Source: Octopus vulgaris
Taxonomy: Eukaryota
NCBI GenBank assembly: GCA_951406725.2
Contig: OX597824.1
Span: 83,638,001-83,702,000, forward strand
Reading direction: 5' to 3'
Length of the DNA: 64,000 nt
Positions 1-64,000 of the stretch are shown here, piece by piece. The notes under the pieces were generated by a model. The model did no database searches and was not told the origin of the DNA. It was given only the letters and a program-made list of their open reading frames with translations. A program made the position numbers and the translations under genes. Every line of letters starts with the position of its first letter. The first letter of the stretch is position 1.

Positions 1-126
1 GGCACAAAAAGAAAATGACACTCCCCAGGCACAACATTATATATAAACAAATTTAACCTTTAGAGGTATTTTTTAATATGCTGGCCATTGACAGAATTTT
101 TTTCGAAAAATTTAATCCTATATTAG

Positions 127-165
<39 letters not shown>

Positions 166-171
<6 letters not shown>

Positions 172-360
172 TAGTAGGGTTGGCTTGTTTTGGGAGGTTA
201 CATTGGGTTTCTCGCTCATAAAGGGTTTAACTTTACGGCGTATCTTCAGACCTCAAACACTGCTGGCCCGAGTCCTCTTTAAGATATTTATAGAGGCTAA
301 ACCCCTAATGATCGAGAAACCCAGGATAACCCCATAAACCGGCCTACCCCACTATAATAT
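166..360. repeat. Imperfect foldback (MITE-like), arms of about 70 bp
   Basis: ATATTATAGT...GGGTTTCTCG...GGGTTTA on the left is mirrored by TAAACCCC...CGAGAAACCC...ACTATAATAT on the right; next to a (TA)n tract. Confidence 0.7.
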
Positions 361-426
361 CAACTGCTCTACATCTTAGAGTGTGCTTCTCCAGATTTAT
401 GTATTTCTACAAACTATATATATATA

Positions 427-523
427 GTGACGCATATTTGCCATTTGAATATGGCTAACCCATAAGGGTGGATGCTACTGTAGTTTATGGGTTAGCCATA
501 TTCAAATGGCAAATATTCGTCAC
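427..523. repeat. Near-perfect hairpin, 39-bp arms and 19-nt loop
   Basis: 427-465 GTGACGCATATTTGCCATTTGAATATGGCTAACCCATAA is the reverse complement of 485-523 at 38/39 positions. Confidence 0.95.
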
Positions 524-920
524 GATGTGTTACCGTTACTGTTTATAACTTGCTCTGAGATTTATCATTATATATATATATATATATAATGGATAATAAA
601 ACGAATGGTTTACATTTAGTAGCTCAATAGTAAATTCTCGTATATTCCATCTTCCGTCTTTCATTTTGCCTTGTATGTTTTTTATTCGAGATTTTTCAGT
701 ACGAATACTCGTTTCGTTTTTCACATAGAAGTTGTATGCGTTAAATAATTTTATTGAATTTCCATCGAGCATTTTGTGGTAAATGTCTCGTTTTATAAAA
801 ATAAGCTTTTTTTAAAGTTAAGATGTGCCATTTGGCATACAATGGCGGTGCCCCAGCATGGCCACAGCTCGTGAGCTGAAACTAGATAAAATAAAATAAA
901 AAAAATAAAATACCTGTCCC

Positions 921-1410
921 TATGTGTGTGTGTGTGTGTGTGTGTGTGTATGCATGTGTGTGCGTGTGCGTATATGCGTGTGTATGTGTGTTTGTATGTA
1001 TATATATACACACACACATATATATGGATGGTGGGGTCTACGTATTCATGCATGTACGCAAATAGTACATACATACACACACATACATACATACATACAT
1101 ACATACATACATACATACATCCATCCACATACACACACATACATAATACATACATACAAACATATATATATACATACATACATACACACATACATACATA
1201 CACATACATACATACATCCACATACATACATACAAACATATATACATACATACATACACACATACATACATACATACATACATACATACATACATACATA
1301 CATACATACATACATACATACACACATAATACATACATACACACATACATACATACATACACACATACATACATACATACATACATACATACATACATAC
1401 ATACATACAC
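921..1410. repeat. Compound (TG)n/(TACA)n microsatellite
   Basis: Direct reading; source of the spurious MYVC/HTYI ORFs. Confidence 0.95.
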
Positions 1411-1756
1411 CAGCGCTGGATTAACCATTAATCAAAACCAGCGCGTGCTTAGGGCATTAAGGGAAGTGAGTGGTACCACAGAAATGGTAAATGGTTTACG
1501 CCACAAAAGAAATCACTTTAAACTTGCTAAAAAAATATTCAAAGTGGTTCATATGGTCAGAAATATGATTTCGAAGCGTTGTTAGTGTCAAAATAAAACC
1601 TTGTTTTCCATCATACTGTTAGTTTTGTTTCATTTTGAAAAAATAAAAATTTATTTTACGTCTTATTATTGCTTGTATTTGGAATTATATATATATATGG
1701 GGGACACTAGAATCTTTAAAGTGCTTAGGGCCTCTATGGGTCTTAATCGGGCCCTA
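1411..1756. mobile_element. hAT-like non-autonomous DNA transposon (degenerate)
   Basis: Termini CAGCGCTGGATTAA / TTAATCGGGCCCTA; GTGCTTAGGGC motif near both ends; similar 8-bp flanks ACATACAC / ATATACGC. Confidence 0.55.
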
Positions 1757-1893
1757 ATATACGCAGAGAGACAAGTTTTGCTTACAAAATTTCTTTACGA
1801 GGTATATAGTATCTACCTTCTTTGTTTTCGTGGGTTAAATGTTTAGCTTATTTATGAAATGTCTAACTGTTAAATAGATCCTCTCCTCCATAA

Positions 1894-2052
1894 CCACCAC
1901 CACCACCACCACCACCGCCACCACCACCACCACCGCCACCACCACCACCATCATCACTACCATCACCACTATCACCACCACCACCACCAAAACCACCACC
2001 ACAACCGCCGCCACCACCACCACCACCACCGCCACCATCACCACCACCACCA
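1894..2052. repeat. (CAC)n trinucleotide repeat
   Basis: Direct reading. Confidence 0.95.
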
Positions 2053-2669
2053 ACTGGTGAAAAAACCCCCCAACGAAACAAAGGTTCTTAGAAAGTTAGA
2101 AAGAAATATTTGATTCGATTTGAAGTTATTTTCGTGGCTAAATTCACAGGAATAAAGCAGATTCTCAGAAGTATCAAAGTTTCTAATTAAACTCTTCTAA
2201 TTTCGGTTCATAAGGCGAAACTCGAAATCAACTTTTGGATACAGGTAGTTTGTGGAAGTCCCGTATATGTATTTCAGTTTACAAAGAAAAGGTAAATAAA
2301 CGCATTTAATAGAAACGAAGCATGCAATAATTTATTAAAGAGTTGAGATTACTCTTTGTCTTCTTAAATACACCGAAAAAAACAGATAATGATAAAAAAA
2401 AAAAAACCGAAGAAAGAACGTGATAGTCACAGCTAGAATTGCCTTTTCTTATCGGTCTGCTTAATCAGGGTCGTCGACCTAGGACTAAATGCCAAGTTTA
2501 CCGAATTGTTAATAACTTTTATTTTAAAACGTTAAGTTAAGAAATAGAAAGAAATTCGTGTGCATTGCTTACATATGTGTGTGTGTATGTGTGTAATACA
2601 ATAGAGTTCCTTATCAATCTTTGTGTTTTGTGTATTGTTGTGTAGTGAATTCGGTTGTCAAAGACCCTC

Positions 2670-3295
2670 CACCTCTCTCTCTCTCTCTCTCTTACGCGTA
2701 CTGTATCTCTCTCTCTCTCTCTTATACCAATAATCTTCCCTTCTCTTGTATTCACATTTTCCCTCTCTCTTTCTCTCACATGCATTAACATACTCAGTTT
2801 TTTTTCCTTCCTTAACACTTCTCATTCATTTTTTTTTCTCTTTTTACTAATACATACTTTCGTTTTCTTTCTCTATCACTCCCCATATTTTTCTCTCTCT
2901 CTCTCTCTCTTGCACACTTACATAGATGAATACACACACACACACACACAAACAGTCATTTTCTTTCCTTCATTTTCTTTTCTGTCTGTCTGCCCCTCTT
3001 TCTCTCGTACGCACGCGCGCGCGCATACACACACAGATACACACATACACACACATACACAGATACATGCACACACACACACAATAAAGTTATTTTCTTT
3101 CCTTCGTTTTCTTTTCTCTGTCTGTCTTCCCCCCCCCCCCCTTTCTCTCGTACGCACGCAAACGCGCACGCACACACACACTCTCCCTCTCCTTCCTTCT
3201 TTCTCCCTCTCTGTTTTTCTATCTCTCTGTCTCTCTCTTTCCCCCTCTCTCTCTCTTTTCCTCTTTCTCTCTCTGTCTCTGTCTCTCTCTCGCAT
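2670..3295. repeat. (CT)n/(CA)n low-complexity tract
   Basis: Direct reading. Confidence 0.9.
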
Positions 3296-4087
3296 GCATA
3301 TTTAATGAATAAACCCGCCTCTCTCATTCAACAGTGTAATTTCTCTTCAAGCCTGGACAGGTTTTCAGGCAAACCCCGTTGTCCAAGCTCGTCAGAATGC
3401 TACCTTCTGCTGGTAGAGGAGGGGACTCAAAAGCCAACCACCATAAACAACAAACCGACATGGGACAAGTCCAAAAATCAATGAAGAAGATATTTGGGTT
3501 GACAGAACCCCACCTTACCTTTATTTTAGCTATCGTTTACTCATTAATCTAATTGAAACATAACGACCAGAACCACATTACTTCTCCCCAGGTCGTCTCA
3601 TACATTTATTTATATTTATAATATACCTTGGCCAAAGTCTGTCTGAATCAGTTGTCTTCTATATCGGAATTAACTCCAGTCAGCCACTTTCATACATATT
3701 TTATCCTCCAGACAGATGCGATGCTTATTGAAGTGGTTCTCGGTCGTTTAATAATGCAGTCGTGACGCTTTGACATCGGACATCATTTAACTTTATTTAT
3801 AAGCAACGGGGGCAAGTAAGGAGTTTGGTAAAAATGTTCGCTTCGCAAACTCCATGGTTCCCGGTTCGATCTCACTTCGCGGCACCTTGGAGTTGACGTG
3901 TCTTTTTTACCGTAACACTGGGGTTGACCAAATCTTTATGAGTGAAAATTTGGTTGTTGGTTGTTGGTTGTTGTTGTTGCTATTATTGTTTAGCTTTTGG
4001 TCAGCCCTGACCGAGCAAGGCCTATGATCAAACGCGCTTCGGCCATGAGCATCCCGCCTTTTCTTTTAGATACAGATATCTAACGAA

Positions 4088-4157
4088 AATACATACATAC
4101 ATACGCACATACATACATACACACACACACTACATACACATACATACATACATACAC

Positions 4158-4188
<31 letters not shown>

Positions 4189-4399
4189 TACATAGATACA
4201 TACATAGATACATACATAGATACATACATACACACACATACATACACACATAGATACATACACACACACATACATACACACATAGATACATACACACTTA
4301 CATACATACATACATACATACATACACACACACATACATACATACACACACACATACATACATACATACATCATACACACACACACACATACATACATA
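4088..4399. repeat. (TACA)n/(CA)n microsatellite
   Basis: Direct reading. Confidence 0.95.
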
Positions 4400-4861
4400 G
4401 GTAAGGTCTACATTATGCGATGCCTTCTTTTAAAAACAATAGGCTATGATTTGAGGGACATTTGGTTGCTATTTCTAACAGTCCGTGCGCCTACTTAGAG
4501 TGGCGATGTTCTCTTTTAAATGGTGCGTCGCAGATTTGAAAATAGAACAAAGTTTTAAGACTTAAGAAAATCCAGATTAATGATTGAATGTTTTGAAACA
4601 CGTTATCCATTATTTTGTTTATACTCAAGAATAATTAATAATTCAAGGTAAGGAACAGTTTTCTCTATAGTTAAAATTTGAAAGTAAATTATTAGTATTT
4701 TGGGTGGGTTTTTTTGTGCTTTTTCTTTTAATTAACCTGCATCGACTAATTTTTTTATTGGGCCGTTTGACATGACAAAATATAACTATAGAGTACAATT
4801 GTAAATGTGTAATAGAAAAATATGATCTTTCGAACTTTGTACATATAATATGGCGGACGGT

Positions 4862-5160
4862 GGAGGCGCAATGGCCTAGTGGTTAGGGCAGCTGACTCGT
4901 GGTCGGAGGATCGCGGTTTCGATTCCCAGACGGGAATGTGTGTATTTATTGAGCGAAAACACTTAAAGCTCCACGAGGCTCTGGCAGGGGGTGGTGGTGA
5001 CCCCTGTTGTACTCTTTCGCCTCCAACTTTCTCTCACTCTTTCTTGAGTAATGCTGCGATTGACTGGCGTCCCGTCCAGCTGGGTGGGGGAATTCATACG
5101 CCATAAAAACCGGGAAACCGGGCCCATGAGCCTGGCTAGGCTTGAAAAGGGCGCATGAAA
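4862..5160 (+). mobile_element. tRNA-derived SINE, family B (GGAGGCGCAATGGCCTAGTGGTTAG head)
   Basis: A-box TGGCCTAGTGG and B-box-like GGTTTCGATTCC; related copies at about 9390-9612(-), 12612-12912(-), 21400-21551(-), 31917-32215(+). Confidence 0.85.
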
Positions 5161-5699
5161 GTGGCGGACGAAGTGACGTATAACTACAGAAGTTTAGCCT
5201 TCTTTCCAAATTGTTTTCACACGACTTTCTAGAAAATAGATATTTTTTCAATAAAGAAATTTCTACAAATACTTTTCAGATGGTGTAGATTATGATTATA
5301 TCGGAATTTGTCGTGAAAAACTTTTTCGTAGGGAGCAGGGGGGGGGGGGAGAATTTTGCATCGCGATTTAACTTTCTGAAAACAGGATATTTTAAAATAA
5401 AATTTTCGTTTTATTAAAAACAATATTCATTGAAAAATTTCAAGAAGGATAACAGTGCAGTAAACCTAGAAAGTAATTCTTTCAAAATTTAATTGGAATA
5501 ATGTATGCATGAGGAAACAATGTCTGCATGCGTGAAATACCCCCCCCCCCGCTTCTCCACTTTTGGTTTCCGCATGAAATTCCTCTGTAACCTAAATGTA
5601 TGCCACACGACACATACTTGTAGAAATTTTTTACCCAAACATATTCATTTCTCGGGAAGTTATGAGGAAATAAATTTGGGCAAACCTCTGTAGACGTGC

Positions 5700-6100
5700 T
5701 CTGAGCACACCGTGCGAAATGCTTAGCGGTATATCGTCTGCCGCTACGTTCTGAGTTCAAATTCCGCCGAGGTCGACTTTGCCTTTCATACTTTCGGGGG
5801 TCGATAAATTAAGTACCAGTTACGCACTGGGGGTCGATATAATCGACTTAATCCGTTTGTCTGTCCTTGTTTGTCCCCTCTGTGTTTAGCCCCCTGTGGG
5901 TAATAAAGAAATAGGTATATCGTCTGCCGCTACGTTCTGAGTTCAAATTCCGCCGAGGTCGACTTTGCCTCTCATCCTTTCGGGGTCGATAAATTAAGTA
6001 CCAGTTACGCACTGGGATCGATATAATCGACTTAATCCTTTTGTCTGTCTTGTTTGTCCTCACTGTGTTTAGCCCTTTGTGGGTAGTAAAGAAATAGGTA
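5700..6100 (+). mobile_element. SINE family C with internal tandem duplication of about 186 bp
   Basis: GGTATATCGTCTGCCGCTACGTTCTGAGTTCAAATTCC at 5728 and 5914 (B-box GAGTTCAAATTCC); related multimeric copies at 10905-11480(-) and 47310-47710(-). Confidence 0.85.
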
Positions 6101-7292
6101 TCTATAGCTCTGTGCGCGTCTGAATACCAAATTCAAGAAGGTAGATTGGCGGGTCTGCCAGAGTCGAGTTAGTTGGCTGACGATACATGTAGCATATTCT
6201 TTATATTTTGTTTTTTCCTTTCTATATTATGTCGTGCAGTCTTTCGGTAAAAGTCTATGACGTCATGAGTGAGTGTGTGACATTATCTTTAATCTGCTCT
6301 ACAGAACTGAAGAAGCAGGCACACACTTGCTCGCACACTCGCTCATGACTGATGCCATGTACTAATAACGAAACATTGTCCGTCCGCCTTAAAAACGTTC
6401 AGTTTAATAATTAAATAAAAAAAACGTAAACGTTAAAATATAATAAATCAGGCGAATTTTAGGATTAATGTGTTTATTATTGATTATTGATGATTTTTAT
6501 GTTCACCTTTCACTTTTTCAATCAGTGCAGTTTCACTTTGGCCACCTTATTGTATGTTCTAAGTTCAAAAGATCGTAAAAAAATATGGATATTTCTTAGC
6601 ATTTAGAATTAATGAATGAATAAAAATGTCAACGCTTTAAGTATTTTTTTACACAGAAAGAAACCATATGAAGCAAAACAGGAAAAAATGCATTTCAGGC
6701 TAAGTAATGACGAAAATGTACTGAAATCCATATTGTTATAGCCAAAATGGTGTGACAGAATCTGGAGAGCAATGAACGTGATTATTAACTTGTAATATTT
6801 CTGGCAATGTTTCGTTTTATGATCCAGAAAGTGAAAGCACTGAAATTGGCAGAGATTGTCATTTGCCAGAAACTCGTCCAGTGAAATAAAAATGAAAGAA
6901 TTGTTTTCTTTGAAATGGAATAGAAGTAATATAAAATTTATGTAACAAAATGAGGGTTTCAGGTTTTAGCCCCACTGCATGGCACCTTGGGAAAGTGTCT
7001 TCTACTATAACCCCAGGGCAGCCAATGCCTTGAGACTGAATCTGGCTGATGGAAACTGTGTGGGAACCCATATATATGTGAGTATGTGTGTGTTTGTGTT
7101 TATCCACCAAACTGCTTGACAACCAATGTTGGTTTGTTTACGTCCCTATAACTTGGCAGTTTGGAAAAAGACATTGATAGAATAAATACCAAACTTAAAA
7201 AAAAGACGTAAGTACTAGGCTCAGTTTGTCTAAACCTCTCAAGGCAGTGCCCCAGGATGGCCACAGTCCAATGACTGAAACACATGACATGT

Positions 7293-7700
7293 AGGCGCAG
7301 GAGTGGCTGTGTGGTAAGTAGCTTGCTAACCAGTCATATGGTTCCGGGTTCAGTCCCACTGCGTGGCACCATGGGCAAGTGTCTTCTACTATAGCCTCGG
7401 GCTGACCAAAGCCTTGTGAGTGGATTTGGTAGACGGAAACTGAAAGAAGCCCGTCGTATATATGTATATATATATATATGTGTGTGTGTGAGTATATGTG
7501 TGTCTGTGTTTGTCCCTCCAACATCGCTTGACAACCAATGGTGGTGTGTTTACGTCCCCGTAACTTAGCAGTTCGGCGAAAGAGACCGATAGAATAAGTA
7601 CTAGGCTTACAAAGTCCTGGGGTCGATTTGCTTGACTAAAGGCGGTGCTCCAGCATGGCCGCAGTCAAATGACTGAATCAAGTAAAAGAGTAAAGAGAGA
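7293..7700 (+). mobile_element. tRNA-derived SINE, family A, full length (about 410 bp)
   Basis: Head GGCGCAGGAGTGGCTGTGTGGTAAG...GGTTCAGTCCC, central (TA)(TG) tract, tail GGTGCTCCAGCATGGCCGCAGTCAAATGACTGAA; more than 10 copies in the window. Confidence 0.9.
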
Positions 7701-8191
7701 GTATAAGATATGAGAATTAAGCAGGGTTGTACTCTCAAAAACATTGAGAGTTGGTGGCAGTGGTGGTTGTAGTGGTGGTTGTTGTTGTGGTGGTAGTGGT
7801 GGTATGCAATGCCAGTCAGCCCTGACTGAGCAGTTCTATGGCGTACAGTAAATTCATCCAGGCATATAAGCATGACCCACAGATCCACGAGGAATTATTT
7901 GGGCTGCTGTGTGACAGCCTGGATGAGTTGTATTCTCTCCTGTGGCCAGTATATCTGTTTGCTTGTTATTGTTATCGGTTACCCCACTAGATTAAGTGGA
8001 GGAACATAGCTTAGCAGTTAGGGCGCTGGATTCATTGTCATAAGGTTGTGGTTTCAATTCCAGGACTGAGTGATGTGCTGTGTTCTTGAGCAAACTATTT
8101 CATTTCACATTGCTTTTGTTCACTCAGTTGCTTAAAATGAGTGATCCAGTGACAAGCTAGTGTCCCATCCAGTGAGAAATATATACATATA

Positions 8192-8490
8192 GGCATTGGG
8201 GTGGCTGTGTGGTAAGTAGCTTGCTTACGAACCACATGGTTCCGGGTTCAGTCCAACTGCGTGGCGCCGTGGGCAAGTGTCTTCTACCATAGCCTTGGGC
8301 CGACCAAAACCTCGTGAGTGGATTTGGTAGACAGAAACTGAAAGAAGCCCATCGTATATATGTATATATATGTACATCTAGGCTTACAAAGAATAAGTCC
8401 TGGGGTCGATTTGCTTGACTAAAGGCGGTGCTCCAGCATGGCTGCAGTAAAATGACTGAAACAGGTAAAAGTAAACGAGAGTAAAGAGTA
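8192..8490 (+). mobile_element. SINE family A, internally deleted
   Basis: Same head and tail as 7293-7700, middle segment missing. Confidence 0.85.
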
Positions 8491-9839
8491 TCTGAGAAAT
8501 CAGGAAATCAGCCCTATGCTCCTTACAGAGTAATGTGGACTAACCAACCCAGGTTAAAGTATACAGCATGGCCAAATGATTAAGTTTGTTTTGCAAGCCC
8601 AGGGTTCTGGGTTCAATTCCACTGGTTGTCATCTTGGGCAAGTATCTTTTGCCATTGCCTTGGATCAACCCAAGCATTGTGGGTGAAATTGGATAAAAGC
8701 ATGTTGGATGGATGGTACCTGTAATTTGAAGGTAAAGCCTTGTGAAACACTGTCATGCTGATTCTGCCTAAGAATTGTTGTACTGGCAAGAACATGGAAG
8801 CAGGGGAAACAACTCCAGTGTTAGTTGCCTGGCTATCTGTGTAGCTCTCCAGCAGAGAAAAGTAATTGTAGGTGCTTGGAACTGACAGTTGGAGTCATAT
8901 TGAAGCTTTTGCATTCAACACTTGCATTTAAACCCATTGAAGAATACAAAATAGGCGACGAGAATGAGATCCAAGCTCAGGTGGGACAGCCAGAATGCTA
9001 ATTCAATTAGCAGGTAATTCAGTTGACTAAGCAACTGGATCGTCATTCATTTTGCTTTACTCACCCTTTTGTTAGTCCTGATTCAACATTTCTGTAACCA
9101 TCCCCGTTCTTGTATATCAATAAATGCATTCCCCAATGTGTTATTCCGTTTTAACTGAAGATTTAAAGGCTTTTGACTATTATTTCAGAAGGTTGAGTTA
9201 CTACATAGAGAATCCTATCTTTAAATTCTTGTGATGGCCACACTAAAGGTGGGCAAGATAAAATTAGGGTGTGACAGTTGCTCTTCCTCTGCATTTATTG
9301 CTGTTGTGTGTCTGACCACATTATTTGGGGTTTGTGAAGTTTTTAATGTTGCAATTGTTTTTTTTTAAAAAAAGGTAAAGTTTCCTTCTTTAATCATGCC
9401 AACTCATGAGGGCCAATTTCCATGGTGTATATATTCTCCGTTGGATGGGATACCAGTCCATCACAGGATTACTCATTTTTTTCTAGCCGAGTGGACTGGA
9501 GCAACATGAAGTGTTTTGCTCAAGAATACAACATGTCGCCCAGTCCAGGAATCAAAACCACAATCATACAATCACGAGTCTGACACCCTAACCACTAGGC
9601 CATGCGCCTCCACAATTATTTTTGTATATAATAGTTTTGTGTTTGGCTGGAGTCTGGACTGAGTGAGAGACAGAGTCTGTTTAAGATGATGTAGTAGTAT
9701 TCTGGTTGAGGGCAATGGGGCTGTATGTGTCAGGGTGTTTAGATGTGATCTTTAGTGTAGTGCTAGTAACTGAGGATTGAAGCCTGTTGTGGTAAAAAAC
9801 TGCACCTGGTGTGTTAGATCCTCCAAAATAAGCACTTTT

Positions 9840-10248
9840 GGATCTTTTCGGTTTGAACGGCAGTTTTTTTCTAGCGGTGTCATATGAAATTGTCACCCAT
9901 AATTATGACCCTAGTATCGATCTATTGCATTTCAATCTGTTTTAGGGTTAGGGGTGGGGGAAGGGTATCTTTTTCTTCACAAATGTAAATAAACCCAATC
10001 TGTTTCTTAAACGAGGGACATATTCATACGGCACAGAATGTTTTCACCTCAATAGACGTCATTGATTGGTTGAAATTGCAGAAATTGAAGAAAAACAACA
10101 GCAAATATTTTACAAACTATAGAATTTTTTCAATAAAGCCAAGAGAAAAAGATGTTTTATAAACACATTCTACCAGTATACGAAGTTTAAAAGTGTTTAG
10201 TTACATGGAAATTATTTTAAAAAACTGCCGTTCAAACCGAAAAGATCT
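9840..10248 (+). mobile_element. MITE of 409 bp, GG-terminated TIR of about 29 bp, 8-bp TSD (Merlin- or Mutator-like)
   Basis: TIR GGATCTTTTCGGTTTGAACGGCAGTTTTT; TSD GCACTTTT at 9832-9839 and 10249-10256; second copy inverted at 55734-56141. Confidence 0.9.
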
Positions 10249-10405
10249 GCACTTTTTGTATTAACCTTGTATTATGTGTCCTGTTACACACAATGGAACT
10301 TTTCCTATCGCAGGTTATTTTTTTCTACAAATCTTTGAATAATCTTGGAGAAAAGAACTTGGAACCTGCTTGCCGGCGTCATCAGCGCTATCTCAAGCTG
10401 CTAAA

Positions 10406-10602
10406 ATGGCGTCTGGAAATATAATTAACAAACGAAAAAATGATAAATCGGCAGCAAGAAAATCTAAATACTTAGAAAAAGTTCCCACCAGATTTCCACG
10501 GATAAACCCTGATAAAATTCCTGCTCCAATCACTAATACTGCCAGAACTCTGCTGGATTTTAGACTTGCTAAATATAAACAAGAACATTTGACCAGAGAA
10601 TT
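10406..10602 (+). CDS. DNAH12: Axonemal dynein heavy chain 12-like, coding exon 1 (exon probably starts at 10314)
   Basis: AAAATGG start context; in-frame TAA upstream at 10340; MASGNIINKRK...RTLLDFRLAKYKQEHLTREL; donor GTAAGT at 10603 (phase 2); candidate acceptor TTTCCTATCGCAG ending 10313. Confidence 0.85.
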
Positions 10603-10904
10603 GTAAGTACATTGGTTATTTTTTGATGTTTTTGTTATAGTTGTTGTTGTTGTTGCTGTTGTGTTGTGACCCTTATTAAGCCCTGGTTAAGCAAACCTAT
10701 GATCAAAGGCATTTCAGCTGTGACCATCCCATTTTTTTTTTTTCTGTCATTGTGTATCTAAGACTACATTAGCTAATGTATTTTTTTTTCCTTTTCTTAT
10801 CATATTTCTGATGACATACTCTAGCTTGTTTCAGTGAATTTTTAAAATAATACGCAATTTAGTAAAAATACTCTTCTCACCATTAAGCTGATGTTTGGAA
10901 CAAA

Positions 10905-11480
10905 ATTCTTTTCTACTCTAAGCACAAGGCCCGAAATTTTGGGGAAGGGGGCCAGTCAGTTAGATTGACCCCAGTATGCAACAACTTATATTTAATTCAT
11001 CAACCCTGAAAGGATGAAAGGCAAAGTTGACCTCGGAGGAATTTGAACTCAGAACGTAAAGACAGACAAAATACCTATTTCTTTAACTACCCACCAGGGG
11101 CTAAGCATAGAGGCGACAAACAAGGACAGACATAGGTATTAAGTCGATTATATTGACCCCAGTGTGTAACTGGTACTTAATTTATCAACCCCGAAAGCAT
11201 GAAAGGCAAAGTCGACCTCAGCGGATTTGAACTCACAACGTAACGGCAGACAAAATACCTATTTCTTTATTACCCACATAGAGGGGACAAACAAGAACAG
11301 ACATAGGTATGAAGTCGATTATATCGACCCCAGTGTGTAACTGGTACTTAATTTATCAACCCCGAAAGGATGAAAGGCAAAGTCGACCTCGGCGGGATTT
11401 GAACTCACAACGTAACGGCAGACAAAATACCGCTAAGCATTTCGCTCGGCATGCTAACGTTTTTGCCAGCTTGACACCTT
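10905..11480 (-). mobile_element. SINE family C, three tandem internal units
   Basis: Three repeats of GAAAGGCAAAGT(C/T)GACCTC...TTTGAACTCA. Confidence 0.85.
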
Positions 11481-11759
11481 ATGTTTGGTAGAAAATTTTA
11501 ATTTAGATTCTTTTAAAACAGCAAATTTGTGTCATAGAACCAAGAGTGGTTAAGGTGGGCTGATATCGGATGAATGAAGATGGTTTATTAGGGAATGATT
11601 TGAAAAAGATTTCACTGTTATTTCTAGCAGGCCAAGCAATCACATTAGAGACTCATGAATTATCTCTTTCTTCTAATATTATTGGAGATCCCAGAGTTTA
11701 AGCTCCAAAACAGAAAGTTTTCATATTCTTTTTCTTTTCTTTTTTTTTTATTTGTTTTA

Positions 11760-11996
11760 ATCATTTGACTATGGCCATGCTGGAGCACCATCTTAAAGGC
11801 ATTTAGTTGAAGAAATCGACCACAGGTCTTATTCTTTGTAAGCCTAGTACTTATTCTATTGGTGATATTTGCCAAACTGCTAAGTTACGGGGACATAACC
11901 ACACCAATATCAGTTGTCAGAAACTGAAAGAAGCCTGTATATATATATGCATATACATATACATATACACATGCATATATATATACATACACATAC

Positions 11997-12044
<48 letters not shown>

Positions 12045-12205
12045 GACAGGCTTCTTTCAGTTTCTGTCTACCAAATCCACTCACAAGGCATTGCTCAGCT
12101 CAAGGCTATAATAGAAGACACTTGCCCAAGGTGCCACACAATGGGACTGAACCTGGAACCATGTGGTTGTGAAGCAAGCTTCTTACCACACAGCCACACC
12201 TGTGT
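11760..12205 (-). mobile_element. SINE family A
   Basis: Reverse complement of the 7293-7700 head and tail. Confidence 0.85.
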
Positions 12206-12611
12206 CTATGGAAACTAAATTCCTTGAATCTTTTGCTCACGCAAAAATATGCATCTATTAATCAAGTTTCAATGAAATGAAGTCCTGGGGTTAGGGTTCA
12301 AGTTCATGTTAAAGTTATGATTATTGTTTTATGATTTTTTTGTTTTGTTTCAGTCATTGGACTATGGCCATGCTGGAGGAATCGGCTTTCAGGGTTTTTC
12401 GTTGAACAGATTGAGCCCAGTACTTGTTTTTTTGAGTCTGATACTTATTCTATCAGTTTCTTTTGCTGAACAGTTAGTCATGAGGGTATAAACCAACCAA
12501 CACCAGTTGTCAAGTGGCGGTGGTGGGGAATGAAGACACACATATGTATTTATATATATATATCTGTGTGTGTGTATGTGCATGTGTGTATGTGTGTATG
12601 TATATATATAT

Positions 12612-12912
12612 TGTTTGTTCCTTCATGAGCCACGCTTGGCTCATAGGGCCGGTTTGCCGGTTTTCTTGGCATATAGGTTCTCCACCTGGACAGGACACCG
12701 GTCCGTCGCAGGTGAGCTGCAAGATGCAGGAGGAAAGAGTGAGAGAAAGTTGTGGCGAAAGAGTCAGCAGAAGTTCGCCATTACCTTCTGCCGGAGCCGT
12801 GTGGAGCTTAGGTGTTTCACTCATAAACACACACATCGCCCAGTCTGAGATTCGAACCCACAATCCCTCGACCGTGAGTCTGCTATTCTAACCACCTGGC
12901 CATGTGCCTCCA
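12612..12912 (-). mobile_element. SINE family B, full length
   Basis: Close inverted match to 31917-32215. Confidence 0.85.
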
Positions 12913-13603
12913 CACACACGTACACATATATATCATCATCATCATCGTTTAATGTCTGCTTTCCTTGATGGTATGGGTTAGACAGTTTGACAAGAGATGG
13001 CTAGGCAGATATATATATATAGGCAGGTTCATTCACAAGGCATTCATCAGCCTGGGGCTATAATAGGAGACACTAACCCAAGGTACTGCACAGTGGGACT
13101 GAACCTGAAACCACATGATTGCAAAGCAAGCTTCTTAACCGCACCAATGCCTACACCAATTATATCAATGAAATTTAATAGTTTTATTTTAAAATTTTTT
13201 ATTAACTTGTTTTGTTTCACACAGTGGTTTAGTTGCTATTTTTTGATATCGACTACTTTTGAACACGTAGCCTATTTTTCCTTCCCCTCAAAATTTCTTA
13301 TCTTTTTAAAAGCGTTCCTGCCATGACCATCCTGTCTTTCTTGGCATAATTATAGTTTGGTGTCCTCCCTTCGTTCTGGAACTTTGTTTTCTTGTAACTT
13401 TTTAATAATGCGCATATTTTTGCATACACAATAGAATCAATCAACTTATTTTCCAGTAACTACCATGTTGGTATGGCATCATCAAGAAATCTACCAAAAA
13501 GAATCTGCGAGCTTTTAGTATCCATTTAATATTGAACAATAGCAGCATTTAACATTATTTTACAGTATTTAACAATATTTTACAATTTCATTTTTCTCTC
13601 CAG

Positions 13604-13691
13604 GGTACAAGCTGCCATCAAATGTAAGACCGTCACAAAAGAAACCAATGATAAAATCCCAGAACCTGTCCCTGTTCAATATCCTCCAGAG
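13604..13691 (+). CDS. DNAH12: DNAH12-like coding exon 2
   Basis: Acceptor TTTTTCTCTCCAG; phase 2 in; VQAAIKCKTVTKETNDKIPEPVPVQYPPE; donor GTAAGC (phase 0). Confidence 0.85.
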
Positions 13692-15054
13692 GTAAGCACA
13701 TTGCAAGTTCGATTCTGCTAATGGCACTGGTTACAGGAGTGCAATGATGATATGGTTGAAGTACTGGCCATGAGTTTGAGCCCCATATTAAAGTAGTCAG
13801 TGTGTTGTGGATGAAAAGCAAAGTTGACCTCAGTGGAATTTGAACTCAGAGCATAACGATGAACAAAATGTTGCTAAGTGTTTTGTCCAGTGGGCTAATG
13901 ATTCTGTCAGCTCACCGAGGCTGTAGAAAAGGATATTTGCCAAAAATGCCATGCAGCAGGATTGACCCTCAGATTTCATGGCTGCAGAGCAAACTTGTAA
14001 CCATATGGCTGTACTCTGCCTTTACATGCATATACATTTACACATATATACATATATATATATATACTTAGAAAAGGTAAATAGTGAATGTAGTATTTTT
14101 CTGCTGGACATATCCTGCTTCATACTTGAAGGCTTTAGGTCATACTACTGACTTGTTAAGACTTAACTCTGCTGTGCTAAGTTGATGCTGACCAAGCATT
14201 CATTTTTGCCTACTGAGCGAACTGGAATGAAGTGCTTTGTCCAAGGATACAGCACATCTGGACAGGGAATCAAACCCACGACCTTATAATTGCGAGCTGG
14301 TTTGCCTTACCACTAGACTAAACATCTCATACATACATATGTATATGTGCACACATACATTTATTTATATGTATGCGCACACAGATGTATATATATATAT
14401 CCCATACATGCATATTCACACATATGCACATGCATACTGGCACACACATACATGTATACATTTTTCAAGGAGTATGAGACGTTTTGGCATTGATGATTCA
14501 ATGCTGACTTATTTGACATCAGACATTTCAATGTTTTTCTCATTCTCTCCCCACATCCCTCCACGCCCTTTTACTGTCTCTCTATGTCTATCTGCTTCTG
14601 TTTATGTGTGTGAACATTTTTCTCTGTGTGTATGAGGAGAGGAGAAAGCATTTATGTCAGCTTTGTTCAGTTAAGAAATTGTAATGTCTCTCTGTACAAC
14701 TATGTACTGACGATTAATATAACATTTTAAATGTTTTATTTGTAAGTTTGAACTCAGAACATAGCAGCTGATGAAATACTGCTGAGCATTTTGCCTGATG
14801 TGCTAACGATTCTGCCAGCTTGCTGCCTTCAGCGATTATCTGTATGTGTATATTTCTGTGCATGTGTGTGTGAGAGTTTGTTTGCCTCCAGTACCAAAAT
14901 ATACTGTCATCAAAACAGGCAGAATTTCCAATCAGCTGTGCCAAATTGTCAGCATCCAAACATCTGCTCTGAATCATCTCATTTTGTTTTCCAAGATCTG
15001 CATCAGTTACTTCATTTGTATACTATGTCTTACATGTATTTATATTTGATACAG

Positions 15055-15081
15055 ATGATGAGTCATACAAGAGCTGTCAGA
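15055..15081 (+). CDS. DNAH12: DNAH12-like coding exon 3, 27-nt microexon
   Basis: TTTGATACAG|ATGATGAGTCATACAAGAGCTGTCAGA|GTAAGT = MMSHTRAVR, phase 0/0; fills the gap between YP and NY in vertebrate DNAH12 as recalled. Confidence 0.7.
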
Positions 15082-15406
15082 GTAAGTCTGTTTATTAAAA
15101 AAACTAACACAATGTTTCATATGAAACTATAATCTCTAATACTTCCTCATGTTGATATCTTTGATATCTTTATTACAATAGTTTGTTTCTCTAAACATAT
15201 TCTACAGGACAGAATGAAAAATACTGTACTTAAATCTTAAAAGAACCCCCTTCCCCCATCAATACGAACTGCTACCATGAATCAATGAAGGAGCTGCTGT
15301 ATGGTTAGTCACTTGGCCTGCTAGAAATAACAGCCAAATCTCTCTCCCAATTTGCACCCTAATGTCTTTCTAAAGAAAAGAATACATTGGATAATATGGT
15401 CTAGGA

Positions 15407-15980
15407 CAGTGCTTCTCAAACTATCTGATGTAGCATACCAGTTTTTTTGTTTTTTCCAATGTGCCAGGAACTGGTAATATTTTTTAGTAATATTAATTTA
15501 TACCGGAGACAATAGCAATAATGAATATAATAAAAGTCGACAATTTGTTTTTATTTTATATTTATTTTGTGAACCAATAATACAAATCTTTTGATCTCCA
15601 TGTGTCTAACATACGTGGACATGCCTACAAAGTCAGAAAACAACACAGCTCCCATGACTTTCGGAAACATTTTTTCACGCTCAGAGTTGCTGAAGCATGG
15701 AGCAAACTGCCTGCGTCAGTTGTTGACTGCCATGACACTGCATCCTTTAAGGCCCTCATGCTTTCCGAAATCCGTCGAAACTACACCTGATTATATATAC
15801 ACTTTAGATGAGTTGTAGTGCACCTGAGCACTGTACACAATTATTATTATTATTATTATTATTATTAAATATTACATAAGCATTTTATAATGTTTCTTTT
15901 CTGGAAACTCGCCGCGTACTGGCAGCAAAAGGCTCGCAGACCGGTGCCGGTCTGCGGACCACCACTTTTGAGTAGCACTG
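15407..15980. mobile_element. hAT-Charlie-type MITE with nested CR1 fragment
   Basis: TIR CAGTGCTTCTCAAA / TTTGAGTAGCACTG; perfect 8-bp TSD GTCTAGGA (15399-15406, 15981-15988). Confidence 0.9.
15590..15866 (+). mobile_element. CR1-clade LINE 3' end
   Basis: RGHAYKVRKQHSSHDFRKHFFTLRVAEAWSKLP matches the CR1 C-terminal RGH...FF..RV...WN.LP motif; (ATT)n tail. Confidence 0.85.
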
Positions 15981-17739
15981 GTCTAGGATACACTTTATCT
16001 GAAAGAAAATGACGGGACGATCATGGGTGGGACGCTTTTGATCATAGGTGCACTTGATCAAGGCTGACCTGCAGTTAAACAACAACAACAACAACAACAA
16101 CAACCAATATTGTTGCTGTACAAAACACACTCAGTTAAATAGCCTCTATATAACCACTCAGCCTGCGAGGAATAGCAAGCAAATAACTTTTAAATAGAAG
16201 CCTAACTTCTTAAGCAAGTGAAGGACAGATTGGATAATGTAACTCTAGGCATTCCATGAAGTGGTCATGGCTGGAATGCCTTTGATTATAGGCTTTTCAG
16301 TCAGGCTTGATGTGATACTCTTGATAATACTAAAGACATTTGCTCATTCATGGTTACTCCCAATGTCACTGATGATGTCATTCTTTTAAACATACTCAAT
16401 CGCTCATATATGGATACTCACTCGATCTATTGCACTAGTTCATAAGATAGATATCCTTATTTAGAGAGGGTTCCTCTCAATGTTCTTCTTAATCCTTTGA
16501 GATCCACAAAATCAACTTTGGTGTCACACTCTGCAATAATAAGTGGATGAGAAGTAAATTTCCACTAGGATAGGATTCTAGTTTATTGCAAATAAAAGAT
16601 TTAGATTCAGTGTATTTCCATCAACATATAAGGGAGATCTAAGATGGTCTGTGTAACAATGTGAGCTACTCAGTGAATAGACACAAAGGCTCCCTCATTA
16701 CTTCATGCGGTCCCCATTTTAGAGACTAATTTTCCTTAGCTTTGCTGCAATTCCCGTTGAATTATCAGGTACTGCTGCTACAATAGTAATACATACTCAT
16801 GAAATAATCTTAAAAGCAAAAAAAAAAAACGAAAAAGAAAAGTATGCTTTCCTGTTCATATGGCTGCTTATTTAATAACTACGAAACACAGATTTACTAC
16901 TCCTACTACTTTTTATTGATGCTAATATAAAAGTAACTAACTAACCATATTGATAAAAAAAAAAAAGAAAAAAATTGTGGGAACCTGTCGTAGACATCTG
17001 TGCATGTGAATGTGGGTTTATGTTTATTGATGTGAAAGGGTGTTGAGTTGTGACCCTTTACCTCACAGTTAACTTAGCTATTTTGGTAAATGAATATTGA
17101 TAAGGTAAGTAGCAGACTATAAATCCTGAAAGAAGGTGCTCCAGCATGTATCCATGCTAGGTATCATCTTTATGAGGCTGTCATCTTTAATGACCGAAAC
17201 TTGTAACAGTAAAAGAGATATGCATGTGCATACGAATATATATATATATATATACATACATATATACATACATATATACATACATGCATTTATATTCCCT
17301 AATACATACATATATGTATATATTGTCTAAGAATCTATAGGTCAGTAAAAATACGCACTCATATATTTGTCAATGGAGTAGGTATATTAATTGAAGTGTA
17401 CAGTATTATATATCCATTACAACCATAACTGCCATCTCTGAAGAGCGCAGGGTTACATAACTGTGCTGTTACTTAACACTCCGTTGTACCCCTAGCACGA
17501 AACTGATTGGTAAGATCGGCTGTATTGGATATGTAATTCTGTGCACTTTGACTAATTGACATATATGTATATATGTGTGTGTACATGTACATACGCACAC
17601 ATATGCATGCATGCATGGACACACGCATACACATAGAATCATGAGTTATGGCATGGTGGAAATTTTCAAAGACCTATTACTTCTTCAGTCAACAAAAAGA
17701 TTGTATTGATGAATGAAGAGTAATTTGTGTAATTCTTGT

Positions 17740-17960
17740 AAATGAATTATGCTATTGCATGGTGACAAATGAGCTGAGAGAAAATTTTCAGTGTACGAAG
17801 AATTGGATGTGATGTACAAGAGAAAAGACTAAACTGATATGGAGACATGCATATCATATCAAGGATGAATGTTGGATATAGAAGCATCAAATAATCCAAT
17901 GGAAAGGAATCTATAGGAAAGGAAGAAATGTTGAAAGTGAACCTCATTGACAAGATGACA
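17740..17960 (+). mobile_element. Degenerate RTE-like LINE C-terminal fragment
   Basis: ...DVQEKRLN*YGDM resembles the R.RL.W.GH motif. Confidence 0.5.
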
Positions 17961-19239
17961 AGATTCTGTGATTCCTTGATTCCATTGTTGCCACTTTACT
18001 GTCTCTAGGGCAGTGCCATCTTAAGACTTGGATGCACTTGGCTTTACTCAGGTATCTAAAAGGTATTGGGACCCAGTATTTATCAAAGTATACTATGGTT
18101 GTTTATGTACGAGCCTCAGTGCATTGTTTTGTCCAGGGGCTCTATGGTTCTATTAAGACAACCTTGCTTTAGTAAGCGTGTCATTTCAGAGTAAGGCATT
18201 TTAATACTGCATCTTTCATTTTCTCTCCTCATTTCTGTATATTTCTGCCTTAAAGATTTGAAGAAGCTTCTTTGGTTCCTCAATTCTTCTGATTATTTTC
18301 GTAGTTTACCAATGCCATTCTGAGTCTTTTATATCTTCTTGCATATATATTCTCTGCTTATGTTTGAGCCCCACTACAAATGGTAACGTTTGATAAGACG
18401 TTATGCTGCAGGAGACCCATTCGTTCTATATGAGCATGGAAACAGACGAGAAATGACGATTAGATACACATGATTACAGGCAAACACTTATAAGAAAGTC
18501 AAATAAAGTTATAACCTCACAAAAAAATTATATTAGTTGATAACCCACAAAATAATTTCAGGGTAATACTATATAATAATTCATTAGATTATTTAATAAA
18601 AATTTTTTTAATTATAACATAAGCCACTTTCTGCATGATGGCCATAAAAACATAGGAGTAAATACTTACTAAAATGCTGCAGTGTTTCTGTAGAGAAAAA
18701 ACTTTCACATTCGCTCATGCTTAATTTTAGATTTTTACTGAGAGAGAAAGAGAAAAAAAATATTTCATAGGCAATCAAAAGTTGTCCCCCTTACATTCAA
18801 TTATTTCAGTTTTTCCACAATTTTTGTTGCTACTGTATGGAACTTAGGGAAAGTGTCTTCCGTCGTAATTTCGTGAATAGAATGGGGAAGGTGGAAACTA
18901 CAAGTCCATCAGTTAGGCTGTCTTGTAATTCAATGGCCCAACCTTACACAGTTCAGAGTGTGTATATGTATGTCATCATCATCATCATCATCATCATTTA
19001 ATGTTCTTTTTTTTATGCTGGTATGGGTTGGATGGTTTAACATGAACAGACATACCAGGGGGATGTGCCAAGTTCTAATGTTTGGTTTGCTTTAGCATGG
19101 TTTCTATAGCTAGATACCGTTCCTAATGCCGACCACTTCACTGGGTACTTTTTATGTGGCACCAGCACTGATGAGGTCATCACAAGGCAAAATCTCTCAA
19201 CTGAGTGAGGTATGGTCATCACCATGACATGGTCGAGCT

Positions 19240-19978
19240 TGCTTGGACATTTTAAACTCACACAGACCATCTGAGAGAGATCTCTGAGGAGACATTCATT
19301 GAGAGTTGATCTGCATACATTGTGCTTGGATGACCTGCTTGAGTACATCCATGCTTTGGTATCCCTAGCAGTTGGTCACTTGCCAGCACTTGTTTATCTC
19401 ATCAGCAATATCTTGCAAAACACAAGCGCCTTTCCCTCATAATGACAGAGACAACCAGATCTTCATTCAGTTGACTCTTGGTGGGATGAGTTCTCCAAAA
19501 TATGTTTAAGACTGCTCTTAACATTCAGGTGTAAGTTCCATCTAGCTTACATTCCAGTTTTTTTGGTAAGCATCCAGGCTGTTGCTCCATATAAAAGGAC
19601 TGACTCAACTGTTGCATCAAAAAAACTCCTGTTTAGGGTGTCTGACCCTAAAGGATTGATTTCCAGACAACATCTAATTTGCTAAGGGCTGATCATACTT
19701 TGGTGATCCTTTACAGTTGAGGCTATCTCAGAATATCACTTTACAATCTAAACATCCATGGCTTCACACTTGCTCAAAGAAGATTGATCAGACATCCAGC
19801 TCAGAAAATAATTGATGTAGACTATGCTGATGATTTAGCCTTGCTCTCTGACACAATATCAAGCTCTACCCAATTACTTCAGAGCCTGGAATTAGCTGCA
19901 CAAGGTGTGGGACTGCTTGTTAATCCTAATAAAACCAAGTTTATTACTCACAATCACAAAGGATCCATCACCAACATC
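19240..19978 (-). mobile_element. RTE LINE relic with inverted 5' segment
   Basis: Minus strand 19730-19390: FFDATVESVLLYGATAWMLTKKLECKLDGTY; plus strand 19757-19978: GFTLAQRR...DVDYADDLALL...GLLVNPNKTK. Confidence 0.85.
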
Positions 19979-20635
19979 AGAGAGAAAACCCCATCAACCA
20001 AGGGGTATTGTATTGAGGGATTAGAAAGTAAGATAGAAGAGCAGGAGCAGGTGTCTTGCTGAAGAGGAGAATACATGGCTTGCCCACCTGGAAAAAGAGA
20101 GAGATGTGAGGTCAAGATTCAAAGAGAATAAGAGAGGAAGAAAGGACTAGAGGAAGGGGGATGTGTTGGTAAGGGTACTAGGGTGAGAATAGTGTGACAG
20201 ATGATTAGAAATAGGGAGTGAGTTGGACAGAAGTTCATTTTGGAAGCTCCACAGAAGCTATACGGTGATGCACAAGCACTTATAGATTTAAGTCTACTGC
20301 ATCTTAGAGCAGAAACAGCTGTAAGCTAATTAAATTCATTGCATAATTTCCTGTTCCTTTGTCATTCATCTAATTTCATATTATGCTCTGTATCAATTAA
20401 GCTTATAAAATACTGAGTTCAAACACCGGGTTATTAATATATCTATCCCTGAGTGAAACATGCATGCATGCATACATACATACATACATACATACATACA
20501 CTCACACACACACACACACATACAAAGTGACAAACTGAGGAAAAGTGTTTCTTCAAAGGAGTGTGTTGAATACCATATAAATAAATATATATGTGTATGT
20601 ATGTATATGTATGAGTGTGTATGTATGTGTGTATG

Positions 20636-20704
<69 letters not shown>

Positions 20705-20889
20705 TATATGGATATTAAGTATATGTGTGTGTGTGTGTGTGTGAAATATAAATTTCAAGATCTGATAGTATCAAGTATTTAAATAGTAAAAGTACCAAGC
20801 TAGAGATAAGGACAGCACACTAGTGTACTGATAATGTGTGTTGACATATATGTACTTGTTAAAGTAAATATGGGTTTGTCACTCCAGTT

Positions 20890-21380
20890 ATGCACTCATT
20901 CACCAATAGCTGACTGAATACACAGTGTGTCACCAAAGTCATACAGAGGTATGCCCACTGCATATATTCAACAGTCGACTATAAGCCCCAGATCCAACAC
21001 ATCTCTAAGATTGTCAAGAAGGTTGAGGGTGTCTTAGCATCACCCATTGAGACCTTTGTCAGCTGCACTCCAGCTATCTATTTAAAACTACTTGACAATG
21101 GCATGTCCACACTTAGAATTCACATCACCAGTCTGAAACCCCTATCTTGCTCAGCATATATATAAATCTCTAGGAAACTGTTCTGAAATGTGCAACAAAA
21201 TGAATACCCGTGATCAGACATCTACCATGCTTTGAATGTCTGGCAATTGACTTGGTAGACACCCATAAGATTATCTACCATCTTTCCAACAACAACCTTG
21301 GGCACCTTTTTGAATTCCATACGTCTAACACATGCAGACATGCTTACAAAATCAGAAAACAACACAGCACTCATGGCTTC
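20890..21380 (+). mobile_element. Old CR1 LINE fragment
   Basis: PHLEFTSPV*NP-like motif and ...HAYKIRKQHSTH; same family as 15590. Confidence 0.75.
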
Positions 21381-22317
21381 GGAGTTGTGGTGAAAGAGTA
21401 CACCTAGGATCACCACCACCACCTGCTGGAGCCTCGTGGACCTTTAGATGTTTTCGCTCAATAAACACTCACAACGCCCGGTCTGGGAATCGAAACCACG
21501 ATCCTACGATTGCGAGTCCGCTGCCCTAACCAGTGGGCCATTGCGCCTCCACATATATATATATATATTAGGTATATGTGTGTGAGTGTGTATTGGTACT
21601 GGTGTCATGTAAAAAGCACCTAGTCCACTCAGTTATATAGACAGCATTCGGAAGAGTGTCCAGCTGTAGAAATCATGTCAAAACAGATATAGGAACTAGC
21701 AATGTCCTCTGGCTCATCTTTGCTTGTCAAGCCATCCGACCCATGCCAGCATGGAAAAAAGGACGTTAAATGGTAGTAGTGGTGATGTTGATGATGATGT
21801 TGATCTGTGTGTATGTGTGAAAGAAATAAGTATGTGTGAACTACTCATCCACCTAAAGCGTTGAACAAGGAGTTTGTAATTCCATTCATCAAATAACGGT
21901 AATGCTCATCTTTGGAACAGATGCTAGATCTGTGTATCCAGTGCAATGATTGATGCAGGAATTCACTACAAACAGAGAAGAATTGAGTTTCTGTCGGTTG
22001 GAGTATTATTTGGAATTAGTTCTGCATCTTTCGTGAAGAGGTAGCTAGGTAGATAGAAAAAAAAGAGATAAATAGACAGGCAGAGAGGGAGATTAATAGA
22101 TAGCTAGAGAATCAGGGAGAAAGACTGATCAATAGATAGAGAGAGAAATATAGAGAAAGAGACAGACAAGGAGGAGAAAGAGAGAGGAGGCTAAGTTTAA
22201 ATCATTTATCTCACTTGCACAATGTAAATTTTATCAAAGAATATTATGCATGCATATACATTCATGCACACACATATTGCTATATAATGTCACATCATAC
22301 ACGCATATATATATATA

Positions 22318-22376
<59 letters not shown>

Positions 22377-22399
22377 GTATATATATATGTATATATATA

Positions 22400-22620
22400 T
22401 ATATGCTTTCCTGTGTGTATATGTGTAATTAACTATGTGAATGATGTGTAAATTTATAGTTTGTACAAATATATTGGGTATGCACATAATATACATAGAT
22501 ATACATATATATATATGTATATGCTTTTCTGTGTGTATATGTGTAATTAACTATGTGAATGATGTGTAAATTTATAGTTTGTATAAATATATTGTATATG
22601 CACATAATATACATACATAC
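22400..22620. repeat. Local tandem duplication of about 118 bp
   Basis: TGTGTAATTAACTATGTGAATGATGTGTAAATTTATAGTTTGTA occurs twice. Confidence 0.85.
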
Positions 22621-23239
22621 ATAAATATACATACATGCATACATACATACATACACACACATACTCTCTCACACACACACACATGAGAGCGATAATACTA
22701 TCAAGAATACCATATATATGCATGTATGTATATACACAGATATACATATGTATGCATTTATACATATTGCATTTAAACTAATAAATGCAGAGCTATGATT
22801 TGTTTTTGCAAATACATATATGTATATATATATATCTGTGTGTATGTGTGTGTGTGTGTGTATGTGTGTGTGTGTGTGCGTGTGTGTGTGTGTGAGGTGG
22901 AAACATTGAAATAAAGTAAGCTTCCAATGTTGGACATCTGTAGAGACAGCAAATGTGGCTTAGTGCTAAGTAGCTGACAACTTATCTGTGAAGCTAGCAA
23001 GATACATGTGGAAAGAAATAAAGTTCAGCTAAAATGCCAATAATTTGCATGCAGCCCCCCCCCCCCCCCCTGCCACACACACACATACACACACACTCAC
23101 ACATACACATTTACACACACACACACCATTTTCAAAAAGAAGGGCTGCAAACTCAATCTGTATTGTCGTGTGTTTAGATATGTATGTTTCATGCATATGT
23201 ATACATCCACACACATGCACACACACACACACACACACA

Positions 23240-23544
23240 CATATACATGCATATATGTATGTATGTTTATATGAATGTATATATACATATGTGTGTGTGT
23301 ATATATGTGTGTGTGTGTATGTGTGTGTAAGTTGTCTAAGAGTCCATAAATCAGGAAAAAATGCCCTCGTATATCTGTCACACATGCACACATACACACA
23401 CACTCACATATACACGCATATATGTATGTATGTTTATATGCATGTATATATACATATGTGTGTGTATATATGTATATGTGTATGTGTGTGTGTAAGTTGT
23501 CCAAGAGTCCATAAATCAGGAAAAAATGCCCTCGTATATCTGTC
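23240..23544. repeat. Local tandem duplication of about 165 bp
   Basis: GTAAGTTGTC(T/C)AAGAGTCCATAAATCAGGAAAAAATGCCCTCGTATATCTGTCA occurs twice. Confidence 0.85.
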
Positions 23545-24838
23545 AGTAGAGTGGGTGTATTATCCAAAGTGTATAATATTATATAGAGGCTATAGTAGAA
23601 GACATTTGTCCAAGGAGCTACACAGTGATACTGAACCCAGAACCATGTGGTTGGGAAGCAAGCTTCTTACCACACAGCCACACCTGCGCCTGACGAGTTT
23701 CTTTATATATTTATACGCATGTGTGTGTGTCTGTGCATGTGTATGTGCGTTTGTGTGCGTGTGTGTGTATGTATGTATTTGTACTGGCGTAGACATGGCT
23801 TTGTGGTTAAGAAATTTGCTTTCCGATCGCATAGTTTTGGGTTCAGCTCCACTTTGTGCCCCCCACCCAGGAAAGTGTCTTGTGAGTGGATTTGGTAAGT
23901 GGAAACTGGAAGGAGTTTGTCTGTTTGCGTGTGCTTTTGTCTTTTTTTCTTTCTTGTCATTGCATGATAGCTGTAAACGAGTATCAATGTCATACAAGTG
24001 GTGTTGTTTTGTTTCTGATCTTCCATGAACAGGTGTCTAACCATGAGTGAACATTACATTTCTTGGAAACAGATAAGGTTTAGCAACAGGAAGGGCATCC
24101 ACCTGTTGAAAAGTTACAAGGTCATAGACACATCAACACTGGTTGTCAAGTGGTGCTGGGAGACAAACACAGACGCAAAGACATACACACACTCACATAC
24201 ACACACACACACACACATGCATATACATACACAGCAGTCTTCTGTCAGTTTCTATCTACCAAATCCACTCACAAGGTTTTGGTTGGCTTGAGGCTATAAT
24301 AGAAGACACTTGCCCAAGGTGCCATGTAGTGGGACTGAACCCGGAACCATGTGGTTAGGAAGTAAGCTTCTTACCACAATGCCATGCCTCTGTATGTGTA
24401 TGTGTGTGTGTGTGTGTGTGTGTGTCTGTGTGTGTGTATGCGCATGCAACTAAGTAAATATATGTGTACAGTGTTATGTATTGCATCACTGTGTGGTTGA
24501 TAAGCTTGCTTTAGAACCATCTGGTCTCAGGTTCAGTCCTACTTTGCGGTGTCTTTGGTAGATGTCTTCTCCTATAGCCCTTGGCTGACCAAAGCCTAGT
24601 GAGTTGATTTGGTAGATAGAAACTGAAAGAAGCTCCAAATCTCATACACTGGCCTATTCTTGACTATGATATAAATATCTCCCTATATTTTCTACAATAC
24701 AAACCCTTTCTCTCTCTCTGTCTCTCTCTCTGTAACGAACATTTCTATTTCTTCTCCCAATTGTTAATTACAGTATAAGCATTTTTCTCCCCTATCCTTG
24801 TCTTCTGTCCACCAATACATACTCACCCACCATATAAA

Positions 24839-24881
<43 letters not shown>

Positions 24882-24886
24882 TTATG

Positions 24887-24986
<100 letters not shown>

Positions 24987-25028
24987 CATACATATATATA
25001 CAGCTATATATACTCATATATATTCATA

Positions 25029-25069
<41 letters not shown>

Positions 25070-26346
25070 TCATATATATTCATATATATGTATATATATA
25101 TATACGCACACAAATATATATATATATATTCATATACTTACACATACTTATAAATAAATTCATATACACATACACACTCACACACACACACAAGGATACA
25201 CGCATAAGGATACACACGTACATACTCAGACAGTGGAATATAAACTGACATATTTCAGAAGAATTTTTTCTTTTCTTTTTCACATAATTTTGTTGGTTTT
25301 GTGACTTAAAAGCATTGCTCTTGTTACAGAACCTGAATTTATTGTCGTATCTCCTGAGGATTGAACAATACAGTCTTGGAAAATGGAAATATTTATTTAC
25401 TTTCGTTACTTCTTTTTTTCTGTTTGTTGCCTTATTATTTTTTATTTTGTCGTTATTGTTATTTTTTTTCTCATAATCAATACTACATAAATCCGCACGT
25501 TTTTTTTTTTTGTTGCTGTTGTTTTAATCTTGTTCCATCTGTCACCCTTGTGGCAAATAAAAGCAATATCCATTGTCATCATCATCATCATCATCATCAT
25601 CATTATCCTCACGTTCTTTCTTTTCATCATCATTATCATCATCATCAGCATCATCATCATTGATTTCTGTATTGGTCAGAAGCGCTGAACATATATTTGT
25701 GTGTGTATGTGTGTCTATGTATTTGTGACAGCATATATTTAAATATGTGCATTTAATTAATGTGTATGTATGATTGTTTATGCATTTATAACTTTTTGAT
25801 ATATATATATATATAGATAGATATATATATACATATATATACATATATATACACACACACATATATATATACACATATATATATATATGTGTGTACATAT
25901 ATACATACATACATAATACAAATATGTATATATATATATATTTATTTATTTATGTATGTATATAGTAGGTGCAGAAAAGGGTATATGTAGATGCAGGCAT
26001 GGTTTTTGGGGTTAAGAAGTTCACTTCCAAACCACATGGTTCTGGTTTCAGTTCCACTATGCAGCCCTGAGGCAAGTGTCTTCTTCTACATACCTTTGCT
26101 GACCAAAGTTTTGTCAATGAATTTTATTTGATGGAGACTGAACGAAGTTTGTAACATATATATATGTGTGTGTGTGTGTGTGTTTGTGTGTGAGTACATT
26201 TCTGCTCTATAAAAGCCATGAACTATGAGCAATGACGTTTGTGCTGCCAACATATTGTCTGCTGGTCTGCTGGCTTTGCACTTTTGGAGATGTGAAATAA
26301 AAGATTGCTTGAAAAACAAGCAAAGATGATAAAGATTATATGTATA

Positions 26347-26850
26347 CTAGCAGTATCGCCCGGCGTTGCTCGGGTTTGTAAGGGAAATAACTATATAAGC
26401 ATTTTTAGAGAGTTACTTCCCTTATAGATGCCAATTCGGGCTTTCTTAGCCATTTCTGTTTTGGTGTCTTCAAGCCATGAAGTTGTTGTTCTAAAAGAAC
26501 GCTGGTCTCCTTGACAATGCTTTATGACGTTGATTTCCTTACACTCCCTTCCCCACAGCTTCACGAGGGAGGGAAGAAGGGGGAGAAGCAAACAGGTGCA
26601 GGTGTGACCATGGACGCCAACTCCGTCGCCATCGACACGAAAAATTATGCATTAAAATGGAATAAAAAATGATGATAAATTATTTTTAAAATCGTAGACT
26701 CATCGTAGACGCGCGCTAATACTCATACGGGCTCGATATGAATCACGACTATAAGATACCCGAATTTGGTTAAACTGCACCGCAAAATGTGGGAGTAGTT
26801 AGGAATCTAAATCGAAGGGGACAGACACACAACTTGACTTTTATATATAA

Positions 26851-26853
<3 letters not shown>
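26347..26853 (-). mobile_element. Non-autonomous Helitron (about 507 bp)
   Basis: Minus strand: A|TCTTTATATATAAAAG...CCCGAGCAACGCCGGG hairpin, CGATACTG-CTAG|T; second copy at 35677-36197. Confidence 0.9.
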
Positions 26854-26891
<38 letters not shown>

Positions 26892-27292
26892 ACCATTTTA
26901 CACAAATGGTGTCACTGGGAAGATATATGGTAACACAAACACACACACACATACACTCACACATACATAAAAATGATAGACTCCCATAGTTTCCATCTTC
27001 AAGATTTCGTTCATATGGCATCTGTCAGCCTGAGGCTGTTGTTGGAGATAATTTGTTCAAGTGCAATAGTGTGGCACTGAACCAGAAACTGTGATTACAT
27101 AGCAAACTTTGCCACCGCACAGTCATATCTGTATCTTCATTGTTCATCTCATGCTCATCACCACCATCATCATCATCACCACGACTAACACCATCACTGT
27201 CTGTCATGTATATCAAGGCCTTTGTTATATTTATTCATTTTCTGTCACTTATAGAAAAAAATATATTATCAATCATGGTTTTTTTCTGTTAG

Positions 27293-27482
27293 GAAAACTA
27301 CTTGTGTTTACGGAAAAAAGTCTGGGATGGTTCATTGGTGCCAATCCAAAGTGAGTGGTTTGAGCGTATTCTAGAGAGGATTCCAGAGAAGCTGAAGAAC
27401 TTACCAAATTCTCAAGCAGTGCTTAGTGATATGTTCGAAGAGGTTGTAGCAAACTATGAAAGTAGTATGAGAATATCTCGAG
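27293..27482 (+). CDS. DNAH12: DNAH12-like coding exon 4
   Basis: Acceptor TTTTTTCTGTTAG; ENYLCLRKKVWDGSLVPIQSEWFERILERIPEKLK...FEEVVANYESSMR resembles DNAH12 LVPIQQEWL...IPESLK...EVSSDFENSM; donor GTGAGT (phase 1). Confidence 0.92.
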
Positions 27483-27969
27483 GTGAGTAAAAACAATAGA
27501 TATAGAAAAATAAAAAGAAAGCTATTTGTAAAAACACCTTTTTTCTTCCTTCCTTCCCATAGAATATAAATGCCATCAACATAGGCAGCATGTGTCTTTC
27601 AAGTCTTCCCATGTTGCACAATCCTTTCTACTGGATTCCAGCTCTATCCATCTTATTTCTCTGCAAAATTGGTGAAATGGTTCTTGGTCCTACTGGTTTC
27701 CCAAGAGATGAGAGTCCTCTGATTGTCATCAGACAGCCTAGGTGCGACTTCTTATATTTGAAGGGCATCAGTTGCTTGATGTCAACTATCTCTTCCAACC
27801 TGCCTAGGATGGGTTCTATCTTTGAGACAGAGTTTATTTTGCTCAAGATTGGTAGGTCTCTTCTGTTATCTGTTGCTGTTTTCATAGCAAGAAATGTTTT
27901 TCTTTATGTAGCTGGGCTGCTAACTCTATAGCAAATAGTCTTTGTGATTTTGTCTTTGTCTCTCTCTCT

Positions 27970-28175
27970 TTATTCTTTTACTTGTTTCAGTCATTTGACT
28001 GCGGCCATGCTGGAGCACCACCTTTAGTCGAGCAAATCGATCCTAAGACTTATTCTTTGTAAGCCTAGTACTTATTCTGTCGGTCTCTTTTGCTGAACTG
28101 CTAAGTTATGGGGACGTAAACGCACCTGCATCGGTTGTCAAATGATGTTGGGGGGGACAAACACAGACACACAAG

Positions 28176-28223
<48 letters not shown>

Positions 28224-28392
28224 CATATATATGACGGGCTTCTTTCAGTTTCTGTCTACCAAATCCACTTAAGGCTTTGGTCGGCTCGAGGCTATAGTAG
28301 AAGACAATTGCCCAAGGTGCCATGCAGTGGGACTGAATCCGGAACCATGTGGTTGGTAAACAAGCTACTTACTACACAGCCATTCCTGTGCC
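27970..28392 (-). mobile_element. SINE family A, full length
   Basis: Reverse complement of 7293-7700. Confidence 0.9.
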
Positions 28393-29019
28393 TAGCAAGC
28401 AATGAATACACCAGTCTTTGTAACTTCTTAAGGGAATCCTGCACCTCCTAGGGTTTTTTAAAAAACTTTCTGTTATACATAGCACAATGATTACAAGGTG
28501 ACAGCTTGATGTATTAACCACTATGTTACTGAGCTAACAAGGGAACTTCTATGTGCTTGTTTGCTCAGAAATATTAACGAAGTCCTCCTCAAATCACACT
28601 CCATTGTCTTAAAGCAAAAATAAATGAATAAAAGATAATCCAGTCTTAGCTACACTTTGTCTGAAAAGTAGCCAGGATATATATACTGCGGGGATGTCTT
28701 TGATTACAATTCTAGTGGAAAAGGGCTGACTTAGGAATTTCAACCATGTTTTGTGGTCTGCTACCACAACAGCTCCTTTATAGGATCCAGTTAGCTCAAG
28801 ACATCATCAGGAGGAATCACACCCAGTTTCGGCCCCTACTCCTCTACCGTTTTGATGTGGCAGGGCCCTCCCTTTCGGAGGTGTCTTCAGCTCTTGTGTT
28901 GAGTGCATGTCTTCTTTCTTCTGTTCCCTGGCCTCTTTGAATAATCGCTATACTGGTCTAATCTTCACTTATCTAGATAAGCCCTTTTTATATCTGCATC
29001 ACCGAAATAGTTAATATTT

Positions 29020-29390
29020 AATCTATAATAAAATATTTAGACTAGGGTCTTCATCTTGGTTGCTATAGTTATGATGTTTTAGCTGTTGTACTCTCCAGTC
29101 TTTTACAGGAGCTGTTGTGTTTGATAACAGCGTTGAAATTTGGAACCAAATCCTTTATTAAATCTATGGGATGAGGTAGATTGCTCTCCTTATATGGTAT
29201 GTACAATTGAATGAGAACAATCTACTTTCACCAGATTTAATAAAGTGTTAAGTTCCAACTTCTGAGATTATTACTGAATACAAAAAACACCTGAAGAAGG
29301 CTGAAGATGGAGTGCAATGTCTAAAATGATGTGACTGTAACAACCAAAACCAGGACACTGGTCCTAACATATTTAATAATAATGATTCTT
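29020..29390. mobile_element. Decayed inverted pair of a Penelope-like terminal repeat
   Basis: 29030-29110 reverse complement (CCTGTAAAAGACTGGAGAGTACAACAGCTAAAAC...AACCAAGATGAAGAC) resembles 29290-29385 (CCTGAAGAAGGCTG...CTAAAATG...AACCAAAACCAGGAC). Confidence 0.55.
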
Positions 29391-29453
29391 CATCTCAAGA
29401 ATCCAAATTTAGTCAATATTTTTTTTTGATTGTTGTCTTGTATTTAATTCCAG

Positions 29454-29532
29454 TTCAGCATGTTTTACTGAAACCAGATGTATCTGGATTATCAGAAGAG
29501 GATAATGCAGGACCACCACCACGTGAACCACT
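29454..29532 (+). CDS. DNAH12: DNAH12-like coding exon 5
   Basis: Acceptor TTAATTCCAG; VQHVLLKPDVSGLSEEDNAGPPPREPL versus recalled VQSVLVKPPVKSLEDEGGPLPESPV; donor GTGAGA (phase 2). Confidence 0.92.
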
Positions 29533-29605
29533 GTGAGAACCATATTTTTTTTTTCTTTCATCTTAGTTGTCAGTGTCATCATCATCATTGTCCACTTTTT
29601 CATAC

Positions 29606-29980
29606 TTAATGTCCTCTTCCTTAATGTCCACTTTCTTAATGTCCACTTTCATAATGTCTACTTTCTTAATGTCTTCTTAATGTCCACTTTCTTAATTTCT
29701 ACTCTTTTAATTTCCACTTTCTTAATGTCCACTTTCTTAATTAATGTCCACTTTCTTAATGTCCACTTTCATAATGTCCACTTTCTTTATGAGCACTTTC
29801 TTAATTACCACTTCCTTAATTTCCACTTTCTTAATGTCCACTTTCTTAATGCCCTCTTTCTTAATGTCCACTTTCTTAATTTCCACTTTCATAATGTCCA
29901 CTTTCTTAATGTCCACTTTCTTAATGAGCACTTTCATAATGTCCACTTTCTTAATGTCCTCTTTCTTAATGTCCACTTTT
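29606..29980. repeat. 15-bp minisatellite (TTAATGTCCACTTTC), about 25 units
   Basis: Direct reading; unit equals the terminal motif of family D SINEs. Confidence 0.95.
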
Positions 29981-30772
29981 CCATGCTTTCATCTTGTGTG
30001 TGTGTCATATATTGTCATGGTTACTGTGGCTGCATACCCTTCCTAAAACCAACCACTTTACAATGTATACTGGGTGTACTTCAACCATGGCACCAGCACT
30101 AGAGAGGTTGTCATGTTTTAACCAAGACTAAAGGGTCCTCTTTCAAATTTCCTACCTCCAAGTCGTTACAGTCTCTACAACTTTACTACATTCATAAACT
30201 TACTACGTGCACATGTTTACTTATCCTTATGTGTACTTCACTACAAGATTACACCCCATAAGCTTACTTACTGCACATAAAACACACTATGTTACAAGCC
30301 TTCTACCTCTGCAAGGTAACCCATAAGCTTTCTACACCTAAGAGCTTACTACTTTAACATGGTTACAATCTACATGACCCTATGATGGTCTTACTAATCT
30401 TACTATTTTTAAAAGCTTTTACAAATAGTAACATTACAAATTGTCTGCAAAAAAGAAATGTTAGGCAGAAAAAGTGATGCTAACTGTTTTTTGGGGCTGT
30501 AAAAAGGCCTATGCTACAACATTGTCTCGAAAAGGGGTCTACAATCACAAGTACAGGCTACAGTGAAGTGATGGCCGATGACCTGAAACCAGCAATTTGC
30601 ACTAAATGCCATGGTCTATTGTCAAAATAAGTGTTATTATTACACAGCTATATACACCCACATATGGCCACCTACATCATTGAAAAATTAGGCTTTGACC
30701 TGCTGGAACACCCTGCATACAGTTCAGATCCAGCCCCTTCTGACTGTCTCCTCTTTGGATTACTCAAACATC

Positions 30773-31480
30773 CGTAGTGACGCCAGGTTCCAGACGCCAT
30801 TTCGGGATTTTCATCCATGCCTGCGCAAATATTAGTCTTCCGGAAGGCCTGCTGAAAGCCCCTTATGCGCATGCGCAGTCATCAGCAGCAGCTAGGCTTG
30901 ACCGCTATTCTCTCTCTTTTGCTCCTGCCGCCAACCAAGCTAGACGCAACCAGACAAGCTCCGTGTGAAGGCGAATACGACTTGAAGAATGCCTTCACAA
31001 TTGTGATTCAACTGACTCTGCTGCTCCCCCCCCCCGGCGTCCAGGCTACCGATGTCCAGAGATCATCATCATCATTTAACGTCCGCTTTCCATGCTAGCA
31101 TGGGTTGGACGGTTCAACTGGGGTCTGGGGAGCCCGGAGGCTGCACCAGGCCAGTCAGATCTGGCAGTGTTTCTACAGCTGGATGCCCTTCCTAACGTCA
31201 ACCACTCCGAGAGTGTAGTGGATGATTTTATGTGCCACCGACACAGGTGCCAGACGAGGCTGGCGAACGGCCACGCTCGGATGGTGCTTTTTATGTGCCA
31301 CTGACACAGGTGCCAGACGAGGCTGGCAGACGGCCACGCTCGGATGAAATGCTAATTCCGGCGAAAATAAATTATTATTGTTATTTGCTCAGAGAGTCTT
31401 GTTCCTGCTATTTTTCCTTTCTACAACCATGTAAGGAAATGTGAGGCACCCCAACTAGTGCCAACCAACCACATCCTACA
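30773..31480 (+). mobile_element. Solo LTR (Gypsy-like) containing a SINE
   Basis: Termini CGTAG (TGTAG-like)...CTACA; 4-bp TSD CATC (30769-30772, 31481-31484); AATAAA near 31365; higher GC than the flanks. Confidence 0.75.
31062..31348 (-). mobile_element. SINE family D with (TGA)n tail, probably RTE-dependent
   Basis: CATCATTTAACGTCCGCTTTCCATGCTAGCATGGGTTGGACGG; other copies near 32350-32815(+), 48470-48920(-), 56700-57095, 60150-60540(-). Confidence 0.8.
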
Positions 31481-31916
31481 CATCCTTTACAAGGTTGTTG
31501 ATTTGCTATAGATGAAGAAGTGCTGGGAGGTGATGCATAAATGGCTGCACAACCAGACAAAAAACTTTCTACATCAACAAATCACTGCTGTTCCTGAAAG
31601 TTGTTTTTATACATTCTACAGACTGTTCGAAGCCTACTAACTTTCTACATCTTGTTCTTTGGGTCTTACCTTTAAACACACACACACACACATTTATAAT
31701 AATTGAGGTCGTCACCTCAGTAGCACTTCATGCAGGAACCTGGCTAGCAAAGTGTCTGAATAGCAGTGTAAGTGTTACCTCTTTTGATTGACTGAAAAAT
31801 GATTGGCTATACTTTGGTCAATTATAGGAGCACTTTGCCAATCCAGGGCATATATATCAAATAGGTATGTTGTAATAAATTATAATAATTTATATGTATG
31901 TATATGTACACATTGT

Positions 31917-32215
31917 GGAGGCACATGGCCTAGTGGTTAGAGCAGTGGACTCGCGGTCGAGGAATCGTGGGTTCGAATCTCAGACCGGGCGATGTGTGCG
32001 TTTATGAGCGAAACACCTAAGCTCCACGTGGCACCAGCAGAAGGTAATGGCGAACTTCTGCAGACTCTTTCGCTACAACTTTCTCTCACTCTTTCCTCCT
32101 GCATCTTGCAGCTCACCTGCGACGGACTGGCGTTCCGTCCAGGTGGGGAACCTATATCCCAAGAAAACCAGGAAACTGGCCCTATGAGCCAGGCATGGCT
32201 TGAGAAGGAACAAAC
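31917..32215 (+). mobile_element. SINE family B, full length
   Basis: TGGCCTAGTGGTTAG A-box, GGTTCGAATC B-box, (AAAC)n tail. Confidence 0.9.
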
Positions 32216-32349
32216 AAATATGTACATATGCAAGTATATTATATATGATTGTGTATATATATTGTATTTGTATAATAAAAAAACATATATCTGTTATATA
32301 TATACATATATATATATATATATAAATCGGAATCGAAATTGAACCAATC

Positions 32350-32815
32350 CTATGACTGGCACGCGGCAGTTGCCAGGGCCGCTGGACTGACTCCTGTGCA
32401 GGTGGCAAGTAAAGAAACACCGTTTCAACCCTGTGCTTGAGGAGATCCATTGAGTCAAGTACACCAACATCAAAAATCAATGGAAATTGCAGTTGTGATC
32501 CCTGTCGTAAAAAGCACCATCCGAACGTGGCCGATGCCAGCGCTGCCTTGACTGGCTTCTGTGCTGGTGGCACGTAAAAAGCACCAATCTGATCGTGGCC
32601 ATTGCCAGCCTCGCCTGGCACCTGTGCCGGTGGCATGTAAAAAGCACCCACCACACTCACGGAGTGGTTGGCGTTAGGAAGGGCATCCAACTGTAGAAAC
32701 ACTGCCAGATCAGACTGGAGCCTGGTGCAGCCTTCTGGCTTCACAGATCCCCAGTCGAACCGTCCAACCCATGCTAGCATGGAGAATGGACGTTAAATGA
32801 TGATGATGATGATGA
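32350..32815 (+). mobile_element. SINE family D
   Basis: Ends GCATGGAGAATGGACGTTAAA(TGA)n; internal GGCACGTAAAAAGCACC repeats. Confidence 0.85.
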
Positions 32816-33409
32816 TATATATATATATTGCATGAAATTGAAGTATAAAGCTCAGTAGCTAGTCTTTGATCTCAGAGTGACGTCTGCTTTCTTACATTTT
32901 AAAAATACAAACTTTAGGAAACTGAACAGATTTTTTTCCTCCTCCTAAGAATACTTTCACCTTAAGAAGTTTTAACATGGCATGGCAGATTAAAGTGTGT
33001 GTCTTTGTATGAAGGAGATCAATAACATCAATAAAATCATATAGAAAGAGACCCATGTATAATATATTATGAACATATACCATAAAAATACAGTAGCCAT
33101 TTGTAAGTTTCCTGTAAAATCCGAAATGGATACTAATAGTATTTTTTTTTTTTTTGTTTACATCAAAGTGAATTTTAATTTCAGATTTTCAGACTTTAAA
33201 TTTGATTGAAAATCGAAACATTGATATGAAAATATCAGTTTAGGTCATTAAAATATCTTTAATATCATTTTTTTTCTCGTTTCAGTTGAATAATTTTTGT
33301 TTTCTTCAAATTTCTTTTCCTGTTTGTGAGAAAGAAAAAGAAAAAAAATGTTTTCTGGTTTCTTCTTTTCTTTAACCAAATTAAATTCACTTTCCTCCAT
33401 CTTTGAGAC

Positions 33410-34359
33410 GTCATCATCGTCGTCGTCATCATCGTCGTCGTCATCATCGTCGTCGTCATCATCGTCGTCGTCATCATCGTCGTCGTCATCATCGTCTTCG
33501 CCATTATCATTGTTACTCTTCTCGTCCACCTCGTCATCATCACCATCATCCTCATCACTGTCACTGCTTGCCATCACCACCTCTGTTGTCATCGTCATAT
33601 CATCACCATCGTCATCGTCATCGTCATCATCATCATCATGATCATTGTCATTGTCATCATTATCATCATCGTCATCATCATCACCATCACCACCACCACC
33701 AATACCAACACCACCACCACCACGCCACTACCATCACCACCACCACCACCACCACAACCACCACCACCAATACCACCACCACAACCACCACCATCATCAT
33801 CACCACCACCACCACCACCAATACCAACACCACCACCACCACCACCATCACCACCACCACCACCACCATCATCATCACCACCACCAATACCAACACCACC
33901 GCCACCGCCGCCACCGTCATCATCATCTTCATCATCATCATCACGATCATTGTCATCATCATCATCATTATCATATGTTCACTTCCCTTTTCTAGCATGG
34001 GCTGGATGGGTTGTCACACATCACGTCAATTCTTATTCAGAGGTAACTGCCCCTCCCCTCAACAGGTTGTGAGCCACATCCATTGTTGGCATGGTATCTG
34101 AATGTGAAAGCCTTTTCCTACAGCTAACCACTTTACTGAGTCTACTGGCTGCAAGCAGTGTCCTTCATTACCAGTCTTCTATGGGAAAGCACATCTGGCC
34201 ATGGGGAAATACTACCTTGCTTGGAAACAGGTGAGGGTGGTCGGCAACTGGAAAGGCATAGGAAAATCTGCCTCATCAAATTCTATCTGATGCTGATGGT
34301 GATGGCAGCGGTAGTGGTAATGATGATAGTGATGGTGATGGTGGTGATGATGGTGGTGG

Positions 34360-34391
<32 letters not shown>

Positions 34392-34600
34392 GTGATAGAA
34401 GTGATGGTGGTGGTGATAGTGGTGATGATGATGGTGATGGTGATGTTGGTGTGTCAATGTGTTGATGAAGATGATTATTATGATGGTGATGGTGATGACG
34501 ATGATGATGATGTCAGTATTTCAGTGTGTCGATGATGAAGATGATTATAATGATGATGGTGATGATGATGATGGTGATGGTGATGGTGATGGTGATAGTA
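33410..34600. repeat. (TCA/TCG/CAC)n tract followed by a complementary (GAT/GGT)n tract
   Basis: Direct reading: 33410-33975 and 34295-34600. Confidence 0.9.
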
Positions 34601-35676
34601 ATATGTGTGTGTGTGTGTGTATTTGTGCATATATACACACATACATATAATGGTTTGTAGCACTAATATATATATCAGGAAAATGGTTAAGTTATAATTA
34701 CATTAATAGTTATAATTATATTAGCGTTACATGGAGTTTCATGTAAGTAATGGCTTACACTTAAGAATGTAATCTTGTTAAAGTCTTGAACAAACTTGTT
34801 AAAATGTTATAATACATTATAATATGTTAGCACAATAACCTGATTATGGATGAATCTGAAATTATTTCCATATAGGAACATATTTGTCTTACCCGCTTAA
34901 TACCTCTAAATTATATGAATCCGGTATACATATATTGTACATTCATGTGTGTGTGTGTGTGTGTGTAGTGGGGGATGTAGGCATGGCTGTGTGGTAAGAA
35001 GTCTGCTTCCCGACCACATGGTTCCAGGTTCAGTCCCACTGTGTGGCACCTTGGGCTAGTGTCTTCTACGGTAGCCTTGGGCCAACAAAAGCCTTGTAAG
35101 TGGATTTAGTTGATGGAAACTGAAAGAAGCCTGTCATATTTATATATATACATACACAAAGCACACATGCACACACACACCACATACACACACACACCAC
35201 ATACACACACACACCACATACACACACACACCACATACACACACACACCACATACACACACACACACACACAGATATCTATTTACACACACACACACACA
35301 TACAGTTTATGGTATCTTTGACTGGCAATGATACCATAAATTGTACAGATTATTAACTGCCGTAGCTACTTTGTTTTATCAACTTGGGAAGGTTGAAGGT
35401 AAAAGCTGACCCTATCAGTTTTCGAACTGGAAACATAATGGGGTTGGGTTAGTGCCCTTTATTTAGAAGTAAAGGTTTCGAATTCAAATCTTCTCAGAGA
35501 CTATTTACATATCAAGGAATATGAGACATCTAATGAGTTTAGTTCATTTGTCTTGTGTAGGGGAGAGAAAAAAAAAAGAAACAAGGAATTTTTGTTTTCT
35601 GACAAGTAAATAAATAATTTGCACTGATACATTTTGTCTTGTCACATCATCATCATTGCTATCACCACCGTTGTCA

Positions 35677-36197
35677 TCATATATATATATATATATATAA
35701 AACTGTAGTTGTGTGAGTGTCTGTCCCCTTCGATTTAGATTCCTTACTCCCACATTTTGCGGTGCAGTTTAACCAAATTCGGGTATCTTATAGTCGTGAT
35801 TCATATCGAGCCCGTCTGAGTATTAGCGCGCGTCTACGATGAGTCTACGATTTTAAAAATAATTTAACATCATTTTTTATTCCATTTTAATGCATAATTT
35901 TTCGTGTGTCAATGGCGGCGGAGTTGGCATCCACGGTCACACCTGCACCTGTTTGCTTCTCCCCTTCTTCCCTCCCTCGTGAAGCTGTGGGGAAGGGAGT
36001 GTAAGGAAATCAACGTCGTAAAGTGTTGTCAAGGAGACCAGCGTTCTTTTAGAACAACGACTTCATGGCTTGAAGACACCAAAACAGAAATGGCTAAGAA
36101 AGCCTGAATTGGCATCTATAAGGGAAGTAACTCTCTAAAAATGCTTATAGAGTTATTTCCATTACAAACCCGAGCAACGCATGGGCGATACTGCTAG
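35677..36197 (+). mobile_element. Non-autonomous Helitron, second copy
   Basis: A|TC(AT)n start; ends CCCGAGCAACGCATGGG-CGATACTG-CTAG|T; close inverted match to 26347-26853. Confidence 0.9.
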
Positions 36198-36344
36198 TAT
36201 ATATATATAGTAATAATAACAATAATCCTTGGATGGAATTTATAAATATTTTAATGCATCGCTACACGTGTTTCCACAAATCACATGTCTCTTAAGATCA
36301 CAGTCTACATTCCTGGGATGATCTCAGTAAAGTCTGTAGTATCC

Positions 36345-36868
36345 ATCATCATCATCATTGTTCGACCGTGGTCGAGACAATGGAATTTACCATGCTACGC
36401 CAGACTTCATGGTCCATCATGGCATTACGGAGGTCCTGTTGCTGGAAAGCCTGTATCCTTGGAGATTACATCAGGGTAGGAGAGTGTGCGCCCTCTGGTA
36501 TCGCGAGTAGATGGCTTCCAGAGGAGAAGAGTAGAAATTACCTCTTTTTCAGCTCTACAACAATGTCCAGCAAACTGGACTCTCCTACTTTCACAAGAGA
36601 TGACACAGGTAGTAGTTTCCTGTATATTTGCATTTTGGTTGGATGGCACTTCCACAAGAGATTTTGAGCTCTCATAAGGAGGCGAGTGTAGGTCCCATCC
36701 AACTACCTCTCAAGCTTCTTTGATAACGTCCAGGTTTCTGAGCCATATAGTAGAATTGGTTCGACTGTGGCTTTGAAGATTTCAAGTTTGAAGTCTCTAC
36801 TTAGATTTGATGACCAGATCTTATGCATGTCATTACAGGCTGACCAGGCCATACCCTTTCTAGTTAGA
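36345..36868 (-). mobile_element. RTE LINE 3' fragment
   Basis: KIWSSNLSRDFKLEIFKATVEPILLYGSETWTL...VQFAGHCCRA; (TGA)n tail. Confidence 0.9.
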
Positions 36869-37037
36869 AAGTATCCATGGGCATTGAGTAGATCATCTTC
36901 ATGGATTCATTTCTTCGGGTGATATTACATTAATGGATGTTTAACTGAGGGTTGTTTATCCCTTTAGACTTTGGCTGGCATAATGGAATCGGAGCATTAT
37001 TTGTATATTCAAAATGTTTCCCTTAAACAAATTTAAA

Positions 37038-37071
<34 letters not shown>

Positions 37072-37074
<3 letters not shown>

Positions 37075-37470
37075 CACAGGAGTGGCTGTGTGGTAAGTAG
37101 CTTGTTTACCAACCACATGCTTCCGGGTTCAGTCCCACTGTGTGGCACCTTGGGCAAGTGTCTTCTACTATAGCCTCGGGCCGACCAAAGCCTTGTGAGT
37201 GGATTTGGTAGACGGAAACTGAAAGAACCCTGTCGCATATATATGTATGTGTATGTGTGTGTGTTTGTGTATCTGTGTTTGTCCCCCTAGCATTGCTTGA
37301 CAACCGATGTTGGTGTGTTTATGTCCCTGTCACTTAGCGGTTCGGCAAAAGAGACCGATAGAATAAGTACTGGGCTTACAAAGAATAAGTCCCAGGGTCG
37401 AGTTGCTCGATTAAAGGCGGTGCTCCAGCATGGCCGCAGTCAAATGACTGAAACAAGTAAAGGAGTAAAA
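37072..37470 (+). mobile_element. SINE family A, full length
   Basis: Matches 7293-7700; ends about 60 nt before the exon 6 acceptor. Confidence 0.9.
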
Positions 37471-37530
37471 GTGTATATATATATCAGTGATTTCTTTTTC
37501 CTCTTTATTTCTATGATAACTGAACCACAG

Positions 37531-37689
37531 TGGTCTTAATTATTCCAAAGAATGGCACAAGAGGTTCAAAATTCATCGCAAAGCCATTCAGCAGAACCTA
37601 CACCTTTTACATCCACTCACACAGATTCTTTTGAATGTCTGTCAGACAACATTAAGTCACATGACTTTATTAAACTTATCAGGGCTCCG
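37531..37689 (+). CDS. DNAH12: DNAH12-like coding exon 6
   Basis: AACCACAG|T GLNYSKEWHKRFKIHRKAIQQNLHLLHPLTQILLNV...LLNLSGLR versus GLDYSNPWH...NLHIIHP; donor GTGAGT (phase 2). Confidence 0.93.
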
Positions 37690-38689
37690 GTGAGTACATA
37701 ACACTTTCTGCCTCTATTTTATGTCAGTAATCTATGTTTTTATTTTTATTACTAATAGCTTTTCATTGTGCTCTGTTTGCTTTTGAATTTTTTTTAGTTT
37801 TTATATTATTTTGTCTAATTTATAATTTTTGATATCTTTGTATTATAAAAAAAAAAAACAAAGAGAGAGAGAGAGAGAGAATGAGGATTGTTTGGGAATT
37901 ATCAATCTTAAGATATTTCTAATTTTTTTTCAATCATTTTCTTCATGAATAATTTATATAAGCGCATAAATATTATAGTTTAAATTTTATTTGAATTTCT
38001 GATATATAGAAATAGCATTATCACACAGTGATAAGGTAGCAAGCTGGCAGAATTGTTAACACATGGAGTGAAATGCTTTGTTGCATTCTTTCTTGATCTT
38101 AATGTTCTGAGTTCAAATTCAACTAAGATCGACCTTGTCTTTCATCCTTTCGGGGTCAATAAAATAAGTAGTAGTTGAGTTCTACTGGGGTTAATATAAT
38201 GCTCCCCCTGCTTGCTAAAAATTGCTGGTTTTGTACTGAAATTTAAAACTGTTATTACACATTACTGGCATGGGATCCAGTCCGATGCCAGTGTCCCCTG
38301 ACTGGCTCTTGTGCCAGTGGCACGTAAAAAGCACTATCCAAATGTGATCAATGCCAGGGCTGCCTGACTGGCTCCCATGCCAGTGGCACATTAAAAGCAC
38401 CATCCGAACATGGCTGATGCCAGTGCCCCCTGACTAGCTCCCATGCCGGTGGAACGTAAAAAGCATGCTAATGATTCTGCCGGCTTGCCATCTTTTAATA
38501 TTAAGTCAATCAATAATATTGAGTGGGTTAATAAATGACGGTAACATCAATATGGATTGACCGACAAGTTTATATTGAATGGGTTTAAAAAGAGATTAAT
38601 ATTAACCTGGTTAAAACAGGTGATTGTTGGTGCCAGATGCTGTTAAGGACCAAATTCTTACATTCATTCTTTCATGCTTTTTTGCTTAG

Positions 38690-38773
38690 GGCTCAAGGTG
38701 CTATAGAATTAGGAACTTTGAGGAATATGGTTATGTTGGAACTGGAAAAAGCTAATGACAAATTAAAGAACAG
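38690..38773 (+). CDS. DNAH12: DNAH12-like coding exon 7
   Basis: Acceptor TTTTTGCTTAG; AQGAIELGTLRNMVMLELEKANDKLKNS; donor GTAACA (phase 2). Confidence 0.9.
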
Positions 38774-40087
38774 GTAACAGCTTTCTTTCTTTCTTTCTTT
38801 CTTTCCTTCTTTCTTTCTTTCCTTTTTCCTTTCTTTCTTGCTTTCTTTCTTTCTTTTTTCCTTTCTTTCTTTCTTTACGTTGTTGTTGAACCCCAGGTCA
38901 GCTCTGGTAGAGCAAATGTAAGATCAAAAGCAACTTCCGGCCCCTTTATTTGTTCTTTGACCCCCTCCTCCTCATCTCTTCCTTACATGAAATCACCCCA
39001 ATTTCTACTGTAGCCCCTATCAGCCAAAGTGCAAACTGCATGGCACCCTCACCAATCCGGATTCTACACACACACACACACACACACACGCATTCACGCA
39101 TGACACACATACACACACTGTACTTAGCACACTTTGAAATGGTCAACTTTAGGAAAGGCATCCAGTGGTAGAAAGTATACCATATGAGGCAGTGGATCCC
39201 AATGCAGCAGCCCTCAAACCTTCCACATCTCGTCAAACTGTCCAGTCTATGCCAGCATGGAAGACAGACATTAAATAATGATGATGATGATGACGACGAT
39301 GACGTTGATGATGGTGATGACGATGATGAACATGATGATGATGCTACTACCACCACTGCCACCATTGACAACAGTGATAATAATTTTTTTACATTCCTGA
39401 TTTTCAGCAAAAATGAGCTCTGGTACAGTTTCAGGTGGGGAAAAGACACACTTGTTAATCTTTCACCTGTCCACTCAGATGGTAAACATGAGCGGTACAT
39501 GTAATTCAAAGTGCCAGCCTTGTCACTTCCCTGAGAACTATGTTAAGGGTACATTATGTCTGTGGAGTTCTCAGCCGCTTATACATTTAATTTCATGAGC
39601 AGATTGTTCCCTTGATTAGATCAACCATAGCACTTGTCGTCATAAATGACAGAGTTCCAGGCCAGTCTGTTATTCTTGGTACACCCATCCATATTTGGAA
39701 TCAAGGCCATGGACTCTTCATTTAGGGCAGTATTTCAGATAAAGTTGTGGACATTTGGAGATATTACTTGTTTGGCCAATGATTTGCTCTGAGACCACAG
39801 TTAGTGTGACAAACATTTTGACACAGAATAATAAATGTTTAAGTGAAGTTGGTAGATCTTGTGTGTTTTTCAAAAGGCTAATATCTACCTTTTATGCTGT
39901 GATTGTTGTGGACATTGTTTTCTGGCTATGTCTTATTTGACCCTATAGCGTTTAAACTGGCCATATCTGGCCCAAACATTTTACCTGTTCTTTGTTCAAA
40001 CTGGCCCAATTTGGCTCCTCACATCTACCCTATAATGTATCTCAAAATGAAAGATCACATCATCGAAATCTTGAAGCTACAAGATAC

Positions 40088-40293
40088 TCTTTTACTTGTT
40101 TCAATCATTTGACTATGGCCATGCTGGAGCACTGCCTTTAGTCGAGCAAACCTACCCCAGGACTTATTTTTTGTAAGCCTAGTACTTATTCAGCTGGTCT
40201 CTTTTACCAAACCGCTAATGTTACAGGGACATAAACACACCAACATCAGTTGTCAAGCGATGTTGGGTGGAACAAACAGACACACAAACATAG

Positions 40294-40352
<59 letters not shown>

Positions 40353-40510
40353 CGACAGGCTTCTTTCAGTTTCCATCTACCAAATCCACTCACAAGGCTT
40401 TGGTCGGCCTGAAGCTATAGTAGAAGACACTTGCCCAAGGTACCATGCAGTGGGACTGAACCTGGGAACATTTGGTTGGTAAGCAAGCTAATTACCACAC
40501 AGCCACTCCT
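40088..40510 (-). mobile_element. SINE family A inside a piggyBac-like MITE (about 39940-40572)
   Basis: The flanks join into the same element as 50349-50569. Confidence 0.8.
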
Positions 40511-40739
40511 TGATTGAAAACAATGTGAATAAGTAAATATTACATTCAATAGAATAATCTGAATGCTAAAAGGTTAAAAACCCTTTTATAAGTTTCTGAC
40601 ACATGGTGGGATGCAGGTGAGAACGATGGGATTTTGTTACTGTTATCTCAATGGATTTGGATTCTTAAATGATGGGAAAAGCTGTTCTTTTTTTGTCTTT
40701 TTAAAGGGCTGGTATCATGGCATGGACCATTGCAGTTTG

Positions 40740-41650
40740 TTGCTGCATCCACTGTTTGTCAGTATTTGCTTGGGTCAGCCTGGGAAGTCCTCTGAACTGA
40801 GTCCCTGTCACTTCCCATCTCCCCAAGATGCTTCCTCATCTGTTGTGGCCATGAGGCATGTGACTAACCAGCATGAGTCATCTTCCAAGCCAGGGCTGTG
40901 GAGTCGGAGTCAGAAACAATTAAGGGGTAGCTGGAATCGGAGTCGGTAAAACTATACCGACTCTGATTCCGACTCACAATGTCTTTATTCTTTAATATAA
41001 ACCAGTTATAACATACAGGCCTACTCAAAGTACAAGTGTATGCATATGCTTTGTGAGCTATGTAGACCACAATCACTTAATTACATTAAGAGGAGTCAGA
41101 GTCAGAGTCGGAGTCAAAGTTTTTTGTTTCATCTCTACAGCCCTGGTCCTAGCCAGATCCTCAGAGAAGAGAACCCAGTATGCAGGATCCAATTTGGATC
41201 ACTGAGCAACATGACCAAGCAGTCTAAGCTGATGCTCTCAAATCATACAAGCAACAGGATACATCCTAGCTTTTAAATATAGTTATTGGTTGGATATGAA
41301 ATCTGACCGATTGTAGCCCATAATCCTGTGAATGGCACCAAAAGAGGTCAGGCAGCTCTTAAGGATCCTCAACAGTGTCCTGTTTCGCAACTCTAGAGCA
41401 TGATAGGGAGGGAGGACCAGAGACCTGAAGAGCCAAACCTTTGTCCTTCTGCTCAGATGTCAGCTGAGCCAAACAACCTCGTCCAATGAGCCCACACATA
41501 TACCAGCTCATCCAACTGTTTTTAAGACTTTGGACTTAGCAGCTAATGTTGCTATGGATCATGCTGCCAAGAGAAGTGCAGCTGTCAACAACTTTGACAT
41601 TCTCCACCGAAACAGTAGCAGTTGAGTTGGAGTCTTCCTAGGAAGCCAAT
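40740..41650 (-). mobile_element. Old RTE LINE fragment
   Basis: ENVKVVDSCTSLGSMI (F.YLGS-like) and RRTKVWLFRSLVL remnants. Confidence 0.6.
40891..41145. mobile_element. hAT MITE with GGAGTC subterminal repeats
   Basis: TIR CAGGGCTGTGGAG / CTCTACAGCCCTG; 8-bp flanks TTCCAAGC / GTCCTAGC (6/8). Confidence 0.8.
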
Positions 41651-43379
41651 GAAAGACTGGATCTTTCGATTTTGAGGAGTGGAATTTATTTTTCTGCTTG
41701 AGTGGGCTGGTCATGGATAGCGGTAGGAGATTCTTTGATCAAAAGGAACTACCATAGCGATAGCGATTTACTGTTGTCGGTTGCCATTTCAGCTGCTGGA
41801 TATCAGCTTGTTGATACAGATTCTGACTTACTGAAGTAGAGTCAAATGTTAATGCTCCATTCATTAACCAATAACAATTTCTAGCTTCTCCATGCACACT
41901 CAATGAAGTAATTTTGAGATTTCTTCAAATTTATTTTTAACCTGTCTCTCAGTTGTGTTATAAGCAGGTTTTGTAGTGATTTTATTGCACATCCTATATG
42001 TTTCATTGTCAATTATGAGAATCAAAAGAATGTTTATCAAAGCAGTAGCTTCATTTTCTGCCCAATTATGTCTCGTAAAGGCCTGAGAAACGTTGTTAAC
42101 CATATTGGTAAGATAGGGAATGACTGTGTTAGAAGTGTGTAATTAATTACTCAGTTAATTAATTTCGCTTTATGCTATTTTTTATTTTCTTTTGTTTTGT
42201 CTTCTTTTAATGGGGAATGTTTTTTATGTTTTTTTTTGTTATTGTTGTTTGTAATTTCTGGTCACGGGTAGCGACAACAACCAAACACAGTCAATAAACT
42301 AATAATTAATTTGTATATGTGCATTTGAACACATACCCACACACATATATCTGAATATGTATGTATGTGTATGTATACAGACTGTCATTGTTGTCATTAG
42401 CGCCAGTATCGGTGGTGGTAGCAGCATTGATGGTGGTAGCAGTGTCTTGTACATTTTGACTAGAACTGATGAGTTAAAGGGCTGTGCCAAGTTCCAGTGT
42501 CTGCTTTGATTTGGGGTTTCTACTGCTGGGGGCACTTCCTAATTTCAAACACTTTACAGAGTGCACCGGGGGCTTTTTTCATGGTACCAACACTGGTGAG
42601 GTTATCAAGCACTCAATACCAGTACCCTCAACTGAGTGGGGTATAGTATTGAAGAATAATGATACATAATAAATATCTGCATGTTTGTGTGTGTGTGTGT
42701 ATATAAATACATATCTATGAATATCTATATCTTTCTTTTGCAACATTTTCTCATGATGTTTCTTGAATATTTTCAATGGTGTGTCCTAAGTATTTTCCAA
42801 GAAGTAAACCTTTGCAACGTGAATGAATTTGGTAGACAGAAACTGCAAAAAGCCCATCGCATGTATGTGTGTATGTATGTGTGAGTGTGTGTGTGTGTGT
42901 ATGTATGTGTGCATGTGTGTGTGTGTGTATTTTCCCTGCTGGTATGGGTTGTATGGGTATTAATATCTCACAATCCATCATAGTCCAACATATCACCTCC
43001 AGCCAGGATTCTCCCTCTTAACACTCACCTTAGTCTTTTGTCACACAACTGAGAGCAATTCTTCAACATCAAGAAACACTGGTAACTCTGTTGTGTATAT
43101 CCTTAATTTAGGAACGATTTTTATCAGTTAATACCCTTCCTATCACAAAAACTTTACTATGTATACTGGGTGCATTTAATTGTGCTACCTGCTGTAGAGA
43201 GACCTTGTGTCAGCTACAAGCTGAATGATGGTTGCAGGGGTTGTGAGATAATTCATCTGTCAAGAGAGCTTAACCAGATGGGATAAAAATTTGATTTTGA
43301 TGGTTGGGGGTACATGGCACCTTGCTAGATAGCTGTTGATTTGCTTTAGCATCTTAAATCCTTTTGGTTTGATTTGCAT

Positions 43380-43800
43380 ATTTAATATTGATAAACATTG
43401 GCATAGGAGTGGCTGTGTGGTAAGTAGCTTGCTTAAAACCACATGGTTCCAGGTTCACTCCCACTGCGTGGCACCTTGGGCAAGTGTCTTCTACTATAGC
43501 CTCGGGCTGACCAAAGCCTTGTGAGTGGATTTGGTTGACGGAAACTGAAAGAAGCCCGTTGTATATATGTATGTGTGTGTGTATATATGTTTGTGTGTCT
43601 GTGTTTGTCCCCCACAACATCGCTTGACAAACGATACTGGGGTGTTTACGTCCCCGTAACTTAGCGGTTTGGCAAAAGAGACCGATAGAATAAGTACTAG
43701 GCTTACAAAGAATAAGTCCTGGGGGTCGATTAGCTTGACTAAAGGCGGCGCTCCAGCATGGCCACAGTCAAATGACTGAAACAACCAAAAGAGTAAAAGA
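43380..43800 (+). mobile_element. SINE family A, full length
   Basis: Matches 7293-7700; ends about 50 nt before exon 8. Confidence 0.9.
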
Positions 43801-43848
43801 GATTGACAAACTTGAGATTTTACATATATTTGGCCTGTTATATTGCAG

Positions 43849-43957
43849 CTGGTATCCGACAATAATAAACATATTTACTGATGCTAAATCATTGAAGATG
43901 AAAGGAAGCAAACTGGAATCCTTTTTCACATCTATCACCACCATTCTATCAAATCAG
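43849..43957 (+). CDS. DNAH12: DNAH12-like coding exon 8
   Basis: Acceptor TATTGCAG; WYPTIINIFTDAKSLKMKGSKLESFFTSITTILSNQ versus WYPKVINLFT...KLDAFYSCVSTLMSNQ; donor GTAAGA (phase 0). Confidence 0.94.
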
Positions 43958-44197
43958 GTAAGAAGCTAAGCTTTCTTTAATACTTTTGTATATTGTTCCT
44001 TTTCCTTTTCCTCTAATCCTTTGTCTATATCAGTGTTCCTAGGGTTCCGCAAGAAAGAGTGAGACAAGCTAATGCTAATTTCGTGATTGTAATATTACTA
44101 TACATGAATATCATATTTTGGTTATTGTAATACAGACATCATCCTGTCTAACCTATTATGTTATCAAAAATATATAACGACCTTATATAAATAAATA

Positions 44198-44605
44198 AGC
44201 GCAGGAGTGGCTGTGTGGTAAGTAGCTTGCTAACCAACCACATGGTTCCGGGTTCAGTCCCACTGCGTGGCATCTTGGGCAAGTGTCTTCTGCTGTAGCC
44301 CCGGGCCGACCAATGCCTTGTGAGTGGATTTGGTAGATGGAAACTGAAAGAAGCCTGTCGTATATATGTATATATATATATATGTATGTGTGTGTATATG
44401 TTTGTGTGTCTGTCCCCCCACCGTCGCTTGACAACCGATGCTGGTGTGTTTACGTCCCCGTCACTTAGCGTTTCGACAAAAAGTGACCGATAGAATAAGT
44501 ACTGGGCTTACAAAGAATAAGTCCCGGGGTTGATTTGCTCGACTAAAGGCGGTGCTCCAGCATGGCTGCAGTCAAATGACTGAAACAAGTAAAAGAGTAA
44601 AAGAG
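44198..44605 (+). mobile_element. SINE family A, full length
   Basis: Matches 7293-7700. Confidence 0.9.
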
Positions 44606-44649
44606 AATATATATATATATGCCAACCACTTTACAGAGCGTGCTGGGTG

Positions 44650-44988
44650 ATTTAACGTGGCTCTGCACAGGTGCTTCTACGTGGCATCACACAGACGCTT
44701 TTATATGGCACCACAGGGGTGCTTTTATGTGGAGCTGCACAGACACTTTTACATGGTACCGCACAGATGCTTTTATGTGACACTGCACAGGTACTCTTAA
44801 GGCACTTTTATGTGACACTGCATGGATGCTTTTACATGACACCGCAAAGGTGCTTTTGTGTAGTGCCTCATGGGTGCTTTTGCATGGCACCACATGGACG
44901 TGTTTATGTGGCACTGCGCAGGAGCTTTTAACTGGTGTCGCATGGACACTTTTACGTGGTACCACACAGGTGCTTTTATGTGACACTA
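44650..44988. repeat. Diverged 24-bp minisatellite (GCACAGGTGCTTTTATGTGGCACC-like), about 14 units
   Basis: CTTTTA(C/T)GTGGCAC recurs every 24 nt; motif derives from SINE family D. Confidence 0.85.
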
Positions 44989-45759
44989 AAGCCATGTGGT
45001 TGAGAAGCAAACTTCTTAGCCACATTAGTCAGGATAGTGTATAACACATAGACCATATACAGAATATGTCCTTAATAAACTCCATGGAATGTACATAGAT
45101 TATATAACAGACAGACTATATTGTATAGAAAACAGATTTTATACTACGTATATCTTATACATAATAAATGTATATCTTACTGAGGTTGCTTATGACATTA
45201 CCTGTGATGTTATGACAATTCTGTGAAAATATCTAAAGAATTTGTATCTGTTCTGATTTTGCAAATTGCATTACTTTAAATATGTTTATGAAATGTTGCA
45301 TTCAAAAAGAGGACAGCATCTCAATATCATAATATAATTACATTTCGTTTAACTAAGTATCTATATTTCTCATCTTTTTTTGTGTTCTCAATTTATATAT
45401 GTGTTTTTCACTTATCAGATGATATTTGTAGACTAGTGATTGAATGATAGATAAGGCACACTGGAATTTGAATTGCAGCATGTGGGTTTGTGCATGTATG
45501 CACATGTGTGTATGTGTGTGTATCTGGCAAAGAGAAGGTTGACAATGGCTTTGAGGTTTTACCAATGGATGGCATTATCAGATAGTCTTATTAAGCCAAC
45601 CATTCCATCTTTGAAATATTGAAAGCCTTGTGACGCTTTCTTTTATAAAAACTATAAGAATATAATTTGTTCTCTGCATATATATATTATTTAGTGCTTT
45701 CTCATTTAATGTTTAAATGTCTTTTTGCATAATTATACATAAAACTCACACATATTTGT

Positions 45760-45916
45760 GTTGCTGTGTGGTAAGAAGCTTGCTTCCCAACCACATGATT
45801 CCAGGTTCAGTCCCACTGCGTGGCTCCTCGGGCAAGTGTCTTCTACTATATATAGCATCAGGTCGACCAAAGCCTTGTGAGTGGATTTGGTAGACAGTAA
45901 CTGAAAGAAGCCCATC

Positions 45917-45948
<32 letters not shown>

Positions 45949-46125
45949 GTTTGTATATGTGTTTGTCCCCCCACCATCACTTGACAACTATTCGGCAAAA
46001 GAGACCAATAGAATAAGTACTAGGCTTGCAAAGAATAACTCCTGGGGTCGATTTGTTTGATTAAAGGTGGTGCTCCAGCATGGCTGCAGTCAAGTGACTG
46101 AAACCAATAACAGAATAAAAGAATA
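45760..46125 (+). mobile_element. SINE family A
   Basis: Head and tail match. Confidence 0.85.
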
Positions 46126-46183
46126 TGTGTGTGTATGTGTGTAAGGTGATAGATTTTCCTTTATATATATATATCTATATATC

Positions 46184-46223
<40 letters not shown>

Positions 46224-46675
46224 TATATGTATATATATGTAAAGGTAAGATGCAAGGATCAAGGTTTAAGAATTGAATAAGCATCAAGCAATCCATAGAA
46301 GGAATAAAAAACAACTTTCAGGGAACAATAGTGGTTTATTGACGTAGAAGGTTGTAAATTTTTCCCATATCAAAGTTCAATAAGCTGAAGGAAGTTATTT
46401 TATAGCTCAAAGTTAGCAACTGGGGTTGCTGTGTATCTCAATGAAAATCCAGAATTAGGGAATGGAGTCGATAAAATCCAGGCTGCATATGTTTCATAGA
46501 TAACAGAGCCTCAGAAGTAGTAATTACCCAAAGGAGGGATAAACTGCTAGTTACTAATTGGGCCAAAGATACCTTAATGAAATGAAGTTTACATTATCGA
46601 CAAGGAATCCCATGTTAACTTGCAGGAGATTCATTTGAAAATGCATGTGTATGTATGTATGTATGTTTGTATGTA

Positions 46676-46711
<36 letters not shown>

Positions 46712-47082
46712 ACAAAGTGGAGTTGTGGGGTACCGCACAAGTGGAATTATATACGAAAGAAAGGTTTGAAAATGCAATTTAAAAGATGTTTATTTACTTT
46801 ACCGGTTTCACTCTTTGGAAAAAGATTGTCAAAAGTAACATGTAGAAGTTTGGTTGCGTTAATTATTAGTTGTTGCAAATTGCTACATTACATATATACA
46901 GTCTTTGGTAACAGGGACATGTTAAGGACATAAAAAAGTTCAACAAGTTCCTTAAAATATTGGGCACAAAAGATTACTACATAAATAATCGTTCTCAAGG
47001 ACATGCTTAAGATAGTTTCCAGAAGGAATTGATATTGGTATTGTATCTGTATATTCAAACATGCACAGAATATTGGTTGACA

Positions 47083-47142
<60 letters not shown>

Positions 47143-47309
47143 CACATATACACATACATACATACAAAGATACACAATGACCTTGAACCCAGAAGAGTAA
47201 ACAAGAGAGACAGGGACAGGCAGAAACAAGGAAAATGCCACTTGTATTTGAACACTATGCAAATATTCTTTTAAAAAAACTTTTCTTTTAATGTTCCAGT
47301 GTCTGTGGT

Positions 47310-47710
47310 TAGCCCACAAGGGGCTAACCATAGAGGGGACAAACAAGGACAGACAAAGGGATGAAGTCGATTACATCGACCCCAGTGCATAACTGATACT
47401 TTATTTATCGACCCCGAAAGATGAAAGGCAAAGTCGACCTTGGCAGAATTTGAACCCAGAACATAATGGCAGACGAAATACCTATTTCTTTACTACTCAC
47501 AAGGTGCTAAAAGGAAAGGTCAAACAAGGACAGATAAACGGATTAAGTCGGTTATATCAACCCCAGTCCGTAACTGGTACTTATTTAATCCACCCCGAAA
47601 GGATGAAAGGCAAAATCGACCTCAGCGGAATTTGAACTCAGAATGTAACGGCAGACGAAATACCGCTAAGCATTTCGCCTGGCATGCTAACGTTTCTGCC
47701 AGCTCGCCGC
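47310..47710 (-). mobile_element. SINE family C, two units
   Basis: Head GGCGGCGAGCTGGCAGAAACGTTAGC on the minus strand. Confidence 0.85.
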
Positions 47711-49540
47711 CTTTGTCTGTTCTGGCATGGTTTCTATGGCTGGATGTCCTTTCTAACACCAACAAACCTCCACATGATGGTAGTTAGATGTTCTAACAGA
47801 TTGATTATTTCAGAACCAACTCTAACAGTACAAACTACAACTAATACTGCATTGCAGAAACTTAAGCATTATCTTGAAGTTGGCTTTTACAGAAATAGAA
47901 AGTTGAATGAAAAAAAAGATTGAAGACAAGATATGATCAATCATTATCCACAAATAGCTAAATATATTGTCTTATTGGAGTTATTCTCAAGTGTGTCAGT
48001 AGTGAAGTAAAATAAGCAAATCACAAAGTAGTCATTATTTTAATCTCATAGAACATGAAATAGGTGCAGACATGGCTGGATGGTAAGAAATTTACTTTCC
48101 AACTACATGGTTCTGCTTTCAATCTCACTGTGTAGCACATTGGACAATAGTCTTCTGCTATAACTCTGGGTCGACCGGATCCTTGTGTGAGTTTGGTAGC
48201 TGGAAACTGAAAGAAGCCCATTGTGTGTTTGTGTGTGTGTGTTTGAGTGTGTGTGTGTTTGAGTGTGTGTGTGTGTGTGTAGGCATGTGTGTATATGCAT
48301 TTTGCAATAGTTATGAATAGATATTACAGTCATGCAAGTAATGTCTCTGACTAGTTATGGGGGAATATTACTTTCTTCTTCATCATCATCATCATCATCA
48401 TCACCATCACCACTAATATCACCACCTCCACCATCACCACCATCACCACCACCAACACCATCAACACCACCATCATCATCATCATCAAACTTCCATTTTC
48501 CATGCTGCCATGGGTTGGATGGTTTGTGAGAACTGGTAAGCCAGAGGGAGCTGCACCAAGTTCCAATCTGATTTGGCATAATTTCTACAGCAGGATGCCT
48601 TTCCTAATACCAACCTCTCCAAGTGTGTAGTGGACGCTTTTTATGTGCCACTGGCACGGGTGCCAGTTACATGACTCCAGCATGGTTACCAGTTATGTGA
48701 CACCGGCATGGGTGGCATGTTCATGACACCAGCATCAGCCACGACTATGATCTCACTTGGCTTGACAGGTTTTCTCAAGCATGGTATATCACCAAAGGTC
48801 TCGGTTACCTGTCACTGCCTATGTGAGGCCCAATATCTGAACGGTGCTTTTTACGTGCCACCAGCATGGATGCCAATCACATGGCACTGGAATCAGTCAC
48901 AACTATGATTTAACTTGGCTTGACCTTATTTGGGAAAACATGGGGGTTGATGACAAGAAGGGCATCCAACCATAGAAAATCTCCCTCAATAAAATTCCAT
49001 CCTACCCACATATGAGCATGAAAAACTGAATGTTAAAATGATGACAATGTATATGAATTAGTGAATTTGATGTAAAAGCATCTTAGCAGAAATTCCGTTT
49101 TGATTTAAACTGTACAGAATTGCAGCATCAGATTTATAAATTCCATAATCTTTTGACAATAACTATGCAGCTGCCTTAGCTGTTTTGTTTATATATTTCT
49201 GTGGAATAATGTGGCGAGCTAGTAGAATTGTTAGCACACCGGGAGAAATGCTTTGTGGAATTTCACCTGTCTTTTTGTTCTAAGTTCAAATTCTGTCATG
49301 GTTGACTTTGCCTTTCATCCCTTTGGGGTTAATAAAATAAGTACCAGTTGAGCGCTGGTGTTGAGTAATTGACTTAGCTCCACCCTTCATACTTGCTGGC
49401 TTTGTGTCGAAATTTGAAACCAATATATTCCTGTAGATATATGTTGCCTTTGTGTCAATTACTTTTGAAATTAGTGAGAAATTACTCCAAAGATCCTTCA
49501 AAAGAACCTTATTTCATCCACCTGTATTCATGATTGTACT

Positions 49541-50131
49541 TGTAGCATATCTGATATCCTCACTGTTTGAGAAACACAACAGGAATGATCTCATTTGAGA
49601 TTACAGCCATCTTTGGCTGGTTTGTTCCTGTTGTGTCCACTGATTGGTTAGTATGTGGCGCAGTTTGTCTCTCTACTTATTTCGCGCCTCTGTGTAAAGC
49701 TAACCAATCACGGCCTTTGGATAAGGTCTCATGACACTGTTTTTCCTATGCTCTGTTTTATGTGCATACACTATTATATGTACCTTCTGTTGTTGGAACT
49801 GGAACATAGCTGAGTACGATGATGGTCAGTGACTAGACCTTAAAAGGTCTGGAGTCAACGACGAAGAATACTGAAAGCAAGTGCCTTTTTATAGAGGAAA
49901 AATGGCTCAAACAGAGCATAGGAAAAACAGTGTCACGAGACCTTATCTAAAAGCCGTGATTGGTTAGCTTTAGACAGTGGCGTGAAATAAGTAGAGAGAT
50001 AAACCGTGCCACGTACCAACCAATCAGATCAGTGGACACAACAGGAACAAACCAGCCAAAGATGGCTGTAATCTCAAACAAGATCATTCCTGTTGTGTTT
50101 CTCAAACAGTGAGGATATCAGATATACTACA
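49541..50131. mobile_element. Foldback MITE of 591 bp, TIRs of about 220 bp, TGT...ACA ends, 4-bp TSD (Ginger-like)
   Basis: Arms 49541-49758 and 49909-50131; TSD TACT at 49537-49540 and 50132-50135. Confidence 0.9.
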
Positions 50132-50348
50132 TACTCTTTTGGTCATTTACTAACATTCAATGACCATAAGTGAGGATAAGCATGTAATCTGAATTTAAGA
50201 GAATGAGTTTGGCTTTTTTACAAACCTCACCTCCTCTAAGTATCAAATGGTGGAACTGCTGCATTACTGTGCCAGTTCCTATAATTCTAGCATCCAATTT
50301 AGCTTCATGCTTCCAATCACTATCAAAATCTAGACCTGAGATACTTAA

Positions 50349-50569
50349 CTCTTAAGCATTTCAACTGACCACATCCGGCCCAAATATTCCACCTGGTTTG
50401 TATTCAAAATGGCTAGATGTGGCCTCTCACACCTACCCTACAATGTCATTCTAAAAATAAACAGCCACACCACCAAAATCTCAAAGATATCAGATGATGC
50501 ATGATTAATTAAAAACCAATGTGAATAAATAAGGATTACATTTGACAAAGTAATCGGAATGGTAAAGGG
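50349..50569. mobile_element. piggyBac-like MITE
   Basis: TTAA|CTCTTAAGCATT...AATGGTAAAGGG|TTAA. Confidence 0.75.
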
Positions 50570-50699
50570 TTAAGTTTCTCTACTCGACCACACTTGGGAA
50601 TCCAGCCGGAAAGTGTAATGATAGTTGCTTCTAACAAAACCCGATAGAGGTGGTGCCTAGGACTCTACTTCCATGACCCTCCCAGAAATAGTAGGTGGA

Positions 50700-51076
50700 G
50701 AAGATGGAGGGCTGGATGGATGGATGGATGGATGGAGGGCTGGCTGGCTGGCTGGAGGGCTGGCTGTCTGGCTGGCTGGCTGGAGGGCTGGATGGCTGAA
50801 TGGAGGGCTGACTGGCTGGATGGAGGGCTGGCTGGATGGATGGATGGAGGGCTGGCTAGCTGGCTGGAGGGCTGGCTGGCTGGATGGAGGGCTGGCTGGA
50901 TGGATGGAGGGCTGACTGGCTGAATGGAGGGCTGGCTGGCTGGATGGATGGAGGGCTGGCTAGCTGGCTGGAGGGCTGGCTGGATGGATGGAGGGCTGGC
51001 TGGAGGGCTGGCTGGCTGGCTGGAGAGCTGGCTGGCTGGATGGAGGGCTGGATGGATGGATGGATGGATGGGTGGG
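50700..51076. repeat. G-rich (GGCT/GGAT/GGAG)n satellite
   Basis: Direct reading. Confidence 0.95.
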
Positions 51077-51803
51077 TGAATGAAAAAAATTTAGTGAAAT
51101 AACTCTGTCATTATTAAGCTGTTGTTTGGAACAAGTCAACACGAAATTTTGATGGAAAGTTTGAATTTAGATTTCTTTAAAGCAGGAAGTTTACATCACA
51201 GAACCAAACATTGTGTCTGGTAGATAGGTATCAAAAGGGTTAAGTTGTTTCCACCGGCATAAATGTGTAACAGCATTAATAGTTTTCTTATTTCTTTCCG
51301 TGTGATGTTTTGGCTTGAAGGAATGGTTTGATCAGATGTCTATCAGAGTATAATCATTCTTGCTTTTGATTATTGTAACCAGACAGTTCATCTTGATCTT
51401 CTTGTCAGTCTGGACAGATATGTCACAGATTATTACAGCCAGGTCATTGTCGCTTATCAAATTTGGTGCGTATTTATACCACTTTTTAGTTTTCATGTTG
51501 AAGTACCAGAATATTGCCAAATCACTACAGCTACTCACCCCGATGATGATGATCATCGTTTTAAGGTCCACTTTACCATGCTTGCATGGGCCGGATGAAA
51601 TTTGTTGAGGCAGATTTTTTCTACAATTTGTTGTCCTTATTGTAGCCAACTCTCAGCTGTTTCCAACTAAGGTAATATTTCCCGTAGCCTGATATGTTTA
51701 TCCACAGAAGACTGGAAACAAAACAACCACCTCACTTGTATGACAATGATGCTCATTTACAACCATCATGTGATGTATTGACAAGAGTACACACAAATAC
51801 ATG

Positions 51804-51850
<47 letters not shown>

Positions 51851-53407
51851 CAATGGGCTTCTTTCTGTTTCCATCTACCAAAGTAACTCATAAGGCTTTG
51901 GTCAGCCTGAGACTGTAGTAGAAGACACTTGCCTAAGGTGACACATAGTGGAACTGAACCCAAGATCACATGGCTGGGAAGCAAGTTTCTTGACCATACA
52001 GCCACACCGGGTTCAGAAGATGGGGGAAGGGGATTGAAAAAAAACCCCATCATATTTTGCAAAATTTTTTTGCTAAAAGGATAGTCCAGAGCATTTCCAA
52101 GGGTACCATGAAAAAAAAATCTGAAAAATCCCTGTCAAAATGGAGTAATTCCAACTTGTTGGTGCTTCCTAAGTTGATGTCCACCAAAATAAATACCAGT
52201 TGAATATTGGGGTTCAATGTAGTCGACTAATCCACCCCCTGCTAAAATGATGCCTTGTACCAACATTCAAAACCCTTATTCCATTGCAGATTTTGCTATT
52301 TATAATAGTTTTTTCATGACTAGATATTGATCCTGTTTAGCTAAAGTCTGTGGAACTTGTGACCAAAATTCATATACCACAAGTACCACGAAATGTTTTA
52401 GAATTGTAATACAACCCACTCACAAGTGTGGACCTTCCATTTCTGCTTTTAGCCAAAAGCTTTCAAGCTATTGTTAACTTTCAGCTCTGACTTACATTCT
52501 TCTCAGGCACGTGCCAAAAGTATTTACTCAGGGTAGGCAGTAGGTGACGTTATGTAATAAAACACACAAAAAAATTAAGCAAAACACAGGCACACAACTG
52601 AGTTATAGGCAGATTTACTTCTGCCTTTATAGCGCATAAAGAAAATGTTGTTGTAGGAATGTATGCAGCATGTGTACTACAGCAGGACAATACACAGCTT
52701 AAATATTGAGATTGAAAGGCAGGAGCAAATTATGCCTACCTGATCTACAGAAAAAAATATTTTGTATTTCATGCATATTAATCAGAGTAACCTTCATAAT
52801 TTTATTGAATTAGGTGCATATTTTGCCATAAAAGGAAAATATTACTATCGATCTATTTTATTCAGAGTAGGCATTGCTTACCTTGCCTACCCAGGCAGCA
52901 TGTCCTTGATTTTCTCTTTGTCAAATCTTTCACAGCAATGTCTATGGAGTGGGTTTTGTTTCCATATTCTTTTATTTACTGCTTTTCAGATTTCCATTCT
53001 GATTTTCTATTTATTTTTTTAAGTTTGTTTTTTTCCAAAAATCTTTTCTGTTTTTTTTTTTTTACCCTTATCTGAATCAATTCTCTTCAGTGTAATTGCC
53101 TTGTAGTTTGTACTTTATTGCTTTCTTCTACATGTGTATGTGTGTGTGTGTGGACAGAGAGAGAAGAGTTTTTGTTGTTTTTGATATAAGGAAACAATGA
53201 ACTACAAGCAAGTAGCTAAATGCAGTAAAGAAAGAATGTTTAATATAATTTGAAATCAATATAATGATGATGATGGTGGTGGTGGTGGTGGTGGGTGGTG
53301 GAGGTGGCGGTGGGGTGGGGGGTGGGTGGCGGTGGTAACAACAACAATAATAATAATACTCGTTCTAATTTTGACACAACACCAGTGAATTTGAGGGAAG
53401 AAGTAGG

Positions 53408-54186
53408 GGTCAAACTAAAGGGTTTGATCCGAGCAAAAGAAAAAAATAGTGCAATAGGTGTAAAATAGTGTGTAGTAAACGAATATGAAAAAAAAAAATG
53501 GATGCTGGCGAACAGGGTGCAGGGGAGAGGTCTCAGAAAATTCCCATCGGGAATGTTCCGAGTCCTTTCACCACTTTCCTGTTCGTCAGAAAAAATTTTT
53601 TTTCTTCATATTCATTTACTACACATTATTTTACACCTAGTACACTATTTTTTTTTTCAATTTTTGTGTTGGGGTGGAGTGTGGACTCGGATAATTCACA
53701 CGATCCAGTAACTCAGGTCAAACACTGGAGTTTAAAGGTCAAGGCCTGAATTTTCCGAGTCCTCTCTTTGCACCCCTCCATTTGCCAGTGCGCCTTTTTT
53801 TTCATATTTGTTTGCTACATGTTGTTTTACACCTATTACACTATGTTTTTTTTTTCATTTTTGTGACTGAGTGTCAAAGTGGGTTTACTGGATTGTGTGA
53901 ATTATCCGAGTCCACACCCCACCCACCCCCATCACAAAAATTGAAAAAGAAATAGTGTACTAGGTGTAAAATAATGTGTAGTAGACGAATATGAAGAAAA
54001 ACAAATTTCACTGACAGACGGAAAAGTGGTGTGGGAACTTGGAACATTCCTGATGTGAATTTTCCAAGTCCTCTCACCTGCACCCCATTTACCAGTACGC
54101 ATTGTTTTTTCATATTTGTTTGCTACATGTTGTACACCTATTGCACTATTTTTTTTTTGCTTGGGTCAAACACTTTAGTTTTTACC
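53408..54186. mobile_element. Long foldback element with arms of about 300 bp and internal subrepeats
   Basis: GGTCAAACTAAAGGGTTTGATCCGAGCAAAA mirrored by TTTTGCTTGGGTCAAACACTTTAGTTTTTACC; GGACTCGGATAATTCACAC mirrored by GTGTGAATTATCCGAGTCC. Confidence 0.85.
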
Positions 54187-54551
54187 AAAGCGGGGGCGGG
54201 GGGAGTCGACTACATTGACCCCAGTACTTAGTGCATTTCGCCCAGCATGCATGTGTGTATGTTTGTGTGCCTGTCTTTGTCCCCCCATCATCGCTTGACA
54301 ACCGGTGTTGGTGTGTTTACATCCCTGTAACCTAGTGGTTCAGCGAAAGAGACTGATAGAATAAGTACTTGGTTTACAAAGAATAAGTCCTGGGGTCAAT
54401 TTGTTTGACTAAAAGTGGTGCTCCAGCATGGCCATAGTCTAATGACTGAAACAAATAAATTAAAGATTAAAGAAAATTTTGATACACAGCTTCGTTTCTG
54501 CAATAACCTCTAACCCATTGATGGGAAAGGAAAGAAATCATTGGATATTGC

Positions 54552-54990
54552 CATCATCATCATCATTGTTCGACTATGGTCGAGACAATGGAATTTACCA
54601 TGCTATGCCAGACCTCACAGTCCATCATAGCATTACGGAGGTCCTGTTGCTGGATGCCTGTATCCCTGGAGATTACATCAGGGTAGGAGAGTGTGCGCTG
54701 TCTGGTATCGTGAGTAGATGGCTTCCAGAAGAGAAGAGTAGAAATTACCTCGTTTTCAGCTCTACAACAATGTCCAGCAAACTGGACTCTTCTACCTTTC
54801 ACAAGAGATGATTTATGGTAGTTTCCCATATATTTGCATTTTGGTTGGATGACGCTTCCACGAGAGATTTTGAGCTCTCATACGGAGGTGAGTGTAAGTT
54901 CCATCTAACCGCCTCTCAAGCGTCTTTGATAACGTCCAGGTTTCTGAGCCATATAGTAGAATTGGTTCGACTGTGGCTTTGAAGATTTGC
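54552..54990 (-). mobile_element. RTE LINE 3' fragment, second copy
   Basis: Same family as 36345-36868; ...SIVSTIVEQ* then (TGA)n. Confidence 0.9.
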
Positions 54991-55229
54991 CATAGGGATC
55001 AGCACTTTAGGATGGCTGCCAGCCCTTTGACCGATTTTGTCTTTTCATCCCACAGAGGGTTCAAAAACTACCCTCCTATTTTTGCATTTCTAATTTTGGA
55101 AGCCCTGTAGAAATATAGGTACCATTACCCGTCCTCCTCTGACTAAGCTATTGAATAATGAAATGATCCCCATGCTCTTTTAGAAACCTCCAAACTAATG
55201 CAATTCATTTTCTTTCTTTCTTCCACTAG

Positions 55230-55578
55230 TTAAAAGATATTTTGGTACGGACCATCAATGACTGGATATCCCTGTTTGACGAAGACAACTTAAAGTACCT
55301 GCCTCTCCTGAAAATGGAACTGACGTTTGATGATGAGAAAATGCAGTTCTACCCACCATCCGGTGATTTAGAAGAGAGTTTGATTTATGTTGTCGAAACG
55401 ATATGCAACACTCTGCAGAAGATACCTACAGTTCAGTGCTGGCTGGCTGAATCCCAAAGCAGCAATGAATATATTGATGCCACCGTTGCAGACCACATCG
55501 TTCAGAATGCCAAAAGCCAACTCCAGAAGGCTGTTGATAGGAATTTCCATGATCCTCAAAACCAACTTCAGTCTTTCG
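55230..55578 (+). CDS. DNAH12: DNAH12-like coding exon 9
   Basis: Acceptor TTCTTCCACTAG; LKDILVRTINDWISLFD...LPLLKMELTFDDEKMQFYP versus LKDLLRRTV...LPIFKIELTFDDDKMEFYP; donor GTCAGT (phase 1). Confidence 0.96.
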
Positions 55579-55733
55579 GTCAGTGCTCTTATATTTACAT
55601 GTTTTTCATGTTTAATTCAATCTGATCTCATTTATGCACTAGTCAGAAAAGAAGAGGTAGTACCCATGGACCTTATTTTTCTTTTAGGTCCTCCTGAATG
55701 ATGATGAGAAAGGGAAGGAATCAGAGGATATTG

Positions 55734-56141
55734 GGATCTTTTCGGTTTGACCGGCAGTTTTTTAAAATAATTTCCACGTAACTAAACACTTTTAAACTTT
55801 GTATACTGGTAGAATGTGTTTATAAAATATCTTTTTCTCTTGGCTTTATTGAGAAAATTCTATAGTTTGTAAGATATTTGTTGTTTTTTTTTCTGCAATT
55901 TCAACCAATCACTGACGTCTATTGAGGTGAAAACATTCTGTGCCATATGAATATGTCCCTCATTTAAGAAACAGATTGGGTTTATTTACATTTCTGAAGA
56001 AAAAAAGATACCCTTCCCCCCACCCCTAACCCTAACCCTAACACAGATTGAAATGCAATAGATCGATAATAGGGTCATAATTATGGGTGACAATTTCATA
56101 TGACACCGCTAGAAAAACTGCCGTTCAAACCGAAAAGATCC
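55734..56141 (-). mobile_element. MITE of 408 bp, second copy, inverted relative to 9840-10248
   Basis: GGATCTTTTCGGTTTG...CAAACCGAAAAGATCC; perfect 8-bp TSD GGATATTG; internal (CCCTAA)3. Confidence 0.92.
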
Positions 56142-56576
56142 GGATATTGCTATAGGAATCAGCACTTTCAGATGGCTGCCAATAATTCCTCTGAGTTTAT
56201 CTGCCCTTTGACCAGTTTTGTTTTCTCATCCTGCAGAGGGTTCAAAAACTACCTTCCTTTCCAAGCAAGCTTATGGTGTTGCCAAAGGCCCAACATTGGA
56301 ATAGGATGTACTGGGTTACATGTTACCAGTAGCACTCAAGAGCAACCTGAAACCATCTAACTATGGAAAAACGGATGCTGCGCATGGCTTAGTGGTTGGG
56401 GTGTTGGACTCATGATCATAAGATTGTGATTTCGATTCCTGGACCGAGCGATGCATTGTGTTCTTAAGCAAAACACTTCATTTCACGTTGGTCTAGTCTA
56501 CAAAGCTGGCAAAAATGAATAATCCAGCAACAGACTGCCATCTCGTCCATCTTCCATGCATGCATGGATATTTATA

Positions 56577-56620
<44 letters not shown>

Positions 56621-56621
56621 C

Positions 56622-56673
<52 letters not shown>

Positions 56674-56699
56674 GTATATATATACATATATAAAAATTC

Positions 56700-57095
56700 G
56701 AGCTTGGTCGTTGCCAGTACCGCCTGACTGGCCCCCGTGCCGGTGGCATGTAAAAGCACCCACTACACTCTCGGAGTGGTTGGCATTAGGAAGGGCATCT
56801 AGCTGTAGAAACTCTGCTAGATCAAGACTGGAGTTTAGTGCAGCCATCTGGTTCGCCAGCCCACAGTCAAACCGTCCAACCCATGCTAGCATGGAAAGTG
56901 AACGTTAAACGATGATAATGATGATGATGATGATGATCATCATCATCATCGTTAGCGTCCGCTTTCCATGCTAGCATGGGTTGGACGGTTCAACTGGGGT
57001 CTGGGAAGCCAGAAGGCTGCACCAAGCCCAGTTTGATCTGGCAATGTTTCTACGGCTGGATGCCCTTCCTAACGCCAACCACTCCATGAGTGTAG
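56700..57095. mobile_element. Two family D SINEs tail to tail
   Basis: ...GAACGTTAAAC(GAT)n|(CAT)nCGTTAGCGTCCGCTTTCCATGC; junction near 56937. Confidence 0.85.
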
Positions 57096-57126
<31 letters not shown>

Positions 57127-57137
57127 GTATATATATG

Positions 57138-57168
<31 letters not shown>

Positions 57169-57286
57169 GTGTATATATATATATATACTAAGTACATCCG
57201 ACTCACTAGAAAGAGCAGCTAAACTCCAAACCACTAATAGTTGTAATTCTGAAATGAAAAGAGAAATAGAAATGTTTACCCTCTCG

Positions 57287-57379
57287 TTTCTGGACTATGC
57301 ATAGTTTCGGCAATCTTTTGCAAATAAATTAAATTAAATTAAATTTATTTACCACTGGCGTTGCACTCATCAGCAGAAA
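57287..57379 (-). ncRNA. Type I hammerhead ribozyme motif, copy 1
   Basis: Minus strand TTTCTG-CTGATGA-G...C-GAAA-CTATGCATA-GTC-CAGAAA: stem I 6 bp, intact core, stem III with GUC triplet. Confidence 0.82.
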
Positions 57380-57751
57380 AGCCAAGGACTACCATATATT
57401 CACGAGGCGATAACGAGAATGCCTCGAGTCTATATGCTATAAATTTTCAAAATCCACAGCATTCGCACGGTTTTCTCAGCAGTAAATATAAACTGCCGAT
57501 TTAATTTCAAAATTAGCCAAAAAATCATTAATTAATAAATTTTAGGGTAGCAAAAAATTCTAGAAAAATTCTCCGCTACCAGCGGTCAAGTGAGAAAGAA
57601 AAATAGTCAATAGACTATATAATATACATTCAAACATATAAGGGATGGCTATAATAGGACATCCGACACACTAGAAAGAGCAGCTAAACTGCAAACCACT
57701 AATAGTTGTAATTCTGAAATGGAAAGAGAAATAGAAACGTTTACCCTCTCG

Positions 57752-57844
57752 TTTCTGGACTATGCATAGTTTCGGCAATCTTTTGCAAATAAATAAAATA
57801 AAATAAAATTTATTTACCACTGGCATTGAACTCATCAGCAGAAA
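57752..57844 (-). ncRNA. Type I hammerhead ribozyme motif, copy 2
   Basis: Same core, stem I and stem III, exactly 465 nt from copy 1. Confidence 0.8.
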
Positions 57845-58166
57845 AGCCAAGGACTACCATATATTCACGAGGCGATAACGAGCATGTCTCGAGTCTATAT
57901 GCTATAAATTTTTAAAATCCACCACATTCGCGCGGTTTTCTCAGCAGTAAATATAAACTGTCGATTTAATTTCAAAATTAGCCAAAAAATCATTAATTAA
58001 TAAATTTTAAGGTAATTAATTATTTTTTGGCTAATTTTGAAATTAAATCGGCAGTTTATATTTACTGCTGAGAAAACCGCACGAATGCGGTGGATTTTGA
58101 AAATTTATAGCATATAGACTCGAGACATGCTCGTTATCGCTCGTGAATATATGGTAGTCCTTGGCT

Positions 58167-58259
58167 TTTTTGCTGATGAGTTCAATGCCTGTGGTAAAGA
58201 AATTTAATTTAATTTAATTTATTTGCAAAAGAATGCCGAAACTATGCATAGTCCAGAAA
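58167..58259 (+). ncRNA. Type I hammerhead ribozyme motif, copy 3 (sense to the dynein pre-mRNA)
   Basis: TTTTTG-CTGATGA(58173-58179)-G...C-GAAA(58238-58241)-CTATGCATA-GTC(58251-58253)-CAGAAA; one G-U pair in stem I. Confidence 0.75.
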
Positions 58260-58624
58260 CAAGAGGGTAAACATTTCTATTTCTCTTTCCATTTCAGAAT
58301 TACAACTATTAGTGGTTTGCAGTTTAGCTGCTCTTTCTAGTGAGTCGGATGTCCTATTATAGCCATCCCTTATATGTTTGAATGTATATTATATAGTCTA
58401 TTGACTATCTTTTCTTTCTCACTTGACCGCTGGTAGCGGAGAATTTTTCTAGAATTTTTTGCTACCCTAAAATTTATTAATATATATATATACATATACA
58501 TATACATATATATACATATATATATACATATATATGTATATATGCACACACACACACATAGGGATGAACTGACAGATGGTCAGATGATATGTATACTGAT
58601 GCACAATATATGTCCCTTTTGTAG

Positions 58625-58716
58625 TGGATGAATATGGTTATATGGTTGATGGATCAGCTTCTGTGCAAATTGAGAAATTCATTAGTGAAGACCGAAGTTT
58701 TGAAGAATACATCGAG
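58625..58716 (+). CDS. DNAH12: DNAH12-like coding exon 10 (gene continues past the window)
   Basis: Acceptor CCCTTTTGTAG; VDEYGYMVDGSASVQIEKFISEDRSFEEYIE versus VEKYNWLLDGTAVENIETFQTEDHTFDEYTE; donor GTAAGT. Confidence 0.94.
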
Positions 58717-60569
58717 GTAAGTTGTACAAGACGAATCTTTTACCTGAATTCTTGTTACTATCATCAGCTGCCATCAATCTTTGAATTCCCCTGTACATCT
58801 CTTGCATCCATTTCACATTATTGTTCACAATTTTAACTCATTCATGTTCTGAAAACTCAACTTCTTTATACCTTAACTTTCTACAAGGTCTTTCATTCAA
58901 TCCCGAAATAGTTGAAAGCATTTTTGATTCAAGTAGATTGCATATCTCTGCCTGACACTGAATCAGTTTTTGTCATATTGATTTTTGGTATTCACTTGAA
59001 AGGTCTTTGTTAGGGCTGTATCCCAGTTACTGGAACTAAAAGAGGGAACTACAACTTGGCTATTCTATTGTCTAATGGCAGTTGAGTAGAAAATTTAGTT
59101 CATTCTTTCACTGATTTCTTTCATTAGATTTCAGCAATGCTGTGACATTTCTTTTGAGGGTTTTTGTCCTTTGTATTGATCCTTAATATTTATTGTAAGC
59201 TGGGTTACCTTTTTGACATAGAACGATGCAGATTAATTCATCTCAGACTGGTGTACACTGGCATACACAAAAACAGTCACATACTTACGTACCCATATGT
59301 TTACACTCATATGCATACGCACACATACATGCATACACACACACTCACACACATATACATACATATATATATATCACCACCACCATCATCATCATCATCA
59401 TCATTTAATATCCATTCTCCATGCTGGCATGGGTTGGACAGTTTAACCAGAAGTGGTAAACTGAGGGGCTGCACCAGACTCCAGTCTTATTTGGCATAGT
59501 TTGTATAGCTGGATGTCCTTCCTAATACACACACACAACACACACACACACACACACACACACAAGTTATATTTAAAATTAAAGCTGTATAATTAAAGTA
59601 TATGTTTGTGTACGTGTGTGTCTATGTGTGTACATTGATACCTGTGTGTGTATACATTTATATATGTATATATATGTATCTATAAATACATACATACATA
59701 CATACATATGTATGTATGGATGTGTATGTATATATATATATGTGCATGTGAATGTCTGCATTCTCTCTCGTTGCTCACATATGACCATTGTCCATCTTTC
59801 TTTTCCTACACGACTTTCTAAGGAGTAGATGTCTTCTATCTTTTCTCTTTTCAAAGAAAATATTTCTCCCAGCATTCACTATTTTCCTCTCATCCTGGTC
59901 TATCAACCCTCCATGTGAATATATATGATTATGTCCAGCCTGTGTGAATATATGTGATTATGTCCAACTTGTATATACCAGATGTTTTAATGAATAGATT
60001 TATCGATCAATTCCGATATTGGATTGCATAGAGATTATGGATCAGTTGTCACATCAAATGCTGTTGGGTCCTTGTTACACAGATTTAGGGATAACTTCCT
60101 AAGCTTAAAAGTGATCATCACTGTTGACCTAAAAATTGCAACTGCTTAGATCATCATCATCATCATGAATTAGCATCTGCTTTCCATGCTGGTATGGGTT
60201 AGATGGTTTGAATGACACTGGTAAGCTGGAGAGCTGCACCAGGTCCCAATTTGATTTGGCATGGCTTCTATGACTGGATGCCCTTCCTAACACCAACCAC
60301 TCCAAGAATGTAATGGTTGCTTTTTACATACCACCAGTACAGGTGCCAGTTTATGTGACACCAGCATCAGCCATGACTACGATTTCACTTGTCTTGACAG
60401 GTCTTTTCAAGCACAGCATATTGCCAAAGATCTTGGTCACTTATCATTCATTGCTTCTGTGTGGGCCCAATGTCCAGAGGGTGCTTTTTACATGACACCA
60501 GCATTGGCCATGACTACGATTTCACTAGGCTTCACAGGCCTAGATACTGACTCAAATACACCTACAACT

Positions 60570-60885
60570 AACTAATTGACCTACGTTAACTACATGTTTT
60601 GTCACCCAACCATAGATTTCAAAAATCTAGTCAACAACCTCAGCAGAAGGATCTCAAACCTCTCTTCTATCAAAGAGATTTTTGATTGAACCATTTCATA
60701 TTACAGTAGTCCTTCTGTAAATAGTGGTGTCAAAGACAAATCTCTGCATGTGCCTAACCACCGTTTCCCAAATAAGAACAGGCCCCGCTATCCTATCATG
60801 TTCACATCCCCATACTCATTGGATGTAAAAACCAACATAGCCCAAATCTTCCTAGCACTAGTAGATAAGCATTTTTATGACTGTC
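60570..60885 (+). mobile_element. Penelope-like element ORF relic (RT thumb / linker)
   Basis: YVNYMFCHPTIDFKNLVNNLSRRISNLSSIKEIF and KNRPRYPIMFTSPYSLDVKTNIAQIFLALVDKHF resemble PLE motifs HPP...RLS.LSS and WFNPPFS..V.TNIGK.FL.LIDKHF. Confidence 0.8.
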
Positions 60886-60911
60886 ACCACTACATGAAAA
60901 AAATTTCAACA

Positions 60912-61330
60912 GGCGCAGGAGTGGCTGTGTGGTAAGTAGCTTGCTTACCAACCACATGGATCCGGGTTCAGTCCCACTGCGTGGCATCTTGGGCAAGTGT
61001 CTTCTGCTATAGCCTTGGGCCGACCAATGTCTTGGGAGTGGATTTGGTAGACGGAAACTGAAAGAAGCCCGTCGTATATATGTATATATATATATGTATG
61101 TGTGTGTATATGTTTGTGTGTCTGTGTTTGTCCCCCTAGCATTGCTTGACGACCGATGCTGGTGTGTTTACGTCCCCGTCACTTAGCGGTTTAGCAAAAG
61201 AGACCGATAGAATAAGTACTAGGCTTACAAAGAATAAGTCCTGGGGTCGATTTGCTCGACTAAAGGCGGTGCTCCAGCATGGCCGCAGTCAAATGACTGA
61301 AACAAGTAAAAGAGTAAAAGAGTATAAAAG
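60912..61330 (+). mobile_element. SINE family A, full length
   Basis: Matches 7293-7700. Confidence 0.9.
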
Positions 61331-61902
61331 AGATGTTTGAAAGTGAATAATGTTGCACTTGTGAAATGAAAACCATCTTAATATACAAATGGTGAAGACC
61401 ATAGAAACAAGATGCCTTAACAAAGACACTGAAGCATGTACACTGAACTTACTTTCTAACACCAAGTCTTTAGCATACAAAGTCATACTTACCTCTACTA
61501 ATTCAAATGGGTCAATCAATAGTAAACATTACATAGGAATGGTAGAGGGCAAGTTCAAGCAATGATACTCCAGCCAAAGTACTTCCTTCAGGCATATTGA
61601 TAAGAGTAAGAACAACACTGCTATCTAATTACAATTGGCAGCTGAATAAAAACATCAATTATTAAATAAAATGGAAAATGCTGGAGCTGATGTCGCTTAT
61701 GCACTGTAAAGAAGCATATTATATTAAAAATCCTTAATGGTCCTGTAATGTATTTTGATACAAGGTAAGAGATTTTTGGCTGGAGTTCTGGATTCAGTAC
61801 CACTGCATGGCACCTTTGGCAAATGTCTTCTAGTATAATCCCAGACTGACCAAAGGCTTGTGAGTGGGTCTATTAATAGGAAACTAAAAGAAGCTCATCA
61901 AG

Positions 61903-61936
<34 letters not shown>

Positions 61937-62879
61937 ACTTTATTTAAAAGCATCAGAAATATAACAAAAGCTGTTACTCAGAGTTTCATGTATGTATGTA
62001 TGCACATATGTACATACATACATTCATACATACATACATATAAATATAAGTCTGATGCAGACCCTCAGCTTATCAGCCCTGGTCTAACCCATGCCAACAT
62101 GGACAACAGATGTTAAATGATGATGATGGTGATATATATATTATTTTTGTGTATCATCATCATCATTATCGTTTAATGTCTGCTTTGTGTGTGTGTATGT
62201 GAATTTTTCCTTATCTTGACATATTGTGATTGTTGTAAATGAGTTTCACCATCATATAAACAGTGTCCTTTGTTTCCAGGCCTGCATGGAAACATGTCTG
62301 GCCATGGGGGAATGTTACCTTCCTTGCCAGCAGGTAAGGGTTGATGACAGGAAGGGCATCTGGTCATAGAAAAAAAAATCTACCTCAACAAATTCCATAT
62401 GACTCATGCAAGCATGGAAAAGTGGACGTTAAAAGGCTGTGATGATGTGATTTAGAGGAAGATTTGACTGCTTTGCCAGCTAGTCAAGTGACCATGTAGT
62501 AGCTTGCCTATTGGCTGGTCCAGTAAAAGTGCATAATGTGATAACATCTAGTATCGTATAATGAGATATTCTTTGTTTTGTGTTATAAAATTTTGATTCC
62601 CACAACAAAGAAATGAAATCATGAAAGTGCTGGCTTTAAAGAAGTAAAGATATTATTCCTGTTGTTATTGTTGTTGTTGTTGTTTTAGCTGTGGTAGTTG
62701 TTGTTGTTGTTAGTGATAATGTTGTTGTTATTGTTGTCTCTTGTAGCCGAGAAAAAAAATAATTTGCTTTGGTTCATTTAAGAAATAAGTAAATAATGGT
62801 GGCTTGCATGTTGACTGGATTAGTGCAAAATTTAAATAACATTTCCTATATTGTGTGTGCATGTGTGAGTGTGAGTGTG

Positions 62880-62914
<35 letters not shown>

Positions 62915-62917
62915 GTA

Positions 62918-63075
62918 CGAGGGGATGCTGAAAAGTTCCTGGCTTTGGGTAAAAGAAAATGTAGGAGGATCAGTTAATTATGATTTTATCTAGCAAATTC
63001 CCTGTTCAGATTCACACACTTATTGTAGTGGTCCTTCAGTTTTTCTAAGCCCTGTAAAAGAACTCGGAAAGTTGG
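62918..63075 (-). mobile_element. Mariner 3' end with TIR
   Basis: TA|CGAGGGGATGCTGAAAAGTTCCTGGCTTT; minus strand QGLEKLKDHYNKCVNLNREF resembles the mariner C-terminus GI.KL..RW.KC. Confidence 0.75.
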
Positions 63076-63488
63076 GCCTCCTATCGGGCCTTTTGCGATA
63101 CCATTAAAACTAGTTTCAGTGCCCACTAAGGAAGGAAGGGGTGATAGACGAATAAGGAAGGAAGGGGTGATGTCAAACTGGAGTTGGGATGGTGAACATT
63201 CAACGCTGAAAAGAAAAATCAAACAGCGTTTCAACTCCGTGTGAGTATGTGCGTGTATGTGTGTGCATGTACAAGGGAAGTATGTGAACGTTTGTATGTG
63301 TAATTATTATGTACTTTATTTTATATCTTATTTATATATAAAATACTACAATTAGCCATCATTTTTGACAGCATGGGGCTACCTAGTGTATATATAATAT
63401 ATATCATTGTCATCATTTAATGTTTACTTTTCTGTGCTTGCAAAGGTCAGACAGAATTTATTGAGGAAGATTCTCTATGTCCAGATGC

Positions 63489-63533
<45 letters not shown>

Positions 63534-63624
63534 GAGAGTATTGTAGTTTGCTTGAAGCATTATGTATTGTTTGTGAAATATAACATGTCTTGAATGGCAC
63601 AACAATGCAGAGTGGACTATAATA

Positions 63625-64000
63625 TCTCTCTCTATATAAACGGCAGTTTGTCTGTCTGTGTGTCTGTCAGGTTGTACCCTCACCCTGACCATGGCTCTCA
63701 ACCGATTCTGATGAAACTTGACACACACATAGCCCAATGTCATAATTCAAAACTAACGCAGCAAAAATTTTGAAAAGTTCCCCCAGTTCTGAAAAAAATC
63801 GAGAAATTCGACATGGGGTCGAGAATCAGAAACACAAACCACAGATTGTCTAGGGGACGCAACTCGACCTTTTTAACTCTCAACTCCATCAATATCCAGC
63901 TACTTGAAGCTATTCCTGGTGATGTCCACGTCTACAAATCTATTGATAAGACAGCAGACCCCGCCGAGCTTGCCAATTATCCTGTTGAATTCCTGAATTC
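63625..64000 (+). mobile_element. Helitron 5' end joined to a Pif1-like helicase fragment (cut by the window edge)
   Basis: A|TCTCTCTCTATATAAA, GTCT repeats, AACCGATTCTGATGAAACTT; 63882-64000 encodes NSINIQLLEAIPGDVHVYKSIDKTADPAELANYPVEFLNS. Confidence 0.85.

Follow-up and report, generated by a model that had tools for sequence, protein, structure and literature searches.

Animal non-LTR retrozymes, as described (PMC7229834; 10.64898/2026.07.22.740005), are non-coding repeats of a few hundred bases with a GC content below 45%, in which each unit of the tandem copies carries one type I hammerhead with a palindromic stem III; they co-occur with Penelope-like elements (PLEs), and their mobilisation by PLEs has been proposed. 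We found the same combination of features in a repeat located in a 64,000-nucleotide stretch of Octopus vulgaris DNA (the window, to whose positions all unlabelled coordinates refer), and it belongs to a dispersed family with a 465-nt unit. In contrast with the retrozymes of these accounts, the octopus family consists mostly of dispersed arms of less than two units and not of arrays, its stem III is longer (4 bp plus a 4-nt loop), its loop II holds an extra AT-rich hairpin, and its insertions clearly target TA, have their 3' ends fixed at two sites and come with inverted arms in pairs. Whereas 24 of 57 described Xenopus retrozyme families match Repbase TEs, nearly all of them PLEs, no pLTR homologue was found for the 465-nt family; likewise, circles are known from animal retrozymes, whereas this family is known here from its DNA. 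The evidence on the retrozyme life cycle is limited according to Li et al. (10.64898/2026.07.22.740005), in whose account only one of nine Xenopus retrozyme dimers cleaved in vitro. Palindromic helix III, in turn, has been described as a sign of dimeric cleavage (PMC4209133).

The EN+ Neptune-type PLEs, as described (PMC8557442, PMC11167929), resemble the 465-nt family in forming partial tandems with an inverted, 5'-truncated copy at the 5' end, in having a 'tail' at one end only with the hammerhead upstream of two RT starts, and in using AT-rich or microsatellite targets, and differ from it in that the family has no ORF. The tail spans about 90 nt in the family, compared with about 71-73 nt in two local PLE families (B and D, below) and 30-40 nt in the published PLEs. 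A zinc-finger linker is given as typical of Neptune elements, and Craig et al. called the formation of PLE inverted insertions open (PMC8557442). For PAc, AT-rich DNA is cut and extended on both strands by the purified protein, whose RT begins at either of two internal sites lying downstream of the ribozyme; these sites define the genomic 'tail'. The ribozyme is dispensable for insertion in vitro, where unprocessed RNA is used, and no RNA-seq reads ended at the cut (PMC11167929). Non-autonomous Chlamys PLEs such as MRC1 (PMC8557442) are comparable with the family as non-autonomous PLE derivatives and have pLTRs and head-to-tail insertions; however, those described share 3' sequence with an autonomous family, whereas no sequence partner was found for the 465-nt family, and most of them lack hammerheads, whereas the hammerhead is conserved in the octopus family. 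The retrozyme class, its proposed link to PLEs and non-autonomous PLEs are thus already in print (PMC7229834, 10.64898/2026.07.22.740005, PMC8557442). A description of the 465-nt family itself was not found in the literature searched, and it may be catalogued in Repbase, Dfam or paper supplements, which lay outside that search.

A descriptor scan of the whole window for hammerheads with a 6-bp stem I revealed three type I hammerheads, with cores at 57373 (-), 57838 (-) and 58173 (+) and predicted cut residues (C17) at 57293, 57758 and 58253, all showing the CUGANGA, GAAA and NUH core in type I order together with stems I-III. One unrelated loose match was present at 17438, and no match, loose or strict, occurred in 40 dinucleotide shuffles of the window. 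The three hammerheads of the original prediction, a minus-strand pair spaced by 465 nt and a single inverted copy, are thus confirmed. The proposed hammerhead scan succeeded with the descriptor, whereas the Rfam hammerhead models at gathering thresholds gave no match in the window, for which the long loop II may account. According to the scan and folding, copy 1 (57287..57379, minus strand, predicted cut 3' of 57293) has a 6-bp stem I, CUGAUGA at 57373-57367, GAAA and a palindromic stem III, and all of its helices are intact, including a stem II with five of five pairs, a bulged U and a long loop hairpin. Copy 2 (57752..57844, minus strand), predicted to cut 3' of 57758, has lost one of its stem II pairs through a locus-private transversion, which is common to copy 3 (58167..58259, plus strand, predicted cut 3' of 58253), where two stem II pairs are broken; stem II, which the original prediction had not described, is therefore complete only in copy 1 among the three window copies. 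A 6-bp stem I occurs in all three, but the sequence TTTCTG/CAGAAA that had been ascribed to each unit does not hold for copy 3, which reads TTTTTG with a U.G pair.

The insertion occupies 57191-58480 with (TA)n tracts on both sides, which corrects the earlier limits of 57194..58481 while confirming the repeat. We numbered the unit in ribozyme sense, q1 being the first base 3' of the cut (57757). Unit alignment resolved two arms placed head to head, with a junction at about 58000-58013: a left arm of 1.77 units on the minus strand (57191..58012; q209-465, q1-465, q1-102) and an inverted arm of one unit on the plus strand (58013..58480; q214-465, q1-227). The 3' end of the left arm (q102) is atypical, lying about 30-40 nt short of family site 1, and that of the inverted arm coincides with family site 2 (q227) and is joined to (TA)n. 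A repeat scan of the window placed the flanking microsatellites, which are the probable insertion target, at 57096..57187 ((TA)n) and 58480..58543 ((TA)n-rich). The direct copies are spaced by 465 nt with 95% identity and the inverted arm is about 96% complementary, the window copies differing pairwise by about 1.5-7%. Some rare changes, including the stem II transversion, are common to the inverted arm and the adjoining part of the left arm, which fits fold-back copying, second-lap priming on a heterogeneous template or later conversion between the arms.

The predicted cut-to-cut monomer (57293..57757, minus strand) has 465 nt and 34% GC, and when folded as a circle it is more stable than shuffled sequences (z -3.5). 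As had been stated, the unit lacks a long ORF: the longest stop-free frame in the tandem is 60 aa, and neither the unit nor the passage from lap to lap contains an ORF. Every window copy has a fold of lower energy than the hammerhead, which lies 4.8, 7.9 and 18 kcal/mol above the minimum, and the modelled transcript of the whole insertion, in either direction, is one long hairpin in which the pairing probability of the ribozyme stems is 0-0.13. Since stem II is damaged in two of the three ribozymes and the full transcript folds as a long hairpin, this locus is probably a dead copy. A monomer running from 57757 down to 57293 therefore has the length that was originally predicted, but its production by this locus is unsupported, given the damaged copy 2 and the hairpin transcript, and any monomer likely comes from the family and not from this copy. 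Separately, a conserved pyrimidine tract ending in CAG, resembling a 3' splice site, lies just downstream of the cut (57714-57738, minus strand; unit q20-44). Introns are known within Penelope repeats, as far as described, and no splice joint at the acceptor-like AG of q44 was seen in 156 contigs of runs guessed to be RNA.

The insertion is probably intronic in a gene for an axonemal dynein heavy chain: a protein match revealed an exon at 55230..55600 (+; best match DNAH12, E 2e-20), and a further dynein exon was read by eye near 58654-58718, while Pfam did not recognize the dynein exons. The near-perfect inverted repeat of about 470 bp formed by 57191-58480 lies about 170 nt upstream of this probable exon and, in dynein pre-mRNA, would form an extended RNA duplex that A-to-I editing might act on. 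Elsewhere in the window, separate inverted and direct repeats at 53437-54110, with arms of 109 and 188 nt and about 80% complementarity, are possibly a hairpin-type element, and fragments at 54563-54998 (-), which gave no Pfam match, are presumably similar, as judged by eye, to the C-terminal part of an RTE-type LINE ORF. A Penelope-like ORF relic about 2 kb from the repeat, which the original prediction had linked to it, is real (60576..61619, plus strand, by protein comparison): it comprises an RT thumb (60576-60899) and a linker with a GIY-YIG part (61371-61619), split by another repeat, and is 33-45% identical to Penelope-like ORFs of the genome. However, the link fails, because the relic is decayed (its ORF carries stops) and interrupted, no other scored copy is more than 58% identical to it, and it lies beyond a TA tract and the probable host exon.

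To place the locus in its family, we searched the 2.8-Gb assembly, which yielded 2,397 first-look candidates, 40 of which were scored. Exact matches numbered 303 for a 22-mer at stem III and 1,002 for a 19-mer at q75-93, with none for the reversed controls, and were dispersed across many chromosomes. Judged from sequence, a 465-base non-coding repeat with a predicted hammerhead is present at at least 1,000 places in the genome, mostly TA microsatellites. The longest array seen had about three units, and two-ribozyme arms were found at the window and several other loci. One sister subfamily has a period of about 489 nt and is 72-76% identical over the alignable part; a further one has a period of about 430-440 nt. 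In an older subfamily (L156, L161, L168, L125, L126), the basal position of stem II has two facing A residues where G10.1-C11.1 is usual, and the rest of the core is kept. Further divergent sister subfamilies lie in or near TA tracts at the ends of family D elements (L230:8128-8681, L234:1407-2033), showing that targets are common to both. Another hammerhead with a long stem II was noted at L063:3227 (-), near a third Penelope-like ORF family, and had no blastn similarity to the 465-nt unit. In a check of RNA, restricted to assembled contigs from four runs guessed to be RNA, family-like pieces (85% likeness) from two organisms were present among 156 contigs; these showed no pile-up of ends, and back-going joints fit genomic tandems as well as circles.

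Conservation of the core and stems relative to the rest of the unit had been set in advance as a comparison that could refute the prediction, and the prediction survived it. In the BLAST-selected loci L001-L030, deviation from the commonest letter of a column was 0.6% in GAAA, 0.7% in stem III and 0% at the cut site, compared with 4.5-8.3% in the rest of the unit, and variation in CUGANGA was almost wholly at N7. Across 82 distinct ribozymes, N7 was C, A, T or G in 42, 20, 19 and 1 cases, respectively. Among 54 aligned copies, one stem I pair was U-A in 32 and C-G in 19, and stem cells were paired at 95.9%, as against 35-48% when partners were slid; some of these copies were chosen by their stem III motif, and the covariation counts related copies and not independent events. 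Sister subfamilies among these 82 ribozymes showed further paired replacements in stems I and III, with stem III still palindromic. Since stems I and III covary and only the free position N7 commonly varies in the core, the source elements kept the fold under selection, which supports selection on the hammerhead at the family level.

The insertion ends were similarly informative. Arms were taken from all but four of the places of the first 100 listed matches to the q75-93 motif, and in the resulting 107 arms, which retain a few segmental duplicates (removed from the later 5'-end and 115-locus counts), 3' ends fell at q130-149 in 60 and at q220-239 in 35, with ragged 5' ends. The true position of site 1 is about q130-136, because BLAST runs on into the TA tract; site 2 is at q227, and both canonical sites lie downstream of the cut. 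Four or more TA units were touched by 107 of 143 canonical-site 3' ends. At 115 loci pooled from the scored candidates and both exact-motif match sets, orientation was single at 60, head to head at 54 and otherwise at one. The two arms of a head-to-head locus used one site each in 35 of 37 scorable cases (expected 49%, p 3e-9); among all 54, two used site 2 twice and none used site 1 twice, and 17, the window locus among them, had at least one atypical end.

The same genome contains intact elements with comparable ends. Two very young Neptune-like families, with frames of 718 aa (family B) and 727 aa (family D), were found at L051:4310-6463 (-) and L226:2401-8009 (+) among many other places, and D frames occur in dozens of near-identical full-length copies, some in tandem 3.43 kb apart. 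Many open frames of 718-727 aa contain RT, zinc-finger-like linker and GIY-YIG-like motifs on by-eye reading, while Pfam gave no domain match for the PLE ORFs or for the Penelope relic. Both families have their own minimal-type hammerheads, which differ from that of the unit and are predicted to cut after GUA. Their TA-joined ends lie at about +21 and +92 from the cut in B and at +37 and +108-110 in D, and one end per arm was used at all eight D loci and at nine of 12 B loci in which both arms were measurable. By analogy, this anatomy of TA-joined two-site ends matches the reported behaviour of the PAc protein. Sequence comparison revealed no relationship with the unit: blastn against the B and D repeats gave no match, alignments of the stretch from q130-136 to q227 with B and D were not superior to those of shuffled sequence (108-531 of 1,000), and a short ACCACTGGTA motif common to the unit and family D was not significant. 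More generally, no ORF-bearing element with the unit as its repeat was seen in the flanks of 40 loci matched by the relic protein or in 64 PLE-ORF and related stretches, and by inspection the PLE fragments beside a few loci were separate insertions. The genome search that had been proposed thus yielded abundant copies, but no linkage of the unit to an RT/GIY-YIG ORF among the loci examined. A junction at L233:4105-5548 (-), in which a D-like ORF piece is joined to a 5'-truncated sister-subfamily copy, was considered as a template-switch chimera and rejected; its ORF part carries a frameshift and has 85-87% identity with the D-type copies compared, its repeat part is at most 96-98% identical to its sisters, and a nested insertion is more likely. 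Beside another Penelope fragment, an 831-aa frame with cadherin-like repeats (protocadherin-like, by eye) was noted at L064:518-3010 (-).

The repeat unit, with its 465-nt length, 34% GC, lack of coding capacity and type I hammerhead in tandem, bears out the class assignment originally made, and at the level of sequence the family is an animal non-LTR retrozyme as that class is defined. It also has the anatomy of a non-autonomous PLE, that is, fixed 3' ends, an optional tail, 5' truncation, an adjoining inverted copy and a microsatellite target, but neither pLTR similarity to an autonomous partner, in comparisons with families B and D and other PLE loci, nor the RT plus GIY-YIG ORF between repeats that marks an autonomous PLE. 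Because the insertion ends match those of intact PLEs, the family likely spreads by borrowing their enzymes, which supports the originally proposed mobilisation by a Penelope-like RT. We therefore favor, with a probability of roughly 0.55, the reading that the locus is a decayed insertion of a hammerhead retrozyme family that is likely copied into TA microsatellites by the RT/endonuclease of a Neptune-type PLE, likely from a self-cut, circularising monomer.

The shape of the template is the point on which a competing reading, possible although not the one we favor, departs from this. It assumes the same Penelope-dependent element but a linear template, either cut monomers or transcripts with terminal redundancy. 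Having reached the 5' end of one RNA, the RT would jump to the 3' end of another that matches it, the ribozyme would set RNA ends or act in regulation, and circles would be by-products or absent. Tandem laps within a locus differed in 5.5% of subfamily-diagnostic cells (31 pairs) as against 48.6% between loci (5,934 pairs), and this agreement implies that the tandem of each subfamily is rebuilt from one unit, which either a circle or a precise template jump would give. The 5' ends pile up just inside the cut, with 24 of 81 arms ending in q1-31 compared with four of 85 in q32-61 (p 2e-5) and eight of 57 over the 30 nt past the cut (p 0.04), and 10 of 22 long arms stop, by eye, at q1-38 of the second lap. 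Cut 5' ends can produce this excess, as a linear template would have it, and so can an RT held up by the ribozyme fold: the majority of the stops do not coincide with the cut but fall 5-30 nt short of it, where the folded ribozyme has its 3' edge, and on a circle RT stalling or fold-back is an equally good account of them. The aligned copies show no seam where they pass the cut, and the cut was crossed by 57 of 81 arms in the first lap and 12 of 22 in the second (the latter by eye, in a BLAST-selected set), a similar rate being what a circle predicts. The acceptance of unprocessed RNA by PAc in vitro (PMC11167929) and the partial tandems described for autonomous PLEs (PMC8557442) speak for linear RNA; however, coral, mussel and axolotl retrozymes are described as accumulating mainly as circles (PMC7229834), and it is mainly by this precedent that we consider a circular template slightly better than even.

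Two further readings deny the family a life of its own as a retrozyme. The copies might be pseudo-LTR remnants of an ORF-bearing Penelope family that was not found, moving only as its parts; 5'-truncated PLE insertions are described as often leaving the terminal repeat alone (10.64898/2026.07.22.740005), and about 150 loci of at least 1,000 were examined, the genome search scoring only the best candidates. We regard this as improbable, since in autonomous families B and D the ORF follows the two start sites, whereas many copies of the repeat run from q227 through q228-465 into the next ribozyme without an ORF, as also happens in the sister subfamilies of about 489 and 430-440 nt; moreover, the only ORF-adjacent copy, at L233, had no second junction of its kind among the 40 scored candidates. 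Very improbable, in our opinion, is a satellite or hairpin-type (MITE-like) DNA repeat that arose through duplication on the spot or through DNA transposition and resembles a hammerhead only by chance. Some DNA elements do show long inverted arms in TA tracts, as this insertion does. Local tandem growth has also been proposed for some retrozymes in the account of Li et al. (10.64898/2026.07.22.740005). However, the structure is polar, with fixed 3' and ragged 5' ends, orientation is single at 60 of 115 loci, arms have unequal ends, the copies are spread over many chromosomes and covariation preserves the ribozyme, so that the junction and covariation data already largely refute a satellite or MITE-like origin.

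Under the favored reading of a Penelope-mobilised retrozyme, a source copy with two intact ribozymes would be transcribed and its hammerheads, whose fold and selection are observed, would cut after GUC to release the monomer, probably with the help of two units that pair through their 12-nt palindromic stem III. A host ligase, as in other retrozymes, may close the monomer. The helper protein would then nick (TA)n and its RT would start at about q130-136 or q227 and, on reaching the cut site, continue into the previous lap before coming to a halt; for this step we observed that 3' ends are fixed, that 5' ends vary and that the cut is crossed without a seam. At about half of the loci a second arm on the other strand ends at the other site and completes the head-to-head inverted repeat, a pattern observed in the insertions and possibly produced by two-strand priming or fold-back copying. 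A bolder extension, which we find rather doubtful, would regard the family as part of an old clan of viroid-sized circular ribozyme RNAs, with subfamilies at least 25-30% apart and parentless, that parasitise Neptune-type proteins by RNA shape, and the inverted insertion as the product of a dimeric protein priming on both strands of a TA break from two sites on the circle.

Earlier arguments for a connection between PLEs and retrozymes relied on co-occurrence and pLTR similarity, whereas here the insertion junctions themselves carry a Penelope signature, and they are direct evidence of a retrozyme likely moved by Penelope machinery; this junction evidence is unusually clear. With such junctions and intact candidate helpers in the same genome, the link is directly testable. 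Any account of how inverted PLE insertions arise is sharply constrained by the use of one site per arm. If the bolder extension is true, the family and the intact helpers would be a ready pair for reconstituting retrozyme transposition, and it would explain how the tandems and inverted repeats of Penelope elements are formed.
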